Assembly: GCA_964613895.1 (NCBI GenBank)
Contig: CAZTJP010000001.1
Span: forward strand, 5,386-69,385
DNA from: an uncultured Thiotrichales bacterium
GTDB taxonomy: Bacteria > Pseudomonadota > Gammaproteobacteria > UWMA-0217
Direction: 5' to 3'
DNA: 64,000 bases
Part shown: positions 1-64,000 of the stretch, piece by piece
How positions within the stretch are numbered: the stretch's first letter is position 1
How the letters are laid out: each line of letters starts with the position of its first letter
The notes under the pieces: generated by a model
The model's database searches: none
What the model saw: the letters and a program-made list of their open reading frames with translations, nothing else
Told to the model about the DNA's origin: nothing
Program-made: the position numbers and the translations under genes

Positions 1-2489
1 TTACGCACAAGCGTCGTATCTCGGCGCTGGGTCCGGGCGGGTTGACCCGTGAGCGGGCCGGGTTCGAGGTTCGTGACGTTCATCCCACGCATTACGGCAG
101 GGTCTGCCCGATCGAGACCCCGGAAGGCCCCAACATTGGTTTGATCAACTCGCTGGCAACCTATGCGCGGACCAATGAGTACGGCTTTCTTGAAACGCCT
201 TATCGCAAGGTCAAGGATGGGCGTGTCACCGATGAGATCGAGTATCTCTCGGCGATCGAGGAAAACACCAAATACATTGCTCAGGCAACGATCAACACCG
301 ACGACAAGGGCAATATCACCGATGACCTCGTTTCGGTGCGATATCGTAACGAATTCACGATGGCGAGCGCGGACAAGGTGGAATACGTCGATGTATCGCC
401 TCGGCAGATCGTATCCGTGGCCGCATCGTTGGTGCCTTTCCTCGAGCACGATGATGCCAACCGGGCATTGATGGGATCCAACATGCAACGCCAGGCCGTG
501 CCCTGTTTGCGCGCGGACAAGCCGTTGGTAGGTACCGGCATGGAGCGTGCCGTGGCCGAGGATTCCGGTTCCGCGCTGGTGGCGCGTCGTGGCGGAACAG
601 TCGATTCCGTCGATGCATCGCGCATCATCGTTCGCGTCAGTGACGCTGAAGCGGAGTCGGGTGAGTTGGGTGTGGATATCTACTCACTGCGTAAATACTC
701 ACGTTCGAATCAAAATACTTGCATCAACCAGCGCCCGCTGGTGAAGGAAGGCGACAAGATCGAGCGTGGTGATGTGCTGGCTGATGGTTCATCCACCGAC
801 ATGGGCGAGTTGGCGTTGGGACAGAACATGAAGGTCGCTTTCATGCCCTGGAACGGCTACAACTTCGAGGATTCGGTACTGATTTCCGAACGGATCGTTC
901 AGGAGGATCGTTTCACGTCCATACATATCGAGGAACTCACTTGTGTCGCCCGTGATACCAAGCTGGGTCCCGAAGAGGTCACGGCCGATATTCCCAATGT
1001 CAGTGAAAACCTGCTGGCTAAACTCGACGAGGCTGGTGTCGTCTATATCGGTGCCGAGGTCAAGCCAGGCGATATTCTGGTTGGCAAGGTGACACCGAAA
1101 GGCGAGACGCAGCTGACGCCAGAGGAAAAGCTGTTGCGCGCCATCTTTGGTGAAAAGGCACTTGACGTGAAGGACACCTCTTTGCGGGTACCTTCCGGCA
1201 TGGAAGGCATCGTGCTCGATGTTCGTGTCTATACGCGCGATGGCGTCAAAAAGGACAAACGCGCCTTGCAGATCGAGGAGGCGGAACTCGAGCGTATCCG
1301 TAATGACCTGCGGGATGAGTTGCGTATCTATACGCAGGACATCCAGGAGCGGGTTCGGGCACTGATTACCGGACAAGTTGCCGAAGGCGGGCCGAAAGGG
1401 CTCAAGTCGGGCGCCGAAGTGACCGCTGAATATCTCGACAAGCTGGACAGCACACAGTGGTTCGAAGTGCGTATGCGCGATGAGGACATCAACGTTCAGC
1501 TGGAAAAATATGCCGAGCTGATTGCGGAGCAGGAAAAGAACTTCGAGAAGCGTCTCGAAGCCGCGCGCAAGAAACTCGAGTCGGGCGATGATCTGGCACC
1601 GGGTGTATTGAAAATGATCAAGGTGCACCTGGCGGTCAAACGGCGCATGCAACCGGGCGACAAGATCGCCGGGCGGCATGGTAACAAGGGTGTGATCTCG
1701 ATGATCGTGCCGGTTGAAGACATGCCGCACGAAGAAGATGGTACGCCGGTCGATATCGTTCTGAACCCGCTTGGTGTGCCGTCACGTATGAATGTGGGGC
1801 AGGTGCTCGAAACCCATCTCGGCTGGGCGGCGCATGGCCTGGGGCTGAAAATCGGTAAGTTGCTCGATGCGCATTGCAAGGTCGAGGAAATGCGCAAGTT
1901 TCTGTCGGAAATCTATGGGTGCAATGGCGCCAAGCAGGATATCAGCAGTCTCTCGGATGATGAGTTGATGGAGATGGCGAGAAACCTGCGGGGTGGTGTG
2001 CCGATGGCGACGCCGGCCTTCGATGGCGCTGACGAGGATGAGATCCGGGAACTGTTGCGCCTGGCGGATCTGCCAGAGTCGGGGCAAACCACGCTCTATG
2101 ACGGCCGCACCGGCGAGCCTTTCGAGCGACCGGTGACCGTGGGTTTCATGCATATTCTCAAGCTCAATCATCTGGTCGATGACAAGATGCATGCACGTTC
2201 CACCGGGCCGTACAGTCTGGTAACCCAGCAACCATTGGGTGGCAAGGCGCAGTTCGGCGGTCAGCGCTTTGGTGAAATGGAGGTTTGGGCGCTGGAGGCT
2301 TATGGCGCCGCCTATACGTTGCAGGAGATGTTGACGGTGAAGTCGGACGATGTTCAGGGTCGGAACAAGATGTACAAGAATATCGTCGATGGCAATCACC
2401 GCATGGAGGCCAGCATTCCCGAGTCATTCCATGTGTTGATGAAAGAGATACGTGCGCTTGGATTGAATATCGAGCTCGAACGGGACTAG
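1..2489 (+). CDS. rpoB: DNA-directed RNA polymerase beta subunit, 5'-truncated at window edge
   Basis: Reading frame is open from position 3. Translation contains the conserved segments [46 protein letters not shown] and a C-terminus ...[16 protein letters not shown]. Directly followed by rpoC. Confidence 0.97.
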
Positions 2490-2514
2490 TTGAGGACTTT
2501 TTACGGTAGCTATT

Positions 2515-5500
2515 ATGAAAGACCTACTCAATCTATTTAAGCAACAGAACGATCAGGGCCATTTCGATGCCATCAAGATCGGCCTCACTTCACCGGAGGT
2601 GATCCGTTCCTGGTCGTATGGTGAAGTCAAGAAGCCGGAAACCATCAACTATCGAACGTTCAAGCCGGAACGCGACGGGCTTTTTTGTGCCAAGATCTTT
2701 GGTCCGGTCAAGGATTATGAATGCCTTTGCGGCAAGTACAAACGCCTCAAGCATCGCGGTGTCGTATGTGAGAAATGCGGTGTCGAAGTCACCCAGACCA
2801 AGGTGCGCCGGGAGCGCATGGGGCATATCGAACTGGCCAGCCCGGTGGCGCACGTCTGGTTCCTCAAGTCGCTGCCGTCACGGATTGGTTTGTTGCTCGA
2901 CATGGCGCTCAAGGAGATCGAGAGCGTACTGTATTTCGAGGCGTTTCTGGTCGTCGATCCGGGCCTGACCACGCTGGAACGGGGGCAGTTGCTGTCCGAC
3001 GAGGCCTATCTGGAGGCGCTCGAGGAGCATGGTGATGAATTCGAGGCCAAGATGGGCGCCGAGGCGATTCTCGACATGCTCAAGAGCATCGATCTGCGGG
3101 CGGAGTCGGAGAAACTGCGCACCGAGATGAGCGAGACCAAATCGGAAACCAAGCTCAAGCGGATCGCCAAGCGTCTGAAGCTGGTCGAATCTTTCCTCGA
3201 ATCCGGCAACAAGCCGGAGTGGATGATCATGTCCGTGCTGCCGATCCTTCCGCCGGATATTCGTCCGCTGGTGCCGCTCGACGGTGGACGGTTCGCCACC
3301 TCCGATCTCAACGATCTGTATCGGCGCGTCATCAACCGCAATAACCGTCTCAAGCGGCTGCTCGAGCTGAATGCGCCGGATATCATCGTTCGCAACGAAA
3401 AGCGGATGCTGCAGGAGGCGGTCGATGCCTTGCTCGACAACGGTCGTCGCGGCCGGGCGATCACCGGCACCAACAAGCGTCCGCTCAAATCCCTGTCAGA
3501 CATGATCAAGGGCAAGCAGGGGCGTTTCCGTCAGAACCTGCTCGGTAAGCGCGTCGATTATTCCGGGCGCTCTGTCATCGTGGTCGGGCCGACACTGAAA
3601 CTGCATCAATGTGGTTTGCCCAAGAAAATGGCGCTCGAGCTGTTCAAGCCGTTTCTTTTCGGGCGACTCAATCGTCTCGGCCTGGCGACCACGATCAAGT
3701 CTGCCAAGAAGCTTGTGGAGCAGGAGATTCCGCAGGTTTGGGATATTCTCGAAGAAGTCATCCGCGAACATCCGGTGATGCTGAACCGTGCGCCGACGCT
3801 GCACCGGCTCGGTATCCAGGCCTTCGAACCCGTACTGGTGGAAGGCAAGGCGATTCGCTTGCACCCGTTGGTTTGCGCAGCTTTCAATGCGGACTTCGAT
3901 GGCGACCAGATGGCGGTGCATGTGCCGTTGTCCATCGAGGCGCAGCTCGAAGCCCGTACGTTGATGATGTCATCCAACAACGTTCTGTCACCCGCCAATG
4001 GCGAGCCGATTATCGTCCCGTCGCAGGACGTGGTGCTGGGGCTGTATTACATGACCCGCGAAAGGGTCAATGCCCAGGGTGAAGGTATGGTGTTCGCCGA
4101 TGTCGATGAAGCCAACCGGGCTTACGAGAGCCGCCAGGCATCCTTGCATGCGCGGGTGAAAGTGCGCATTACCGAGAATGTCGTCGATAACAAGGGCAAT
4201 TGGGAAAAAACCACCTCGATCAAGGACACCACCGTCGGGCGCGCGATTCTTTCGATGATTTTGCCCGAAGGTCTGCCATTCTCACTGGTGGATCAGGAAC
4301 TCAACAAAAAGGCGATTTCCAACCTCATCAATGCCTGCTATCGACGGGTGGGGCTCAAGGCCACGGTAATCTTTGCCGACCAGCTGATGTACTGGGGTTA
4401 TCGCTTTGCGACGCGCGCCGGTATTTCCTTTGCGGCAGAGGATATGGTCATTCCCGATGAGAAGGCCGGGATTCTCGAGGATGCGGAGAAACAGGTGCTC
4501 GAGATCGAATCCCAGTACGCTTCGGGGTTGGTGACTTCCGGAGAGCGTTATAACAAGGTGGTCGATATCTGGACCACGGCCAACGACGCAATCGCCAAGG
4601 CGATGATGGACAAGCTGGGGCATGAGGAGGTCGAAGATGCCGAAGGTAATGTGGTCGAGCAGCCTTCGTTCAACTCGATTTTCATGATGGCCGATTCCGG
4701 CGCTCGGGGGTCGCGGGCGCAAATTCGTCAGCTGGCCGGTATGCGCGGACTGATGGCCAAGCCGGATGGCTCGATCATCGAAACACCGATCACGGCCAAC
4801 TTCCGCGAGGGGCTGAACGTGATGGAGTACTTTATCTCCACTCATGGCGCCCGCAAGGGGTTGGCCGATACGGCATTGAAAACTGCCAACTCGGGATATC
4901 TGACCCGGCGGCTGGTCGATGTGTCTCAGGATCTGGTCATCACCGAAGAGGATTGCGGTACATCCGAAGGACTGATCATGAAACCGATCATCGAAGGTGG
5001 TGATGTGGTTGAACCGCTCAGTGAGCGGGTTCTGGGCAGAACCGTTGCCCGTGATGTCATCAAGCCGGGTGGACGCAAGGTGCTGATTCCCGCCGGGACA
5101 TTCCTTGACGAGACATGGATAGACAGTCTCGACGAACTCGGAGTGGATGAGATCGTCGTGCGCTCGGCGATCACCTGTGAAACCCGTTATGGGGTGTGTC
5201 GAAAATGTTATGGGCGTGACCTCGCCCGGGGTGGGTTGGTCAATGAAGGCGAGGCGGTCGGCGTCATGGCTGCGCAGTCGATTGGTGAGCCAGGTACCCA
5301 GTTGACCATGCGAACGTTCCATATTGGTGGTGCCGCGAGTGGTTCGGCGGCGATCAACTCGATCGAGGTCCACACCAACGGGACTGTGCGTTTGCACAAT
5401 ATCAAGACGGTGACCAACAGCAGCGGCAAGCTGGTGGCGGTATCCCGCTCGGGTGAACTGAGTATCATCGATCAGCACAACCGCGAACGGGAACGGTACA

Positions 5501-6762
5501 AGATCCCGTATGGCGCCATCATTTCTGCCAAGGATGGCGACAAGGTTGAGGTAGGTCAGGAGATTGCCAACTGGGATCCGCATACCCATCCGATCGTTTC
5601 GGAAGTGGAAGGCTGGGTGAAGTTTTACGACTTCCTCGAAGGTGTCACCATCAACAAGCATGTGGATGAAATCACCGGGTTGAGTTCGACCGTGGTGACG
5701 GATCCGAAGTCCCGTTCCGGCGCGGGCAAGGATTTGCGTCCGATGGTCAAGTTGGTCGACGAGAATGGTGATGATGTCACATTGGCCGATACCGATATTC
5801 CGGCGAACTATGTATTGCCGGGCGGTGCTATCGTCAATCTCGAGGATGGAGCGAAGGTCGAGGTTGGCGATGTCATTGCACGGATTCCGCAGGAATCCAC
5901 CAAGGCGCGGGATATCACTGGTGGTCTGCCGCGGGTTGCCGATCTGTTCGAGGCTCGCAAACCCAAGGAGCCGGCAATCATGGCAGAGGTCACCGGTACC
6001 ATTTCGTTCGGCAAGGAAACCAAGGGCAAGCAGCGTCTTGTGATCACCGATGAAAAGGGTGAAACACACGAGTCGCTGATTCCCAAGTGGCGCCATATCA
6101 ATGTGTTCGAGGGCGAGCGGGTCGAGAAGGGTGAGATCATCGCCGATGGCGAGCCTTCGGCGCATGACATCTTGAGGCTCAAAGGCGTCGAGGCATTGGC
6201 CAACTATCTCGTTCAGGAGATTCAGGATGTCTACCGCTTGCAGGGCGTGAAGATCAATGACAAGCACATCGAGGTGATCATTCGCCAGATGCTGCGAAAG
6301 GTCGAGATCACCGATCCCGGTGAAACACGGTTGCTCAAGGGGGAACACGTCGACCGCTCGCGTGTACTCGAAGAAAACGATCGGTGCCGGGAAACCGGTA
6401 AGGTGCCGGCAAAGTTCAACGAAATGCTGTTGGGTATCACCAAGGCTTCGTTGGTGACCGAATCGTTCATTTCGGCAGCTTCCTTCCAGGAGACGACACG
6501 GGTGCTGACCGAAGCCTCCGTTCGAGGCGCGCGTGATGATTTGCGAGGCTTGAAGGAAAACGTCATCGTCGGTCGACTCATCCCCGCAGGAACGGGTCTG
6601 GCGCATCACAAGGAGCAGCGTCGCAAGCAACAGAAAGATATGCCGACGTTCAGTGATCCAACCCCATCTTCCGAACCAGCGCCGGAGACCGAGGCGGCAA
6701 CGGCAGGTTCCGAGGCTTCAGTCGAGGCGGAAGGGTCTTCACCCGCACCGTCCGAAGGCTGA
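2515..6762 (+). CDS. rpoC: DNA-directed RNA polymerase beta' subunit
   Basis: 1415 aa; N-terminus [11 protein letters not shown]...[32 protein letters not shown], zinc-binding CxxC motifs, [12 protein letters not shown] catalytic motif. Confidence 0.97.
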
Positions 6763-6863
6763 GCCAGGTTACTGGTTCGCTGCGTGAGCACGCCATCCGT
6801 ATTGCAATGGGGCGGGCGTGCGAACAATGGGGCTGTCCACAGGCATTCCGCTGCCGGAAATGC

Positions 6864-6892
6864 TTGACAGCCTCTTGCCGCCTCACTAAAAT
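6864..6892 (+). promoter_or_regulatory. candidate sigma70 promoter for the str operon (TTGACA-17 nt-TAAAAT)
   Basis: TTGACA at 6864-6869 and TAAAAT at 6887-6892 with a 17 nt spacer, ~90 nt upstream of rpsL, in the 216 bp rpoC-rpsL gap. Confidence 0.4.
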
Positions 6893-6978
6893 TCGCGACC
6901 CTCGACAGGTTGCGGCTTGGGCCGGGCCTGTCGTTTATGTTTAGGGCAGGAAAAACCTGATTATTTGGTTCTTGATAT

Positions 6979-7353
6979 ATGGCAACGATTAACCAGTTAG
7001 TACGTAAACCCCGCAAGCGCAAGGTTTCAAAGACCAATGTGCCCGCTTTGGAAGCAAGCCCTCAAAAGCGGGGGGTTTGCACGCGCGTTTATACGACGAC
7101 GCCGAAAAAGCCAAATTCCGCCATGCGCAAGGTTGCGCGTGTGCGACTGACCAATGGCTATGAGGTGAGTACGTATATCGGAGGGGAAGGCCATAATTTA
7201 CAGGAACACTCGGTCGTGCTGATTCGTGGCGGGCGGGTCAAGGATCTGCCTGGTGTGCGTTATCACACGATTCGTGGGTGTCTCGATACACAGGGTGTCG
7301 ACGGTCGTAAGCAAGGGCGTTCCAAGTATGGCGCCAAGCGTCCCAAGAAATAA
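6979..7353 (+). CDS. rpsL: 30S ribosomal protein S12
   Basis: [16 protein letters not shown]...; 124 aa; canonical uS12. Confidence 0.97.
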
Positions 7354-7359
7354 AGGTAG

Positions 7360-7836
<477 letters not shown>

Positions 7837-7906
7837 GGAGTTCTGAACAACCGTTGCTTGCGGGATTGATCCGGCAGGCGCATTGACACGAAGAGGTATT
7901 CTGGTT

Positions 7907-9997
7907 GTGGCCCGCACGACACCACTAGAGCGTTATCGCAACATCGGTATCATGGCGCATATCGATGCTGGGAAAACGACGACGACCGAGCGGGTTCTGT
8001 TCTATACCGGCATATCCCACAAGATCGGCGAGGTTCATGATGGCGCGGCCGTCATGGACTGGATGGAACAGGAGCAGGAACGGGGGATCACGATCACCTC
8101 CGCGGCAACGACCTGTTTCTGGAGCGGTATGGATCGGCAGTTCGATCAGCACCGCATCAATATCATCGACACGCCGGGTCACGTTGATTTCACGATCGAG
8201 GTCGAGCGTTCGCTGAGGGTGCTCGATGGAGCTTGCGCCGTCTTTTGCGCAGTCGGTGGTGTGGAGCCACAGTCGGAAACGGTCTGGCGTCAAGCAGATC
8301 GCTATGGAGTGCCCCGAATTGCATTCGTCAACAAGATGGATCGGGCAGGCGCGGATTTTTTGCGCGTCGTTGGTCAGATCAAGGATCGGCTGGGCGCCAA
8401 TCCAGTCGTCATGCAGATTCCCATCGGCGCCGAGGATGGTTTCGAGGGTGTCGTCGATCTGATTCGAATGCAGGCCATCTACTGGAATGAGGCGGATATG
8501 GGGGCCACCTATGAGGCGCGCGATATTCCGCCGGAGCTGGTTGATCAGTGTGAGTCCTATCGGGAGGCCTTGCTCGAAACGGTCGCCGAGTCCGATGAGG
8601 CGCTAATGGATGCCTATCTCGAAGAGGGGCATCTGGACGAAGACCAGATTGTACGCGGACTGCGCAAGCTGACGTTGGCGAATGAAGCCGTGCCGTGCTT
8701 GTGTGGCTCCGCGTTCAAGAACAAAGGCGTTCAGGCGATGCTGGATGCAGTGGTGAATTATTTGCCTTCACCGCTGGATGTGCCTGCCATCGTCGGTGAG
8801 TTGCCCGATGGTTCTGAAGGAGAGCGGCATGCATCCGATGATGAGCCTTTCTCGGCCTTGGCGTTCAAGATTGCCACGGATCCGTTCGTGGGTAGTCTGA
8901 CGTTCTTTCGTGTCTATTCCGGCGTGCTCAATTCGGGCGATGCGGTATACAACTCGGTTTCGGGCAAGAAAGAACGGATCGGACGCATCTTGCAGATGCA
9001 TGCAAATTCACGTGAGGAGATCAAAGAGGTTCGTGCTGGTGATATCGCGGCTGCGGTTGGTCTCAAGAGCGTCACGACGGGTGACACGCTGTGTGATGTC
9101 AATCATGTGATCACGCTTGAGCGCATGGATTTTCCCGAGCCGGTGATTTCGGTCGCAGTGGAACCCAAGACCAAGGTGGATCAGGAGAAGATGGGGATCG
9201 CATTGGGCAAACTGGCCCAGGAAGATCCCTCTTTTCGGGTGCATACCGACGACGAGTCGGGGCAGACGATCATCTCGGGGATGGGTGAGTTGCATCTGGA
9301 GATCATCGTCGATCGGATGAAGCGTGAATTTGGTGTCGAGGCCAATGTCGGAGCGCCACAGGTTGCCTATCGGGAGACGATTCGCAAGACGGTCGAAGCC
9401 GAAGGGAAATTCGTGCGGCAGACCGGTGGCCGAGGTCAGTACGGTCATGTCTGGCTGAAGCTGGAGCCCTTGCCTCAAGGGGAAGGCTTCGAGTTCGTCA
9501 ATGCCATCGTCGGTGGCGTGGTGCCCAAGGAATATATCGGCGCTGTCGAAAAAGGTGTCGAAGAACAGATGGGGGCTGGTGTCGTGGCGGGTTTTCCTGT
9601 CATCGATGTCAAGGTCACCTTGTTCGATGGTTCGTACCATGATGTTGACTCCAGCGAAATGGCGTTTAAAATCGCCGGCTCCATGGGCTTCAGGAATGGT
9701 GCGCTCCAGGCGGACCCGGTACTTCTGGAGCCGGTCATGAAGGTTGAGGTCGTCACTCCGGAGGAGTACATGGGCGACGTCATGGGCGACCTGAACCGTC
9801 GCCGGGGATTGGTGAGCGGCATGGATGAAGCGCCGGGTGGAAAGATCATCCGCGCCGAAGTGCCGCTGGCCGAGATGTTCGGGTATGCGACTGACCTGCG
9901 TTCCACGACACAGGGCCGGGCAACGTATTCGATGGAGTTCTCCAAATACGCCGAGGCGCCCAGCAGTGTGGCCGCGGAGTTCAAGAGAGCGTCCTGA
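7907..9997 (+). CDS. fusA: elongation factor G (canonical str-operon copy)
   Basis: GTG start at 7907 giving [35 protein letters not shown] (the ORF track starts 8 codons earlier at 7883). Purine-rich AAGAGG lies 10 nt upstream. Contains the G' insert segment [26 protein letters not shown]. Confidence 0.95.
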
Positions 9998-10027
9998 TAG
10001 AGAATTTATTGGATTTAGGTAGAGACA

Positions 10028-11212
10028 ATGTCGAAAGAGAAATTTGAGCGCACGAAGCCCCACGTAAACGTGGGCACGATCGGACACGTAGACCACGGTA
10101 AGACCACGTTGACGGCGGCGATGACGAAAGTCATGGCGGAGAAGATGGGTGGAGAAGCGAAAGCCTTCGACGAGATCGACAATGCCCCGGAAGAGAAAGA
10201 GCGCGGTATCACGATAGCGACCTCGCACGTGGAATACGAATCGGACAAGCGTCACTACGCGCACGTTGACTGTCCGGGCCACGCTGACTATGTGAAGAAC
10301 ATGATCACCGGTGCGGCGCAGATGGACGGAGCGATTTTGGTGGTATCAGCGGCGGACGGCCCGATGCCGCAGACGCGGGAACACATTCTGCTGTCGCGTC
10401 AGGTCGGCGTACCGTACATAGTTGTCTTCATGAACAAGGCGGACATGGTTGACGACGAAGAACTGCTCGAACTGGTCGAAATGGAAGTTCGCGAACTGCT
10501 CGACCAATACGACTTTCCTGGAGACGACACCCCGATCATCACCGGATCTGCGCTCAAGGCCTTGGAAGGCGACCCGGCGTATGAAGAAAAGATCGTCGAA
10601 CTGGTCAACGCGATGGACGAATACATCCCCGAGCCGGAGCGAGCGATCGACGGCGACTTTCTGATGCCGGTGGAAGACGTCTTCTCGATCTCTGGTCGTG
10701 GCACCGTCGTGACGGGCCGAATCGAACGCGGCGTCATCAAGGTAGGAGACGAAATTGAAATCGTCGGCATACGGGATACCCAAAAGACCACCTGCACCGG
10801 CGTAGAGATGTTCCGCAAACTGCTGGATGAAGGCCAGGCGGGAGACAACGTAGGCGTTCTGCTGCGTGGCACCAAGCGAGACGAAGTCGAGCGAGGACAA
10901 GTATTGTGCAAGCCGGGTTCGATCACACCGCACACCAAATTCGAAGCGGAAGTATACGTTCTGAGCAAGGACGAAGGGGGCCGTCACACCCCGTTTTTCA
11001 GCAACTACCGTCCGCAATTCTACTTTCGGACCACGGACGTGACTGGCGCGGTGGACCTGCCGGAAGGGACCGAGATGGTGATGCCGGGAGACAACGTGAA
11101 GATGACGGTGAGTCTGATCGCGCCGATAGCGATGGAAGAAGGCCTGCGCTTTGCGATCCGCGAAGGTGGGCGCACGGTGGGTGCGGGTGTTGTATCCAAA
11201 ATCATTGAGTAA
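10028..11212 (+). CDS. tuf: elongation factor Tu
   Basis: [28 protein letters not shown]...; 394 aa. Confidence 0.97.
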
Positions 11213-11220
11213 GCAGCATT

Positions 11221-11532
11221 ATGAATAACCAGAGTATACGCATCCGCCTGAAAGCGTTCGATCATCGTTTGATCGATCGTTCCGCCAAGGAAATCGTGGA
11301 AACCGCCAAGCGTACCGGTGCGCGGGTCAAGGGGCCGATTCCTCTTCCGACCCGCAAGGAGCGTTTTACGGTGCTGATTTCTCCGCACGTCAACAAGGAT
11401 GCGCGGGATCAATATGAGCTGCGCACCCACAAGCGGTTGATGGATATCATCGAGCCTACCGAGAAGACGGTTGATGCTTTGATGAAGCTGGATCTGGCGG
11501 CGGGCGTGGATGTGCAAATAAAGCTTAACTAA
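11221..11532 (+). CDS. rpsJ: 30S ribosomal protein S10
   Basis: [44 protein letters not shown]...; only 8 nt after tuf, so no separate S10 leader. Confidence 0.97.
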
Positions 11533-11566
11533 GCCGATATATTCTGGCATAATGCGCGCCCTTCTG

Positions 11567-11598
11567 CGGCCCGAGCCGGTTTTTCCGGTTCGGGCCGC
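11567..11598 (+). promoter_or_regulatory. GC-rich hairpin (GCGGCCCGAGCCGG / CCGGTTCGGGCCGC) between rpsJ and rplC, preceded by a -10-like GCATAAT
   Basis: Perfect 14-bp inverted repeat with a TTTTT loop in the 120 nt rpsJ-rplC gap; the only long intergenic gap inside the S10 operon. Confidence 0.3.
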
Positions 11599-11652
11599 GA
11601 GTTTCTAAGAAATTGAAAATGGTTGGTTGAGGCCAGCCAGAGGTTGATGAAA

Positions 11653-12291
11653 ATGACGATCGGAGTCGTTGGACGAAAACTCGGCATGAGTCGGATTTTT
11701 ACCGAAGATGGCGTTTCGGTTCCTGTCAGCGTGATCGAAGTGCTGGCGAACCGGGTTTGTCAGGTGAAAAGCGACGAAACGGATGGTTACAACGCGGTTC
11801 AGGTGACTACCGGAACGCGCAAGGCTTCGCGGGTCAACAAGCCGATGGCTGGCCACTACAAGAAAGCAGGTGTGGAAGCGGGGCGTGGTTTGTGGGAGTT
11901 TCGGGTCGATGCGGATCATGGCTATGAGCCGGGCGCCGAAATCGATGCGGGAATCTTCGAAGCCGGCCAGAAAGTGGATGTCTCGGGTATCACGATCGGC
12001 AAAGGCTTTGCGGGAACCATCAAGCGGCACAATTTTGCCGGCAAGGATGCGAGTCATGGTAACTCGATCAACCACCGGACACCTGGCTCGATCGGGCAAT
12101 GTCAGACACCGGGTCGTGTTTTCAAAGGCAAGAAAATGTCCGGTCATATGGGTAATGTGAAAAGAACCCAGCAAAACCTGGAAGTCGTCAAGGTGGATAC
12201 TGACAGGAATCTGATTTTGATCAAGGGTTCCGTGCCCGGATCAAAAGGTGGTGATGTGATCATCGCTCCAGCGGTCAAGAGCAAGGTTTAG
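11653..12291 (+). CDS. rplC: 50S ribosomal protein L3
   Basis: [30 protein letters not shown]...; start chosen at the ATG 9 nt after AGAGG (the ORF track starts at 11623). Confidence 0.93.
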
Positions 12292-12293
12292 TT

Positions 12294-12896
12294 ATGGATC
12301 TCCAGATGGTAGGCGGCGGTAGCGTCGCGGTTTCAGACGATGCTTTCGGGCGGGATTACAATCCCGCGCTCGTGCATCAGGCGGTAGTAGCCTATCTGGC
12401 TGGCGCACGCGCGGGAACCAAGGCGCAGAAGAATCGTTCGGATGTTTCCGGCGGCGGTGCCAAACCATGGCGTCAGAAGGGCACCGGCCGTGCAAGAGCC
12501 GGAACGATTCGCAGCCCGCTGTGGCGTTCCGGTGGCGTGACATTCGCTGCGCGTCCACGCAATCATGCGCAAAAGCTCAACAAGAAAATGTATCGGGCAG
12601 CACTGCGCTCGATTGTTTCCGAGCTTGCCCGGCAGGATCGTCTGGTCGTTGTCGACACTTTCGATTGTGAAACCCACAAGACGCGTGATCTTGTCAAAAA
12701 ACTTGAAGGCATCGGGTTGTCCGATGTGCTGATTGTTGTCGATGAGGTCTCGAAGAATCTGTCGTTGGCATCCAGAAATCTCCATCGCGTGGATGTCTCC
12801 AATGTGATGGGGCTCAATCCGGTAGCGTTGTTGCGTAACGAGAAAGTGTTGATGACATCTGCTGCGATCAAAAAAGTTGAGGAGTGGCTGTCGTGA
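12294..12896 (+). CDS. rplD: 50S ribosomal protein L4
   Basis: 200 aa; [35 protein letters not shown] motif. Confidence 0.95.
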
Positions 12897-13189
12897 ATCA
12901 AAACAGATTGTTGCAGGTATTGCGTTCTCCGCATGTGTCCGAAAAATCGGCCATGGCGGCCGAGAATGGCAATCAGTATGTCTTCAAGGTGGCCACTGAT
13001 GCGACCAAGTTCGAGATACGCAAGGCGGTCGAGTCGATCTTCGATGTCAAGGTTCGAACCGTTCGGGTTGTCAACGTCAAGGGCAAAGCCAAGCGGTTTG
13101 GTGTGAGAAGCGGAAAACGGTCCGACTGGCGCAAGGCGTATATTCGCCTCGAAGACGGTCACGAAATCGAATTTGCTGGGGTCGAATAG
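12893..13189 (+). CDS. rplW: 50S ribosomal protein L23
   Basis: GTG start overlapping the rplD stop (GTGA), preceded by GAGGAG; [19 protein letters not shown]... Confidence 0.9.
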
Positions 13190-13191
13190 AA

Positions 13192-14022
13192 ATGGCTACT
13201 GTCAAGGCAAAACCAACCTCGCCTGGTCGGCGTTTCACGGTCAGCGTGGCGCGGCCTCATCTTCACAAGGGCGAACCTTATGCGCCGTTGGTCGAAAAGA
13301 AGACCAAGTCGGGTGGACGCAACAACAAGGGGCGTATCACGACGCGCCATATCGGTGGCGGGCACAAGCAACGCTACCGCGTCATCGATTTCAAGAGAAA
13401 CAAGGATGGCGTTCCCGCCAGGGTAGAGCGTATCGAATACGATCCGAATCGTACCGCCTACATAGCCTTACTGGTTTACGCCGATGGTGAGCGCCGTTAC
13501 ATTATCGCGCCCAACTCACTTCGTGCCGGTGATACGGTTCAGTCTGGTATCGCGGCGCCGATCAAGCCCGGGAATGCGCTGCCACTGCGCAATATTCCTG
13601 TCGGTACCGTTATTCATTGCGTCGAACTCAAGCCTGGTAAAGGGGCTCAATTGGCACGCAGTGCGGGTGCATCCGTCCAGTTGGTTGCCCGCGAAGGGGC
13701 TTATGCCACCTTGCGACTGCGTTCTGGAGAAATGCGCAAGGTACTGTCGGAATGCCGGGCGACGGTGGGTAGTGTCTCCAATTCCGAGCACAACCTGGTC
13801 AAGCTGGGCAAGGCTGGCGCCAAACGTTGGCGCGGTGTTCGGCCAACGGTTCGGGGTGTTGCGATGAACCCGGTGGATCACCCGCATGGTGGTGGTGAAG
13901 GTCGGACGTCTGGTGGACGCCATCCGGTCTCCCCCTGGGGCGTGCCCACCAAGGGCTTCAAGACGCGCAAGAACAAGCGCACGGATAAACTGATTGTGCG
14001 TCAGCGCAAGAAACGCAAGTAG
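13192..14022 (+). CDS. rplB: 50S ribosomal protein L2
   Basis: 276 aa; ...[28 protein letters not shown]...[11 protein letters not shown]. Confidence 0.97.
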
Positions 14023-14033
14023 TGAGGTGAGAA

Positions 14034-14306
14034 GTGCCACGTTCGCTCATTAAAGGGCCTTTTGTCGATCACCACCTTGAGAAGAAGGTACGGGCCGCAA
14101 TCGAGAAAGGTGACAAGAAACCGATCAAGACCTGGTCGCGACGTTCGATGATCACGCCCGATATGGTTGGTCTGACGATCGCCGTCCATAACGGCCGCCA
14201 GCACATGCCGGTTTTGATCAATGAAAATATGGTTGGCCACAAGTTGGGTGAGTTCGCGGTGACGCGTACCTACCGTGGTCACATTGCCAACAAGAAAGCG
14301 AGGTAA
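14034..14306 (+). CDS. rpsS: 30S ribosomal protein S19
   Basis: GTG start after GAGGTGAG; [18 protein letters not shown]... Confidence 0.95.
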
Positions 14307-14311
14307 GGGTC

Positions 14312-14650
14312 GTGGCGATAGAAACAGCGGCTAAGCTCAGGATGGCGCGTATTTCTCCGCAAAAGGCGCGGTTGGTGGCGGATCAGCTGCGTGGACTGGA
14401 GGTGGAGAAGGCGCTCGAGATTCTCGCGTTCAGCCCCAAGAAGGGGGCCCGGATCATCAAGAAAGTGCTCGAGTCGGCGATTGCCAATGCCGAGCATAAT
14501 GAAGGTGCCGATATCGATGAGCTTAAAGTATCGACCATCTATGTCGATCAGGGTCCGGTTTACAAGCGGATTCAGCCTCGGGCGAAAGGGCGTGCGAATC
14601 GGATACTGAAGCGCACCAGTCACATTACTGTCTGCGTAAGCGATCAGTAG
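14312..14650 (+). CDS. rplV: 50S ribosomal protein L22
   Basis: [27 protein letters not shown]...; 112 aa. Confidence 0.95.
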
Positions 14651-14660
14651 GAGATTTTAT

Positions 14661-15359
14661 ATGGGACAAAAAGTACACCCAGTTGGCTTCAGGCTCGGAA
14701 TTTCAACCGACTGGAATGCGCGCTGGTATGCCGATAAACGTGATTATGCCGCCAACCTTTTGGGCGACGTCAAGATCAGGGATTTTCTTTCCGAGAAGCT
14801 CAAGGGCGCCTCGGTCAAAAAGATCGAGATCGAACGTTCGGCTGGTAATGTGTTGGTGACGATTCACACAGCACGCCCGGGCATCGTCATCGGCAAGAAA
14901 GGCGAAGATATCGAAAGACTCCGCAAGTCGGTGGCGTCTTTGGCCGGTATCGATGTCAGCAAGCTGAAGATGAATATCGAGGAAGTACGCAAGCCCGAGA
15001 CCGAGGCGCAGCTGGTATCCGAGAGTATTTCCCAGCAGCTTGAACGGCGGATCATGTTCCGTCGTGCGATGAAAAGAGCCGTCAGCAACGCCATGCGCCT
15101 GGGAGCTCTGGGCGTGAAAGTTCATGTCTCCGGCCGTCTCAATGGTGCGGAGATTGCCCGGGCCGAATGGTATCGCGAGGGGCGGGTGCCTCTGCATACG
15201 CTGCGCGCGGATATCGACTATGGCTTTACTGAAGCCAAGACAACTTACGGGATCCTTGGCGTCAAAGTCTGGATCTACAAAGGCGAGGTTTATGATCTCG
15301 AGGCAAAACGTCAGTCCCAGAAGAAGGGGCCGGCAAAAGGACAGCGCAAGAGTAACTGA
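14661..15359 (+). CDS. rpsC: 30S ribosomal protein S3
   Basis: [24 protein letters not shown]...; 232 aa. Confidence 0.97.
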
Positions 15360-15361
15360 TC

Positions 15362-15775
15362 ATGTTGCAGCCCAAACGAACCAAGTATCGCAAACAGCAC
15401 AAAGGCCGTAATCGCGGACTCGCGCAGAACGGGAACCGGGTCAGTTTCGGCGAGTACGGGCTCAAGGCCACCGGCAGGGGCCGTATCACCGCGCGTCAGA
15501 TCGAGGCAGCCCGGCGCGCAATGACACGCAGGGTCAAGCGGGTTGGCAAGATTTGGATTCGCATCTTCCCCGATGTGCCAGTGACCAAGAAACCACTCGA
15601 GGTCCGGATGGGTAAGGGTAAGGGTAACGTCGAATACTGGGTTGCCAAGATCCAGCCCGGCAAGATGCTCTATGAAATCGAGGGTGTCGATGAGGCGACC
15701 GCGCGTGATGCGTTTCGCCTGGCAGCCGCCAAGCTGCCGGTGAGTACTGAGTTCGTAACACGTCAGGTGATGTGA
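15362..15775 (+). CDS. rplP: 50S ribosomal protein L16
   Basis: [19 protein letters not shown]...; 137 aa. Confidence 0.97.
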
Positions 15776-15978
15776 TGAAGGCTTCCGAATTGAGAGAAAA
15801 GACAATCGAAGAGTTGAATGAGGAACTCATCAACTTGCGTCAGGAGCAGTTCAATTTACGCATGCAGCAAGGTACCGGTCAGAATCCAAGGCCTGACCAG
15901 ATCTCCAAGGCGCGCAAGAATGTTGCCCGGGTGATGACCATTATTCGCGAAAAACAGCTCCAAGGTAAGCAGGCATGA
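15775..15978 (+). CDS. rpmC: 50S ribosomal protein L29
   Basis: ATG overlapping the rplP stop (TGATGA); [31 protein letters not shown]... Confidence 0.93.
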
Positions 15979-16241
15979 GTGAAGTGCAACAGAAAGATGC
16001 GACCAAAATCGAAAGGACACTTTCGGGTCGCGTGGTGAGCGACAAGATGGACAAAACCATCACGGTCAAAGTCGAGCGGTTGGTCAAGCATCCCGTGTAT
16101 GGCAAGTTCATTCGGCGCTCCACGAAGTTTCATGTCCATGATGAGAACAACTCTGCGAAAGCTGGAGATACCGTTATCATCAGGGAATCACGACCCCATT
16201 CAAAAACCAAGTCCTGGGACCTGGTGAGAATCGTCGATTAA
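15975..16241 (+). CDS. rpsQ: 30S ribosomal protein S17
   Basis: [35 protein letters not shown]...; ATGA overlap with rpmC. Confidence 0.95.
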
Positions 16242-16271
16242 TCAATTGGTTTAACCGGACGGAAGACTGCA

Positions 16272-16640
16272 ATGATTCAAATGCAAACAGTACTGGGTGT
16301 GGCGGATAACAGCGGCGCCAAAAAAGTACAATGCATAAAGGTGCTCGGTGGTTCTCATCGCCGCTATGCCGCGATTGGCGATGTGATCAAGGTCAGCGTC
16401 AAAGAGGCGATTCCAAGGGGCAAGGTCAAGAAAGGCGATGTTTACAATGCGGTCGTTGTTCGTACCGCAAAAGGCGTACGTCGAAAGGACGGCTCGCTGA
16501 TTCGGTTCGATAACAATGCTGCGGTCCTGTTGAATGCGCAGTATCAACCGATAGGAACGCGTATTTTTGGTCCGGTGACCCGTGAACTGAGAACTCAGCA
16601 GTTCATGAAGATTATTTCACTTGCACCAGAAGTGCTTTGA
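16272..16640 (+). CDS. rplN: 50S ribosomal protein L14
   Basis: [28 protein letters not shown]...; 122 aa. Confidence 0.97.
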
Positions 16641-16651
16641 CGGAGAAATCG

Positions 16652-16969
16652 ATGAACCGTTTACGCAAAGGTGATGAAGTCATCGTAATCGCCGGAAAGG
16701 ACAAGGGGCGCCGGGGCACTATCGAAAAGGTGCTGAAAAACGGCAAGGTCCTCGTTCAGAATATCAATGTTGTCAAAAAGCATCAGAAGGGCAATCCGAA
16801 TGCGGGTGTGCCTGGTGGCATCATCCAGAAGGAAATGCCGCTGGATGCTTCCAATGTCATGTTGTTCAATCCGGCGACGGGCAAGGGCGACAGAGTTGGT
16901 TTCAAGACGCTGGAAGACGGTCGCAAGGTTCGTTATTTCAAATCCAATAACGAAACCGTAGATCAGTAG
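16652..16969 (+). CDS. rplX: 50S ribosomal protein L24
   Basis: [27 protein letters not shown]...; GGAG 7 nt upstream (the ORF track starts at 16637). Confidence 0.92.
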
Positions 16970-16976
16970 GTGTAGC

Positions 16977-17516
16977 ATGGCCAGATTGCAAAAACTTTTC
17001 AAAGAAGAAATCGCTCCCAAACTGCAGGCGCAGCTTGGCCTGAGTAACCCGATGGATGTTCCGCGGCTGGAAAAGATCACCCTCAATATGGGGTTGGGCG
17101 AAGCCGTGAGTGACAAAAAAATCATCCAGAACGCGATTGGCGACATGACCCTGATCGCGGGGCAAAAAGCGGTGCCGACACTGGCACGAAAGTCCATCGC
17201 CGGTTTCAAGATTCGGGATGGTTGGCCGATTGGTTGCAAAGTCACTTTGCGCCGCGAGCGTATGTACGAATTTTTCGATCGTTTGATCAATATTGCAATT
17301 CCGAGGATTCGAGACTTCAGAGGGTTGAGTCCAAAAAGTTTCGATGGTCGCGGTAACTACAATATGGGTGTCCGCGAGCAGATCATTTTCCCGGAAATCG
17401 ACTATGACAAGATTGATGTGCTGAGGGGGCTCGATATTTCGATCACCACCAGTACCAACAACGACGAACACGCCAGGGCATTGTTGCAGGCGTTTTCGTT
17501 TCCATTCAGGAACTAG
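16977..17516 (+). CDS. rplE: 50S ribosomal protein L5
   Basis: [43 protein letters not shown]...; 179 aa. Confidence 0.97.
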
Positions 17517-17526
17517 AAGCAAGTTT

Positions 17527-17832
17527 ATGGCTAAGGTATCAATGCTTGAGCGCGAAAAACGCCGTATCAAGGCGCATCGCAAATATGCGGCAAAACGCGC
17601 CGAACTGAAAGCAATCATTCGTAATCCTGAGGTGGATTTCGAAGTCAGAATGGATGCGGTGGCACGGTTGCAGAAGCTCCCGCGAGATGGCAGTAAATGC
17701 CGCCAGCGGAATCGTTGCGGTTTGACCGGGCGTCCGCATGGGTATTACCGGAAATTCGGACTTGGCAGAAACAAGCTGCGTGAGTTGGCCATGCGGGGCG
17801 ATATCCCCGGACTGGTCAAGGCGAGCTGGTAG
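17527..17832 (+). CDS. rpsN: 30S ribosomal protein S14
   Basis: [30 protein letters not shown]...; 101 aa (long form). Confidence 0.95.
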
Positions 17833-17843
17833 GAGATTGCGTT

Positions 17844-18236
17844 ATGAGTATGTCTGATCCAGTTGCCGATATGCTGACCCGCCTCCGCAATGCGCAGCGC
17901 GCAGGTCTCGAGTCGGTCTCCATGCCCTCCTCTAAACTGAAGGTTGCCATTGCTCGTGTGCTCGAGCGTGAGGGTTATATCGCTTCTTTCAATGTTTCCG
18001 GGGATGCCAAGCCCGAGTTGTCCATCGAGCTCAAATATTTCGAAGGCAAGCCTGTGGTCGAGTCCATCAAACGGGTGAGTCGGCCGGGCCTGAGAATTTT
18101 CAAAGGCAAGGATGAGTTGCCGATGGTCAATGGTGGGCTGGGTATCGCGATCGTGTCGACCTCCAAGGGTGTCGTCAGTGATCGCGAAGCACGCGCCGCG
18201 GGCCAGGGTGGCGAAGTCATTTGTACAGTCAGTTAA
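17844..18236 (+). CDS. rpsH: 30S ribosomal protein S8
   Basis: [46 protein letters not shown]... Confidence 0.97.
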
Positions 18237-18249
18237 TCAGGATATTCCG

Positions 18250-18786
18250 ATGTCTCGCATAGCCAATGAGCCGGTCAAGATTCCATCAGGCGTTGAAGTC
18301 AACGTCAGCGGCCAGAGTATTTCCCTGAAGGGTCCGAAAGGTGCTTTCGAGTACGAAATTCACCCTTCGGTACGCATCGATCAGGAAGACAATGTACTCA
18401 AGTTTCGTATGAATGAGGAAGCCAAGGCCAAGACGGACGCCATGGCCGGGACCATGCGATCGGTAGTCAACAATATGGTTCAGGGTGTTGCCCAAGGCTT
18501 CGAAAAGAAACTCGAGTTGGTTGGAGTAGGTTACCGGGCCAAGGTTCAGGGTAACAAACTCGATCTGACACTCGGCTTTTCGCACCCAGTACAGTACGTT
18601 GCGCCTGAAGGGATCACCATAGAGACACCGAGTCAAACAGAGATCGTTGTCAAAGGCGCTGATAAACAGGTTGTCGGGCAGGTGGCCGCGGAGATTCGTG
18701 CTTACCGCCCACCCGAGCCTTACAAGGGCAAGGGTGTCAAATACGCGGATGAATACATCATTCGTAAAGAAGCGAAGAAAAAGTAG
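18250..18786 (+). CDS. rplF: 50S ribosomal protein L6
   Basis: [36 protein letters not shown]...; the ORF track starts 46 codons upstream inside rpsH. Confidence 0.95.
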
Positions 18787-18795
18787 GTCCTCAGC

Positions 18796-19152
18796 ATGCA
18801 GAGCAAGAAACAGTCTCGAATTCGCCGGGCTCGCAAGACGCGCGCCAAGCTTCGTCAGCTGCGAGTCAATCGTCTCACGGTTCATCGCACGCCGAGGCAT
18901 ATCTATGCCCAGGTCATCGGGCCCGACGGTGCGACAACATTGGCCTGTGCTTCGACCCTGGACAAGGAGTTGCGCAAGGCGCTCAAGTCTACCGGCAATA
19001 TCGAGGCAGCGGCAGCTGTGGGCAAGATGATTGCGGAGCGTGCCAAGGCCAAGGGTATCGAGCAGGTCTCTTTCGACCGTTCCGGATTCAAATACCATGG
19101 CCGCGTGAAGGCGTTGGCGGATGGCGCCCGTGAAGCAGGATTAAAATTTTAG
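18796..19152 (+). CDS. rplR: 50S ribosomal protein L18
   Basis: [22 protein letters not shown]...; 118 aa. Confidence 0.95.
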
Positions 19153-19165
19153 CAGGTATACGACG

Positions 19166-19672
19166 ATGGCGCGTACAGAAACGAATGAGCCCAGTGATGG
19201 CTTGCAAGAGAAGCTGGTTACGATCAACCGCGTAGCCAAGGTTGTCAAGGGCGGTCGCCAGTTCGGCTTCACCGCATTGGCGGTTGTCGGCGATGGCGAG
19301 GGCAAGATCGGTATCGGTTACGGCAAGGCCCGTGAAGTTCCGTTGGCGATTCAGAAAGCGATGGAGAAAGCGCGTCGCGAGATGGTCACCGTTTCACTCA
19401 ATGATGGCACTTTGCACTATGCGGTGACTGCCCGTCACGGGGGCGCCAAGGTCTATATGCAACCGGCTTCGGAAGGTACTGGTGTCATCGCCGGCGGTGC
19501 GATGCGTGCGATCTTCGAGGTCGTCGGTGTCCGCAACGTGTTGGCCAAGTGTATCGGCTCGACCAACCCGATCAATGTGGTTCGGGCAACACTGAAGGGC
19601 TTGCAGCAAATTTCCTCTCCGGAGTCAGTGGCTGCCAAGCGGGGTAAAACGGTTGAAGAGATTTTGGGATAG
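19166..19672 (+). CDS. rpsE: 30S ribosomal protein S5
   Basis: ...[43 protein letters not shown]...; 168 aa. Confidence 0.97.
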
Positions 19673-19676
19673 AGCC

Positions 19677-19865
19677 ATGGCGAAGACTAAGCAACTGAAA
19701 GTCACCCTGTGTCGTAGCCTGAATGGCCGTTTGAAGTCACACAAGGCATGCGCGCGTGGTCTCGGCATTCGCAAGATGCATAATCCCGTGGTTGTTGCTG
19801 ATACGCCCGAGAATCGTGGGATGATCAACAAGATCTCCTATATGGTCACTGTCGAGGAACTGTGA
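19677..19865 (+). CDS. rpmD: 50S ribosomal protein L30
   Basis: [62 protein letters not shown]; the ORF track starts 8 codons upstream inside rpsE. Confidence 0.93.
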
Positions 19866-19866
19866 A

Positions 19867-20301
19867 ATGTATTTGAATACGTTAAAGCCTGCTGAAGGCA
19901 GCCGGCGTAACCGCCGCAGGGTTGGCAGAGGAATCGGTTCCGGTTTCGGCAAAACCTGTGGCCGAGGCCACAAGGGTCAGAAATCCCGTTCCGGTGGTTA
20001 TCATAAGGTGGGTTTCGAAGGCGGACAGATGCCGCTCCAGCGGCGCTTGCCCAAGATCGGTTTTCGTTCCAGAAAATCCCTGGTCTCTGCTCAGCTGCGC
20101 CTGCATGAATTGAACGGCGTCGATGCCGATGTCATCGATATCGAGACACTCAAGGCTGCAGGGCTGATTGGCAAGGGAATCCGGCAAGTCAAGGTTTTTG
20201 CCTCGGGTGAGATCACCAAGGCTGTTGTGCTCAAGGGTATTTCCGCAACCAAAGGCGCGCGTCAGGCAATTGAAGCGGCCGGCGGCAAGCTGGAGGATTG
20301 A
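19867..20301 (+). CDS. rplO: 50S ribosomal protein L15
   Basis: [44 protein letters not shown]... Confidence 0.95.
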
Positions 20302-20302
20302 A

Positions 20303-21658
20303 GTGGCCAAAGCGGCGACAACGGCTGGACCGGCACTGGGTGACCTCGGAAAACTGACTGAACTCAGGCAGCGTCTGATGTTCGTGTTGATGGGGTTGGT
20401 GGTGTATCGGATCGGTACCTTCATTCCGGTTCCCGGGATCAACCCTGTCGCACTCGAACAGTTTTTCAATCAGCATACCGGCACTATCCTGGACATGTTC
20501 AACATGTTCTCTGGAGGCGCGCTCAAGCGGCTGAGTTTGTTTGCATTGGGTATCATGCCGTACATCTCGGCTTCCATCATTATGCAGTTGCTGGCGGTGG
20601 TGGTGCCGTCTCTGGAACAGCTGAAAAAAGAGGGTGAAGCGGGTCGGCGCAAGATTACCCAATACACGCGCTACTTTACCGTGGTGCTCGCAACCTTTCA
20701 GGCTATCGGTGTGGCGATCAGTCTGGAGTCGCAGAGTGTTGGTGGGCTTTCTGTGGCCATCAATCCGGGCTTTTCGTTCATCTTTACCACAGTTGTCTCT
20801 CTGGTCACTGGGACGCTTTTTCTCATGTGGCTCGGTGAACAGATTACTGAGCGTGGGTTGGGTAACGGGATTTCGATCATCATCTTTGGCGGTATCGTTG
20901 CCGGGTTGCCACGTGCGGTTGGTGGCACGCTTGAACTGGCGCGCACTGGTGAGCTGTCGCCCGGCCTCGTGTTGCTGATTCTCGTGCTGGCGGTGGCGGT
21001 GACCTTCTTCGTCGTATTCGTCGAAAGGGGGCAGCGTCGCATCACCGTGAACTATGCGAAACGTCAACAAGGGCGAAAGCTCTATGCGGCCCAGTCCAGC
21101 CATCTGCCGTTGAAACTGAACATGGCTGGCGTCATCCCGCCAATCTTCGCATCCAGTATCATTCTTTTTCCGGCGACGCTGGGCCAATGGTTTGGCCGCA
21201 CCGAGGGGATGAGTTGGTTGCAGGATATCACCTCGATGCTCTCTCCCGGGCAGCCGTTGTACATCATGTGCTATGCGGCAGCGATTGTATTCTTCTGCTT
21301 CTTCTATACTGCATTGGTATTCAACTCGCGCGAAACGGCGGAGAACCTCAAGAAGTCGGGTGCGTTTATCCCAGGTATTCGTCCCGGGAAGCAGACAGCC
21401 AAGTATATCGACGGAGTCATGACCCGGCTGACTGCTGTCGGCGCCATTTATATCACCGTGGTGTGTTTGCTGCCCGAGTTCCTCATTCTCAACTGGAATG
21501 TCCCGTTCTATTTCGGTGGCACGTCGCTATTGATCATCGTGGTTGTGGTGATGGACTTCATTTCACAGGCCCAGGCGCATATGATGTCGCAGCAGTACGA
21601 AGGGCTGATGAAGAAAGCCAACCTCAAGGGATATGGTCGTTCAGGCGTCCTTCGTTAA
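20303..21658 (+). CDS. secY: preprotein translocase subunit SecY
   Basis: GTG start giving [48 protein letters not shown]...; 10 TM segments; the ORF-track start at 20168 lies within rplO in another frame. Confidence 0.93.
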
Positions 21659-21685
21659 CAAACTGAATTAGTTGGAGAAACTGTC

Positions 21686-21799
21686 ATGAAAGTTCGTGCT
21701 TCCGTGAAGAAGATGTGCCGCGATTGCAAGATCATTCGTCGCAATCGGACAGTGCGTGTGATCTGCAAGGATCCTCGCCACAAGCAACGTCAGGGTTGA
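21686..21799 (+). CDS. rpmJ: 50S ribosomal protein L36
   Basis: Not in the ORF track (37 aa). ATG at 21686 gives [37 protein letters not shown] with the canonical CxxC...C...H zinc ribbon. Confidence 0.85.
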
Positions 21800-21871
21800 G
21801 CCTTGATATTTGTGGAACAAGTCACTAGAATTGCGCCCCTTTTTGCGCAGGCTGAGTTGGAGAATAGCTGA

Positions 21872-22228
21872 ATGGCCCGTATCGCAGGTATTAACGTACC
21901 CGTAAACAAACACTGTGAGATCGCTTTGACGGCGATTTATGGCATTGGGCGTCCTCGCGCACGCAAGATTTGCGAGGCCACCGGTGTCTCGCCTTCCGCA
22001 AAGATCAAGGACTTGACGGAAGCCGAGATTTCCAAGTTGCGTGAAGAGGTGGGCAAGTACGTCGTCGAGGGTGACCTTCGCCGTGAAGTGTCCATGAACA
22101 TCAAGCGGCTGATGGATCTTGGCTGCTATCGCGGTATTCGTCATCGCCGTGGCTTGCCTTTACGTGGGCAGCGGACTCGCACTAACGCCAGGACACGCAA
22201 AGGTCCACGGCGGTTGATCAAGAAATAG
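21872..22228 (+). CDS. rpsM: 30S ribosomal protein S13
   Basis: [39 protein letters not shown]... Confidence 0.97.
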
Positions 22229-22246
22229 ACCCAGGTTTATAGAGAT

Positions 22247-22633
22247 ATGGCAAAGAAAGGTACGACTCGTCGCAAGAACAGACGCAGCGTGACGGATGGA
22301 ATTGCGCATGTGCATGCATCGTTCAACAACACGATCATAACGATCACCGATAATCAGGGCAATGCACTCTCCTGGGCGACTGCAGGGGGCTCCGGTTTTC
22401 GTGGTTCGCGCAAGAGTACCCCGTTTGCGGCGCAGGTTGCGGCCAAGCGTGCTGGTGAGGCGGCAAAGGAATACGGACTCAAGAACCTGCAAGTTCAGGT
22501 CAAGGGGCCGGGTCCCGGACGTGATTCCGCGGTTCGCGCACTCAATGCTGCCGGGTTCAGAATCACCAGTATTTCCGATGTGACGCCTATTCCGCACAAT
22601 GGTTGTCGTCCACCCAAGAAACGTCGAGTATAG
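22247..22633 (+). CDS. rpsK: 30S ribosomal protein S11
   Basis: ...[49 protein letters not shown]... Confidence 0.97.
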
Positions 22634-22647
22634 GAAGAGCATAGACA

Positions 22648-23268
22648 ATGGCTAGATATATTGGTCCCAAGTGCAAGTTGACCCGTCGCGAAGGCACGGA
22701 TCTGTTTCTCAAGAGCCGGGCACGCCCGATCGAAAGCAAGTGCAAGATCGACAAGGCTCCGGGGATGCACGGCGATCGTCGAACCAAGGTCACGGATTAT
22801 GGTCTTCAGCTACGGGAGAAGCAGAAACTTCGCCGTACCTATGGCGTACTGGAGAAGCAGTTCCGCAACTATTTCAAGAAGGCTGCGGCGCAGAAGGGTT
22901 CTACCGGTGAGAATCTTCTGAAGTTGCTCGAGAACCGTCTGGATAACGTCGTCTGGCGCATGGGATTTGGTGTCACCCGGGCCGAAGCGCGTCAGCTCGT
23001 CAGTCACAAGGCCATCATGGTCAATGGCAAGGTGGTCAATATTGCGTCGTATCAAGTCAGCCCTGGCGATGAGATCGAGGTGAGAGAAAAGGCCAAAAAG
23101 CAATTGCGGATCAAGGATGCGCTCAATATTGCCGAGCAGTTCGGTTTTCCCGAATGGGTCGAGGTGGATGTGAAGGCGATGAAAGGGATTTACAAGGCGA
23201 CGCCGGAAAGGAGCGATTTGCCACCCGATATCAACGAATCGTTGGTTGTGGAATTGTACTCCAAGTAA
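22648..23268 (+). CDS. rpsD: 30S ribosomal protein S4
   Basis: [23 protein letters not shown]...; 206 aa. Confidence 0.97.
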
Positions 23269-23292
23269 CAGATTACAGAGGTTCGTAAGTTC

Positions 23293-24291
23293 ATGTCAGG
23301 AAACGCCAAAGATTTTTTGCGTCCGAGTCAGATTGTCGTTGAAAGTCATACCGACAATCAGGCCAAAGTCATTCTCGAGCCACTCGAGCGCGGTTTCGGG
23401 CATACATTGGGGAATGCGCTGCGACGCATCCTGCTTTCGTCCATTCCCGGTTGTGCCGTCACCGAGGCAAAGATTGAAGGCGTGTTGCACGAATATACCA
23501 GTATTCCCGGTGTGCGCGAGGATGTCGTCGAAATCCTGCTCAATCTCAAGGGTGTGGCCATCACCATGCATTCCCGGGATGAAACATTGCTGCGTGTCAG
23601 CAAGAAAGGGCCTGGGACAGTTACTGCGGGTGATATCCAGGGCGATCATGATGTGGAAATCGTCAATCCCAATCATGTTATTGCGCACCTCGGAAAGGAT
23701 GGCGAGCTGAACATGGAATTGAAGGTCGAAAAAGGCCGCGGCTACGTGCCAGCTACGGTTCGGCGTAACCCGGATGAGAATCGCGAGATTGGGCATATGT
23801 TGCTGGATGCCAGTTTTTCCCCGATTCGCCGGGTGGCCTACTCGGTCGAGGATGCACGCGTTGAACAACGGACCAACCTCGACAAGCTGATCATCGACCT
23901 CGAGACCAACGGCGCCATCGATCCTGAAGAAGCGATTCGTTCGGCAGCAGGCATCTTGCAGCAGCAGCTTGCTGTGTTTGTCGATTTTGAGCGTCAGGAG
24001 TTGCCCGAACCGGAGACTCATGAGAATGAAATCGATCCGATCCTGCTCAGGCCGGTGGATGATCTCGAGCTGACTGTACGTTCCGCCAACTGCCTCAAGG
24101 CCGAGAATATCTACTATATCGGCGACCTGATTCAGCGGACAGAAGTCGAATTGCTCAAAACGCCCAACCTTGGCAAGAAGTCGCTGACTGAAATCAAGGA
24201 TGTGCTCGGTGCACATGGGCTCGCCATGGGACAGCGTCTGGAGAACTGGCCGCCACCAGGGCTGGAGACTCACGACAAGAAAGCATCCTAG
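23293..24291 (+). CDS. rpoA: DNA-directed RNA polymerase alpha subunit
   Basis: 332 aa; ...[32 protein letters not shown]...; C-terminal domain [25 protein letters not shown]. Confidence 0.97.
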
Positions 24292-24319
24292 ACACTCTAA
24301 AGTTTATTGGTACAGAACA

Positions 24320-24700
24320 ATGCGTCATCGTAAATCCGGTCGTCATTTGAATAGAACCAGCAGTCACCGCCAGGCGATGTTCAGGAACATGACCAACAGT
24401 TTGTTTCGTCACGAACTGATCAAAACCACATTGCCCAAGGCCAAGGAGCTGCGGCGCGTGGCTGAGCCACTGATCACGTTGGCGAAAGAGGATTCCGTGC
24501 ATAAGCGCAGATTGGCGTTTGCCCGGATGCGCGACAAGGAGATGGTTGCCAAGCTGTTCAATGAGCTGGGGCCACGCTACCAGGATCGTCCTGGTGGTTA
24601 TCTCAGGATTCTCAAATGTGGGCATCGTACCGGAGACAACGCGCCGATGGCCTATGTGGAGATGGTCGATCGGGCTTTGCCGGACGAAGCGGTCGAGTAA
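24320..24700 (+). CDS. rplQ: 50S ribosomal protein L17
   Basis: [56 protein letters not shown]...; the ORF track starts 40 codons earlier inside rpoA. Confidence 0.95.
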
Positions 24701-24733
24701 TGTTCTCATGGCCGGGCTGATGCCTGGATTTGT

Positions 24734-24764
24734 AAAAAGGCCAGTATCGTCTGGCCTTTTTTCG
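24734..24764 (+). terminator. intrinsic terminator closing the alpha operon (GGCCAG-tatcgt-CTGGCC + TTTTTT)
   Basis: 6-bp GC stem, 6-nt loop and a T6 run ~40 nt after the rplQ stop. An A5 run precedes the stem, so it could also work in the reverse direction. Confidence 0.65.
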
Positions 24765-24853
24765 TTTGGGGGTGTTTTTTGTTTGCAGGGCACACCGAAA
24801 GGATTTGTGCTATGCTGATAAGCTGAATTTATTAACTCGGCAGCAAGATCGAT

Positions 24854-25753
24854 ATGGCGGATCGTCGTCTTCAAGTGTTCACCACCGTTGCGCGCTTTCT
24901 CAGCTTTACCAAAGCGGCAGAGGTGCTTCACATGACCCAACCGGCCGTTACGTTCCAGGTTCGTCAGCTCGAGGAGTATTTCAATACACGGTTGTTCGAC
25001 AGGACGCACAATAAGGTCAGTCTTACCGAGGCCGGGCGCACAGTGCAGGGTTATGCTGAAAAGATATTCACCTTGTATGACGAGATGGAAGGCAGTGTCC
25101 GTGAGGTGACGGGCGCAATCGGTTCCTCGCTCACTGTTGGCGCGAGCACCACGGTTGCCGAATATATGCTTCCCGCGCTGTTGGGTAAATTCAAGGCAGT
25201 GTATCCGGAAGTCCAACTCAGCCTCAAGGTGTCCAACACCGAAGGGGTGGTCTCCATGGTCGAAAACAATGTCATCGACCTGGCGGTGGTCGAAGCGCCG
25301 GTCAGCAATAAACACCTGCTGGTTGAGAGCTGCCTCATGGATCAATTGGTCGTGACGACTGCACCCGATCACCCTTTGGCGGGCTCCGAGAGCGTATCGG
25401 TCGAAGAGCTGGTCAAATATCCGTTCATCTGCCGCGAGGAAGGTTCCGGTACCCGCGAGGTGATTCATGATTTTTTGGTCGCTCAGGGGGCGGACTCGGA
25501 TTGCCTGAAGATCTGTCTTGAGTTGGGTAGCCCTGAATCCATCAAGGGAGCGGTCGAAGCCGGGATGGGGGTTTCCATTCTTTCGCGGGCCACTATAGGC
25601 AAGGAACTTCAATTGGGAATGCTGGCAGGTATTCCGCTCGATCCTCCCCTCGAACGGCCGTTTTCCTTTGTTCGACAGCGCCAGAAATTCAGGCAGAGAG
25701 CAACCGAGGAACTGCTCGAGTTTGCTCGCAGCTACTGCAAGGAACATCAATAG
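24854..25753 (+). CDS. LysR-family transcriptional regulator
   Basis: N-terminal wHTH LSFTKAAEVLHMTQPAVTFQVRQLEEYFNTRLFDR...LTEAG; 299 aa, typical LysR substrate-binding domain length. Specific subfamily not determinable by eye. Confidence 0.85.
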   Translation: MADRRLQVFTTVARFLSFTKAAEVLHMTQPAVTFQVRQLEEYFNTRLFDRTHNKVSLTEAGRTVQGYAEKIFTLYDEMEGSVREVTGAIGSSLTVGASTTVAEYMLPALLGKFKAVYPEVQLSLKVSNTEGVVSMVENNVIDLAVVEAPVSNKHLLVESCLMDQLVVTTAPDHPLAGSESVSVEELVKYPFICREEGSGTREVIHDFLVAQGADSDCLKICLELGSPESIKGAVEAGMGVSILSRATIGKELQLGMLAGIPLDPPLERPFSFVRQRQKFRQRATEELLEFARSYCKEHQ

Positions 25754-25862
25754 CGTTATCCTGATGTGTCTGTAAGAGGTTGCCTGTCTTGCATGGAGGC
25801 CGGGCCGTGGTTACCGTATTCCTTTCTTTTCGGGGTGGAATTGAGGGCATTTTTCGCATAGG

Positions 25863-26588
25863 ATGTGCTTTTCCAGGTTCACGGGAAAACATGTGAATAT
25901 TGAATCAGTAGAAAATACCTATCGCCGTTACGCGCCTCAGTACGATCTTCTGTTTGGCGCTATTTTTCATCCGGGAAGGAAAGAAGTCATACGCCAAATG
26001 GATTGCCAACCGGGAGAACAGATTCTCGAGGTGGGTGTGGGTACGGGATTGTCGTTACCTTTGTACCCGAAAGGGACCACGATCACCGGCATCGATATCT
26101 CCAAGGAAATGCTGGATCGGGCCGAGCGTCGCGTTGCCAGAGATCAGCTCGACAACGTCACGCTGCACCATATGAATGCTCAGGAGATGACGTTTCCCGA
26201 CAATTCCTTCGACAAGGTCGTGGCCATGTATGTCGCTTCAGTGGTTCCTGATCCGGTAAAGCTGGTCAGTGAGATGCGGCGCGTCTGTAAGCCTGGCGGG
26301 CAGCTGATGTTCGTCAACCATTTCAAGAGCGAGCATCCGGTCATCCGGCGAATCGAAGAGTGGCTCGTGCCGCTGTCTGCCAAACTGGGTTTCGATCCGG
26401 GGTTTTCGCTGGCGCGTTTCCAGCAGGACTGTGATCTGGAGTTCGAACATAACCGGCGGGTCAATCTGTTTGGCTATTGGCGGATGTTGCAAACAACCAA
26501 TCATGTCGTCGCAGATGCCGAGCCAGTCAGTGCGATTGGCGTGGCCAGTGAGGTCGAGGAAGTTCCTCCCATCGCTGAAGCAAGTTAG
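25863..26588 (+). CDS. class I SAM-dependent methyltransferase (Methyltransf_11-like)
   Basis: Motif I ILEVGVGTGLS, acidic motif ITGIDISKEML, motif III CKPGGQLMF. Start uncertain; a GTG at 25893 (VNIESVE...) is an alternative. Confidence 0.75.
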   Translation: MCFSRFTGKHVNIESVENTYRRYAPQYDLLFGAIFHPGRKEVIRQMDCQPGEQILEVGVGTGLSLPLYPKGTTITGIDISKEMLDRAERRVARDQLDNVTLHHMNAQEMTFPDNSFDKVVAMYVASVVPDPVKLVSEMRRVCKPGGQLMFVNHFKSEHPVIRRIEEWLVPLSAKLGFDPGFSLARFQQDCDLEFEHNRRVNLFGYWRMLQTTNHVVADAEPVSAIGVASEVEEVPPIAEAS

Positions 26589-26610
26589 CGCTGCTGGCGC
26601 GACTTTTCTT

Positions 26611-27408
26611 TCAGGCGCCTTTATCCTTTTGGATGAAGGCGTATGCCGAGTGGTTGTGGATGGATTCGAAGTTTTCGGATTCCAGCGTGTAGGACGCAAT
26701 GCGATCATCGGCGTTGAGGCGCGCAGCGATATCCCTGACCAGGTCTTCGACGAACTTGGGGTTTTCATAAGCGCGTTCGGTCACGTACTTTTCGTCAGGG
26801 CGTTTCAGTAGTCCGTAAAGCTCGCTGGAACCTTCCTTTTCCACCATTTCGATGATTTCCTCGATCCATACGAATTCCGCCAGGCGGGCGCTGACGGTGA
26901 TATGGGAGCGCTGATTGTGTGCTCCATAGCGGGAGATTTTCTTGGAGCAGGGGCACAGGCTGGTAATGGGCACGACCACCTTCATGCTGATTTCCGGCTG
27001 GTTCTGGTGGATTTCGCCATGAAAGGTCACATCATAGTCCATCAGGCTCTGCACGCCGGAGACTGGAGCGGTTTTGTTGACGAAGAACGGAAACGTCATC
27101 TCGATATGGCCTGATTCGGCCTCCAGACGATCCGCTACTTCGTGCAGCATTTGCTTGAATGAGTCGATTGTGATTTCTCTTTCATGCTCATTGAGAATGG
27201 CCACGAAACGTGACATGTGCGTGCCTTTGAAATGATGGGGCAGGCTGACATACATGTTGAATTCGGCCACCGTATGCTGATCTTCCCCATCGCGGGCAGC
27301 GATCCTCACGGGATGACGGATGCCTTTGATGCCCACCTTGTCGATCGGGATTTCACGGCTGTCTGCGGCGCCCTGGACATCGGGCATGTCGTTGCTGGTT
27401 GATGACAT
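26611..27408 (-). CDS. folE2: GTP cyclohydrolase FolE2/MptA family (type IB)
   Basis: 265 aa; N-terminus [68 protein letters not shown] and internal CPCS, characteristic of COG1469 GTP cyclohydrolase IB. Confidence 0.85.
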
Positions 27409-27435
27409 GGTAATTCTCGGTCTGGAGAATGTGCT

Positions 27436-27816
27436 TCAGTCGCGAGTATATCGGACGCGAGCGCGCTCAGTCTCCCACAGTGTGATGGCGCTGACTTTTA
27501 CGGTGTCGGAATCGAGTGCTTGTGACAGCTCCCCGAAAAACCAGGCAGCAATGTTCTCAGCGGTTGGGTTGATCTCGGTGAACGGTTCGATGTCGTTGAG
27601 ATAACGGTGATCCAGCCTGCCGGCGATTTCCCGGGTTGCCTGTTTGATCTTTTTGAAATCGATGGCCATCCCAGACTCATCGAGCTGGCTCGCTTCGACT
27701 TCTGCTTCCACTTTCCAATTGTGCCCGTGCATGCGGCTGCAAGCGCCGGGGTAGTTCCGCAGCGTATGTGCCGATGCGAAGTCGGTATGAATCGTAAGGG
27801 TATATTTTGCAGGCAT
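27436..27816 (-). CDS. queD: 6-carboxy-5,6,7,8-tetrahydropterin synthase / 6-pyruvoyl-tetrahydropterin synthase family
   Basis: 126 aa; MPAKYTLTIHTDFASAHTLRNYPGACSRMHGHNWKVEAEV with the Cx5HGH zinc/catalytic motif of QueD/PTPS. Confidence 0.85.
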   Translation of the reverse strand: MPAKYTLTIHTDFASAHTLRNYPGACSRMHGHNWKVEAEVEASQLDESGMAIDFKKIKQATREIAGRLDHRYLNDIEPFTEINPTAENIAAWFFGELSQALDSDTVKVSAITLWETERARVRYTRD

Positions 27817-27835
27817 TTTGAGGGTGACTTACGTG

Positions 27836-29734
27836 TCAGCGCGATGCTATCCGAGGCGCATCCCGATTGCAATTTTCCCCAGGGAAATGCGCGCGTGCCG
27901 CGGCGACGATCTGGTTGGCGTCCAGTCCAGCCTCGCTGAGCAATTCTTCACGTGAACCGTGTTCCTGGAAGCGGTCGGGCAGGCCCAGGTTGAGCACCGG
28001 AATGGTAATGCCGATGCGCTGCAGATATTCGTTGACAGCGCTGCCTGCCCCACCGGCGACAACCCCGTCTTCAACCGTGATGAACCCCTGGTGGGTCTCT
28101 GCCATACGGCGGATGAGCGCCTCATCCAGTGGTTTGACAAAGCGCATGTTGATAACCGAGGCATCCAGCGCTTCGGCTGCCTTGATACAGGGTTGCAGCA
28201 AGGTGCCAAATGACAGAATGGCTAAGCATTGGCCTTTTCGAACCTGCGCCGCCTTGCCTACAGGAAGGCCGGTCAGGTCGTTGCCGGGTTCCACGCCCGT
28301 ACCGGCGCCACGTGGGTATCGTACAGCCGCTGGCGTATCCATCTGGAAGCCGGTCGACAGCATGCGGCGGCATTCCCGCTCGTCGGCGGGCGCCATAATG
28401 GTCAGGTTCGGTATGCAGCGTAGAAATGCCAGATCGAATGCGCCGGCGTGTGTCGGTCCATCGGGACCCACTACACCGGCACGGTCGATGGCAAACAAAA
28501 CGGGCAGGTTCTGAATGGCAACATCGTGAATCAGTTGATCGTAGCCGCGCTGCAGGAAGGTCGAATAAATCGCCACCACCGGTTTCATACCCTCGCAAGC
28601 CATTCCGGCCGCCAGCGTCACGGCATGTTGTTCGGCAATGGCGACATCGAAATACCGGTCGGGGAACCGCTCTGAAAAAGCAACCAGTCCCGAGCCTTCG
28701 CGCATGGCGGGCGTGATCCCCAGCAAGCGCGGGTCGGCACTTGCCTGGTCACAGAGCCAGTCACTGAACACATCGGTATAGGTTTTGGCGGACTGTGACG
28801 ATGGCGGCAGCCCTTTGCCGGGGTCGAAACGTCCCACGCCATGATAACGAACCGGTTCATTTTCTGCATGATCATAGCCTTTTCCCTTGCGGGTGACGGC
28901 ATGCAGCAGTACCGGTCCACGCATGTCACGCACATTGCGCAACGTTTTGATGAGCGTGTGCAAGTCGTGTCCATCGACCGGGCCGATATAGTTGAAACCC
29001 AGTTCCTCGAACAGGGTGCCGGGAGTCACCATGCCCTTCACATGTTCTTCCGCCTTGCGAGCCAGTTGCTCGACCGGTGGAAGGTGACGCAGGAACCGTT
29101 TGCCCTCTTCCCGCATCGTGGTATAGAGGTGGGATGACAGCACCCGGCTCATGTAATTGGAAAGACCCCCCACATTGGGGGAGATGGACATGTCATTGTC
29201 GTTGAGGATGACCAGCAGATCCTCCCCGATGTCCCCGGCATGATTGAGTGCCTCGAACGCCATGCCAGCCGTCATTGCGCCATCGCCAATGACCGCGACA
29301 ATCTTGCGGGGATTGCCTTGAAGACGGCTCGCAATCGCCATACCCAGTGCGGCGCTGATCGAAGTGCTCGAATGACCGACGCCAAAATCGTCATACTCGC
29401 TTTCGCTGCGCTTGGGAAAACCCGCCAGGCCGCCTTGCTGACGGATGGTATGCATCCGCTCACGCCGCCCGGTCAGCACCTTGTGGGGATAGCATTGATG
29501 GCCGACATCCCAGATCAGGCGGTCTGAAGGGGTGTTGAAGACATAATGCAACGCAATCGTCAGTTCCGTGACACCGAGCCCCGACGCCAGGTGCCCCCCG
29601 GTCTGAGAGACGGACTCCAGAATGAACTGCCTCAACTCGTCCGCCAGCCGCTGCAACTGACTTTCGGGCAGTTGGCGAAGCTCGTCCGGTGAAGAAATAC
29701 GTTCTAGAAGCGGGTAGTTCAAGGTTGCGGCCAT
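27836..29734 (-). CDS. dxs: 1-deoxy-D-xylulose-5-phosphate synthase
   Basis: Start placed at [91 protein letters not shown]..., which aligns with Dxs N-termini; the ORF-track start at 29944 adds 70 non-conserved residues. TPP-binding GDG and transketolase domains present. Confidence 0.9.
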
Positions 29735-29960
29735 ATTGCAGGAAGCCCGTAGTATCGGACGCCCGGGGTGTGAATACAAGTTGTCCGGCAGAGGCAAGGC
29801 TGTGATACAGGTTTTGCGCTGACCGCAACGTCTTGAACCCAGCTCTCGTCCTAGTGTACGCCCAGCAACCAGCGACAGACTGACATGGTTGAATGGCTGC
29901 ATCCGGCAATCGCACACATCCAACCGAGAGGCGCCGGCAGTCAATCATGGAGGATAGACA

Positions 29961-30494
29961 ATGAACCCGAATGCTTCAGTGAGGACAAAGAGGATCGCTG
30001 TCAGAAGCGCATGGCTGGCAGCCCTACTGCTCACGGAAAGCCTGTTCGCGGCAGACAGTGGGGTGACGCCCCCTAGCGTCCCGACGTTGACGCTCCCCGA
30101 GCGCTTTGGCCAGGCATTGGAACAGGCCGCCGCAGCAGGTACTGCCGTCGATATATCCAGCGCGTTGACCGGAGTGAATGGTTTGGCCAGCGGTTCGATC
30201 AATCACGTACAAGGCGATGTCAGCCTCTCGAACACCCCTCAAGCCCTGCAACAGGATCAGCTCACCCAGGTTATCGCCAGCAGCCAGATGAGCGCCAGCG
30301 TCGTCAACAATTCGACCACCATCGGCGTGGCGGATAGCGGCTACCGTGCAACCAATACGCTCGGCGCCGCATTCGCCAGCCACCAAGGGGCAGTCACGGT
30401 CAGCCAGTCCGCAGGCATCTCCAACACGATATCCCAGGCCATCACCTTTCAGGTTGGGCTAGACCTCAACGCGCCCTCACCCTCGGCTCAGTGA
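29961..30494 (+). CDS. secreted hypothetical protein, Ala/Ser/Thr/Gly-rich, with N-terminal signal peptide
   Basis: GGAGGA 6 nt upstream of the ATG; MNPNASVRTKRIAVRSAWLAALLLTESLFA|ADSG signal-peptide-like N-terminus; mature part low-complexity (SSALTGVNGLASGS..., SQSAGISNTISQAITFQ); no recognisable domain. Confidence 0.6.
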   Translation: MNPNASVRTKRIAVRSAWLAALLLTESLFAADSGVTPPSVPTLTLPERFGQALEQAAAAGTAVDISSALTGVNGLASGSINHVQGDVSLSNTPQALQQDQLTQVIASSQMSASVVNNSTTIGVADSGYRATNTLGAAFASHQGAVTVSQSAGISNTISQAITFQVGLDLNAPSPSAQ

Positions 30495-30675
30495 CAAAGT
30501 AGCTGTCATACCGTTCTTAGAAGTGGGTGGTATTTACATCCTGCCACACAGAAGCCTGGTTTTCGGGAGATTTTGGTCAGCAACGAGTATATACTTGTCG
30601 GCCGCGATGTTGCCTCGTTGATAGAACGCGTTCCTGTGTTTGGATTTTGACGAAAACCCACCCATACGGTAAAGG

Positions 30676-31500
30676 ATGACTTCGACAACGAAAACGACGT
30701 TTTTCGCGCTGGTTCGAGATCTGTTCGAATACCGCCAGCTACTGACCCAGATGATCCGCCGAGAGATTATCGGGCGTTATCGGGGGTCAGTGCTCGGGCT
30801 GGCCTGGTCCTTTTTCAATCCCTTGCTGATGTTACTGGTCTACACCTTCGTTTTTTCGGTGGTGTTCAAGGCGCGCTGGGGATTGCCCGAGGATCAGGGG
30901 AAGGTCAGTTATGCGACGATCCTGTTCACAGGAATGATCGTGCATGGGCTGTTTGCCGAGTGTATCAATCGAGCACCAGGACTGGTTTTGGCAAACCCAA
31001 GTTATGTCAAGAAGGTGGTATTCCCCCTGCAAATATTGCCGTGGGTCAGCATGGGGGCCGCGTTCTTCCATGCAATGGTCAGTGTGCTGATCCTTGTTAT
31101 CGCTATTTTGTTTCTCAACGGATCGTTATCGATCACAGTCATCTTTTTGCCACTGGTCCTTTTTCCGCTCATTGTCGCAACCATGGGAGTAAGCTGGTTT
31201 CTGGCATCGACCGGTGTGTATTTGCGTGATATTGGCCAAACGGTTGGATTACTGACAACAATACTGTTGTTTCTTTCTCCAGTATTCTTTCCTGTGTCAG
31301 CGTTGCCGCCCAGATTCCAGACCATCATGATGTTGAACCCGCTGACATTTATCATTGAGCAGTCACGGAATGTCCTGCTTTGGGGTAAGGGCCCTGACTG
31401 GATCGGGCTGTTCGTCTACACACTATTGAGTGCTGGGGTCGCTTGGGCGGGATACTACTGGTTCCAGAAGACGCGCAAGGGTTTTGCTGATGTCTTGTGA
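30676..31500 (+). CDS. wzm: ABC-2 type polysaccharide export permease (Wzm/KpsM-like)
   Basis: 274 aa, 6 predicted TM; N-terminal amphipathic helix REIIGRYRGSVLGLAWSFFNPLLMLLVYTFVFSVVFK typical of Wzm/TagG. Confidence 0.85.
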   Translation: MTSTTKTTFFALVRDLFEYRQLLTQMIRREIIGRYRGSVLGLAWSFFNPLLMLLVYTFVFSVVFKARWGLPEDQGKVSYATILFTGMIVHGLFAECINRAPGLVLANPSYVKKVVFPLQILPWVSMGAAFFHAMVSVLILVIAILFLNGSLSITVIFLPLVLFPLIVATMGVSWFLASTGVYLRDIGQTVGLLTTILLFLSPVFFPVSALPPRFQTIMMLNPLTFIIEQSRNVLLWGKGPDWIGLFVYTLLSAGVAWAGYYWFQKTRKGFADVL

Positions 31501-32818
31501 GACCGACATGGCGGTCAAGGTGAACCATGTCGGCAAAACCTACCAGCTCTACCACACACCAAAAGACCGGATCAAGCAGATGCTGTTGCCCCGGTTGCAA
31601 CGCCGGCTGGGGCGAGAGGCCCGCCAGTACTACACGCAGCATCACGCGCTACGCGATGTCAGTTTCTCGCTGCAAAAAGGGGAAACATTGGGTGTAATTG
31701 GACGAAATGGCGCGGGCAAGTCAACCTTGCTGCAAATCATCAGTGGAACCTTGCAGCCAACTTCGGGCGAGGTTATCGTCAATGGCAGGATCGCTGCATT
31801 GCTCGAGTTGGGCGCGGGTTTCAATGCCGAATTCAGCGGACGTGAGAACATCTTTCTTTATGGAGCGATCCTCGGGCTGGAAGGAAATGAAATCGAAGCA
31901 CGCTATGATGAAATCGTCGAATTTGCGGCTATAGGTGATTTTATAGAACAGCCGGTGAAAACCTATTCCAGCGGTATGTTTGTACGACTGGCCTTTGCAG
32001 TCGCGGCCTGCCTGGAGCCGGATATCCTGATCGTCGATGAAGCCTTGGCGGTTGGAGATGTCAAGTTTCAGGCCAAATGTTTTCGACGGTTTGAAGAGCT
32101 GATCTCCCGAGGTGTAACGATCCTGTTCGTCACTCATTCCACGGAACAGATCGTGCGCCATTGTGACCGGGCCATTCTCTTGCATGACGGTACGGTGGTA
32201 CACGATGGTGATCCCAGAGAAGTCTCCAATCGCTATATGGATCTGATGTTTGGAGTCGAAGCACCGGACCTTGCACATGATACGGAGACTACCAATGGGA
32301 TCGAAGCGAGCAATTCACCTGAAGCAGTACTGCTTGGGCGATTCGAAGAAAGGCCAGGGTATAACCCTTCGGAGTACCGTTGGGGCGATCGGTTGGCTTC
32401 GATTCGCGATTTTCATATATCGCAAGATGGGTCAGCGCATACGGTATTACTCGAATCCGGCAAGCCAGTCATCGTCCGGGCCAAAGTCGATTTTTCAAAG
32501 ACCGTGGAGGATCCGATATTCGGCCTTGCCATCAAGACACCTGATGGTGTGATGGTTTATGCATCCAACTCTCGAGATCAGAAGAGTGGACCACTCAAAC
32601 GTTTGGTCAAGGCTGGTGAATCTCTCATCATCAAATATACATTCGACAACCGACTGGTGGCGGGTGACTACCTCCTTTCGCTCGGAGTAGCACGAGATGA
32701 GGGGGGGCAGATTGTGCCAATGGATCGTCGCTTCGATTCCATTCATGTCGAAGTCAGTAATCCAGACCGAATGGGAGGACTGGCAGATTTCGAATTGAGA
32801 GTATGCCTAGAGTGTTGA
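31490..32818 (+). CDS. wzt: polysaccharide ABC exporter ATP-binding protein with C-terminal carbohydrate-binding domain (Wzt-like, copy 1)
   Basis: ATG overlapping the wzm stop (ATGTCTTGTGA). Walker A GRNGAGKST, signature YSSGMFVRLAFA, Walker B ILIVDEALAVGD, H-loop VTHS. A ~200-aa C-terminal extension with beta-rich character follows (…VLLESGKPVIVRAKVDFSK…YLLSLGVARDEG…). Confidence 0.85.
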   Translation: MSCETDMAVKVNHVGKTYQLYHTPKDRIKQMLLPRLQRRLGREARQYYTQHHALRDVSFSLQKGETLGVIGRNGAGKSTLLQIISGTLQPTSGEVIVNGRIAALLELGAGFNAEFSGRENIFLYGAILGLEGNEIEARYDEIVEFAAIGDFIEQPVKTYSSGMFVRLAFAVAACLEPDILIVDEALAVGDVKFQAKCFRRFEELISRGVTILFVTHSTEQIVRHCDRAILLHDGTVVHDGDPREVSNRYMDLMFGVEAPDLAHDTETTNGIEASNSPEAVLLGRFEERPGYNPSEYRWGDRLASIRDFHISQDGSAHTVLLESGKPVIVRAKVDFSKTVEDPIFGLAIKTPDGVMVYASNSRDQKSGPLKRLVKAGESLIIKYTFDNRLVAGDYLLSLGVARDEGGQIVPMDRRFDSIHVEVSNPDRMGGLADFELRVCLEC

Positions 32819-32974
32819 CGATGAAAACATTTGATGACAAGTGCTCGTCTATTTGGATAGATGTCACTTTCTGCTCGCGTTGGGCTGCAGTGGAATATGG
32901 CTGTTCGTGTTCATGGTGGAGGCATTCAGAGACTGTATGGATGGGTAGGGTTTGTTCTGAAAAAAACGAGGGGG

Positions 32975-34303
32975 ATGGGCGTGTCCTCTGATGTCGCTAT
33001 CGAGGTGTCTCGACTGAGCAAGTCCTATCAAATTTATAATCGACCTGGTGATCGTTTCAAGCAGATGGTGCTTCCACGGATTCGCCGTTTGTTTTCCAGG
33101 AAAGCGAAAAACTATTTTACCGAATTTCAGGCACTGAAGGACATTTCGTTTTGTGTCGAGCGAGGAGAAGCAGTCGGCATTCTGGGGCGTAACGGTAGTG
33201 GGAAGTCGACCTTGCTGCAGATTATTGCAGGTACATTGTCGCCGACCTCAGGGAACGTAGTTGCTAATGGTAGACTGACAGCCTTGCTCGAGCTTGGCTC
33301 GGGGTTCAACCCAGAGTTCTCAGGAAGGGAAAACGTTTATATGAACGGTGTCATTCTTGGTTTGACCAAAGAGGAGATCGATCAGAAATTTGAGGAAATC
33401 GTTGATTTCGCTGATATTGGTGAACATATCGATCAGCCTGTCAAGACATACTCGAGCGGAATGGTAGTGAGGCTGGCATTTGCTGTTCAGGCTTGTGTTG
33501 ATCCACAGATTCTCATTGTTGATGAAGCATTGTCGGTCGGTGATGAGAAATTTCAGAGAAAATGCTTTGACTACATCGAACGATTACGTCGTGATGGTTG
33601 CTCCATATTGCTGGTCACCCATTCGACTGCCACGGTAGAAAAGTTCTGTCAAAGAGGCGTGCTACTGCATCATGGTGAAGTTCGGGCTATTGGTTCAGCA
33701 AAAGATGTGGTGGATCAATATCACGCCTTGCTTTACGCAGATGAGCGGGCTGCCATGGATGCGTTGGAGCGGAGCCATGTAAGTGGTGGGGACAACCCGT
33801 TGGTTAATCCAAAAACAAGTAGAGAGGCAGTGGGTAGAAAACCAAATCCGTCGGATTTGAGGAAGGCAGCTTCCATTGAATATTGGGAGGTGCTGGATGA
33901 GGACGGTAACGGTTGTGCAGCTTTCCAGGCCGGAGATCAGGTGATACTACGGATGATGGTGAGGCTTTTTTGCGATATTCCTGAGCTGCAAGCGGGCTTT
34001 CTGTTACGTACGATCGAGGGTGTATCGGTGTTTGGTACCAGCACCCTATACCGGGATCGAAATATTAAGGATGTTCATGCGGGTGAGAAATATCGATTCG
34101 ATTTCAAGGTTCAACTGAATCTGTCTCCTGGAAGTTATTTTGTGACGTTTGCAGTGGCTCAGGCCATATCAGAGGCAGATATGAGATACCTGGACCGGAA
34201 AGCGGATGCTTTGATCATAAAAGTTACACAGATCCGGGTTGAAGGTACAGGAATTTGTGTGTTGCCAACATCAATTAGTGTGCATCGAGAGAGTCAGGCG
34301 TGA
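32975..34303 (+). CDS. wzt: polysaccharide ABC exporter ATP-binding protein with distinct C-terminal carbohydrate-binding domain (Wzt-like, copy 2)
   Basis: NBD ~65% identical by eye to copy 1 (GRNGSGKSTLLQIIAGTLSPTSG, YSSGMVVRLAFAV, ILIVDEALSVGDEKFQRKC), but the C-terminal ~190 aa are unrelated to those of copy 1. Start at ATG 32975 (GAGGGGG just upstream) or GTG 32981. Confidence 0.85.
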   Translation: MGVSSDVAIEVSRLSKSYQIYNRPGDRFKQMVLPRIRRLFSRKAKNYFTEFQALKDISFCVERGEAVGILGRNGSGKSTLLQIIAGTLSPTSGNVVANGRLTALLELGSGFNPEFSGRENVYMNGVILGLTKEEIDQKFEEIVDFADIGEHIDQPVKTYSSGMVVRLAFAVQACVDPQILIVDEALSVGDEKFQRKCFDYIERLRRDGCSILLVTHSTATVEKFCQRGVLLHHGEVRAIGSAKDVVDQYHALLYADERAAMDALERSHVSGGDNPLVNPKTSREAVGRKPNPSDLRKAASIEYWEVLDEDGNGCAAFQAGDQVILRMMVRLFCDIPELQAGFLLRTIEGVSVFGTSTLYRDRNIKDVHAGEKYRFDFKVQLNLSPGSYFVTFAVAQAISEADMRYLDRKADALIIKVTQIRVEGTGICVLPTSISVHRESQA

Positions 34304-43800: not shown

Positions 43801-44299
43801 CATCGGCAAGATCGACCGCGAGACCCGCGAGCGTTTCAAGGACACCTTCGACAAGGTCAACAAGTCATTGCAGGAAAAGTTTCCCAAGCTGTTCGGAGGT
43901 GGCTATGCCCACCTCGAAATGACCGAGGACGACCTGCTCACCACCGGTGTCAACGTCATGGCGCGGCCGCCGGGCAAGCGCGTAGCGAACATCCATTTAC
44001 TGTCAGGCGGTGAGAAGGCCCTGACCGCCGTGGCGCTGGTATTCTCCATCTTCGAGCTGAATCCGGCGCCGTTCTGCATGCTCGACGAAGTCGATGCGCC
44101 GCTCGATGACGCCAACGTTGGCCGTTTCTGCGACCTGGTGGCGGAAATGTCCGAGAATGTGCAATTCATATTTATCACCCATAATAAGATTACAATGGAA
44201 CTGGCCCACCAGTTGATCGGCGTCACCATGCGCGAACCCGGTGTCTCGCGGCTGGTGGATGTCGACGTTGACGAAGCAGCGATGATGGCGGCCAGCTGA
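40802..44299 (+). CDS. smc: chromosome partition protein Smc
   Basis: 1165 aa; [50 protein letters not shown]; long Q/E/R/A-rich coiled coils; C-terminal [39 protein letters not shown]. Confidence 0.93.
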   Translation: [1165 protein letters not shown]

Positions 44300-44320
44300 G
44301 CAAACCGTGAGAACGAGATC

Positions 44321-47924
<3,604 letters not shown>

Positions 47925-47944
47925 TCCAGTTGCTTTGCAGGTCA

Positions 47945-48095
47945 CGGCGCCCAGCCCGAATTTCTCACAAGATCACGGCTGCGGCCTCCCAATGCTGCTC
48001 GACGTCGTGTCGACTACGCCTGCGCGGCCCTCGGTCGCGCACGCCAGTCATCACACCACCTTGAGCGGCCTCGCTACACGACCCTGTTAGAAAAG
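47945..48095. repeat. intergenic repeat family member A (degenerate copy)
   Basis: Core AGCCCGAATTTCTCACAAGATCACGGCTGCGGCCTCCCAATGC (47953-47995) is ~85% identical to 58289-58332; the right-arm remnant CGGCCTCGCTACACGACCCTGTTAGAAAAG corresponds to GCGGCTCGCTACGCAACTGTGAGAAAT of copy C. Confidence 0.5.
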
Positions 48096-48131
48096 AAAAC
48101 GGCGGAACAAACTGGTTCCGCCGTTGTGGTA
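48091..48131. terminator. bidirectional intrinsic terminator (ACGGCGGAAC-aaactg-GTTCCGCCGT)
   Basis: Perfect 10-bp stem. On the + strand it follows the SIMPL gene and precedes TTGTGGT. On the - strand it is followed by UUUUCUUUUC (strong U-tract). Confidence 0.55.
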
Positions 48132-48735
48132 GCGCTTTGTAAGCCCAACGCCTGTTTAATCTCCGGATTACGATAATTCCCTGAAACTATCGAACGCATC
48201 CTCGGAATCTTGTGACAGAGCGATCTTTGCTGCTGCCTCAGGCGCTTCCAGCCTCGTTGTTGGCTGTCAGATGCTGTTATGCAATGCCCGTGCCGTTTTT
48301 ATCTATTTCTCTATATCATGATGTTTTTATACAGGTTTTGGCGTGACTTCCTGATCACTGAAAGGCTTGGCGGGGCAGCAATCACAACCAGACTGTAAAG
48401 TGTGCTTTACAGCAGGATTACCGGTTTCCGAGAAAATAAAATTTAATCCCGTTAAACCAACAACTTATACGTTTCCGTCTCTCTGTCATCAAAGCCTTAC
48501 ACAAACTACCTCCAGCGCAGGGTCAAGCGCGGGGTCAGGCTTGCGTTATTGCGTTTTGGGATAACAAATGTGCGGTGAAAGTGGTACTCGTTGTCAAGTC
48601 CTAGTAGACTTCGCGCCCTGTATTTTGTAAGGCTGCCGTGCATGCTGGGCCAATTGTTGTCTAACTAGTTGGTTTTTCAGTGATTATTTGGATGGCGGCC
48701 GTAGCCGATAACCTGTACTGACACCGAGATGAAAA

Positions 48736-50814
48736 ATGACTGACCTTTCGCACTATCGCAATATTGGCATATTTGCGCATGTTGATGCCGGCAAGACGAC
48801 GACAACCGAGCGGATTCTGAATCTGACAGGAAAGACCCACAAGATCGGTGAGGTACATGATGGTGAGGCAACCACGGACTTCATGGAACAGGAGCGCGAG
48901 CGCGGAATCACGATCCAGTCGGCTGCGACGACCTGTTTCTGGAAGGATCATCGGCTGAATATCATCGATACTCCGGGACACGTGGATTTCACGATCGAGG
49001 TGTATCGGTCGCTGAAAGTGCTGGATGGTGGCGTAGGCGTTTTCTGTGGCTCTGGCGGTGTGGAACCTCAGTCGGAAACGAACTGGCGCTATGCCAACGA
49101 GTCCGAGGTGGCACGGATCATTCTGGTCAACAAGCTGGATCGGATGGGCGCGGATTTTTACCGTGTGGTCGAGCAGATCAAGAATGTACTGGGGGCCAAT
49201 CCCCTGGTCATGGTGCTGCCGATCGGCATCGAGGACGATTTCGTTGGTGTGGTCGATTTGCTGACCCGCAAGGCCTGGGTTTGGGACGATTCCGGTGATC
49301 CGGCCAAGTATGAGTTGCAAGATGTGCCTGCCGACATGGTGGACAAGGTCGAGGAGTATCGCGAGCAGTTGATCGAAACGGCGATCGAGCAGGATGATGA
49401 CTTGATGGAGGCATACCTGGAGGGTGAGGAGCCGTCTCTGGAGGACATCAAGCGCTGCATTCGCAAGGGCACGATTGCGCTCGACTTTTTCCCGACCTAT
49501 TGCGGTTCGGCGTTCAAGAACAAGGGCATCCAACTGGTGCTGGATGCAGTTGTCGATTATCTGCCGAGTCCGACGGAGGTCGATCCCCAGCCCGAGGTGG
49601 ACCTGGAAGGCAATGAGACGGGCAACTATGCCGTGGTCGATCCGGACAAGCCGGTTCGGGCACTGGCGTTCAAGATCATGGACGACCGTTTTGGCGCATT
49701 GACGTTCACCCGCGTCTATTCGGGGACGATCAAGAAAGGGGATACTCTGCTCAATACCTACACCGGCAAGACGGAGCGGATCGGTCGGATCGTGGAGATG
49801 CACGCGGATTCGCGCGAAGAGCTGGATTCCTGTCAGGCTGGTGACATCGTAGCCTTTGTGGGCCTGAAGAATACCCAGACCGGCCATACGCTGGCTGATC
49901 CAGACAATCCCGCAACGCTGGAGCCAATGGTTTTCCCTGATCCGGTGATTTCGATTGCGATCAAGCCCAAGGACAAGGGTGGTTCCGAGAAGATGGGTAT
50001 CGCGCTGTCCAAGATGATGCAGGAAGATCCCTCCTTCCGGGTCGAAACGGATGAGGATTCGGGCGAGACGATCATCAAGGGCATGGGTGAGCTGCATCTG
50101 GATATCAAGGTCGATATCCTCAAGCGTACCCACGGGGTCGAGGTTGAGGTTGGCAAGCCGCAGGTGGCGTATCGTGAAACGATCACCCAGCGGGTGGAAG
50201 ACAGCTATACCCACAAGAAGCAGACAGGCGGTTCCGGTCAGTTCGCAAAGATCGACTATGTGATCGAGCCGGGCGAGAAGAACAGCGGTTTCCAGTTCGA
50301 ATCGGTAGTGACCGGCGGCAATGTCCCCCGCGAGTTCTGGCCGGCGGTGGAAAAAGGGTTCGCCACCAGCATGGAGGAAGGCGTGCTGGCGGGCTTCCCG
50401 TTGCTGGACGTGAAGGTGACATTGGTCGATGGTGGCTTCCACCCGGTGGACTCCTCCGCAGTGGCCTACGAGATTGCAGCCAAGGCGGCCTATCGTCAGT
50501 CGGTTCCGAAAGCGGGGCCGCAGTTGTTGGAGCCGATCATGAAAGTGGATGTGTTCACGCCGGAAGAACACGTCGGCGATGTGATCGGTGATCTGAACCG
50601 TCGTCGCGGCATGGTGCAGGGTCAGGAATCGGGCCCGACCGGGGTGCGCATCAAGGCAGAAGCGCCGTTGAGCGAAATGTTCGGTTATATCGGAACCCTG
50701 CGAACCATGACATCCGGGCGTGGCCAGTTTTCGATGGAGTTCGACCATTACGCGCCTTGCCCCAACAATGTCGCTGAAGAGGTGATCAAGGAGATCAACG
50801 AAGCCAAGGGGTAG
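48736..50814 (+). CDS. fusA: elongation factor G paralog (EF-G2 type)
   Basis: 692 aa; [86 protein letters not shown]; lacks the SGMxxQxxxH segment present in the str-operon copy; all five EF-G domains recognisable. Confidence 0.9.
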
Positions 50815-50900
50815 CCCGGATTCCGCCAGGTCGCTACTGCGACCGCCCAATGTGGCGCGCTGACTGATGTTCACTCGGTCGAGTGCCGGATCACCCGTTC
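50812..50900. repeat. intergenic repeat family member B
   Basis: Starts at the fusA2 stop codon. AGCCCGGATTCCGCC...CTACTGCGACCGCCCAATGTGGCGCGCTGACTG...CCGGATCACCCGTTC matches copy C (…GACTGCGGCCACCCAACGCGGCGCGCTGACTG…CCGGATCCAGTTCAC). Confidence 0.45.
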
Positions 50901-51085
50901 GGTCCGTGCGTTTCCACGCTTCTGCGTGGGAACGCGAACCCTATTGTTGGTGAGCCTCGGATTACCGCGCAGGAATCCCGGGGCCATGCAACCCACGCAC
51001 CCACGCCGCTGCCATGCTGGCGCTGATCGATTCTGAACTGTTCCCATCGCCACAATGCCGGTTTGATCCTTGGTAAGATAGGGCG

Positions 51086-51898
51086 ATGCCGACTATCGAA
51101 ATCACTCAACTCGCCATCTACCCCGTCAAGTCGATGCGCGGAATGGCGTTGCAGTCGTCGCAGCTGGACGCGATGGGGCTACGCTGGGATCGACGCTGGA
51201 TGCTGGTGGATGCCCAGGGCCGTTTTCTGACCGGCCGGCAGCATCCCGAGTTATTGACGATCCAGCCAAGGCTTTCGGAGCAGGGCGCATTATCGCTCGA
51301 ATTCCCGGACGGCAAAGTGCTGGCGGTGCCGTCGCCGGATGCGGCCGCCGGGCGAGTACCAGTCACGGTGTGGAATGATACCGTCATGGCATCCCCGGTC
51401 GGCGGCACCTGCGATGACGTACTCAGTGCGTGGCTGGGCGAACCTTGCCGGTTGGTGTTCATCGAAGATGATGAGGTCAGACAGGTCGATCCGGCGTATG
51501 CGCACGAAGGAGATCGCACGGGGTTTTCGGATGGTTTTCCGTTGTTACTGATCTCGGAGGCTTCGCTGGCGGATCTCAACAGCCGTCTGCCGGAAGCATT
51601 GCCGATGAGCCGTTTCCGGCCCAATCTGGTGGTTTCTGGCACGGAACCGTTTGCCGAGGACGACTGGCAGACATTCGAGACCTGTGGCGTGAAGTTTTCC
51701 GTGGTCAAACCTTGTTCCCGCTGCGTGATGACGACGGTGGATGCCGAGCGTGGCATCCGCGCGGGCAATGAGCCGCTGGCGACGCTGATGACCTACCGTC
51801 GCCAGGGCAACAAGGTGATGTTTGGTCAGAATGTGATCCATCGCGGTCGCGGTGTATTGCGGGTAGGCGCCCCGGTGGAGGTTCTCCCCGCCGACTGA
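51086..51898 (+). CDS. MOSC domain-containing protein (YcbX-like)
   Basis: MPTIEITQLAIYPVKSMRGMALQSSQLDAMGLRWDRRWMLVD (MOSC N-terminal beta-barrel) and a C-terminal MOSC domain with a conserved Cys (KPCSRCVMTTVD). Confidence 0.8.
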   Translation: MPTIEITQLAIYPVKSMRGMALQSSQLDAMGLRWDRRWMLVDAQGRFLTGRQHPELLTIQPRLSEQGALSLEFPDGKVLAVPSPDAAAGRVPVTVWNDTVMASPVGGTCDDVLSAWLGEPCRLVFIEDDEVRQVDPAYAHEGDRTGFSDGFPLLLISEASLADLNSRLPEALPMSRFRPNLVVSGTEPFAEDDWQTFETCGVKFSVVKPCSRCVMTTVDAERGIRAGNEPLATLMTYRRQGNKVMFGQNVIHRGRGVLRVGAPVEVLPAD

Positions 51899-52025
51899 TT
51901 TGTGACGGACTGCCCGCAACTGTCTTTTCTGCTACTATCCGCCGCTCGAGATCTGTTTGTCCGGGAACGCTCGCGGGCGGAGCGATTTTCCTGCCCGGAC
52001 GCATGCTACCTATTTGAGACCGACT

Positions 52026-54689
52026 ATGAATGCCATCATGCAACCACAAGACGTTGATTCGCAGGAAACCCAGGAATGGATCGAGGCGCTGGAAGCCGTT
52101 ATCGAGCATGAAGGCATCGAACGCGCGCATTTTCTGCTGGAGCAACTGATCGATCATGCACGCAGGTCGGGCGCCAATCTGCCGTATTCGGCCAACACGG
52201 CGTATGTGAATACGATTCCGACCCATCTTGAAGCACCATTGCCGGGTGACCGCGCCATCGAACAGCGGATCAAATCCTGGGTGCGCTGGAATGCGGCGGC
52301 GATGGTGGTGCGTGCCAACCGCAAGAGCGGCGAATTGGGTGGACATATCGCTTCATTCGCGTCGGCAGCGACGCTGTACGATGTGGGTTTCAACCATTTC
52401 TGGCGTGCGCCAACGCCGGAGCATGGTGGTGACATGGTGTTTTTCCAGGGCCATTCCGCGCCCGGCATGTATGCGCGCGCTTTTCTGGAAGGGCGGCTGA
52501 CCGAGGAGGATCTGGACAAGTTCCGCCAAGAGGTGGATGGTGGTGGGTTGTCATCCTATCCACACCCGTGGTTGATGCCGGATTTCTGGCAGTTTCCGAC
52601 GGTCTCGATGGGCTTGGGTCCGATCATGTCGATCTATCAGGCGCGCTTCATGAAATACATGCAGCACCGTGGTCTGGCGCATACCGAGCAGCGCAAGGTA
52701 TGGGCCTTCATCGGCGATGGCGAGGTCGATGAGCCAGAGACGCTGGGCGCCATTTCGCTGGCGGCGCGCGAAAAGCTGGACAATCTGATCTGGGTGGTCA
52801 ATTGCAACTTGCAGCGGCTCGATGGGCCAGTACGTGGCAATGGCAAGATCATTCAGGAACTGGAAGCGATCTTCCGCGGTGTCGGCTGGAACGTCATCAA
52901 GGTGATCTGGGGCTCGTACTGGGATCCGTTGCTGGCGATGGATCACGATGGCCTGCTGCGTCAACGGATGATGGAAGCAGTCGATGGCGATTACCAGAAC
53001 TACAAGTCCAAGGATGGCGGCTATGTTCGCGAGCATTTCTTCGGCAAGTATCCCGAACTGAAAGCCATGGTCGCCAAAATGTCGGATCGGGACATCTGGC
53101 GGCTCAACCGCGGTGGACACGATCCGAACAAGGTGTATGCCGCCTACCATGCGGCGGTCAACCACCAGGGCCAGCCGACGGTGATCCTGGCCAAGACGGT
53201 CAAGGGCTATGGCATGGGCGCGGCTGGCGAGGCGATGATGGGCGCGCACCAGAAGAAAAAGATGGACGAGGATTCGATGGTCGCGTTCAAGAACCGCTTC
53301 AACATTCCGCTTTCGGACGAGGATGCGGCTGCGGCCAAGTACTACAAGCCCCCCGAAGACAGTCCCGAGATTCAGTACATGCGGGAGCGTCGCAAGGCGC
53401 TGGGTGGCCCCATTCCGGCTCGCCGGCATCAGGCGGCGCCGTTGGACATCCCCGATCTGGCTGCTTTCGAGCCGCTGCTCAAAGGCACGGGTGAGCGTGA
53501 AATGTCCACCACGATGGCATTCGTCCGGCTGCTGACGCTGTTGACGCGCGACAAGAAGCTCGGTCGCCATATCGTGCCGATCGTGCCCGACGAAGCGCGT
53601 ACCTTTGGCATGGAAGGCATGTTCCGCCAGTTGGGGATCTATTCATCCGTCGGACAGCTCTATACCCCCCAGGATCAGGACCAGGTGATGTTCTACAAGG
53701 AGGATCTGTCGGGGCAGATTCTCGAGGAAGGCATCAATGAAGCGGGCGCGATGTGTTCCTGGATTTCGGCGGCCACGTCCTACAGCACGCATGGCGTGGC
53801 CATGATCCCGTTCTACATCTACTACTCGATGTTCGGGTTTCAGCGTGTTGGCGATCTCGCCTGGGCGGCGGGCGACCAGCGCGCCCGGGGGTTCCTGCTG
53901 GGCGGCACGGCCGGCCGGACCACGCTGGCGGGTGAGGGGTTGCAGCATCAGGACGGTCATCATCATGTGTTGGCCAGCACCATTCCCAACTGCATCAGCT
54001 ATGACCCCACCTTTGCCTACGAGCTGGCGGTGATCATTCAGGATGGCATGCGCCGCATGTATCACGATATGGAAGATGTGTTCTATTACATCTCCGTCAT
54101 GAACGAGAACTATGCCCATCCCGCCATGCCGAAGGGCGTGGAGCAAGGCATCCTCAAAGGCATCTATCTGTTCCGCAAGGGTGGGCGCAAGAAAAAGCGG
54201 GTGCAATTGCTGGGTTCCGGCACCATTTTCCGCGAAGCGATGGCCGCAGCCGACTTGCTGGCGCAGGATTGGGGCGTGGACGCCGATCTGTGGAGCGTGA
54301 CCAGTTTCAATGAACTGGCCCGGGACGGGCGAGATTGTGAACGCTGGAATCTGTTGCACCCGGAAGAGAAGCCGCGCGTTCCCTATGTGGCACAGGTGCT
54401 CGAAGGCGCGAAGGGGCCATTCATTGCCGCGACCGACTACATCAAGAGTTATGCCGACCAGATTCGCCCCTGGGTGCCCGGACGCTATACGGTGCTGGGC
54501 ACGGATGGGTTCGGGCGTTCCGATACGCGAGCGCAGTTGCGCAAGCATTTCGAGGTCGATCGCCACTATATCGTCGTGGCCGCGCTTCGGGCGCTGGCGG
54601 AAGAAGGTGCGGTCAAGCCGGCTGATGTCAGCAAAGCGATCGCACAGTACGGCATCGATGTGAACAAACCCAATCCGATCAAGGCCTGA
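52026..54689 (+). CDS. aceE: pyruvate dehydrogenase E1 component
   Basis: [49 protein letters not shown]... aligns with AceE N-termini; the ORF track starts 23 codons earlier. Confidence 0.9.
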
Positions 54690-54699
54690 GGAGTACGCG

Positions 54700-56031
54700 A
54701 TGGCAGTCAAGGAAATCGTTGTTCCGGATATTGGCGATTTTGGCGAGGTGGAGATCATCGAAGTGCTGGTGGCGCCCGGTGACCGGATCGACGCGGAGGA
54801 TTCGCTGGTCACGCTCGAGTCGGACAAGGCCTCGATGGAGATTCCTTCCACCGATTCCGGCGTGATCAAGGAACTCAAGGTGGGTGTGGGTGACAAGGTC
54901 TCCCAGGGCAGCCCGTTGCTGGTGCTGGAAGTCAGTGATGCCGCCAACGATGCATCCGCCGCCGAGCAATCCGAGCGCGCAGCCCAAGCCCCGTCGCCGG
55001 CACAGAGCGAGACCCAGCCGGCGCCCGAGCCTCCCGGCACGACGTCTGAGCCTCCGCCTGGCCCTGCATCACCGGCCGCAGCGGCGGCGCCAGCCGCCAA
55101 GCCATCTCCGACGGCCATGATCGATGAGGTGCGTTTCGAGAAAGCCTATGCCAGTCCCTCGGTGCGACGTTTCGCCCGCGAGCTGGGTGTCGATCTTGGT
55201 CAGGTCGAAGGCAGCGGCCGCAAGGGACGGATTCTCAAGGAGGATGTCAAACAGTTCGTCAAACGGGCGCTCACCCAGGGAGCTGGCGGCGGTCTGGGCG
55301 TGGCGCCCATGCCGGAGGTCGATTTCAGCCAGTGGGGCGAGATCGAAACGAAAAAACTCACTCGCATCAACCAGTTGACTGGCCAGTTCCTGCACCGAAA
55401 CTGGGTGACCATTCCCCATGTCACGCAGTTCGACGAGGCGGATATCACCGATCTGGAAGCCTTCCGCCGTTCGATGGTCGAGGAGTACAAGGAGCGCGGC
55501 GTCAAGATTACCTTGCTGTCGTTTCTCATCAAGGCGGTTGTCTCCGCGCTCAAGGAATTGCCCCGTTTCAACGCCTCGCTGGAGCCGGGGGGCGAAACGC
55601 TGGTGCTGAAGAAGTATTTCCACATCGGGGTGGCCGTGGATACGGCCGATGGACTGGTGGTACCGGTGGTTCGGGACGCGGATCGCAAGAGCCTGGTCGA
55701 GATTGCTGCCGAGCTGGGTGAGATCAGCGCCAAGGCGCGCGAGAAAAAACTCAAGCCCGCCGACATGCAGGGCGGTTGTTTCACCATCTCCAGTCTCGGT
55801 GGTATCGGCGGTACCCAGTTCACGCCCATCGTCAATGCGCCAGAGGTGGCGATTCTGGGCGTATCGCGCGCCAAGATGACTCCCGTCTGGAACGGCAACG
55901 AGTTTGAACCCCGGCTGGTATTGCCGCTGTCGCTGTCCTACGATCATCGGGTGATCGATGGCGCTGACGGTGCACGCTTCACCAGCCTGCTCAGCCGTTT
56001 GCTCTCGGATACCCGCCGCTTGTTGCTGTAG
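54700..56031 (+). CDS. aceF: dihydrolipoyllysine-residue acetyltransferase (PDH E2), single lipoyl domain
   Basis: Lipoyl domain [45 protein letters not shown]; Ala/Pro linker; E3-binding; catalytic domain ending ...[17 protein letters not shown]. Confidence 0.9.
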
Positions 56032-56063
56032 CCGGGCGGGTGAGGATTTGTTGAGGATCGAAC

Positions 56064-57821
56064 ATGAGTGAAACGGTTGAGGTCAAGGTTCCGGATATCG
56101 GCGATTTCGGCAAGGTCGAGGTCATCGAGGTACTGGTGTCGCCCGGTGATACGGTGCAGGCCGAGGACTCGCTGATCACGCTGGAGTCGGACAAGGCGTC
56201 GATGGAGATCCCCAGCCCGCAGTCGGGCGTGGTGCAGGAAGTCCTGGTCAAGGTCGGCGACAAGGTTTCCGAGGGGGACCCTATTCTCAGGCTGACACTG
56301 GCCGATGGTGACACAGCCACTGCCGAGACATCGCCGCCCGCCCCGACAGTGGATACGCCCCCCTCCGAGGCTGCTCCCGCTCCGGCGGCGCCTGCTGTGG
56401 GTCAGGCCGACCGACGCGCCGAAGTGGTGGTGCTGGGCGCCGGGCCGGGGGGGTATACGGCGGCTTTTCGCGCCGCGGATCTCGGCAAGCAGGTGGTTCT
56501 GATCGAGCGTTACCCGAGTCTTGGCGGTGTCTGTCTCAATGTCGGCTGCATTCCCTCCAAGGCGCTGTTGCATGTTGCCGAGGTGATTACCGAGGCCCAG
56601 GAATTCAGCGCCGTCGGCGTGGATTTCGGTACGCCGACGATCGATATCGACAAGCTGCGCACTCACAAGGAAAAGGTGATCGGTCAGCTGACCGGTGGAC
56701 TCGCGCAACTTGCCCGGCAGCGCAAGGTCGAGGTCGTGCAGGGTGTTGGCCGCTTCACCTCGGCCAACCGTATCGCGGTGCAGGGCGCGGATGGCGCCGA
56801 AACGACGATCGATTTCGAGCACTGCATCATCGCCGCGGGTTCGAGCGTGGTGAAACCGGGCTTCATCCCCTGGGACGATCCTCGTGTGCTGGATTCGACG
56901 GGCGCGCTGGCGCTGGAATCCATCCCCGAGCGGTTACTGGTGGTGGGTGGCGGCATCATCGGCATGGAGATGGCCTCGGTCTATCACGCGCTCGGTTCGA
57001 AGATCACCGTGGTGGAACTGTCCGATGGGCTGATGCCGGGCGCGGACCGGGATCTGGTGCGGTTGTTTCAGAAATCGATCAAGTCCCGCTACGAGAATAT
57101 CTTCACGGGTACGAAGGTCACCGCGATCACGCCATCGGACGCGGGTCTCGTCTGTGAATTCGAAGGCGGCAAGGCGCCGCAACAGGATACCTTCGACAAG
57201 GTGCTGGTGGCGATCGGTCGCGCACCCAACGGCGCGCTGATCGATGCCGACAAGGCTGGCGTGGCGGTCGATGAACGCGGTTTCATCGCGGTGGACAAGC
57301 AGCAACGCACCAATGTGCCGCATATCTTCGCCATTGGCGATATCGTCGGTCAGCCGATGCTGGCGCACAAGGCGACTCATGAGGGCAAGGTGGCCGCCGA
57401 AGTGATCGCCGGCAAGAAATCATTTTTCGACGCCCGCACCATCCCGTCGGTGGCCTACACCGACCCCGAGATCGCCTGGTGTGGTCTCACCGAAGAAGCT
57501 GCAAAAGCGCAGGGCGTGGCTTACGAGAAGGGGGCTTTCCCCTGGGCCGCCAGTGGCCGGGCGCTCAGCATGGGCGCGTCCAACGGACTGACCAAGGTCT
57601 TGTTCGACAAGGAAACCCATCGCGTCATCGGCGCGGGCATCGTCGGCAAGAATGCCGGCGAGCTGATTGCCGAAGCAGTGTTGGCGCTGGAAATGGGCGC
57701 GGATATGACCGATCTGGCGCTCACGATTCATCCGCACCCCACTTTGTCGGAGACGGTGAACTTTGCGGCGGAAATGGCCGAGGGCACCATCACCGATCTG
57801 TATGTACCAAAGAAGAAATAA
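56064..57821 (+). CDS. lpd: dihydrolipoyl dehydrogenase (E3) with N-terminal lipoyl domain
   Basis: 585 aa. The first ~80 aa duplicate the aceF lipoyl domain ([45 protein letters not shown]), followed by an A/P linker, then FAD-binding VVLGAGPGGYTAAFRAADLG and redox-active GGVCLNVGCIPSK. Confidence 0.92.
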   Translation: MSETVEVKVPDIGDFGKVEVIEVLVSPGDTVQAEDSLITLESDKASMEIPSPQSGVVQEVLVKVGDKVSEGDPILRLTLADGDTATAETSPPAPTVDTPPSEAAPAPAAPAVGQADRRAEVVVLGAGPGGYTAAFRAADLGKQVVLIERYPSLGGVCLNVGCIPSKALLHVAEVITEAQEFSAVGVDFGTPTIDIDKLRTHKEKVIGQLTGGLAQLARQRKVEVVQGVGRFTSANRIAVQGADGAETTIDFEHCIIAAGSSVVKPGFIPWDDPRVLDSTGALALESIPERLLVVGGGIIGMEMASVYHALGSKITVVELSDGLMPGADRDLVRLFQKSIKSRYENIFTGTKVTAITPSDAGLVCEFEGGKAPQQDTFDKVLVAIGRAPNGALIDADKAGVAVDERGFIAVDKQQRTNVPHIFAIGDIVGQPMLAHKATHEGKVAAEVIAGKKSFFDARTIPSVAYTDPEIAWCGLTEEAAKAQGVAYEKGAFPWAASGRALSMGASNGLTKVLFDKETHRVIGAGIVGKNAGELIAEAVLALEMGADMTDLALTIHPHPTLSETVNFAAEMAEGTITDLYVPKKK

Positions 57822-57823
57822 AA

Positions 57824-57874
57824 AGAAGCGCCACGCCCTGAAAAAGACTGTGAAAAAGAGGCGTGGCGCTTCTG
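57824..57874. terminator. bidirectional terminator-like inverted repeat (AGAAGCGCCACGCC ... GGCGTGGCGCTTCT)
   Basis: 14-bp perfect arms with a 23-nt A-rich loop between convergent lpd (+) and 57910-58239 (-); on the minus strand it is followed by a T-run. Confidence 0.5.
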
Positions 57875-57909
57875 GTTGATGATGGGCTGAGCCTGGTTTG
57901 GAGTCCGAC

Positions 57910-58239
57910 TCAGTCGTCCTGCAGACAATCGCGCAGGTCGTCGAGCGTATAGAACTCGGAACCACGCATGAAACCGGCATGAATGGTGTCCAGCAGTTCG
58001 AGTGCTCTGCCCTGGTCATCCCAGCTTTTCACCCACTCGATTGGCAGGTTGTCGAGGTTATGGGCAAGCGCAATGCTGCCGTCATCATTGATGGCAAGAT
58101 GCGTTTCCCCATCAGCCCCGTTTTTGAATGCCGGCAGAAATCCGAAACACAGATTTCCGAAGCTGACTCCCGGCATTTTGTCGAACAGCTTGCGCTGCTC
58201 CAGAACTTCAGGCGTTCCGATCAACATGGATTCCTCCAC
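57910..58239 (-). CDS. hypothetical protein (109 aa, acidic, no recognised domain)
   Basis: ORF with a dedicated terminator downstream and repeat C upstream; MEESMLIGTPEVLEQRKLFDKMPGVSFGNLCFGFLPAFKNGADGETHLAINDDG... Confidence 0.5.
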   Translation of the reverse strand: MEESMLIGTPEVLEQRKLFDKMPGVSFGNLCFGFLPAFKNGADGETHLAINDDGSIALAHNLDNLPIEWVKSWDDQGRALELLDTIHAGFMRGSEFYTLDDLRDCLQDD

Positions 58240-58288
58240 AGGTGTTGTTGTTCTTGTTGTATCCCTGTGCCATCCATTGGCCCGAGCA

Positions 58289-58380
58289 AGCCCGAATTTC
58301 TCACAGAGTCACGACTGCGGCCACCCAACGCGGCGCGCTGACTGGCGCGGCTCGCTACGCAACTGTGAGAAATCCGGGCT
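58289..58380. repeat. intergenic repeat family member C, intact copy bounded by 18-bp terminal inverted repeats
   Basis: AGCCCGAATTTCTCACAG (58289-58306) and its near-perfect reverse complement CTGTGAGAAATCCGGGCT (58363-58380) flank a 56-bp GC-rich core. Homologous to copies at 47945-48095 and 50812-50900. Confidence 0.55.
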
Positions 58381-58624
58381 ATCCGGATCCAGTTCACGCC
58401 AGGAATCGTGGATTCGCGGGCGTGATGCCATGATCGGTAAGGATCATTTACGTTAGGATGCTATCGACCCGGCAGGCGGATTCTTTAGGGCGGAAAGCGG
58501 CGTGACCGGACGCGTAGCGAATTTTTGGAGACGCATCGGGGTTTGCTGTCAGTGTTCAGGCAGGATTCAGTCGTCGCTTGTAGGCTGCTGCCGGCCGGAT
58601 TGTCATAGGCAACAACGCCCGAGT

Positions 58625-59467
58625 ATGTCAGTCTTGCCATTTCCTGGAACGGAACGCGTTATGGATGCCCACATCGTTATCGACAATCTGACCTTCAGTC
58701 GCGGTGAGCGCAAGATCTTCGACGGCCTGTCGTTGACCATTCCGCGTGGTGGCGTCACCGCGATCATGGGACCAAGCGGTACCGGCAAGACCACGCTGCT
58801 GAAATTGATTGGCGGACAACTGGTGCCGGACAGTGGCAGCGTGTCGGTTGACGGTGAAGTGGTACATGAGCTCTCGCGCACCCGTTTGTACCAGTTGCGT
58901 CGCCGTATGGGCATGTTGTTCCAGAGCGGTGCGCTGTTGACCGATTTGAATGTGTTTGAAAACGTTGCCTTCCCGTTGCGCGAGCACACCCGGCTGAGCG
59001 AGGACATGCTGCGCTCACTGGTGCTGATGAAACTGCAAGCCGTGGGGCTGCGGGGTGCCATCGATCTGATGCCGGCCGAGCTGTCGGGTGGCATGGCGCG
59101 GCGCGTGGCGCTGGCGCGCTCCATCGCGCTGGATCCGGACTTGATGATGTATGACGAACCTTTCACCGGCCTCGATCCGATCACCATGGGCACGATCGTG
59201 ACCTTGCTCAAGCGGCTCAATGAGTCGCTGGACATGACCAGTCTGGTGGTGACTCACGACATTCAGGAGACGCTGGAGATCGCCGATTACGTCTATCTGA
59301 TCGCCAATGGCAAAGTGGTCGAAGGCGGCACGCCCGATACGCTATCCGCCTCCGGTTCCGCCTGGGTGCAACAGTTTCTGCAAGGCAAGCCGGATGGCCC
59401 GGCGCCATTCCACTTTCCGGCCCCCGATTATCGCAGCGATTTGCTGGGAGGGCGGGTCGATGCTTGA
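58625..59467 (+). CDS. mlaF: phospholipid ABC transporter ATP-binding protein MlaF
   Basis: [49 protein letters not shown] matches E. coli MlaF ([44 protein letters not shown]); alternative start at 58661. Confidence 0.85.
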
Positions 59468-60236
59468 CGGTATTGCCTGGCTGGGTCGCGTGACTCTGGA
59501 CTTTCTGCAACGCCTGGGGCGCGGTCTGATGTTTCTGCTATCGACCCTGGCCGGATTGCCCGGGCTGATCTGGCGGCCGGCGCTGGTCGTCAAGGAAGTC
59601 TATTCCGTCGGGGTGATGTCGTTGCTGATCATCCTGGTATCCGGTTTGTTCGTGGGCATGGTGCTGGGTCTGCAAGGCTATATCACCCTGTCGAAATTCG
59701 GCGCCGAGGAGTCTCTGGGCGTGGTGGTGGCGATGTCGCTGGTGCGTGAGCTGGGGCCAGTGGTCACAGCTTTGTTGTTCGCGGGTCGGGCCGGATCGGC
59801 GTTGACTGCGGAAATCGGCCTGATGAAGAGCACCGAACAACTGTCCGGCATGGAAATGATGGCAGTCGATCCGGTGCATCGAGTGATCGCACCCCGGTTT
59901 CTGGCAGGATTCATCGCTATGCCGCTGCTGGCCGCGATGTTCAGCGCCATTGGTATCTATGGCGGTTACCTGGTGGGCAACGGCATGTTGGGCGTCGATG
60001 AAGGTGCCTTTTGGTCACAGATGCAATCAGCGGTGGATTGGCGTGAAGACATTCTCAATGGCGTGATCAAGAGTATCGTTTTCGGCTTCGTGGTCACCTG
60101 GATCGCAGTCTTCGAAGGTTATGATGCCGTACCGACCTCCGAAGGCGTCAGTCAGGCGACGACTCGCACCGTGGTGCATGCCGCGCTGGCGGTGCTCGGC
60201 CTTGATTTTGTCCTGACGGGACTTATGTTCAGTTAG
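59460..60236 (+). CDS. mlaE: phospholipid ABC transporter permease MlaE
   Basis: [27 protein letters not shown]...; ATGCTTGA overlap with the mlaF stop; 5 TM. Confidence 0.88.
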
Positions 60237-60247
60237 CTGGAGAAATT

Positions 60248-60709
60248 ATGCGTACCACTCGTACACAGGAGATATGGGTTGGATTTTTCGTTGCGCTGGG
60301 AATCGCCGCGTTGTTCATGCTGGCGACCCGGGTGAGCAACTTTTCCAGCTACAGTGGTGGAGACCAGTACCATATCTATGTCTATTTCGACAATATCGGC
60401 GGCCTCAAGGTGCGTTCCCCGGTCACCCTGTCCGGCGTACGCGTCGGGCGCGTCAGCGCGATCAGCTACGACCCGGAAAACTTGCAGGCCAAGGTTCAAC
60501 TGGCAATCGACTCGAATATCGATTTCCTGACCACCGATACGCAGGCCAGTATCTATACAGCGGGCCTGTTGGGTGAACAGTATGTGTCATTGGAGCCCGG
60601 TGCCGAGGAGGAAACGCTCAAGGATGGGGATGAGATCATTCACTCCCAGTCGGCGGTCGTGCTGGAAGAGCTGATCGGACAGTTCATGGTCAAGATGACC
60701 TCGAAATAA
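60248..60709 (+). CDS. mlaD: MCE-domain substrate-binding protein MlaD
   Basis: N-terminal TM plus MCE domain (YHIYVYFDNIGGLKVRSPVTLSGVRVGRVSAISYD); GGAG upstream. Confidence 0.88.
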   Translation: MRTTRTQEIWVGFFVALGIAALFMLATRVSNFSSYSGGDQYHIYVYFDNIGGLKVRSPVTLSGVRVGRVSAISYDPENLQAKVQLAIDSNIDFLTTDTQASIYTAGLLGEQYVSLEPGAEEETLKDGDEIIHSQSAVVLEELIGQFMVKMTSK

Positions 60710-60737
60710 TCAGGCAATGTCAATCAGGAGAATTCCG

Positions 60738-61403
60738 ATGTTGAAAAGAATACTCGCGGTGTTGTTGATCGCACTTTGGGGGATGGCGCCGGCAATGGCC
60801 GATTCCCAATCATCCACCCGCATCCAGTCGCCGGATGCCATGCTGCAGGCAGCGACCAACAAGGCGCTCGAGGCGCTGAACAAGGATCATGGCGCTATTC
60901 GCAAGGACCTCAACAAGCTCTATGATTTGGTCGACCAACTGGTCATTCCGCTGGTGGATTTCGAGGCGATGAGCAAGCTGGTATTGGGCAAGCATTGGCG
61001 CAAGGCGACACCCGAACAGCGCAAGCGCTTCATGGATGTATTCGAGAAACTGCTCAAGTACACCTACACCCGCTCATTGCGTGACTATGCCAATCAGACG
61101 ATTCGTTATTTCCCCAACAAGACCCGCATCAGAGACCGCTATGCCTCGGTATATTCCGAGTTCATTCCCGGTCAGGGCAAGCCCAATGTGCCGGTCGTCT
61201 ACAAGCTGCGCAAGTCGAAAGACGGCAGCTGGAAGGCTTATAACCTGATCATTGATAATCTCAGCCTGGTCAAGAACTACCGCACGGATTTCGGTCGGGA
61301 AATCGAGGAAAAGGGGCTTGACAGTCTCATTGCCCGGCTTGAAAAAGAGCAAGAAGAGCAGAAGCGCAAGGCCGAAGCCGAATACGCAGGCACCAAGGGC
61401 TGA
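60738..61403 (+). CDS. mlaC: periplasmic phospholipid-binding protein MlaC
   Basis: AGGAG 7 nt upstream of ATG; signal peptide MLKRILAVLLIALWGMAPAMA; Tgt2/MlaC pattern (…FMDVFEKLLKYTYTRSL…). Confidence 0.85.
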   Translation: MLKRILAVLLIALWGMAPAMADSQSSTRIQSPDAMLQAATNKALEALNKDHGAIRKDLNKLYDLVDQLVIPLVDFEAMSKLVLGKHWRKATPEQRKRFMDVFEKLLKYTYTRSLRDYANQTIRYFPNKTRIRDRYASVYSEFIPGQGKPNVPVVYKLRKSKDGSWKAYNLIIDNLSLVKNYRTDFGREIEEKGLDSLIARLEKEQEEQKRKAEAEYAGTKG

Positions 61404-61408
61404 AGCGG

Positions 61409-61714
61409 ATGGCGCCGCCTACATTGACTCGAACCGGGCAAGGTGAATATCGCCTTGCCGGAGATGTCACGGTGTATACGGTTGCTGATCTTGCCTCCCA
61501 AGATATGGGGGGCGAGGGCGCGGTGCGTGAATGGTGCATCGATATGAGTGGTGTGGAGCGCGCCGACAGTGGCGCGTTGGCCTTGTTGATTCACTGGTAT
61601 CGGCGGGCACAGTCTGCTGGCATTGGCTTCCATGTCCGCGCCATGCCCCACGATCTGAACGGGCTGATGAAGCTCTATGATCTGGATAAGGTGTTGGGTG
61701 ACGTGGTTGCCTGA
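61409..61714 (+). CDS. mlaB: STAS-domain protein MlaB
   Basis: 101 aa with STAS-like features following mlaC, as in mlaFEDCB operons. Confidence 0.75.
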   Translation: MAPPTLTRTGQGEYRLAGDVTVYTVADLASQDMGGEGAVREWCIDMSGVERADSGALALLIHWYRRAQSAGIGFHVRAMPHDLNGLMKLYDLDKVLGDVVA

Positions 61715-61888
61715 ACGTAACGACTCTGAGCAGTCACTCGCGGGAGGGCAAATAAAAACCCATTGCGCCAACTGAATCCGTGTCAGCGCGCCGGGACGCT
61801 TGCTGCTTGCTGCTGCAACAAAACTCGGTAGGGCCACGGCATTCCCGCCTTGGCCGGTTGTTACTTTCCGGGGATTTCTCCCAAGGGT

Positions 61889-62164
61889 TTAGAATACGTA
61901 AGCGTCGAGCAAGGCGGTCAGTGCCACGAAACCTGCCGCGCCGACCAGAATCCTGTTGGGGCATTTGAGAATCGAAATATCTTTCAGCATGCCAACAAGC
62001 CCCAGCAGTGAAAAAATAATGATGAATGAAATGGCGCCAGTCACTTGCGAGCCTGGAAGGGCGCCAAAAACCAGGGCCAATACCAGCGTGACCACCGCAC
62101 CGCCGATAATGGCCAGCAGCATGTGATTGGATTTGCTGCATTCGTTTGCGTTGAATAGAACCAT
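61889..62164 (-). CDS. small hydrophobic membrane protein, unknown function
   Basis: GGAGGAAG SD 6 nt upstream of the ATG; 91 aa with two to three predicted TM helices (LLAIIGGAVVTLVLALVFGAL, AISFIIIFSLLGLVGML). Confidence 0.5.
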   Translation of the reverse strand: MVLFNANECSKSNHMLLAIIGGAVVTLVLALVFGALPGSQVTGAISFIIIFSLLGLVGMLKDISILKCPNRILVGAAGFVALTALLDAYVF

Positions 62165-62600
62165 TTCAGTCTTCCTCCACAGATTGCATTCCGTCCTCGG
62201 ATAAATATTCGCAATCTGTAATATTATGATGTCCGAATTCTATCATGTTTCATTAACGACACAAACGATCGTTTGAAAATTTCGATGAAGTTAACATTTT
62301 GTGGCATTAATGCAACATTTGTTGTGATAGGCTTGGCTTTATTTCCCGTTTATCCTGGAAAATATACCGTTCATTGAGGTGGTATGTCAGTATGGTTTTT
62401 CAGTTCAAGGTGCCAAACTGCCGATGCCTGCCGTTGATGCCCACAATCACGCCGATCAGTGAGCCTTGCCTGCAATGTCCAGGGGAGTTGGGGGATAATA
62501 TTCACACGCGGGAACTTTTCTTGGCTCCCGATGATCAAAGGGACTGATGCCTTGACAGGATGTCTTGGTTTGAAACCCACCAGGCTACAGGGATAAGTGT

Positions 62601-63674
62601 ATGAAGCGTAAAGACGAGAAGGATCAGGACGACAAGCTTCCCGAAGACAGCGAGCCGGATTTGCTGGCTGAAACCGCTGAAAAGGGAATCGACGCATCGG
62701 TTGTACCGCTGTCCGAAATCTATCGGTATCTCAGCCAGTTCGCGGTTCAGCAGCAGGAGCGAGCCCGGACAGTGCCGCCGATCGATCTGTCCCTCAGGCG
62801 TTTTGGCGTCGTTTCGGGGCTTCGTCCGGTCGATTTTCGCGTCAATCAGTCGTTTTCCGATACGGGTTCGGAAGTCAGCTTGCTGTTTCGTTTGGTCAGG
62901 GATACGCCGGTCAATATCAGTTGTCAGGTCTCGGCCGGTGATGAAGACATCCCCGCCGCGTTGCGGCGTAACGGCATTGTGGTGTTGTCGTCACGGATCC
63001 GTACCGGCGAAGGCGGCCTTGGTGTGTTGTCGATGGAAGTCGCTCCCGATTTTCCGATCCGCGTTATCTTCAAGGGCATGTTGGGTTCGGAGCGTATCGT
63101 CATCGAAGCGACCAATGTCTGGTCGGTTGGCGAGCGAGTGTTTCAGATCGCTCCCGAGGAGATCGACTCATATTTTTTCGAGCTTCTCGGCAAGTTGTTG
63201 TCCTTCGAGAGCCGGGAGTTGATCGATCGACTGGAGGAGGCGCCACCCGAGTCGCTGGTCATACCGTCTCCCGGGGTGGAACAGACTGTCCAGACTGAAC
63301 CTGTATCTGCGAATATCCTCACCTTCGACCTCAGCCAACGCATCCGGCACAAGACGCTGCGGCTGATCTATCAGGGTGAGGAGTTCGTGTTCGACCGGAC
63401 GCACCCGGTCTGCCGCTTGGGGCGGCGCATGCCGGCGGATATACAGGTGCGCTCCCGGTTCGTTTCGCGAGAGCATGCGACGCTGATTCTGGAAAACCGC
63501 CAGTTCATGTTGCGTGACCACAGCAGCAATGGCACGTATGTACGACCGGAGGGCAAGCCGACCTATATGCTGCATCATGTCTCGCAGCGCCTCGAGGGGG
63601 TCGGCGTCATCAGTCTCGGAGAGGAGATCTCGCCTGGCAACCCGGATCTGATCTACTACGAAGTGGGTGAGTAA
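62601..63674 (+). CDS. FHA-domain protein with ~260-aa N-terminal region of unknown function
   Basis: C-terminal FHA: VCRLGRRMPADIQVRSRFVSREHATLILENRQFMLRDHSSNGTYV (G-R...S-R-x-H...D-x-S-S-N-G-T). N-terminal region has no recognisable motif. AGGGA SD before the ATG. Confidence 0.7.
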   Translation: MKRKDEKDQDDKLPEDSEPDLLAETAEKGIDASVVPLSEIYRYLSQFAVQQQERARTVPPIDLSLRRFGVVSGLRPVDFRVNQSFSDTGSEVSLLFRLVRDTPVNISCQVSAGDEDIPAALRRNGIVVLSSRIRTGEGGLGVLSMEVAPDFPIRVIFKGMLGSERIVIEATNVWSVGERVFQIAPEEIDSYFFELLGKLLSFESRELIDRLEEAPPESLVIPSPGVEQTVQTEPVSANILTFDLSQRIRHKTLRLIYQGEEFVFDRTHPVCRLGRRMPADIQVRSRFVSREHATLILENRQFMLRDHSSNGTYVRPEGKPTYMLHHVSQRLEGVGVISLGEEISPGNPDLIYYEVGE

Positions 63675-64000
63675 AATGCCGGCTCGCCTTCCGGGCGGGT
63701 CTTGAAACGCCGGTGAACCCACAGATATTGGGTCGGATACTGTCGGATGATGTCTTCCAGCACCTTGTTGGTGGTGGTCGCATCGGTCACATCATCGCCG
63801 CTGGGAAAAGACTCGAGCGCTGGCAGGATCCGAATCTCGAACCCCTTGTCCTCCGGCAGACGGATAGGAAAGAATGGCACCACCCGGGCGCCGGTTTTGG
63901 CAGCGATTCGGCCTGTGGTTGGCAAGGTGGCAGTGCGAATCCCAAAAAAATCGGCAAAAACGGTGTTCCGCTTGCCGAAGTCCTGGTCTGGCGCATACCA
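63656..64000 (-). CDS. lpxL: lipid A biosynthesis (Kdo)2-lipid IVA acyltransferase LpxL/LpxM family, 3' part (5' end beyond window)
   Basis: The reading frame is open to the window edge: WYAPDQDFGKRNTVFADFFGIRTATLPTTGRIAAKTGARVVPFFPIRLPEDKGFEIRILPALESFPSGDDVTDATTTNKVLEDIIRQYPTQYLWVHRRFKTRPEGEP matches the HtrB C-terminus (QYMWLHRRFKTRP). Confidence 0.8.
   Translation of the reverse strand, partial: WYAPDQDFGKRNTVFADFFGIRTATLPTTGRIAAKTGARVVPFFPIRLPEDKGFEIRILPALESFPSGDDVTDATTTNKVLEDIIRQYPTQYLWVHRRFKTRPEGEPAFYSPTS

What the first reader, a model, noticed from the sequence alone, without database searches (positions are those of the whole stretch)
31490..34303. Tandem Wzt ATPases with near-identical NBDs but unrelated C-terminal domains
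The two ATP-binding proteins share ~65% identity through the nucleotide-binding domain, pointing to a recent tandem duplication. Their ~190-200-aa C-terminal extensions show no detectable similarity to each other. In characterised ABC-dependent O-antigen systems (E. coli O9a, Klebsiella O12) the Wzt C-terminal domain is the module that recognises the chain-terminating cap and gates export. Two different recognition domains next to a single Wzm could mean a heterodimeric exporter with two cap readers, or the export of two differently capped glycans.
Basis: partly seen in the sequence, partly recalled or inferred. Interest (0 to 1): 0.66.

Follow-up and report, generated by a model that had tools for sequence, protein, structure and literature searches.

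The report
Mosaic O-antigen exporter, two Wzt ATPases
One membrane-channel gene (wzm) is followed by two intact Wzt export ATPases that are not recent duplicates: the first belongs with the resident wzm, the second arrived with the downstream sugar-polymer genes, so this looks like an unfinished swap of a surface-polysaccharide gene cluster rather than a new kind of transporter.

Summary
Two complete Wzt genes do follow a single wzm: wzt1 at 31490-32818 and wzt2 at 32981/32975-34303. Two parts of the description are wrong.

- **NBD identity.** The nucleotide-binding domains are 57% identical, not about 65%. That is the background level for this family. DNA identity is 56%, and 30% at third codon positions.
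- **C-terminal domains.** They are not unrelated. Both are Wzt_C carbohydrate-binding domains (Pfam E~1e-26 each) and align to each other (26% identity, E=8e-8). Wzt1's is closest to the E. coli O9a domain; Wzt2's is closest to the Aquifex aeolicus domain.

Neither gene came from a recent duplication. Every diverged relative found has one wzt.
- Wzt1 (66%) and the window's Wzm (70-72%) match loci of the form wzm-wzt-[methyltransferase/GT]. One of these sits at the same queF-smc site.
- Wzt2 (65-68%) matches loci in which wzt is followed by the same GT927/GT386/EptA-like genes as here.

So the locus is a mosaic: a resident wzm-wzt1 plus an imported wzt2-GT-GT-ept block. The junction recurs in independent assemblies.

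Most likely Wzt2 is the cap reader for the glycan made here, working on the resident Wzm. Wzt1 is a retained subunit whose cognate terminator is missing from the locus. A heterodimer, or export of a second glycan, is not excluded. The arrangement is rare: 0 of 160 sampled loci have adjacent wzt genes. It has a precedent in Burkholderia.

The parts
30676..31500 (+). wzm, ABC-2 permease (274 aa). It is the only wzm in the window and is of the resident type.
   Evidence: Pfam ABC2_membrane E=7.5e-25. It is 70-72% identical to the Wzm of Wzt1-type loci L005/L088/L089, against 51-60% to the Wzm of Wzt2-type loci. GC3 is 0.63, like the flanking genes. It is the only hit to the Wzm HMM in 64 kb.
31490..32818 (+). 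wzt1 (442 aa). The NBD is aa 1-250 and the Wzt_C carbohydrate-binding domain is aa ~295-433 (nt 32372-32788). The gene overlaps wzm by 11 nt (ATGTCTTGTGA), the same coupling seen in single-wzt relatives.
   Evidence: ABC_tran plus Wzt_C E=4e-26. The CTD's best solved match is E. coli O9a Wzt-C 2R5O, E=1.9e-20. AF2 pLDDT is 90.3, and Foldseek to 7K2T/8DKU gives E~1e-38 over ~428 columns. Orthologues P0001/P0002 are 66% identical and sit in loci of the form wzm-wzt-[MT-GT].
32819..32980 (.). Spacer between wzt1 and wzt2; the presumed recombination junction.
   Evidence: No wzm or MT-GT remnant was detected (tblastn; Smith-Waterman against shuffles; Wzm C-terminus HMM, 164 of 2000 shuffles score as well). 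No promoter- or terminator-like site and no repeat. GC is 0.47.
32981..34303 (+). wzt2 (440 aa from GTG 32981; 442 aa from ATG 32975). NBD plus Wzt_C domain (aa ~297-427 counted from 32975, nt 33863-34255). It overlaps the GT927 start by 4 nt, as in its orthologues.
   Evidence: ABC_tran plus Wzt_C E=6e-26. The CTD's best solved match is the A. aeolicus Wzt CBD 8DKY/6O14, E=5.5e-11. AF2 pLDDT is 81.8, and Foldseek to 8DL0/8DKU gives E~1e-39. Orthologues are 65-68% identical and sit in wzm-wzt-GT927-like loci L002/L086/L090. The RBS GAGGGGG lies 6 nt before GTG 32981, and a 440-aa cluster member recorded from an NCBI source (P0364) matches that start.
34300..37083 (+). GT927, a two-module glycosyltransferase. 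It has an N-terminal GT4 module, a central helical (coiled-coil-looking) segment and a C-terminal TuaH-like GT module. It is the presumed polymerase, possibly also the terminator.
   Evidence: Pfam Glyco_transf_4 E=1.7e-25. NCBIfam TuaH-like match at aa 666-910, E=1.5e-22. It is 48% identical over its full length to the gene that follows wzt in L002 and L086. GC3 is 0.47.
37080..38240 (+). GT386, a TuaH-like glycosyltransferase and paralogue of the GT927 C-terminal module.
   Evidence: NCBIfam TuaH-like E=8.6e-14. It is 46-48% identical to L002_344 and L086_374 in the same position.
38265..40286 (+). EptA/CptA-family membrane phosphoethanolamine-transferase-like protein (673 aa), the last gene of the imported block. 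Its stop lies 2 nt from the convergent queF.
   Evidence: Pfam Sulfatase E=1.4e-22 plus EptA_B_N. NCBIfam P_eth_NH2_trans E=7.5e-39. It is 52% identical to the sulfatase-family gene in the same position in L002 and L086.
40289..40678 (-). queF, the conserved right flank (followed by smc). A relative (L004) uses the same site for a different O-PS cluster.
   Evidence: 89% identical to L004 QueF, which likewise lies between an O-PS cluster and smc.

Best explanation
The 9.6-kb low-GC island (30676-40286) is an ABC-transporter-dependent polysaccharide (O-antigen-type) operon of mosaic origin.

**Origin**
- The resident pair wzm-wzt1 was retained.
- A foreign block, wzt2-GT927-GT386-ept, replaced whatever followed wzt1. 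In relatives that is a methyltransferase-GT terminator/polymerase.
- This resembles the known habit of these loci of swapping everything from wzt onward while keeping wzm. Here the crossover fell one gene further downstream, so both wzt genes survive.

**Mechanism (inferred from characterised Wzm/Wzt systems)**
1. GT927 and GT386 polymerise the glycan on an undecaprenyl-linked primer in the cytoplasm.
2. The C-terminal carbohydrate-binding domain of Wzt2, which has travelled with these GTs in other genomes, recognises the finished or capped chain end.
3. A Wzt2 dimer powers export through the resident Wzm dimer.
4. The EptA-like enzyme decorates the glycan in the periplasm.

**Wzt1**
- It is an intact, probably still expressed hold-over with an O9a-like (methyl or methyl-phosphate cap type) reader.
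- Its cognate terminator is absent from the locus.
- It is therefore predicted to be redundant or a competitor for Wzm, or at most to contribute NBD activity.

**Shown versus inferred**
- Shown: domain identities, intact motifs, the two separate ancestries, the synteny and the reality of the junction.
- Inferred: which Wzt is used, the subunit stoichiometry and the nature of the caps.
For: 1. **Not duplicates.**
   - NBD identity of 57% is the family background. The paralogue ranks 123rd and 182nd of 240 homologues.
   - Nucleotide identity is 56%, and 30% at third codon positions.
   - There is no DNA repeat between the genes.
   - Each Wzt is closer to its own type in every 50-column window, although the first ~50 columns barely discriminate for Wzt2 (50.0 vs 47.9%). 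There is no sign of a chimera.
2. **Two ancestries.**
   - Wzt1 is 66% identical to P0001/P0002.
   - The window's Wzm is 70-72% identical to the Wzm of those loci (L005, L088, L089), against 51-60% to the Wzm of Wzt2-type loci.
   - Wzt2, GT927, GT386 and Ept are 65-68, 48, 46-48 and 52% identical to the colinear genes of L002 and L086; L090, a short contig, covers Wzt2 and the start of the GT.
3. **Same chromosomal site.** L004 carries its Wzt1-type cluster next to queF-smc, and its QueF is 89% identical.
4. **Gene junctions match each parent.** The wzm/wzt1 overlap is 11 nt and the wzt2/GT927 overlap is 4 nt.
5. **Composition.** GC3 of the flanking genes is 0.62-0.73. wzm is 0.63, wzt1 is 0.55, and wzt2 through ept are 0.46-0.50.
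6. **The Wzt1-type terminator is missing here.** In L004 and L088 the gene after wzt starts with a SAM methyltransferase domain; L004's complete 1303-aa protein continues into GT1 and GT2 modules. No methyltransferase or kinase lies in the window's island.
7. **Precedent that a resident Wzm works with an imported wzt block.** In P. syringae, wzm follows the core phylogeny while wzt-wbdD-wbdA is swapped, and an engineered swap restores LPS (PMC7820976).
8. **The pair is not conserved elsewhere.**
   - All 9 related contigs have one wzt.
   - 0 of 80 genome loci and 0 of 80 metagenome loci have adjacent wzt genes.
Against: - Wzt1 shows no decay. The ORF is intact and all catalytic motifs are present.
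- Wzt1 keeps all 14 CTD positions that are invariant in its 58-member family.
- There is no rate acceleration relative to its orthologues (Tajima tests).
- The only wzt1 SNP between the assemblies is synonymous.
- These points fit continued use as well as they fit a very recent event.
- No scar (wzm or MT-GT remnant, IS element or repeat) marks the junction.
- The GC3 step between wzt1 and wzt2 is modest. A similar wzm-to-wzt gradient exists in L004.
- The closest relatives are only 65-68% identical, so the donor, the recipient and the timing are unknown.
- The rest of the genome was not available. A cognate terminator or a second glycan cluster for Wzt1 could lie elsewhere.
Confidence: 0.6

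Rival explanations
1. Heterodimeric exporter. Wzt1 and Wzt2 form a mixed dimer on one Wzm dimer. The result is either a transporter with two different cap readers or one with a single productive reader.
For: - Both genes are intact, canonical and apparently co-transcribed. There is no terminator- or promoter-like site in the spacer.
- Both retain their family-invariant residues.
- In A. aeolicus the CBD dimer engages one NBD at a time and forms a single O-antigen pocket (PMC9445017). One cognate CBD might therefore suffice in principle.
Against: - The pair is absent from every diverged relative and from 160 sampled Wzt loci.
- The two genes have separate ancestries, each as the sole wzt of its locus type.
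- There is none of the asymmetric or degenerate ATP site that many obligate heterodimeric ABC ATPases show.
- The CBDs are only 26% identical. In the A. aeolicus structures the CBDs act as a dimer and the neighbouring protomer contributes a cap-contacting residue. Whether CBDs this different can pair was not tested.
Confidence: 0.15
2. Two alternative homodimeric ATPases share one Wzm to export two differently capped glycans. Wzt2 would serve the GT927 product. Wzt1 would serve a methyl-capped glycan whose synthesis genes lie elsewhere in the genome.
For: - The Wzt1 CBD is intact and O9a-like with no sign of relaxed constraint.
- Two wzt genes with one wzm are conserved across B. pseudomallei serotype B-type O-antigen clusters (PMC3541218). 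Such sets can therefore be maintained.
Against: - There are no other glycan genes anywhere in the 64-kb window.
- In all Wzt1-type relatives the terminator/polymerase gene lies immediately after wzt, and that position is now occupied by wzt2.
- The rest of the genome could not be examined.
Confidence: 0.17
3. Recent tandem duplication followed by rapid divergence or replacement of the C-terminal domain.
For: Equal length (442 aa), the same domain order and adjacency.
Against: - Synonymous sites are saturated, with 30% third-position identity.
- At least 120-180 proteins from other organisms are closer to each NBD than the paralogue is.
- Each whole gene, NBD and CTD alike, tracks a different orthologue group.
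Confidence: 0.02
4. Assembly chimera joining two strains' clusters.
For: The source is a metagenome, and O-antigen loci vary between strains.
Against: The same junction, spacer included, appears in three independent assemblies at 99.9% or higher identity: the window, ENA ERZ27262647 and Logan SRR33214773. Cluster members also occur on a JGI 14-kb contig.
Confidence: 0.01

Closest known systems
E. coli O9a / O8 (Klebsiella O3/O5) Wzm-Wzt with a C-terminal carbohydrate-binding module (PDB 2R5O)
   Same: - NBD followed by a Wzt_C beta-sandwich.
- The Wzt1 CTD matches 2R5O at E=1.9e-20 and shares the EYRWG and P(L/M)DRR(Y/F)DSI stretches.
- Orthologous Wzt1-type loci encode a methyltransferase-bearing terminator next to wzt, as the O8/O9a systems do with WbdD (own knowledge; PMC3482155 title and abstract).
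   Different: In this window the methyltransferase/terminator partner is absent, and a second Wzt of another CBD subtype follows.
Aquifex aeolicus WzmWzt (PDB 7K2T, 8DKU, CBD 6O14/8DKY)
   Same: - Both models superpose on the full-length protein.
- The Wzt2 CTD has its best solved match in this CBD, E=5.5e-11.
   Different: In the phmmer alignment, the residues 'hw' of the A. aeolicus CBD, which I take to include the methyl-lid Trp362 (own residue count, off by one, not verified), fall in an insertion that Wzt2 lacks. The cap read by Wzt2 is therefore probably different and remains unknown.
Pseudomonas syringae CPA 'TET operon' allele replacement (PMC7820976)
   Same: - wzm stays with the core genome, while the segment from wzt through the GT and terminator genes is exchanged horizontally.
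- An imported wzt block functions with the resident wzm.
   Different: There the resident wzt is replaced. Here the breakpoint lies after the resident wzt, so two wzt genes remain.
Burkholderia pseudomallei serotype B/B2 O-antigen clusters with two wzt and one wzm (PMC3541218); Massilia violaceinigra with two wzt (PMC9834719)
   Same: One permease gene with two Wzt-type ATPase genes in a single polysaccharide cluster.
   Different: - In Burkholderia the set is conserved across serotypes and, judging by the locus tags, the wzt genes flank wzm.
- Their CBD content and function were not analysed in those papers or here.
Klebsiella pneumoniae O7 ORF6 / O12 WbbB multidomain terminator-polymerases (PMC11231755)
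   Same: - The L004 1303-aa protein (N-terminal methyltransferase, then GT modules) has the ORF6-O7 type of layout.
- GT927 has two GT modules separated by a helical segment, like these 'made-to-measure' enzymes.
   Different: - GT927 has no recognisable methyltransferase, kinase or GT99 Kdo-transferase module.
- Its terminating chemistry is unassigned.

Membership tests
Wzt (NBD subunit of ABC-transporter-dependent O-PS exporters with CBM) | ABC nucleotide-binding domain with intact Walker A, signature, Walker B/catalytic Glu, D-loop and H-loop | tested here: met
   Both proteins hit ABC_tran at E~1e-23. All motif residues are invariant across 18 Wzt proteins including both window proteins. 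The NBDs match A. aeolicus Wzt at E=1e-67 and 1e-74.
Wzt (NBD subunit of ABC-transporter-dependent O-PS exporters with CBM) | C-terminal Wzt_C beta-sandwich carbohydrate-binding domain | tested here: met
   - PF14524 at E=4e-26 (Wzt1) and 6e-26 (Wzt2), both above the gathering score.
- PDB sequence hits to 2R5O, 5HNO and 8DKY/6O14.
- All-beta C-terminal domains in the AF2 models, which align to full-length Wzt.
Wzt (NBD subunit of ABC-transporter-dependent O-PS exporters with CBM) | Partner ABC-2 permease Wzm encoded alongside, usually translationally coupled | tested here: met
   - wzm 30676-31500 overlaps wzt1 by 11 nt.
- wzt2 has no wzm of its own, and there is no second wzm in the window.
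Wzt (NBD subunit of ABC-transporter-dependent O-PS exporters with CBM) | Cognate chain-terminating enzyme in the locus that makes the cap the CBM reads | tested here: inconclusive
   - There is no methyltransferase, kinase or GT99 domain in the island.
- Wzt1-type relatives have a methyltransferase-GT gene next to wzt, which is absent here.
- For Wzt2 the terminator may be a module of GT927, but this is unassigned.
Wzt (NBD subunit of ABC-transporter-dependent O-PS exporters with CBM) | Cap-dependent glycan binding and export | not testable with these tools
   Needs glycan structure determination, CBD pull-downs and deletion mutants.
Obligate heterodimeric ABC ATPase pairs | The two paralogues co-occur and are conserved together across diverged genomes | tested here: not met
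   - All 9 related contigs carry one wzt.
- 0 of 160 sampled loci have adjacent wzt genes.
- The pair is seen only in assemblies at 99.9% or higher identity.
Obligate heterodimeric ABC ATPase pairs | Asymmetry between the two NBDs (one degenerate ATP site) | tested here: not met
   Both NBDs carry fully canonical motifs. This feature is common in such pairs but not universal.
Recent tandem duplicates | Each other's closest relatives, with residual synonymous-site or DNA similarity | tested here: not met
   - Paralogue rank is 123 and 182 of 240.
- Nucleotide identity is 56%, and 30% at third codon positions.
- No extended DNA repeat.

The most novel reading that the evidence does not exclude
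The locus encodes a working three-component exporter. A single Wzm dimer accepts Wzt1 and Wzt2 as a mixed dimer, or as interchangeable homodimers, so one channel is gated by two different cap-reading domains. This would broaden what can be exported, or buffer the cell during an O-antigen switch. It would be a natural demonstration that Wzt reader modules can be mixed on one permease.
Probability: 0.15. Interest if true: 0.65.

Novelty: new variant of a known kind. Interest (0 to 1): 0.3.

Why it matters
**Significance if the main reading holds**
- It is a snapshot of how ABC-dependent O-antigen loci diversify.
- Transporter reader (Wzt) and polymerase/terminator genes move as one block, and the permease (Wzm) stays. 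A slightly misplaced crossover can leave a cell with two readers for one channel.
- This supports the modular view of Wzm/Wzt specificity taken from E. coli O8/O9a and P. syringae.
- It offers a natural test case for whether a foreign Wzt can use a 51-60%-diverged Wzm, and whether a stranded Wzt interferes.

**Limits**
- It is not a new transport mechanism.
- The organism is an uncultured gammaproteobacterium, so practical impact is small.

Tried and rejected
- **Remnant of a second wzm or of the replaced MT-GT gene in the 156/162-bp spacer.** Not found.
  - tblastn found nothing better than E~0.1-0.3.
  - Smith-Waterman scores fell within the shuffle range.
  - A Wzm C-terminus HMM scored 2.5 bits, and 164 of 2000 shuffles did as well.
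  - An apparent W-x-G-F...K-T-R-G resemblance in a MAFFT alignment did not survive these tests.
- **Internal crossover or chimeric Wzt.** Rejected. Each protein is closer to its own type in every window.
- **Relaxed constraint on Wzt1.** Tajima relative-rate tests against two orthologues and four outgroups showed no full-length or CTD acceleration. One of eight NBD-only comparisons reached p=0.04, uncorrected.
- **Promoter, terminator, IS element or repeats at the junction.** Nothing above the shuffle expectation.
- **Sharp compositional boundary.** There is only a gradient, which is also seen in L004. It supports the mosaic reading but is not decisive.
- **Closer relatives or other double-wzt loci.**
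  - They yielded 0 adjacent pairs. One locus (L055) has a second wzt 7 kb away.
- **O9a binding residues.** I tried to read Mann et al. 2019 (JBC and Glycobiology) for them. The papers are not held, so no residue-level claims are made from memory.
- **GT927 against solved structures.** Only generic GT4 hits.

Full report
**What is there**

On the + strand, a compact low-GC island (about 0.47-0.51 GC, against about 0.57 in the flanks) holds six genes:

| Gene | Coordinates | Product |
|---|---|---|
| wzm | 30676-31500 | ABC-2 permease |
| wzt1 | 31490-32818 | 442 aa |
| wzt2 | 32981-34303 (alternative ATG 32975) | 440/442 aa |
| GT927 | 34300-37083 | two-module glycosyltransferase |
| GT386 | 37080-38240 | TuaH-like glycosyltransferase |
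| ept | 38265-40286 | EptA/CptA-family membrane transferase |

- To the left lie dxs and a small secreted ORF. To the right lie queF and smc.
- The rest of the window is housekeeping: ribosomal protein genes and rpoA on the left; ligA, the PDH complex and Mla on the right.
- It contains no other wzm, wzt or glycan genes.
- Dxs relatives place the source in an uncultured gammaproteobacterium. Identity is 74% to 'Thiotrichales' MAGs and 69% to Thiohalobacter.

**Checking the observation**

The tandem Wzt pair is real and intact.
- Both proteins are ABC_tran plus Wzt_C.
- Both carry every residue that is invariant in an alignment of 18 diverse Wzt proteins, including Walker A, YSSGM, Walker B/Glu, the D-loop and the H-loop.
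- The same wzm-wzt1-wzt2 junction is present in an ENA assembly (99.90% over 21.3 kb) and in a Logan assembly of another run (99.94% over 3.5 kb). It is therefore not a chimera.

- NBD identity is 57% (142/249), not about 65%.
- The C-terminal domains are not unrelated.
  - They align at 26% identity, E=8e-8.
  - Each matches Pfam Wzt_C at E~1e-26.
  - Each matches solved Wzt carbohydrate-binding domains. Wzt1 matches E. coli O9a 2R5O at 1.9e-20 and the O12-type 5HNO at 5.5e-4. Wzt2 matches A. aeolicus 8DKY/6O14 at 5.5e-11 and 2R5O at 4e-9.
  - AlphaFold models (pLDDT 90.3 and 81.8) show all-beta C-terminal domains. They align over about 425-432 columns to full-length A. aeolicus Wzt at E~1e-38 to 1e-40.

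The premise of 'unrelated' domains is still wrong. They are two subtypes of one domain family.

**Not a recent duplication**

- An NBD identity of 57% is simply the family background. Among the 240 listed homologues, the paralogue ranks 123rd for the Wzt1 NBD and 182nd for the Wzt2 NBD.
- Median NBD identity is 62% (Wzt1) and 70% (Wzt2) to each protein's own hit set, against 55-60% to the other set.
- The two NBD coding regions are 56% identical at the DNA level. Third codon positions are 30% identical, which is saturated.
- No DNA repeat links the genes.
- In a sliding window, each protein is closer to its own orthologue group in every window, NBD and CTD alike. The first ~50 columns barely discriminate for Wzt2 (50.0 vs 47.9%). 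There is no sign of a chimeric gene.

**Two ancestries joined in one operon**

*Type 1 loci.*
- The best full-length relatives of Wzt1 (66%, P0001/P0002) sit in loci with wzm, a single wzt and then a large gene that starts with a SAM methyltransferase domain (L004/L005 and L088; L089 is too short to show the downstream gene).
- L004's complete 1303-aa protein continues into GT1 and GT2 modules.
- The window's Wzm is 70-72% identical to the Wzm of these loci.
- L004 carries its cluster at the same chromosomal site, next to queF (89% identical) and smc.

*Type 2 loci.*
- The best relatives of Wzt2 (65-68%) sit in loci with their own wzm and a single wzt (L002/L003, L086/L087, L090).
- These continue with the same downstream genes as the window:

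| Window gene | Identity to colinear gene in L002/L086 |
|---|---|
| GT927 | 48% |
| GT386 | 46-48% |
| EptA-like | 52% |

- Their Wzm is only 51-60% identical to the window's.

*Junction details match each parent.*
- The wzm/wzt1 overlap of 11 nt is the type-1 and type-2 coupling motif.
- The 4-nt wzt2/GT927 overlap is that of the type-2 loci.
- GC3 falls from 0.62-0.73 in the flanks and 0.63 in wzm, to 0.55 in wzt1, to 0.46-0.50 from wzt2 through ept. A milder gradient also exists in L004.

*Simplest history.* A type-2 block beginning at wzt replaced the genes downstream of a resident type-1 wzm-wzt pair.

*Closest described process.* This is the P. syringae CPA/TET locus. There wzm follows the core phylogeny, the segment from wzt onward is exchanged, and an engineered swap works with the resident wzm (PMC7820976). 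Here the left breakpoint lies after the resident wzt, not before it.

*No scar.* No remnant of a second wzm or of the replaced gene could be shown in the spacer. No promoter, terminator or mobile-element signal is present there.

**How it most likely works**

The mechanism is inferred from characterised systems: E. coli O8/O9a, K. pneumoniae O12/O4/O7 and A. aeolicus (and own knowledge of Cuthbertson et al. 2005/2007).

1. The GTs polymerise the glycan on a lipid carrier in the cytoplasm.
2. A terminal modification is read by the Wzt C-terminal domain.
3. The Wzt dimer drives export through the Wzm dimer.

Wzt2 has co-travelled with GT927, GT386 and ept in at least three other genome backgrounds. 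It is therefore the likely reader for the polymer made here, and it must use the resident Wzm.

The Wzt1 reader is O9a-like. In its native loci it sits next to a methyltransferase-bearing terminator of the same architecture class as K. pneumoniae O7 ORF6. No methyltransferase or kinase is present in this island. Wzt1 is therefore probably a hold-over that is redundant or competes for Wzm.

Against simple decay:
- Wzt1 keeps all family-invariant CTD positions (Y291 N292 E295 R297 W298 G299 ... D412 R413 R414 D416).
- It shows no rate acceleration.
- Its only SNP between the assemblies is synonymous.

Either the event is recent or Wzt1 is still used.

**Rivals**

- *Heterodimer, about 0.15.* It has no comparative support. 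The pair is not conserved in any diverged genome and both ATP sites are canonical. It is not excluded, and the single-pocket asymmetric mechanism seen in A. aeolicus makes a one-reader heterodimer conceivable.
- *Two glycans through one Wzm, about 0.17.* This needs a Wzt1-cognate synthesis cluster elsewhere in the genome, which could not be checked.
- *Recent duplication and assembly chimera.* Both are effectively refuted.

**How unusual**

- None of 80 diverse genome loci and none of 80 metagenome loci has two adjacent wzt genes. Of the metagenome loci, 38 have at least 1.5 kb on both sides.
- One locus (L055, Nitrospirota) has a second wzt 7 kb away.
- The literature notes two wzt plus one wzm in B. 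pseudomallei serotype B-type clusters, and two wzt in Massilia violaceinigra. Neither case has functional analysis.

**Verdict**

This is an ordinary Wzm/Wzt glycan-export system with an uncommon mosaic arrangement that known recombination behaviour explains well. It is of modest interest as a natural experiment in transporter modularity, and it is not a new kind of system.

Noticed in passing
window 34300-37083 (GT927), about aa 420-490 = nt 35560-35770: Between the N-terminal GT4 module and the C-terminal TuaH-like GT module lies a charged, heptad-looking helical stretch (…LDNRIGALRKELDLKTTELDAIKNQLEQSRNENADIKMYQEALLRENK…). It resembles the coiled-coil 'rulers' of WbbB, WbdD and K. pneumoniae O7 ORF6. 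No coiled-coil predictor or structure model was run. The C-terminal module is a paralogue of GT386 (29% identity).
   Followed up: partly
window 38265-40286: An EptA/CptA-family phosphoethanolamine-transferase-like membrane protein is a conserved member of the Wzt2-type cassette; L002 and L086 have it in the same position at 52% identity. This suggests a periplasmic phospho-substituent on the exported glycan rather than on lipid A. Its stop codon lies only 2 nt from the convergent queF.
   Followed up: partly
window 40289-44299 and L004 20081-21230: The site next to queF-smc holds different ABC-dependent polysaccharide clusters in this organism and in the relative GCA_054037895.1, while the left flanks differ (dxs here, secA/argJ/wbpM-like there). 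This looks like a hot spot for cluster replacement.
   Followed up: partly
window 29961-30494: A 177-aa ORF just upstream of wzm has a signal-peptide-like N-terminus and an Ala/Ser/Thr/Gln-rich body. It has no Pfam hit, and only a weak sub-threshold NCBIfam match to the functional-amyloid subunit FapB (E=6e-5, 22.6 bits against a cutoff of 190).
   Followed up: no
window 32861-32981: The wzt2 ORF is open for 38-40 codons upstream of the likely start. Recorded products for this gene are 440, 468 and 480 aa (P0364, P0121/P0363, P0365). GTG 32981, with GAGGGGG 6 nt upstream, fits both the RBS spacing and the MSSE/D N-terminus of the homologues.
   Followed up: yes
window 48664-50940 (- strand): A 759-aa ORF with no Pfam match at E<=1e-5, set among housekeeping genes.
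   Followed up: no
L055 2265-12931 (Nitrospirota MAG CAWBGA010000004.1): This is the only sampled locus with two Wzt-type NBD genes. One follows wzm and lacks a detectable Wzt_C domain. The other lies 7 kb downstream and has a weak Wzt_C match.
   Followed up: no
L004 11230-15141; L088 2402-4429: The gene immediately after wzt in Wzt1-type loci starts with a SAM methyltransferase domain. L004's complete 1303-aa product fuses it to GT1- and GT2-family modules, a layout like K. pneumoniae O7 ORF6. L088's copy is cut off by the contig end at 676 aa, and only the methyltransferase domain is detected. This fits a methyl-type cap read by the O9a-like CBD.
   Followed up: partly

Follow-up and report, generated by a model that had tools for sequence, protein, structure and literature searches.

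Three intergenic repeats in an uncultured gammaproteobacterium as probable worn copies of a 176-bp MITE with IS1380-family ends

The genome of an uncultured, sulfur-oxidizer-like gammaproteobacterium contains, within the 64-kb stretch of DNA analyzed here (the window), three odd intergenic sequences, one of which directly adjoins the stop codon of the gene for EF-G2, a second elongation factor G. What are these sequences, and how did they come to lie where they do? [quoted passage not shown] Such a MITE explains all three sequences and also the assembly breaks and neighborhood switches seen at these points, which helps in the binning and scaffolding of these metagenome-assembled genomes (MAGs).

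Anatomy of the window copies

The three sequences are far more alike than chance would allow. Specifically, the 18-mer AGCCCGAATTTCTCACAG, with up to three mismatches, has three sites in the window (47953 and 58289 on the plus strand, 58363 on the minus strand; 0.06 in shuffles), a 31-nt core occurs twice against an expectation of 0.00, and copies 1 and 3 are 84% identical across 49 nt. Moreover, a sensitive BLAST search with the genome-wide consensus described below finds exactly three places in the 64 kb, and these are the three copies (Table 1). An earlier note on this DNA, which had reported three related, intergenic, MITE-like copies with terminal inverted repeats at about these coordinates, is borne out on all of these points. 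The boundaries that it drew are also about right, except that the outer AG and CT bases belong to a decayed 4-bp target duplication and not to the element proper, the first bases of which are CCC and the last GGG.

Table 1. Coordinates of the MITE copies and their flanks in the window
Feature	Position	Strand	Remarks
Left flank of copy 1	47951..47954	no strand	CCAG, 1 mismatch from CTAG
MITE copy 1 (139 bp)	47955..48093	+	left inverted repeat CCCGAATTTCTCACA
Left-edge target tetranucleotide of copy 2, GTAG	50811..50814	+	YTAG target preference
MITE copy 2	50815..50881	+	only the left 67 nt recognizable; consensus 1-69, 84% identity
Possible fully decayed right part of copy 2	50882..50985	+	putative; from the fusA2-MOSC spacer length
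Left flank of copy 3	58287..58290	no strand	CAAG, 1 mismatch from CTAG
MITE copy 3 (88 bp)	58291..58378	+	consensus 1-57 and 137-176
Right flank of copy 3	58379..58382	no strand	CTAT, 1 mismatch from CTAG

All three copies were later crippled, copies 1 and 3 by internal deletions and copy 2 by decay. Copy 1, which starts 30 nt past the stop codon of the SIMPL gene, aligns to consensus positions 1-41 and 71-170; it has a full left inverted repeat, is missing ~6 nt at the tip of the right one, and has lost an internal segment that amounts to 29 unaligned consensus positions, or 32 nt when counted by length. The same locus is present without this deletion in contigs L127/L215 and L214. The CCAG in front of copy 1 is probably a decayed target-site duplication. 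One alternative contig junction lies inside this copy and could reflect either recombination or a mis-assembly at the repeat.

Of the three copies, copy 2 is the oldest, and its left inverted repeat has degenerated to CCCGGATTCCGCCA. It is preceded by GTAG, of which the last three bases (50812-50814) are the EF-G2 stop codon, TAG. Beyond the recognizable part, the sequence aligns locally to the consensus no better than shuffled sequences do; the spacer between fusA2 and the MOSC gene is 271 nt in the window versus 99 nt in a relative with a 96% identical EF-G2 (L218), where it holds a terminator and no element, and where the flanks have diverged from those in the window. Copy 3 lies between the lpd gene and an mlaF-like ABC ATPase gene and possesses two intact 15-nt inverted repeats (58291-58305 and 58364-58378); it folds into a hairpin. 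It had been regarded, as a 92-bp sequence, as the best-preserved reference form of the family; it is instead an internal-deletion derivative of the 176-bp element, with consensus positions 58-136 deleted. A perfect target duplication is found at none of the three copies, the flanks of which are each one mismatch from CTAG (CCAG; GTAG; CAAG and CTAT). The ten ORFs adjoining the copies encode unrelated Pfam domains or none.

A dispersed family with IS1380-family ends

The same organism is found in the JGI metagenome Ga0256841, in which contigs L127 and L194 match the window at 99.7-99.8% identity. This metagenome contains 143 repeat blocks on 89 element-carrying contigs of the organism, which confirms the genome-wide dispersal predicted earlier, and the many further copies yield a 176-bp consensus. 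The intact unit encodes nothing and is bounded by 15-nt inverted repeats, CCCGNATTTCTCACA ... TGTGAGAAATNCGGG; at 176 bp, as at the 67-139 bp of the window copies, it is below the size of about 500 bp that delimits MITEs. The 63 unique full-length copies have a mean identity of 95.2% to the consensus and a mean pairwise identity of 92.7%, and CCCGNATTTCTCACA is present at both ends of each of them, as it is in copy 3. Because the copies are ~95% identical to their consensus, the family has expanded recently in this genome. The MITE family is real and was recently active, and its element is ordinary in kind. Truncations that differ from copy to copy are common, solo ends and mini-derivatives of 48-61 bp exist, and some units form tandem dimers that have one CTAG or TTAA in common.

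The ends of the MITE also occur elsewhere. The inverted-repeat 16-mer retrieved 118 loci from many phyla, and 99 of 126 matches to it are preceded by CTA or TTA, giving CTAG or TTAG. Among MAGs, the same repeat, in inverted orientation, delimits 22 elements with lengths of 1631-1840 bp; identical 4-bp flanks, mostly CTAG, are present in 19 of these, and all 22 give a strong tblastn match to the L116 transposase. The two transposases that were scanned match Pfam DDE_Tnp_1_4 (E=4e-137 and 9e-155) and NCBIfam transpos_IS1380 (374 and 408 bits, with a cut-off of 180). Furthermore, two plasmid elements annotated as carrying an IS1380 family transposase, on pKF715A of Pseudomonas putida KF715 and on pCB82_1 of Bradyrhizobium CB82, both read CCCGCATTT(C/T)TCACAG...TGTGAGAAATGCGGG between one CTAG and another. 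One large group of IS1380-family ISs has the 15-nt MITE ends as its terminal inverted repeats.

These data bear on the proposal, made in the earlier note, that the copies are palindromes of the REP/BIME type with a RAYT (IS200/IS605-like Y1) transposase as the partner that spreads them. REPs, which are associated with Y1 transposases, are units of 20-40 nt that have neither terminal inverted repeats nor target duplications. The copies do resemble REP/BIME sequences in that they are GC-rich, palindromic, intergenic, and numerous. However, their unit is 176 bp long, the 15-nt inverted repeats at its termini match IS1380 ends exactly, 74% of the full-length copies have 4-bp target duplications, and the full-length relatives encode DDE_Tnp_1_4 and not Y1 transposases, which leaves this proposal extremely improbable.

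Could the copies instead be full-length IS1380 elements, each decayed by deletion where it sat? The independent internal deletions of the window copies, together with the solo ends and mini-derivatives, are in keeping with this idea. Against it, 63 copies have one length of 176 bp, an interior that is ~95% the same, and duplications of their own; independent deletions would not converge on one such product, and the MITE interior is absent from the interiors of the full-length ISs seen. The MITE and the full-length ISs are similar only in their terminal ~30-60 nt or, in one case, over 119 nt at 65%. We regard decay in place as highly improbable. The direct parent IS of the MITE was not found among the full-length ISs compared, and an IS1380-family transposase gene was found neither in the 64-kb window by tblastn nor in 553 kb of same-organism contigs, which are a sample of the genome chosen for carrying MITEs.

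The favored reading remains that of a MITE mobilized in trans. An IS1380-family DDE transposase supplied in trans would most likely recognize the 15-nt ends and integrate the element at a target of 4 bp, most often CTAG and otherwise CTAA/TTAG/TTAA, with duplication of this tetranucleotide on each side. We infer that this genome has, or once had, a source of the transposase. A filled-versus-empty allele pair was not recovered among the sequences compared, and the case for mobility of the MITE therefore rests on the duplications, the copy number, and the similarity of the copies.

Target site, insertion context, and hairpin

Identical 4-bp flanks are present in 45 of 61 evaluable full-length copies (74%), where chance predicts 1 in 256; the sequences duplicated are CTAG (33), CTAA (5), TTAA (4), CTAC (1), CTAT (1), and CTGG (1). 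The check for target-site duplications that the earlier note had called for is thus positive for the same-organism copies, although in the window it yields near-matches only. As TA precedes almost every match to the repeat, the family could be read as an IS630/Tc1-mariner-type MITE that has a TA target duplication and a repeat starting GCCCGG. Yet paired flanks such as TCAG/TCAG, ATAG/ATAG, CTAA/CTAA, TTAA/TTAA, and CTAC/CTAC reveal a 4-bp duplication, and the full-length elements of 1.63-1.84 kb encode transposases of the IS1380 and not the IS630 family. These two lines of evidence refute the IS630/Tc1-mariner assignment, to which we attach virtually no probability.

The choice of target accounts for where copies lie. 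CTAG occurs 14 times in the window, where base composition predicts 242 occurrences and a Markov model 31, and because it is very rare in the genome, usable sites are few and mostly outside coding sequence. In addition, either strand of CTAG contains a TAG stop codon, so that copies often land exactly at gene 3′ ends, and the position of copy 2 directly after the TAG stop of the EF-G2 gene follows from the same preference. Since insertion re-creates CTAG at both ends, tandem dimers are allowed. A strongly depleted, stop-containing tetranucleotide as target provides a simple rule for landing sites. Insertions favor gene 3′ ends, with gene context taken from a crude ORF caller: by these calls, 88 blocks comprise 28 convergent, 51 tandem, and 9 divergent contexts, and the stop codon of a flanking ORF lies inside the duplication in 23 cases. 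The earlier note had suggested that the family may stabilize transcripts or act as a recombination hotspot. Copies are oriented at random with respect to their neighboring genes (13 vs 12), and this speaks against a host function that depends on orientation.

The same MITE family, with recognizable internal sequence, is present in Acidobacteriota, Planctomycetota, and other Gammaproteobacteria. RNA folding, another of the checks suggested earlier, yields a strong GC-rich hairpin (-133 kcal/mol, z = -14.7) of ~80 bp, compared with the 15-20 bp common to the two ends of full-length ISs. Across these phyla, compensatory changes keep the hairpin in 31 of 47 pairs, with none of 500 shuffles reaching the observed values, and on one strand G·U pairs consistently outnumber A·C pairs. 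The very low folding energy, the compensatory changes that keep the hairpin, and the bias of its wobble pairs to one strand would all suit structured noncoding RNA genes or a host cis-regulatory hairpin, the spread of which would be secondary. In opposition to this stand the transposon-type ends and target duplications of the copies, their random orientation, and the many variously truncated copies; furthermore, the window copies showed no sigma-70-like promoter, and Rfam 15 gave no match in the whole window, with permissive scans producing chance-level hits only. The match of a full copy to plant MIR918 is that of a generic long hairpin (49.7 bits, where the gathering score is 268). An RNA gene or host regulatory element is accordingly very improbable.

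Within the MITE reading, it is possible, if rather unlikely, that the element is more than a reduced IS and that one of its strands must fold, as RNA or single-stranded DNA, as part of its life cycle. Candidate roles would include a strand-specific step of IS1380-type transposition, replication-coupled insertion, or an RNA acting on the transposase. If true, this property would be new to descriptions of IS1380/piggyBac-type elements. The long conserved hairpin, with wobble pairs biased to one strand, hints in a concrete and testable way at the importance of single-strand structure for these elements.

Comparison with known mobile elements

The IS1380 family of ISfinder includes IS1380, IS1247, ISPme1, and ISEcp1, and its members have ends that begin with CC and direct repeats of 4-5 bp. 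The window elements share with the full-length members described above the 15-nt terminal sequence and CTAG-type flanks, and differ from them in their small size and in lacking a transposase gene. IS1247 is listed with a 5-bp direct repeat (PMC3281130). ISEcp1 and ISPme1 carry out one-ended mobilization of adjacent DNA (PMC9330008) and, unlike the elements studied here, are not known for miniature derivatives. The IS1380 family, otherwise known mainly for gene capture of the ISEcp1 type, gains a MITE family, and one end sequence and a CTAG target prove to be common to IS1380-type elements across many phyla.

Bacterial MITEs such as Correia/NEMIS, ERIC, RUP, Nezha, and Chunjie are short, noncoding, multicopy sequences with IS-like inverted repeats, target duplications, stable hairpins, and a preference for gene 3′ ends (PMC3184786, PMC10969869, PMC3049150). 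All of these traits are seen in the 176-bp family, which differs in being GC-rich and common to at least three phyla. It also differs from these MITEs in parent family and in target: Nezha and Chunjie have direct repeats of 10 and 9 bp, respectively (PMC6042816), in contrast to the 4-bp CTAG here. IS1380 is not mentioned in two reviews of MITEs (PMC3184786, PMC10969869). The present MITE family itself was not found in the literature searched.

A further parallel lies outside the bacteria. The piggyBac transposons of eukaryotes, which also have miniature derivatives, duplicate the 4-bp, palindromic, TA-centered target TTAA and have ends that start with CCC. The elements described here likewise target CTAG, followed by CTAA/TTAG/TTAA, and have ends that start with CCCG; the preferred tetranucleotide and the domain of the host are different. 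IS1380 transposases serve as the prokaryotic outgroup of piggyBac (PMC10813416). By analogy, the 176-bp MITE and the IS1380-family elements that share its ends may resemble piggyBac in mechanism.

Degenerate copies in the window

The three copies that the window holds are crippled members of a CTAG-targeting MITE family that was recently amplified and has IS1380-type ends (CCCGNATTTCTCACA). The earlier note had described three intergenic repeats there and named the genes beside them, and both the copies and their neighbours are confirmed. With up to three mismatches, the 18-mer AGCCCGAATTTCTCACAG has three sites in the window, where shuffles give 0.06, and a 31-nt core is found at two sites, where the expectation is 0.00. 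Two segments are paired at 84% identity in an unbiased repeat search, all three copy regions align with one another, and a sensitive BLAST with the family consensus matches the 64-kb window at copies 1–3 alone. Relative to the intact, non-coding unit of 176 bp, copy 1 has an internal deletion of 32 nt and lacks the tip of its right end; copy 2 retains only its left 67 nt (84% identity), its right half aligning to the consensus in a manner indistinguishable from shuffled sequence; and copy 3 is an 88-bp derivative formed by internal deletion.

Copy 1 is polymorphic among assemblies of the same organism. Its deletion, which is situated between two TGC triplets, is present in the window and in contigs L194, L212, L213 and L001, and the undeleted form is found in L127, L215 and L214 (ENA ERZ27262647 k141_49401). 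In L214, the genes upstream of copy 1 and fusA2 are others: leuA, a uracil-DNA glycosylase gene and an acetyltransferase gene stand in place of ligA and the SIMPL gene. The switch point lies inside the MITE, and the SIMPL contig of that assembly ends just past the repeat (compare the end of L001). The difference stems either from recombination of one copy with another or from an assembly error at the repeat.

The window has several other features. Where copy 1 is truncated on the right, it borders directly on a strong, intrinsic-terminator-like hairpin that has a T tract; upstream of this hairpin there is no evident minus-strand gene. The non-coding stretch ahead of fusA2 might represent a long leader or a small RNA; 51 nt of it also precede fusA2, with 90% conservation, in L218, a relative with a 96%-identical EF-G2 (the fusA2 product). 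Pfam gives no match for the putative "orphan" ORF that separates lpd from copy 3; if this ORF is not a real gene, copy 3 sits in a plain tandem spacer from lpd to the mlaF-like gene. The largest direct "repeats" of the window arise from the similarity of the canonical and second EF-G genes, which share 70–76% DNA identity over several segments.

Coordinates of the copies and of associated features (window positions unless a contig handle, L followed by a number, is given)
Feature	Position	Strand	Remarks
Copy 1	47955-48093		Preceded by ligA and SIMPL-domain gene; deletion point 47995-47996
Copy 2	50815-50881		Directly at the end of the second EF-G gene; MOSC gene and aceE-aceF-lpd after
Copy 3	58291-58378		mlaF/mlaE-like pair after
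18-mer sites	47953; 58289	+	
18-mer site	58363	-	
Repeat pair	47953-48001; 58289-58337		
Undeleted copy 1	L127:56-230; L215:51-220		
Alternative neighbourhood	L214:1940-2400		Compared with window 47900-48130
Terminator-like hairpin	48098-48125	-	
Non-coding stretch	48130-48735		606 nt, 46.7% GC
Conserved segment	about 48577-48625		
Putative ORF	57910-58239	-	109 aa
Canonical fusA	7934-9951		Ribosomal protein cluster
Second EF-G gene	48754-50753		
Tandem dimers	L129:53-265; L141:6301-6513; L158:2507-2719; L143 near 5790-5950		
Mini-derivative	L063:4900-4961		Tahibacter MAG; 61 bp; flanks CCAG/TTAG
Mini-derivative	L149:2260-2310		About 48 bp
Rejected IS end	L198:1110		
Copy matching MIR918	L171:2079-2290		Full-length

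Copy number and target in the organism's genome

A metagenome scan with a pattern diagnostic of the window subfamily matched 89 contigs, all in JGI metagenome Ga0256841 / 3300026534. Two of these are the window locus at 99.7–99.8% identity, and the organism is thus the same as that of the window; it is also represented in two NCBI MAGs (GCA_054023355.1 and GCA_054024235.1) and one ENA assembly. Its EF-G2 is 89–91% identical to homologues in Chromatiaceae and Sedimenticola MAGs and 87–89% identical to those of Solemya symbionts, similarities that place it among uncultured sulfur-oxidiser-like Gammaproteobacteria. The same-organism contigs (553 kb) contain 143 repeat blocks, including 63 unique copies of the full 176 bp with a mean identity of 95.2% to the consensus and 92.7% to one another. 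Identical 4-bp flanks border 45 of the 61 evaluable full-length copies (CTAG 33, CTAA 5, TTAA 4, and CTAC, CTAT and CTGG 1 each), with G enriched in the left flank at -5 and -6. The earlier note was right to suspect a MITE-like family dispersed throughout the genome. Some units form tandem dimers with a 180-nt period in which one CTAG or TTAA is common to both, an arrangement consistent with new insertion into a target re-created by a prior insertion.

The favoured target is scarce in the window, where CTAG occurs 14 times; base composition predicts 242 occurrences and a Markov model 31. The counts of TTAG, CTAA and TTAA are likewise low, and those of GATC and CATG are not. Because CTAG holds TAG on both strands, stop codons are natural targets. 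Copy 2 is preceded by G-TAG, which is the EF-G2 stop, and L218 has a TGA stop at the equivalent position; there the spacer after EF-G2 is 99 nt long and carries a terminator and no element, as against 271 nt in the window. A crude ORF caller gave a gene context for 88 blocks, 28 of them between convergent, 51 between tandem and 9 between divergent gene pairs, and the same caller put the stop of a flanking ORF inside the duplication in 23 cases. The elements showed no orientation bias with respect to flanking genes (13 vs 12), and a scan of the window copies for sigma-70-like promoters gave no site.

IS1380-type ends and probable mobilisation in trans

The ends recur far beyond this organism. 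A scan of one genome per species (596 Gb) with the 16-mer GCCCGRATTTCTCACA matched 118 loci spread over many phyla, among them Acidobacteriota, Planctomycetota, Gemmatimonadota, Cyanobacteria, Chlamydiota and Verrucomicrobiota as well as Alpha- and Gammaproteobacteria and a Frankia, with many loci at contig ends. A 16-mer is short enough for chance matches in 596 Gb, a concern countered by the CTA or TTA that precedes 99 of the 126 matches, since the search pattern did not force this prefix. A search for inverted partners resolved two size classes, about 30 short elements (61–303 bp) and 22 long ones (1631–1840 bp). The element proper starts CCCGGATTTCTCACA, with a 4-bp direct repeat on either side; the flank pairs are identical in 19 of the 22 long elements, mostly CTAG or TTAG and in one case ATAG, and those of the short elements include TCAG/TCAG. 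All 22 long elements gave strong tblastn matches to the transposase of one of them. Two transposases that were scanned matched Pfam DDE_Tnp_1_4 (E=4e-137 and 9e-155) and the NCBIfam model "IS1380 family transposase" (374 and 408 bits; cut-off 180). Two elements annotated with the latter name, one on Pseudomonas putida KF715 plasmid pKF715A and the other on a Bradyrhizobium plasmid, have the sequence CTAG, then CCCGCATTT[C/T]TCACAG, and at the far end TGTGAGAAATGCGGG, then CTAG. Two mini-derivatives, of 61 and about 48 bp, contain little beyond the two inverted repeats and hint at how little of the element remains in the smallest forms.

Ordinary MITE mobilisation in trans is the best-supported account of what we observed: the ends, the duplications, the number and youth of the copies and the transposase family of the full-length relatives. 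An IS1380-family DDE transposase, supplied in trans, would recognise the 15-nt ends and insert the element at a YTAR tetranucleotide, which would be duplicated; selection, together with the scarcity of the target within genes, would leave copies at gene 3′ ends. Both this mobilisation and a source of transposase in this genome are inferred. Defining features of MITEs and of IS1380-family derivatives are present; a cognate transposase in the same genome, a further mark of such derivatives, was not found in the available sample, as tblastn detected no IS1380 transposase gene in the 64-kb window or the 553 kb of same-organism contigs. A candidate IS end in L198 proved to be a solo 15-nt end beside a glycosyltransferase-like ORF and was rejected. 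In a search for empty sites, the joined flanks of 58 copies matched only tandem-copy artefacts in all retrieved sequence.

A conserved hairpin and the relation to known elements

The MITE class itself is ordinary; the part that is not, and that deserves follow-up, is the conservation of a hairpin across phyla and its strand bias. The 176-bp family is recognisable over its full length in other groups, at 62–73% identity in Acidobacteriota, Methylococcales and Chromatiaceae MAGs and in Phycisphaerae MAGs by means of a profile search. This near-palindromic element is predicted to form one long hairpin, the consensus folding at -133 kcal/mol (z = -14.7) on the window minus strand and -106.5 kcal/mol on the plus strand. 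In a cross-phylum alignment of 14 sequences, 31 of the 47 predicted pairs show pair-keeping changes on both sides. Paired cells amount to 92%, compared with 73.7% in shuffles (0/500 reach the observed value), and fall to 35–45% with slid partners. The hairpin is conserved through compensatory change across phyla.

Wobble pairs suggest a bias to one strand. An RNAalifold-based count gave 66–67 G·U vs 8–17 A·C cells on that strand, with G·U in 24 and A·C in 8 pair columns, and the excess persists with pairs predicted on the opposite strand. We regard the bias as suggestive because a strand-neutral self-alignment, in which each element was aligned to its reverse complement, yielded a smaller one (about 56:32, in independent lineages); with DNA folding parameters, the strand difference in the window copies is small. 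The two ends of the full-length ISs are alike only in inverted repeats of 15–20 nt, and transposase binding alone is thus insufficient to account for a palindrome of 80 bp. In some ISs, the end distal to the transposase gene resembles the MITE arms; there (in L116, source of the transposase matched by tblastn, L074, L113, L017, L026, L090 and others) the 174–290-nt non-coding region 3′ of the transposase gene is rich in C and poor in G on its sense strand, and the antisense strand folds better by 20–40 kcal/mol. What maintains the hairpin may be a process that homogenises the two arms, or selection acting either on RNA or on single-stranded DNA. Rfam gave nothing at gathering scores across the whole window, and permissive scans gave chance matches. 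One full-length copy, in L171, matched the plant microRNA precursor family MIR918 permissively (49.7 bits; gathering score 268), which is the response to a generic long hairpin and not homology.

On anatomy, the earlier note's alternative of REP/BIME elements served by a RAYT is wrong, as the window elements lack the defining features of REP/BIME. They equally lack those of IS630-type MITEs; a first reading as IS630/mariner with a TA duplication was ruled out by the paired 4-bp flanks and the transposase family. Nezha and Chunjie, with duplications of 10 and 9 bp (PMC6042816) rather than 4 bp, are different families, and two reviews of prokaryotic MITEs leave IS1380 unmentioned (PMC3184786, PMC10969869). 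The searchable literature, which excludes ISfinder and TnPedia, yielded no paper with the end sequence, no IS1380-derived MITEs and no relevant link between IS1380 and CTAG; the family may already be registered in either database. The transposon piggyBac duplicates a 4-bp TTAA and has ends that start with CCC, in parallel with the CTAG/TTAA target and CCCG ends of the window family. IS1380 transposases have been treated as the prokaryotic outgroup of piggyBac (PMC10813416).
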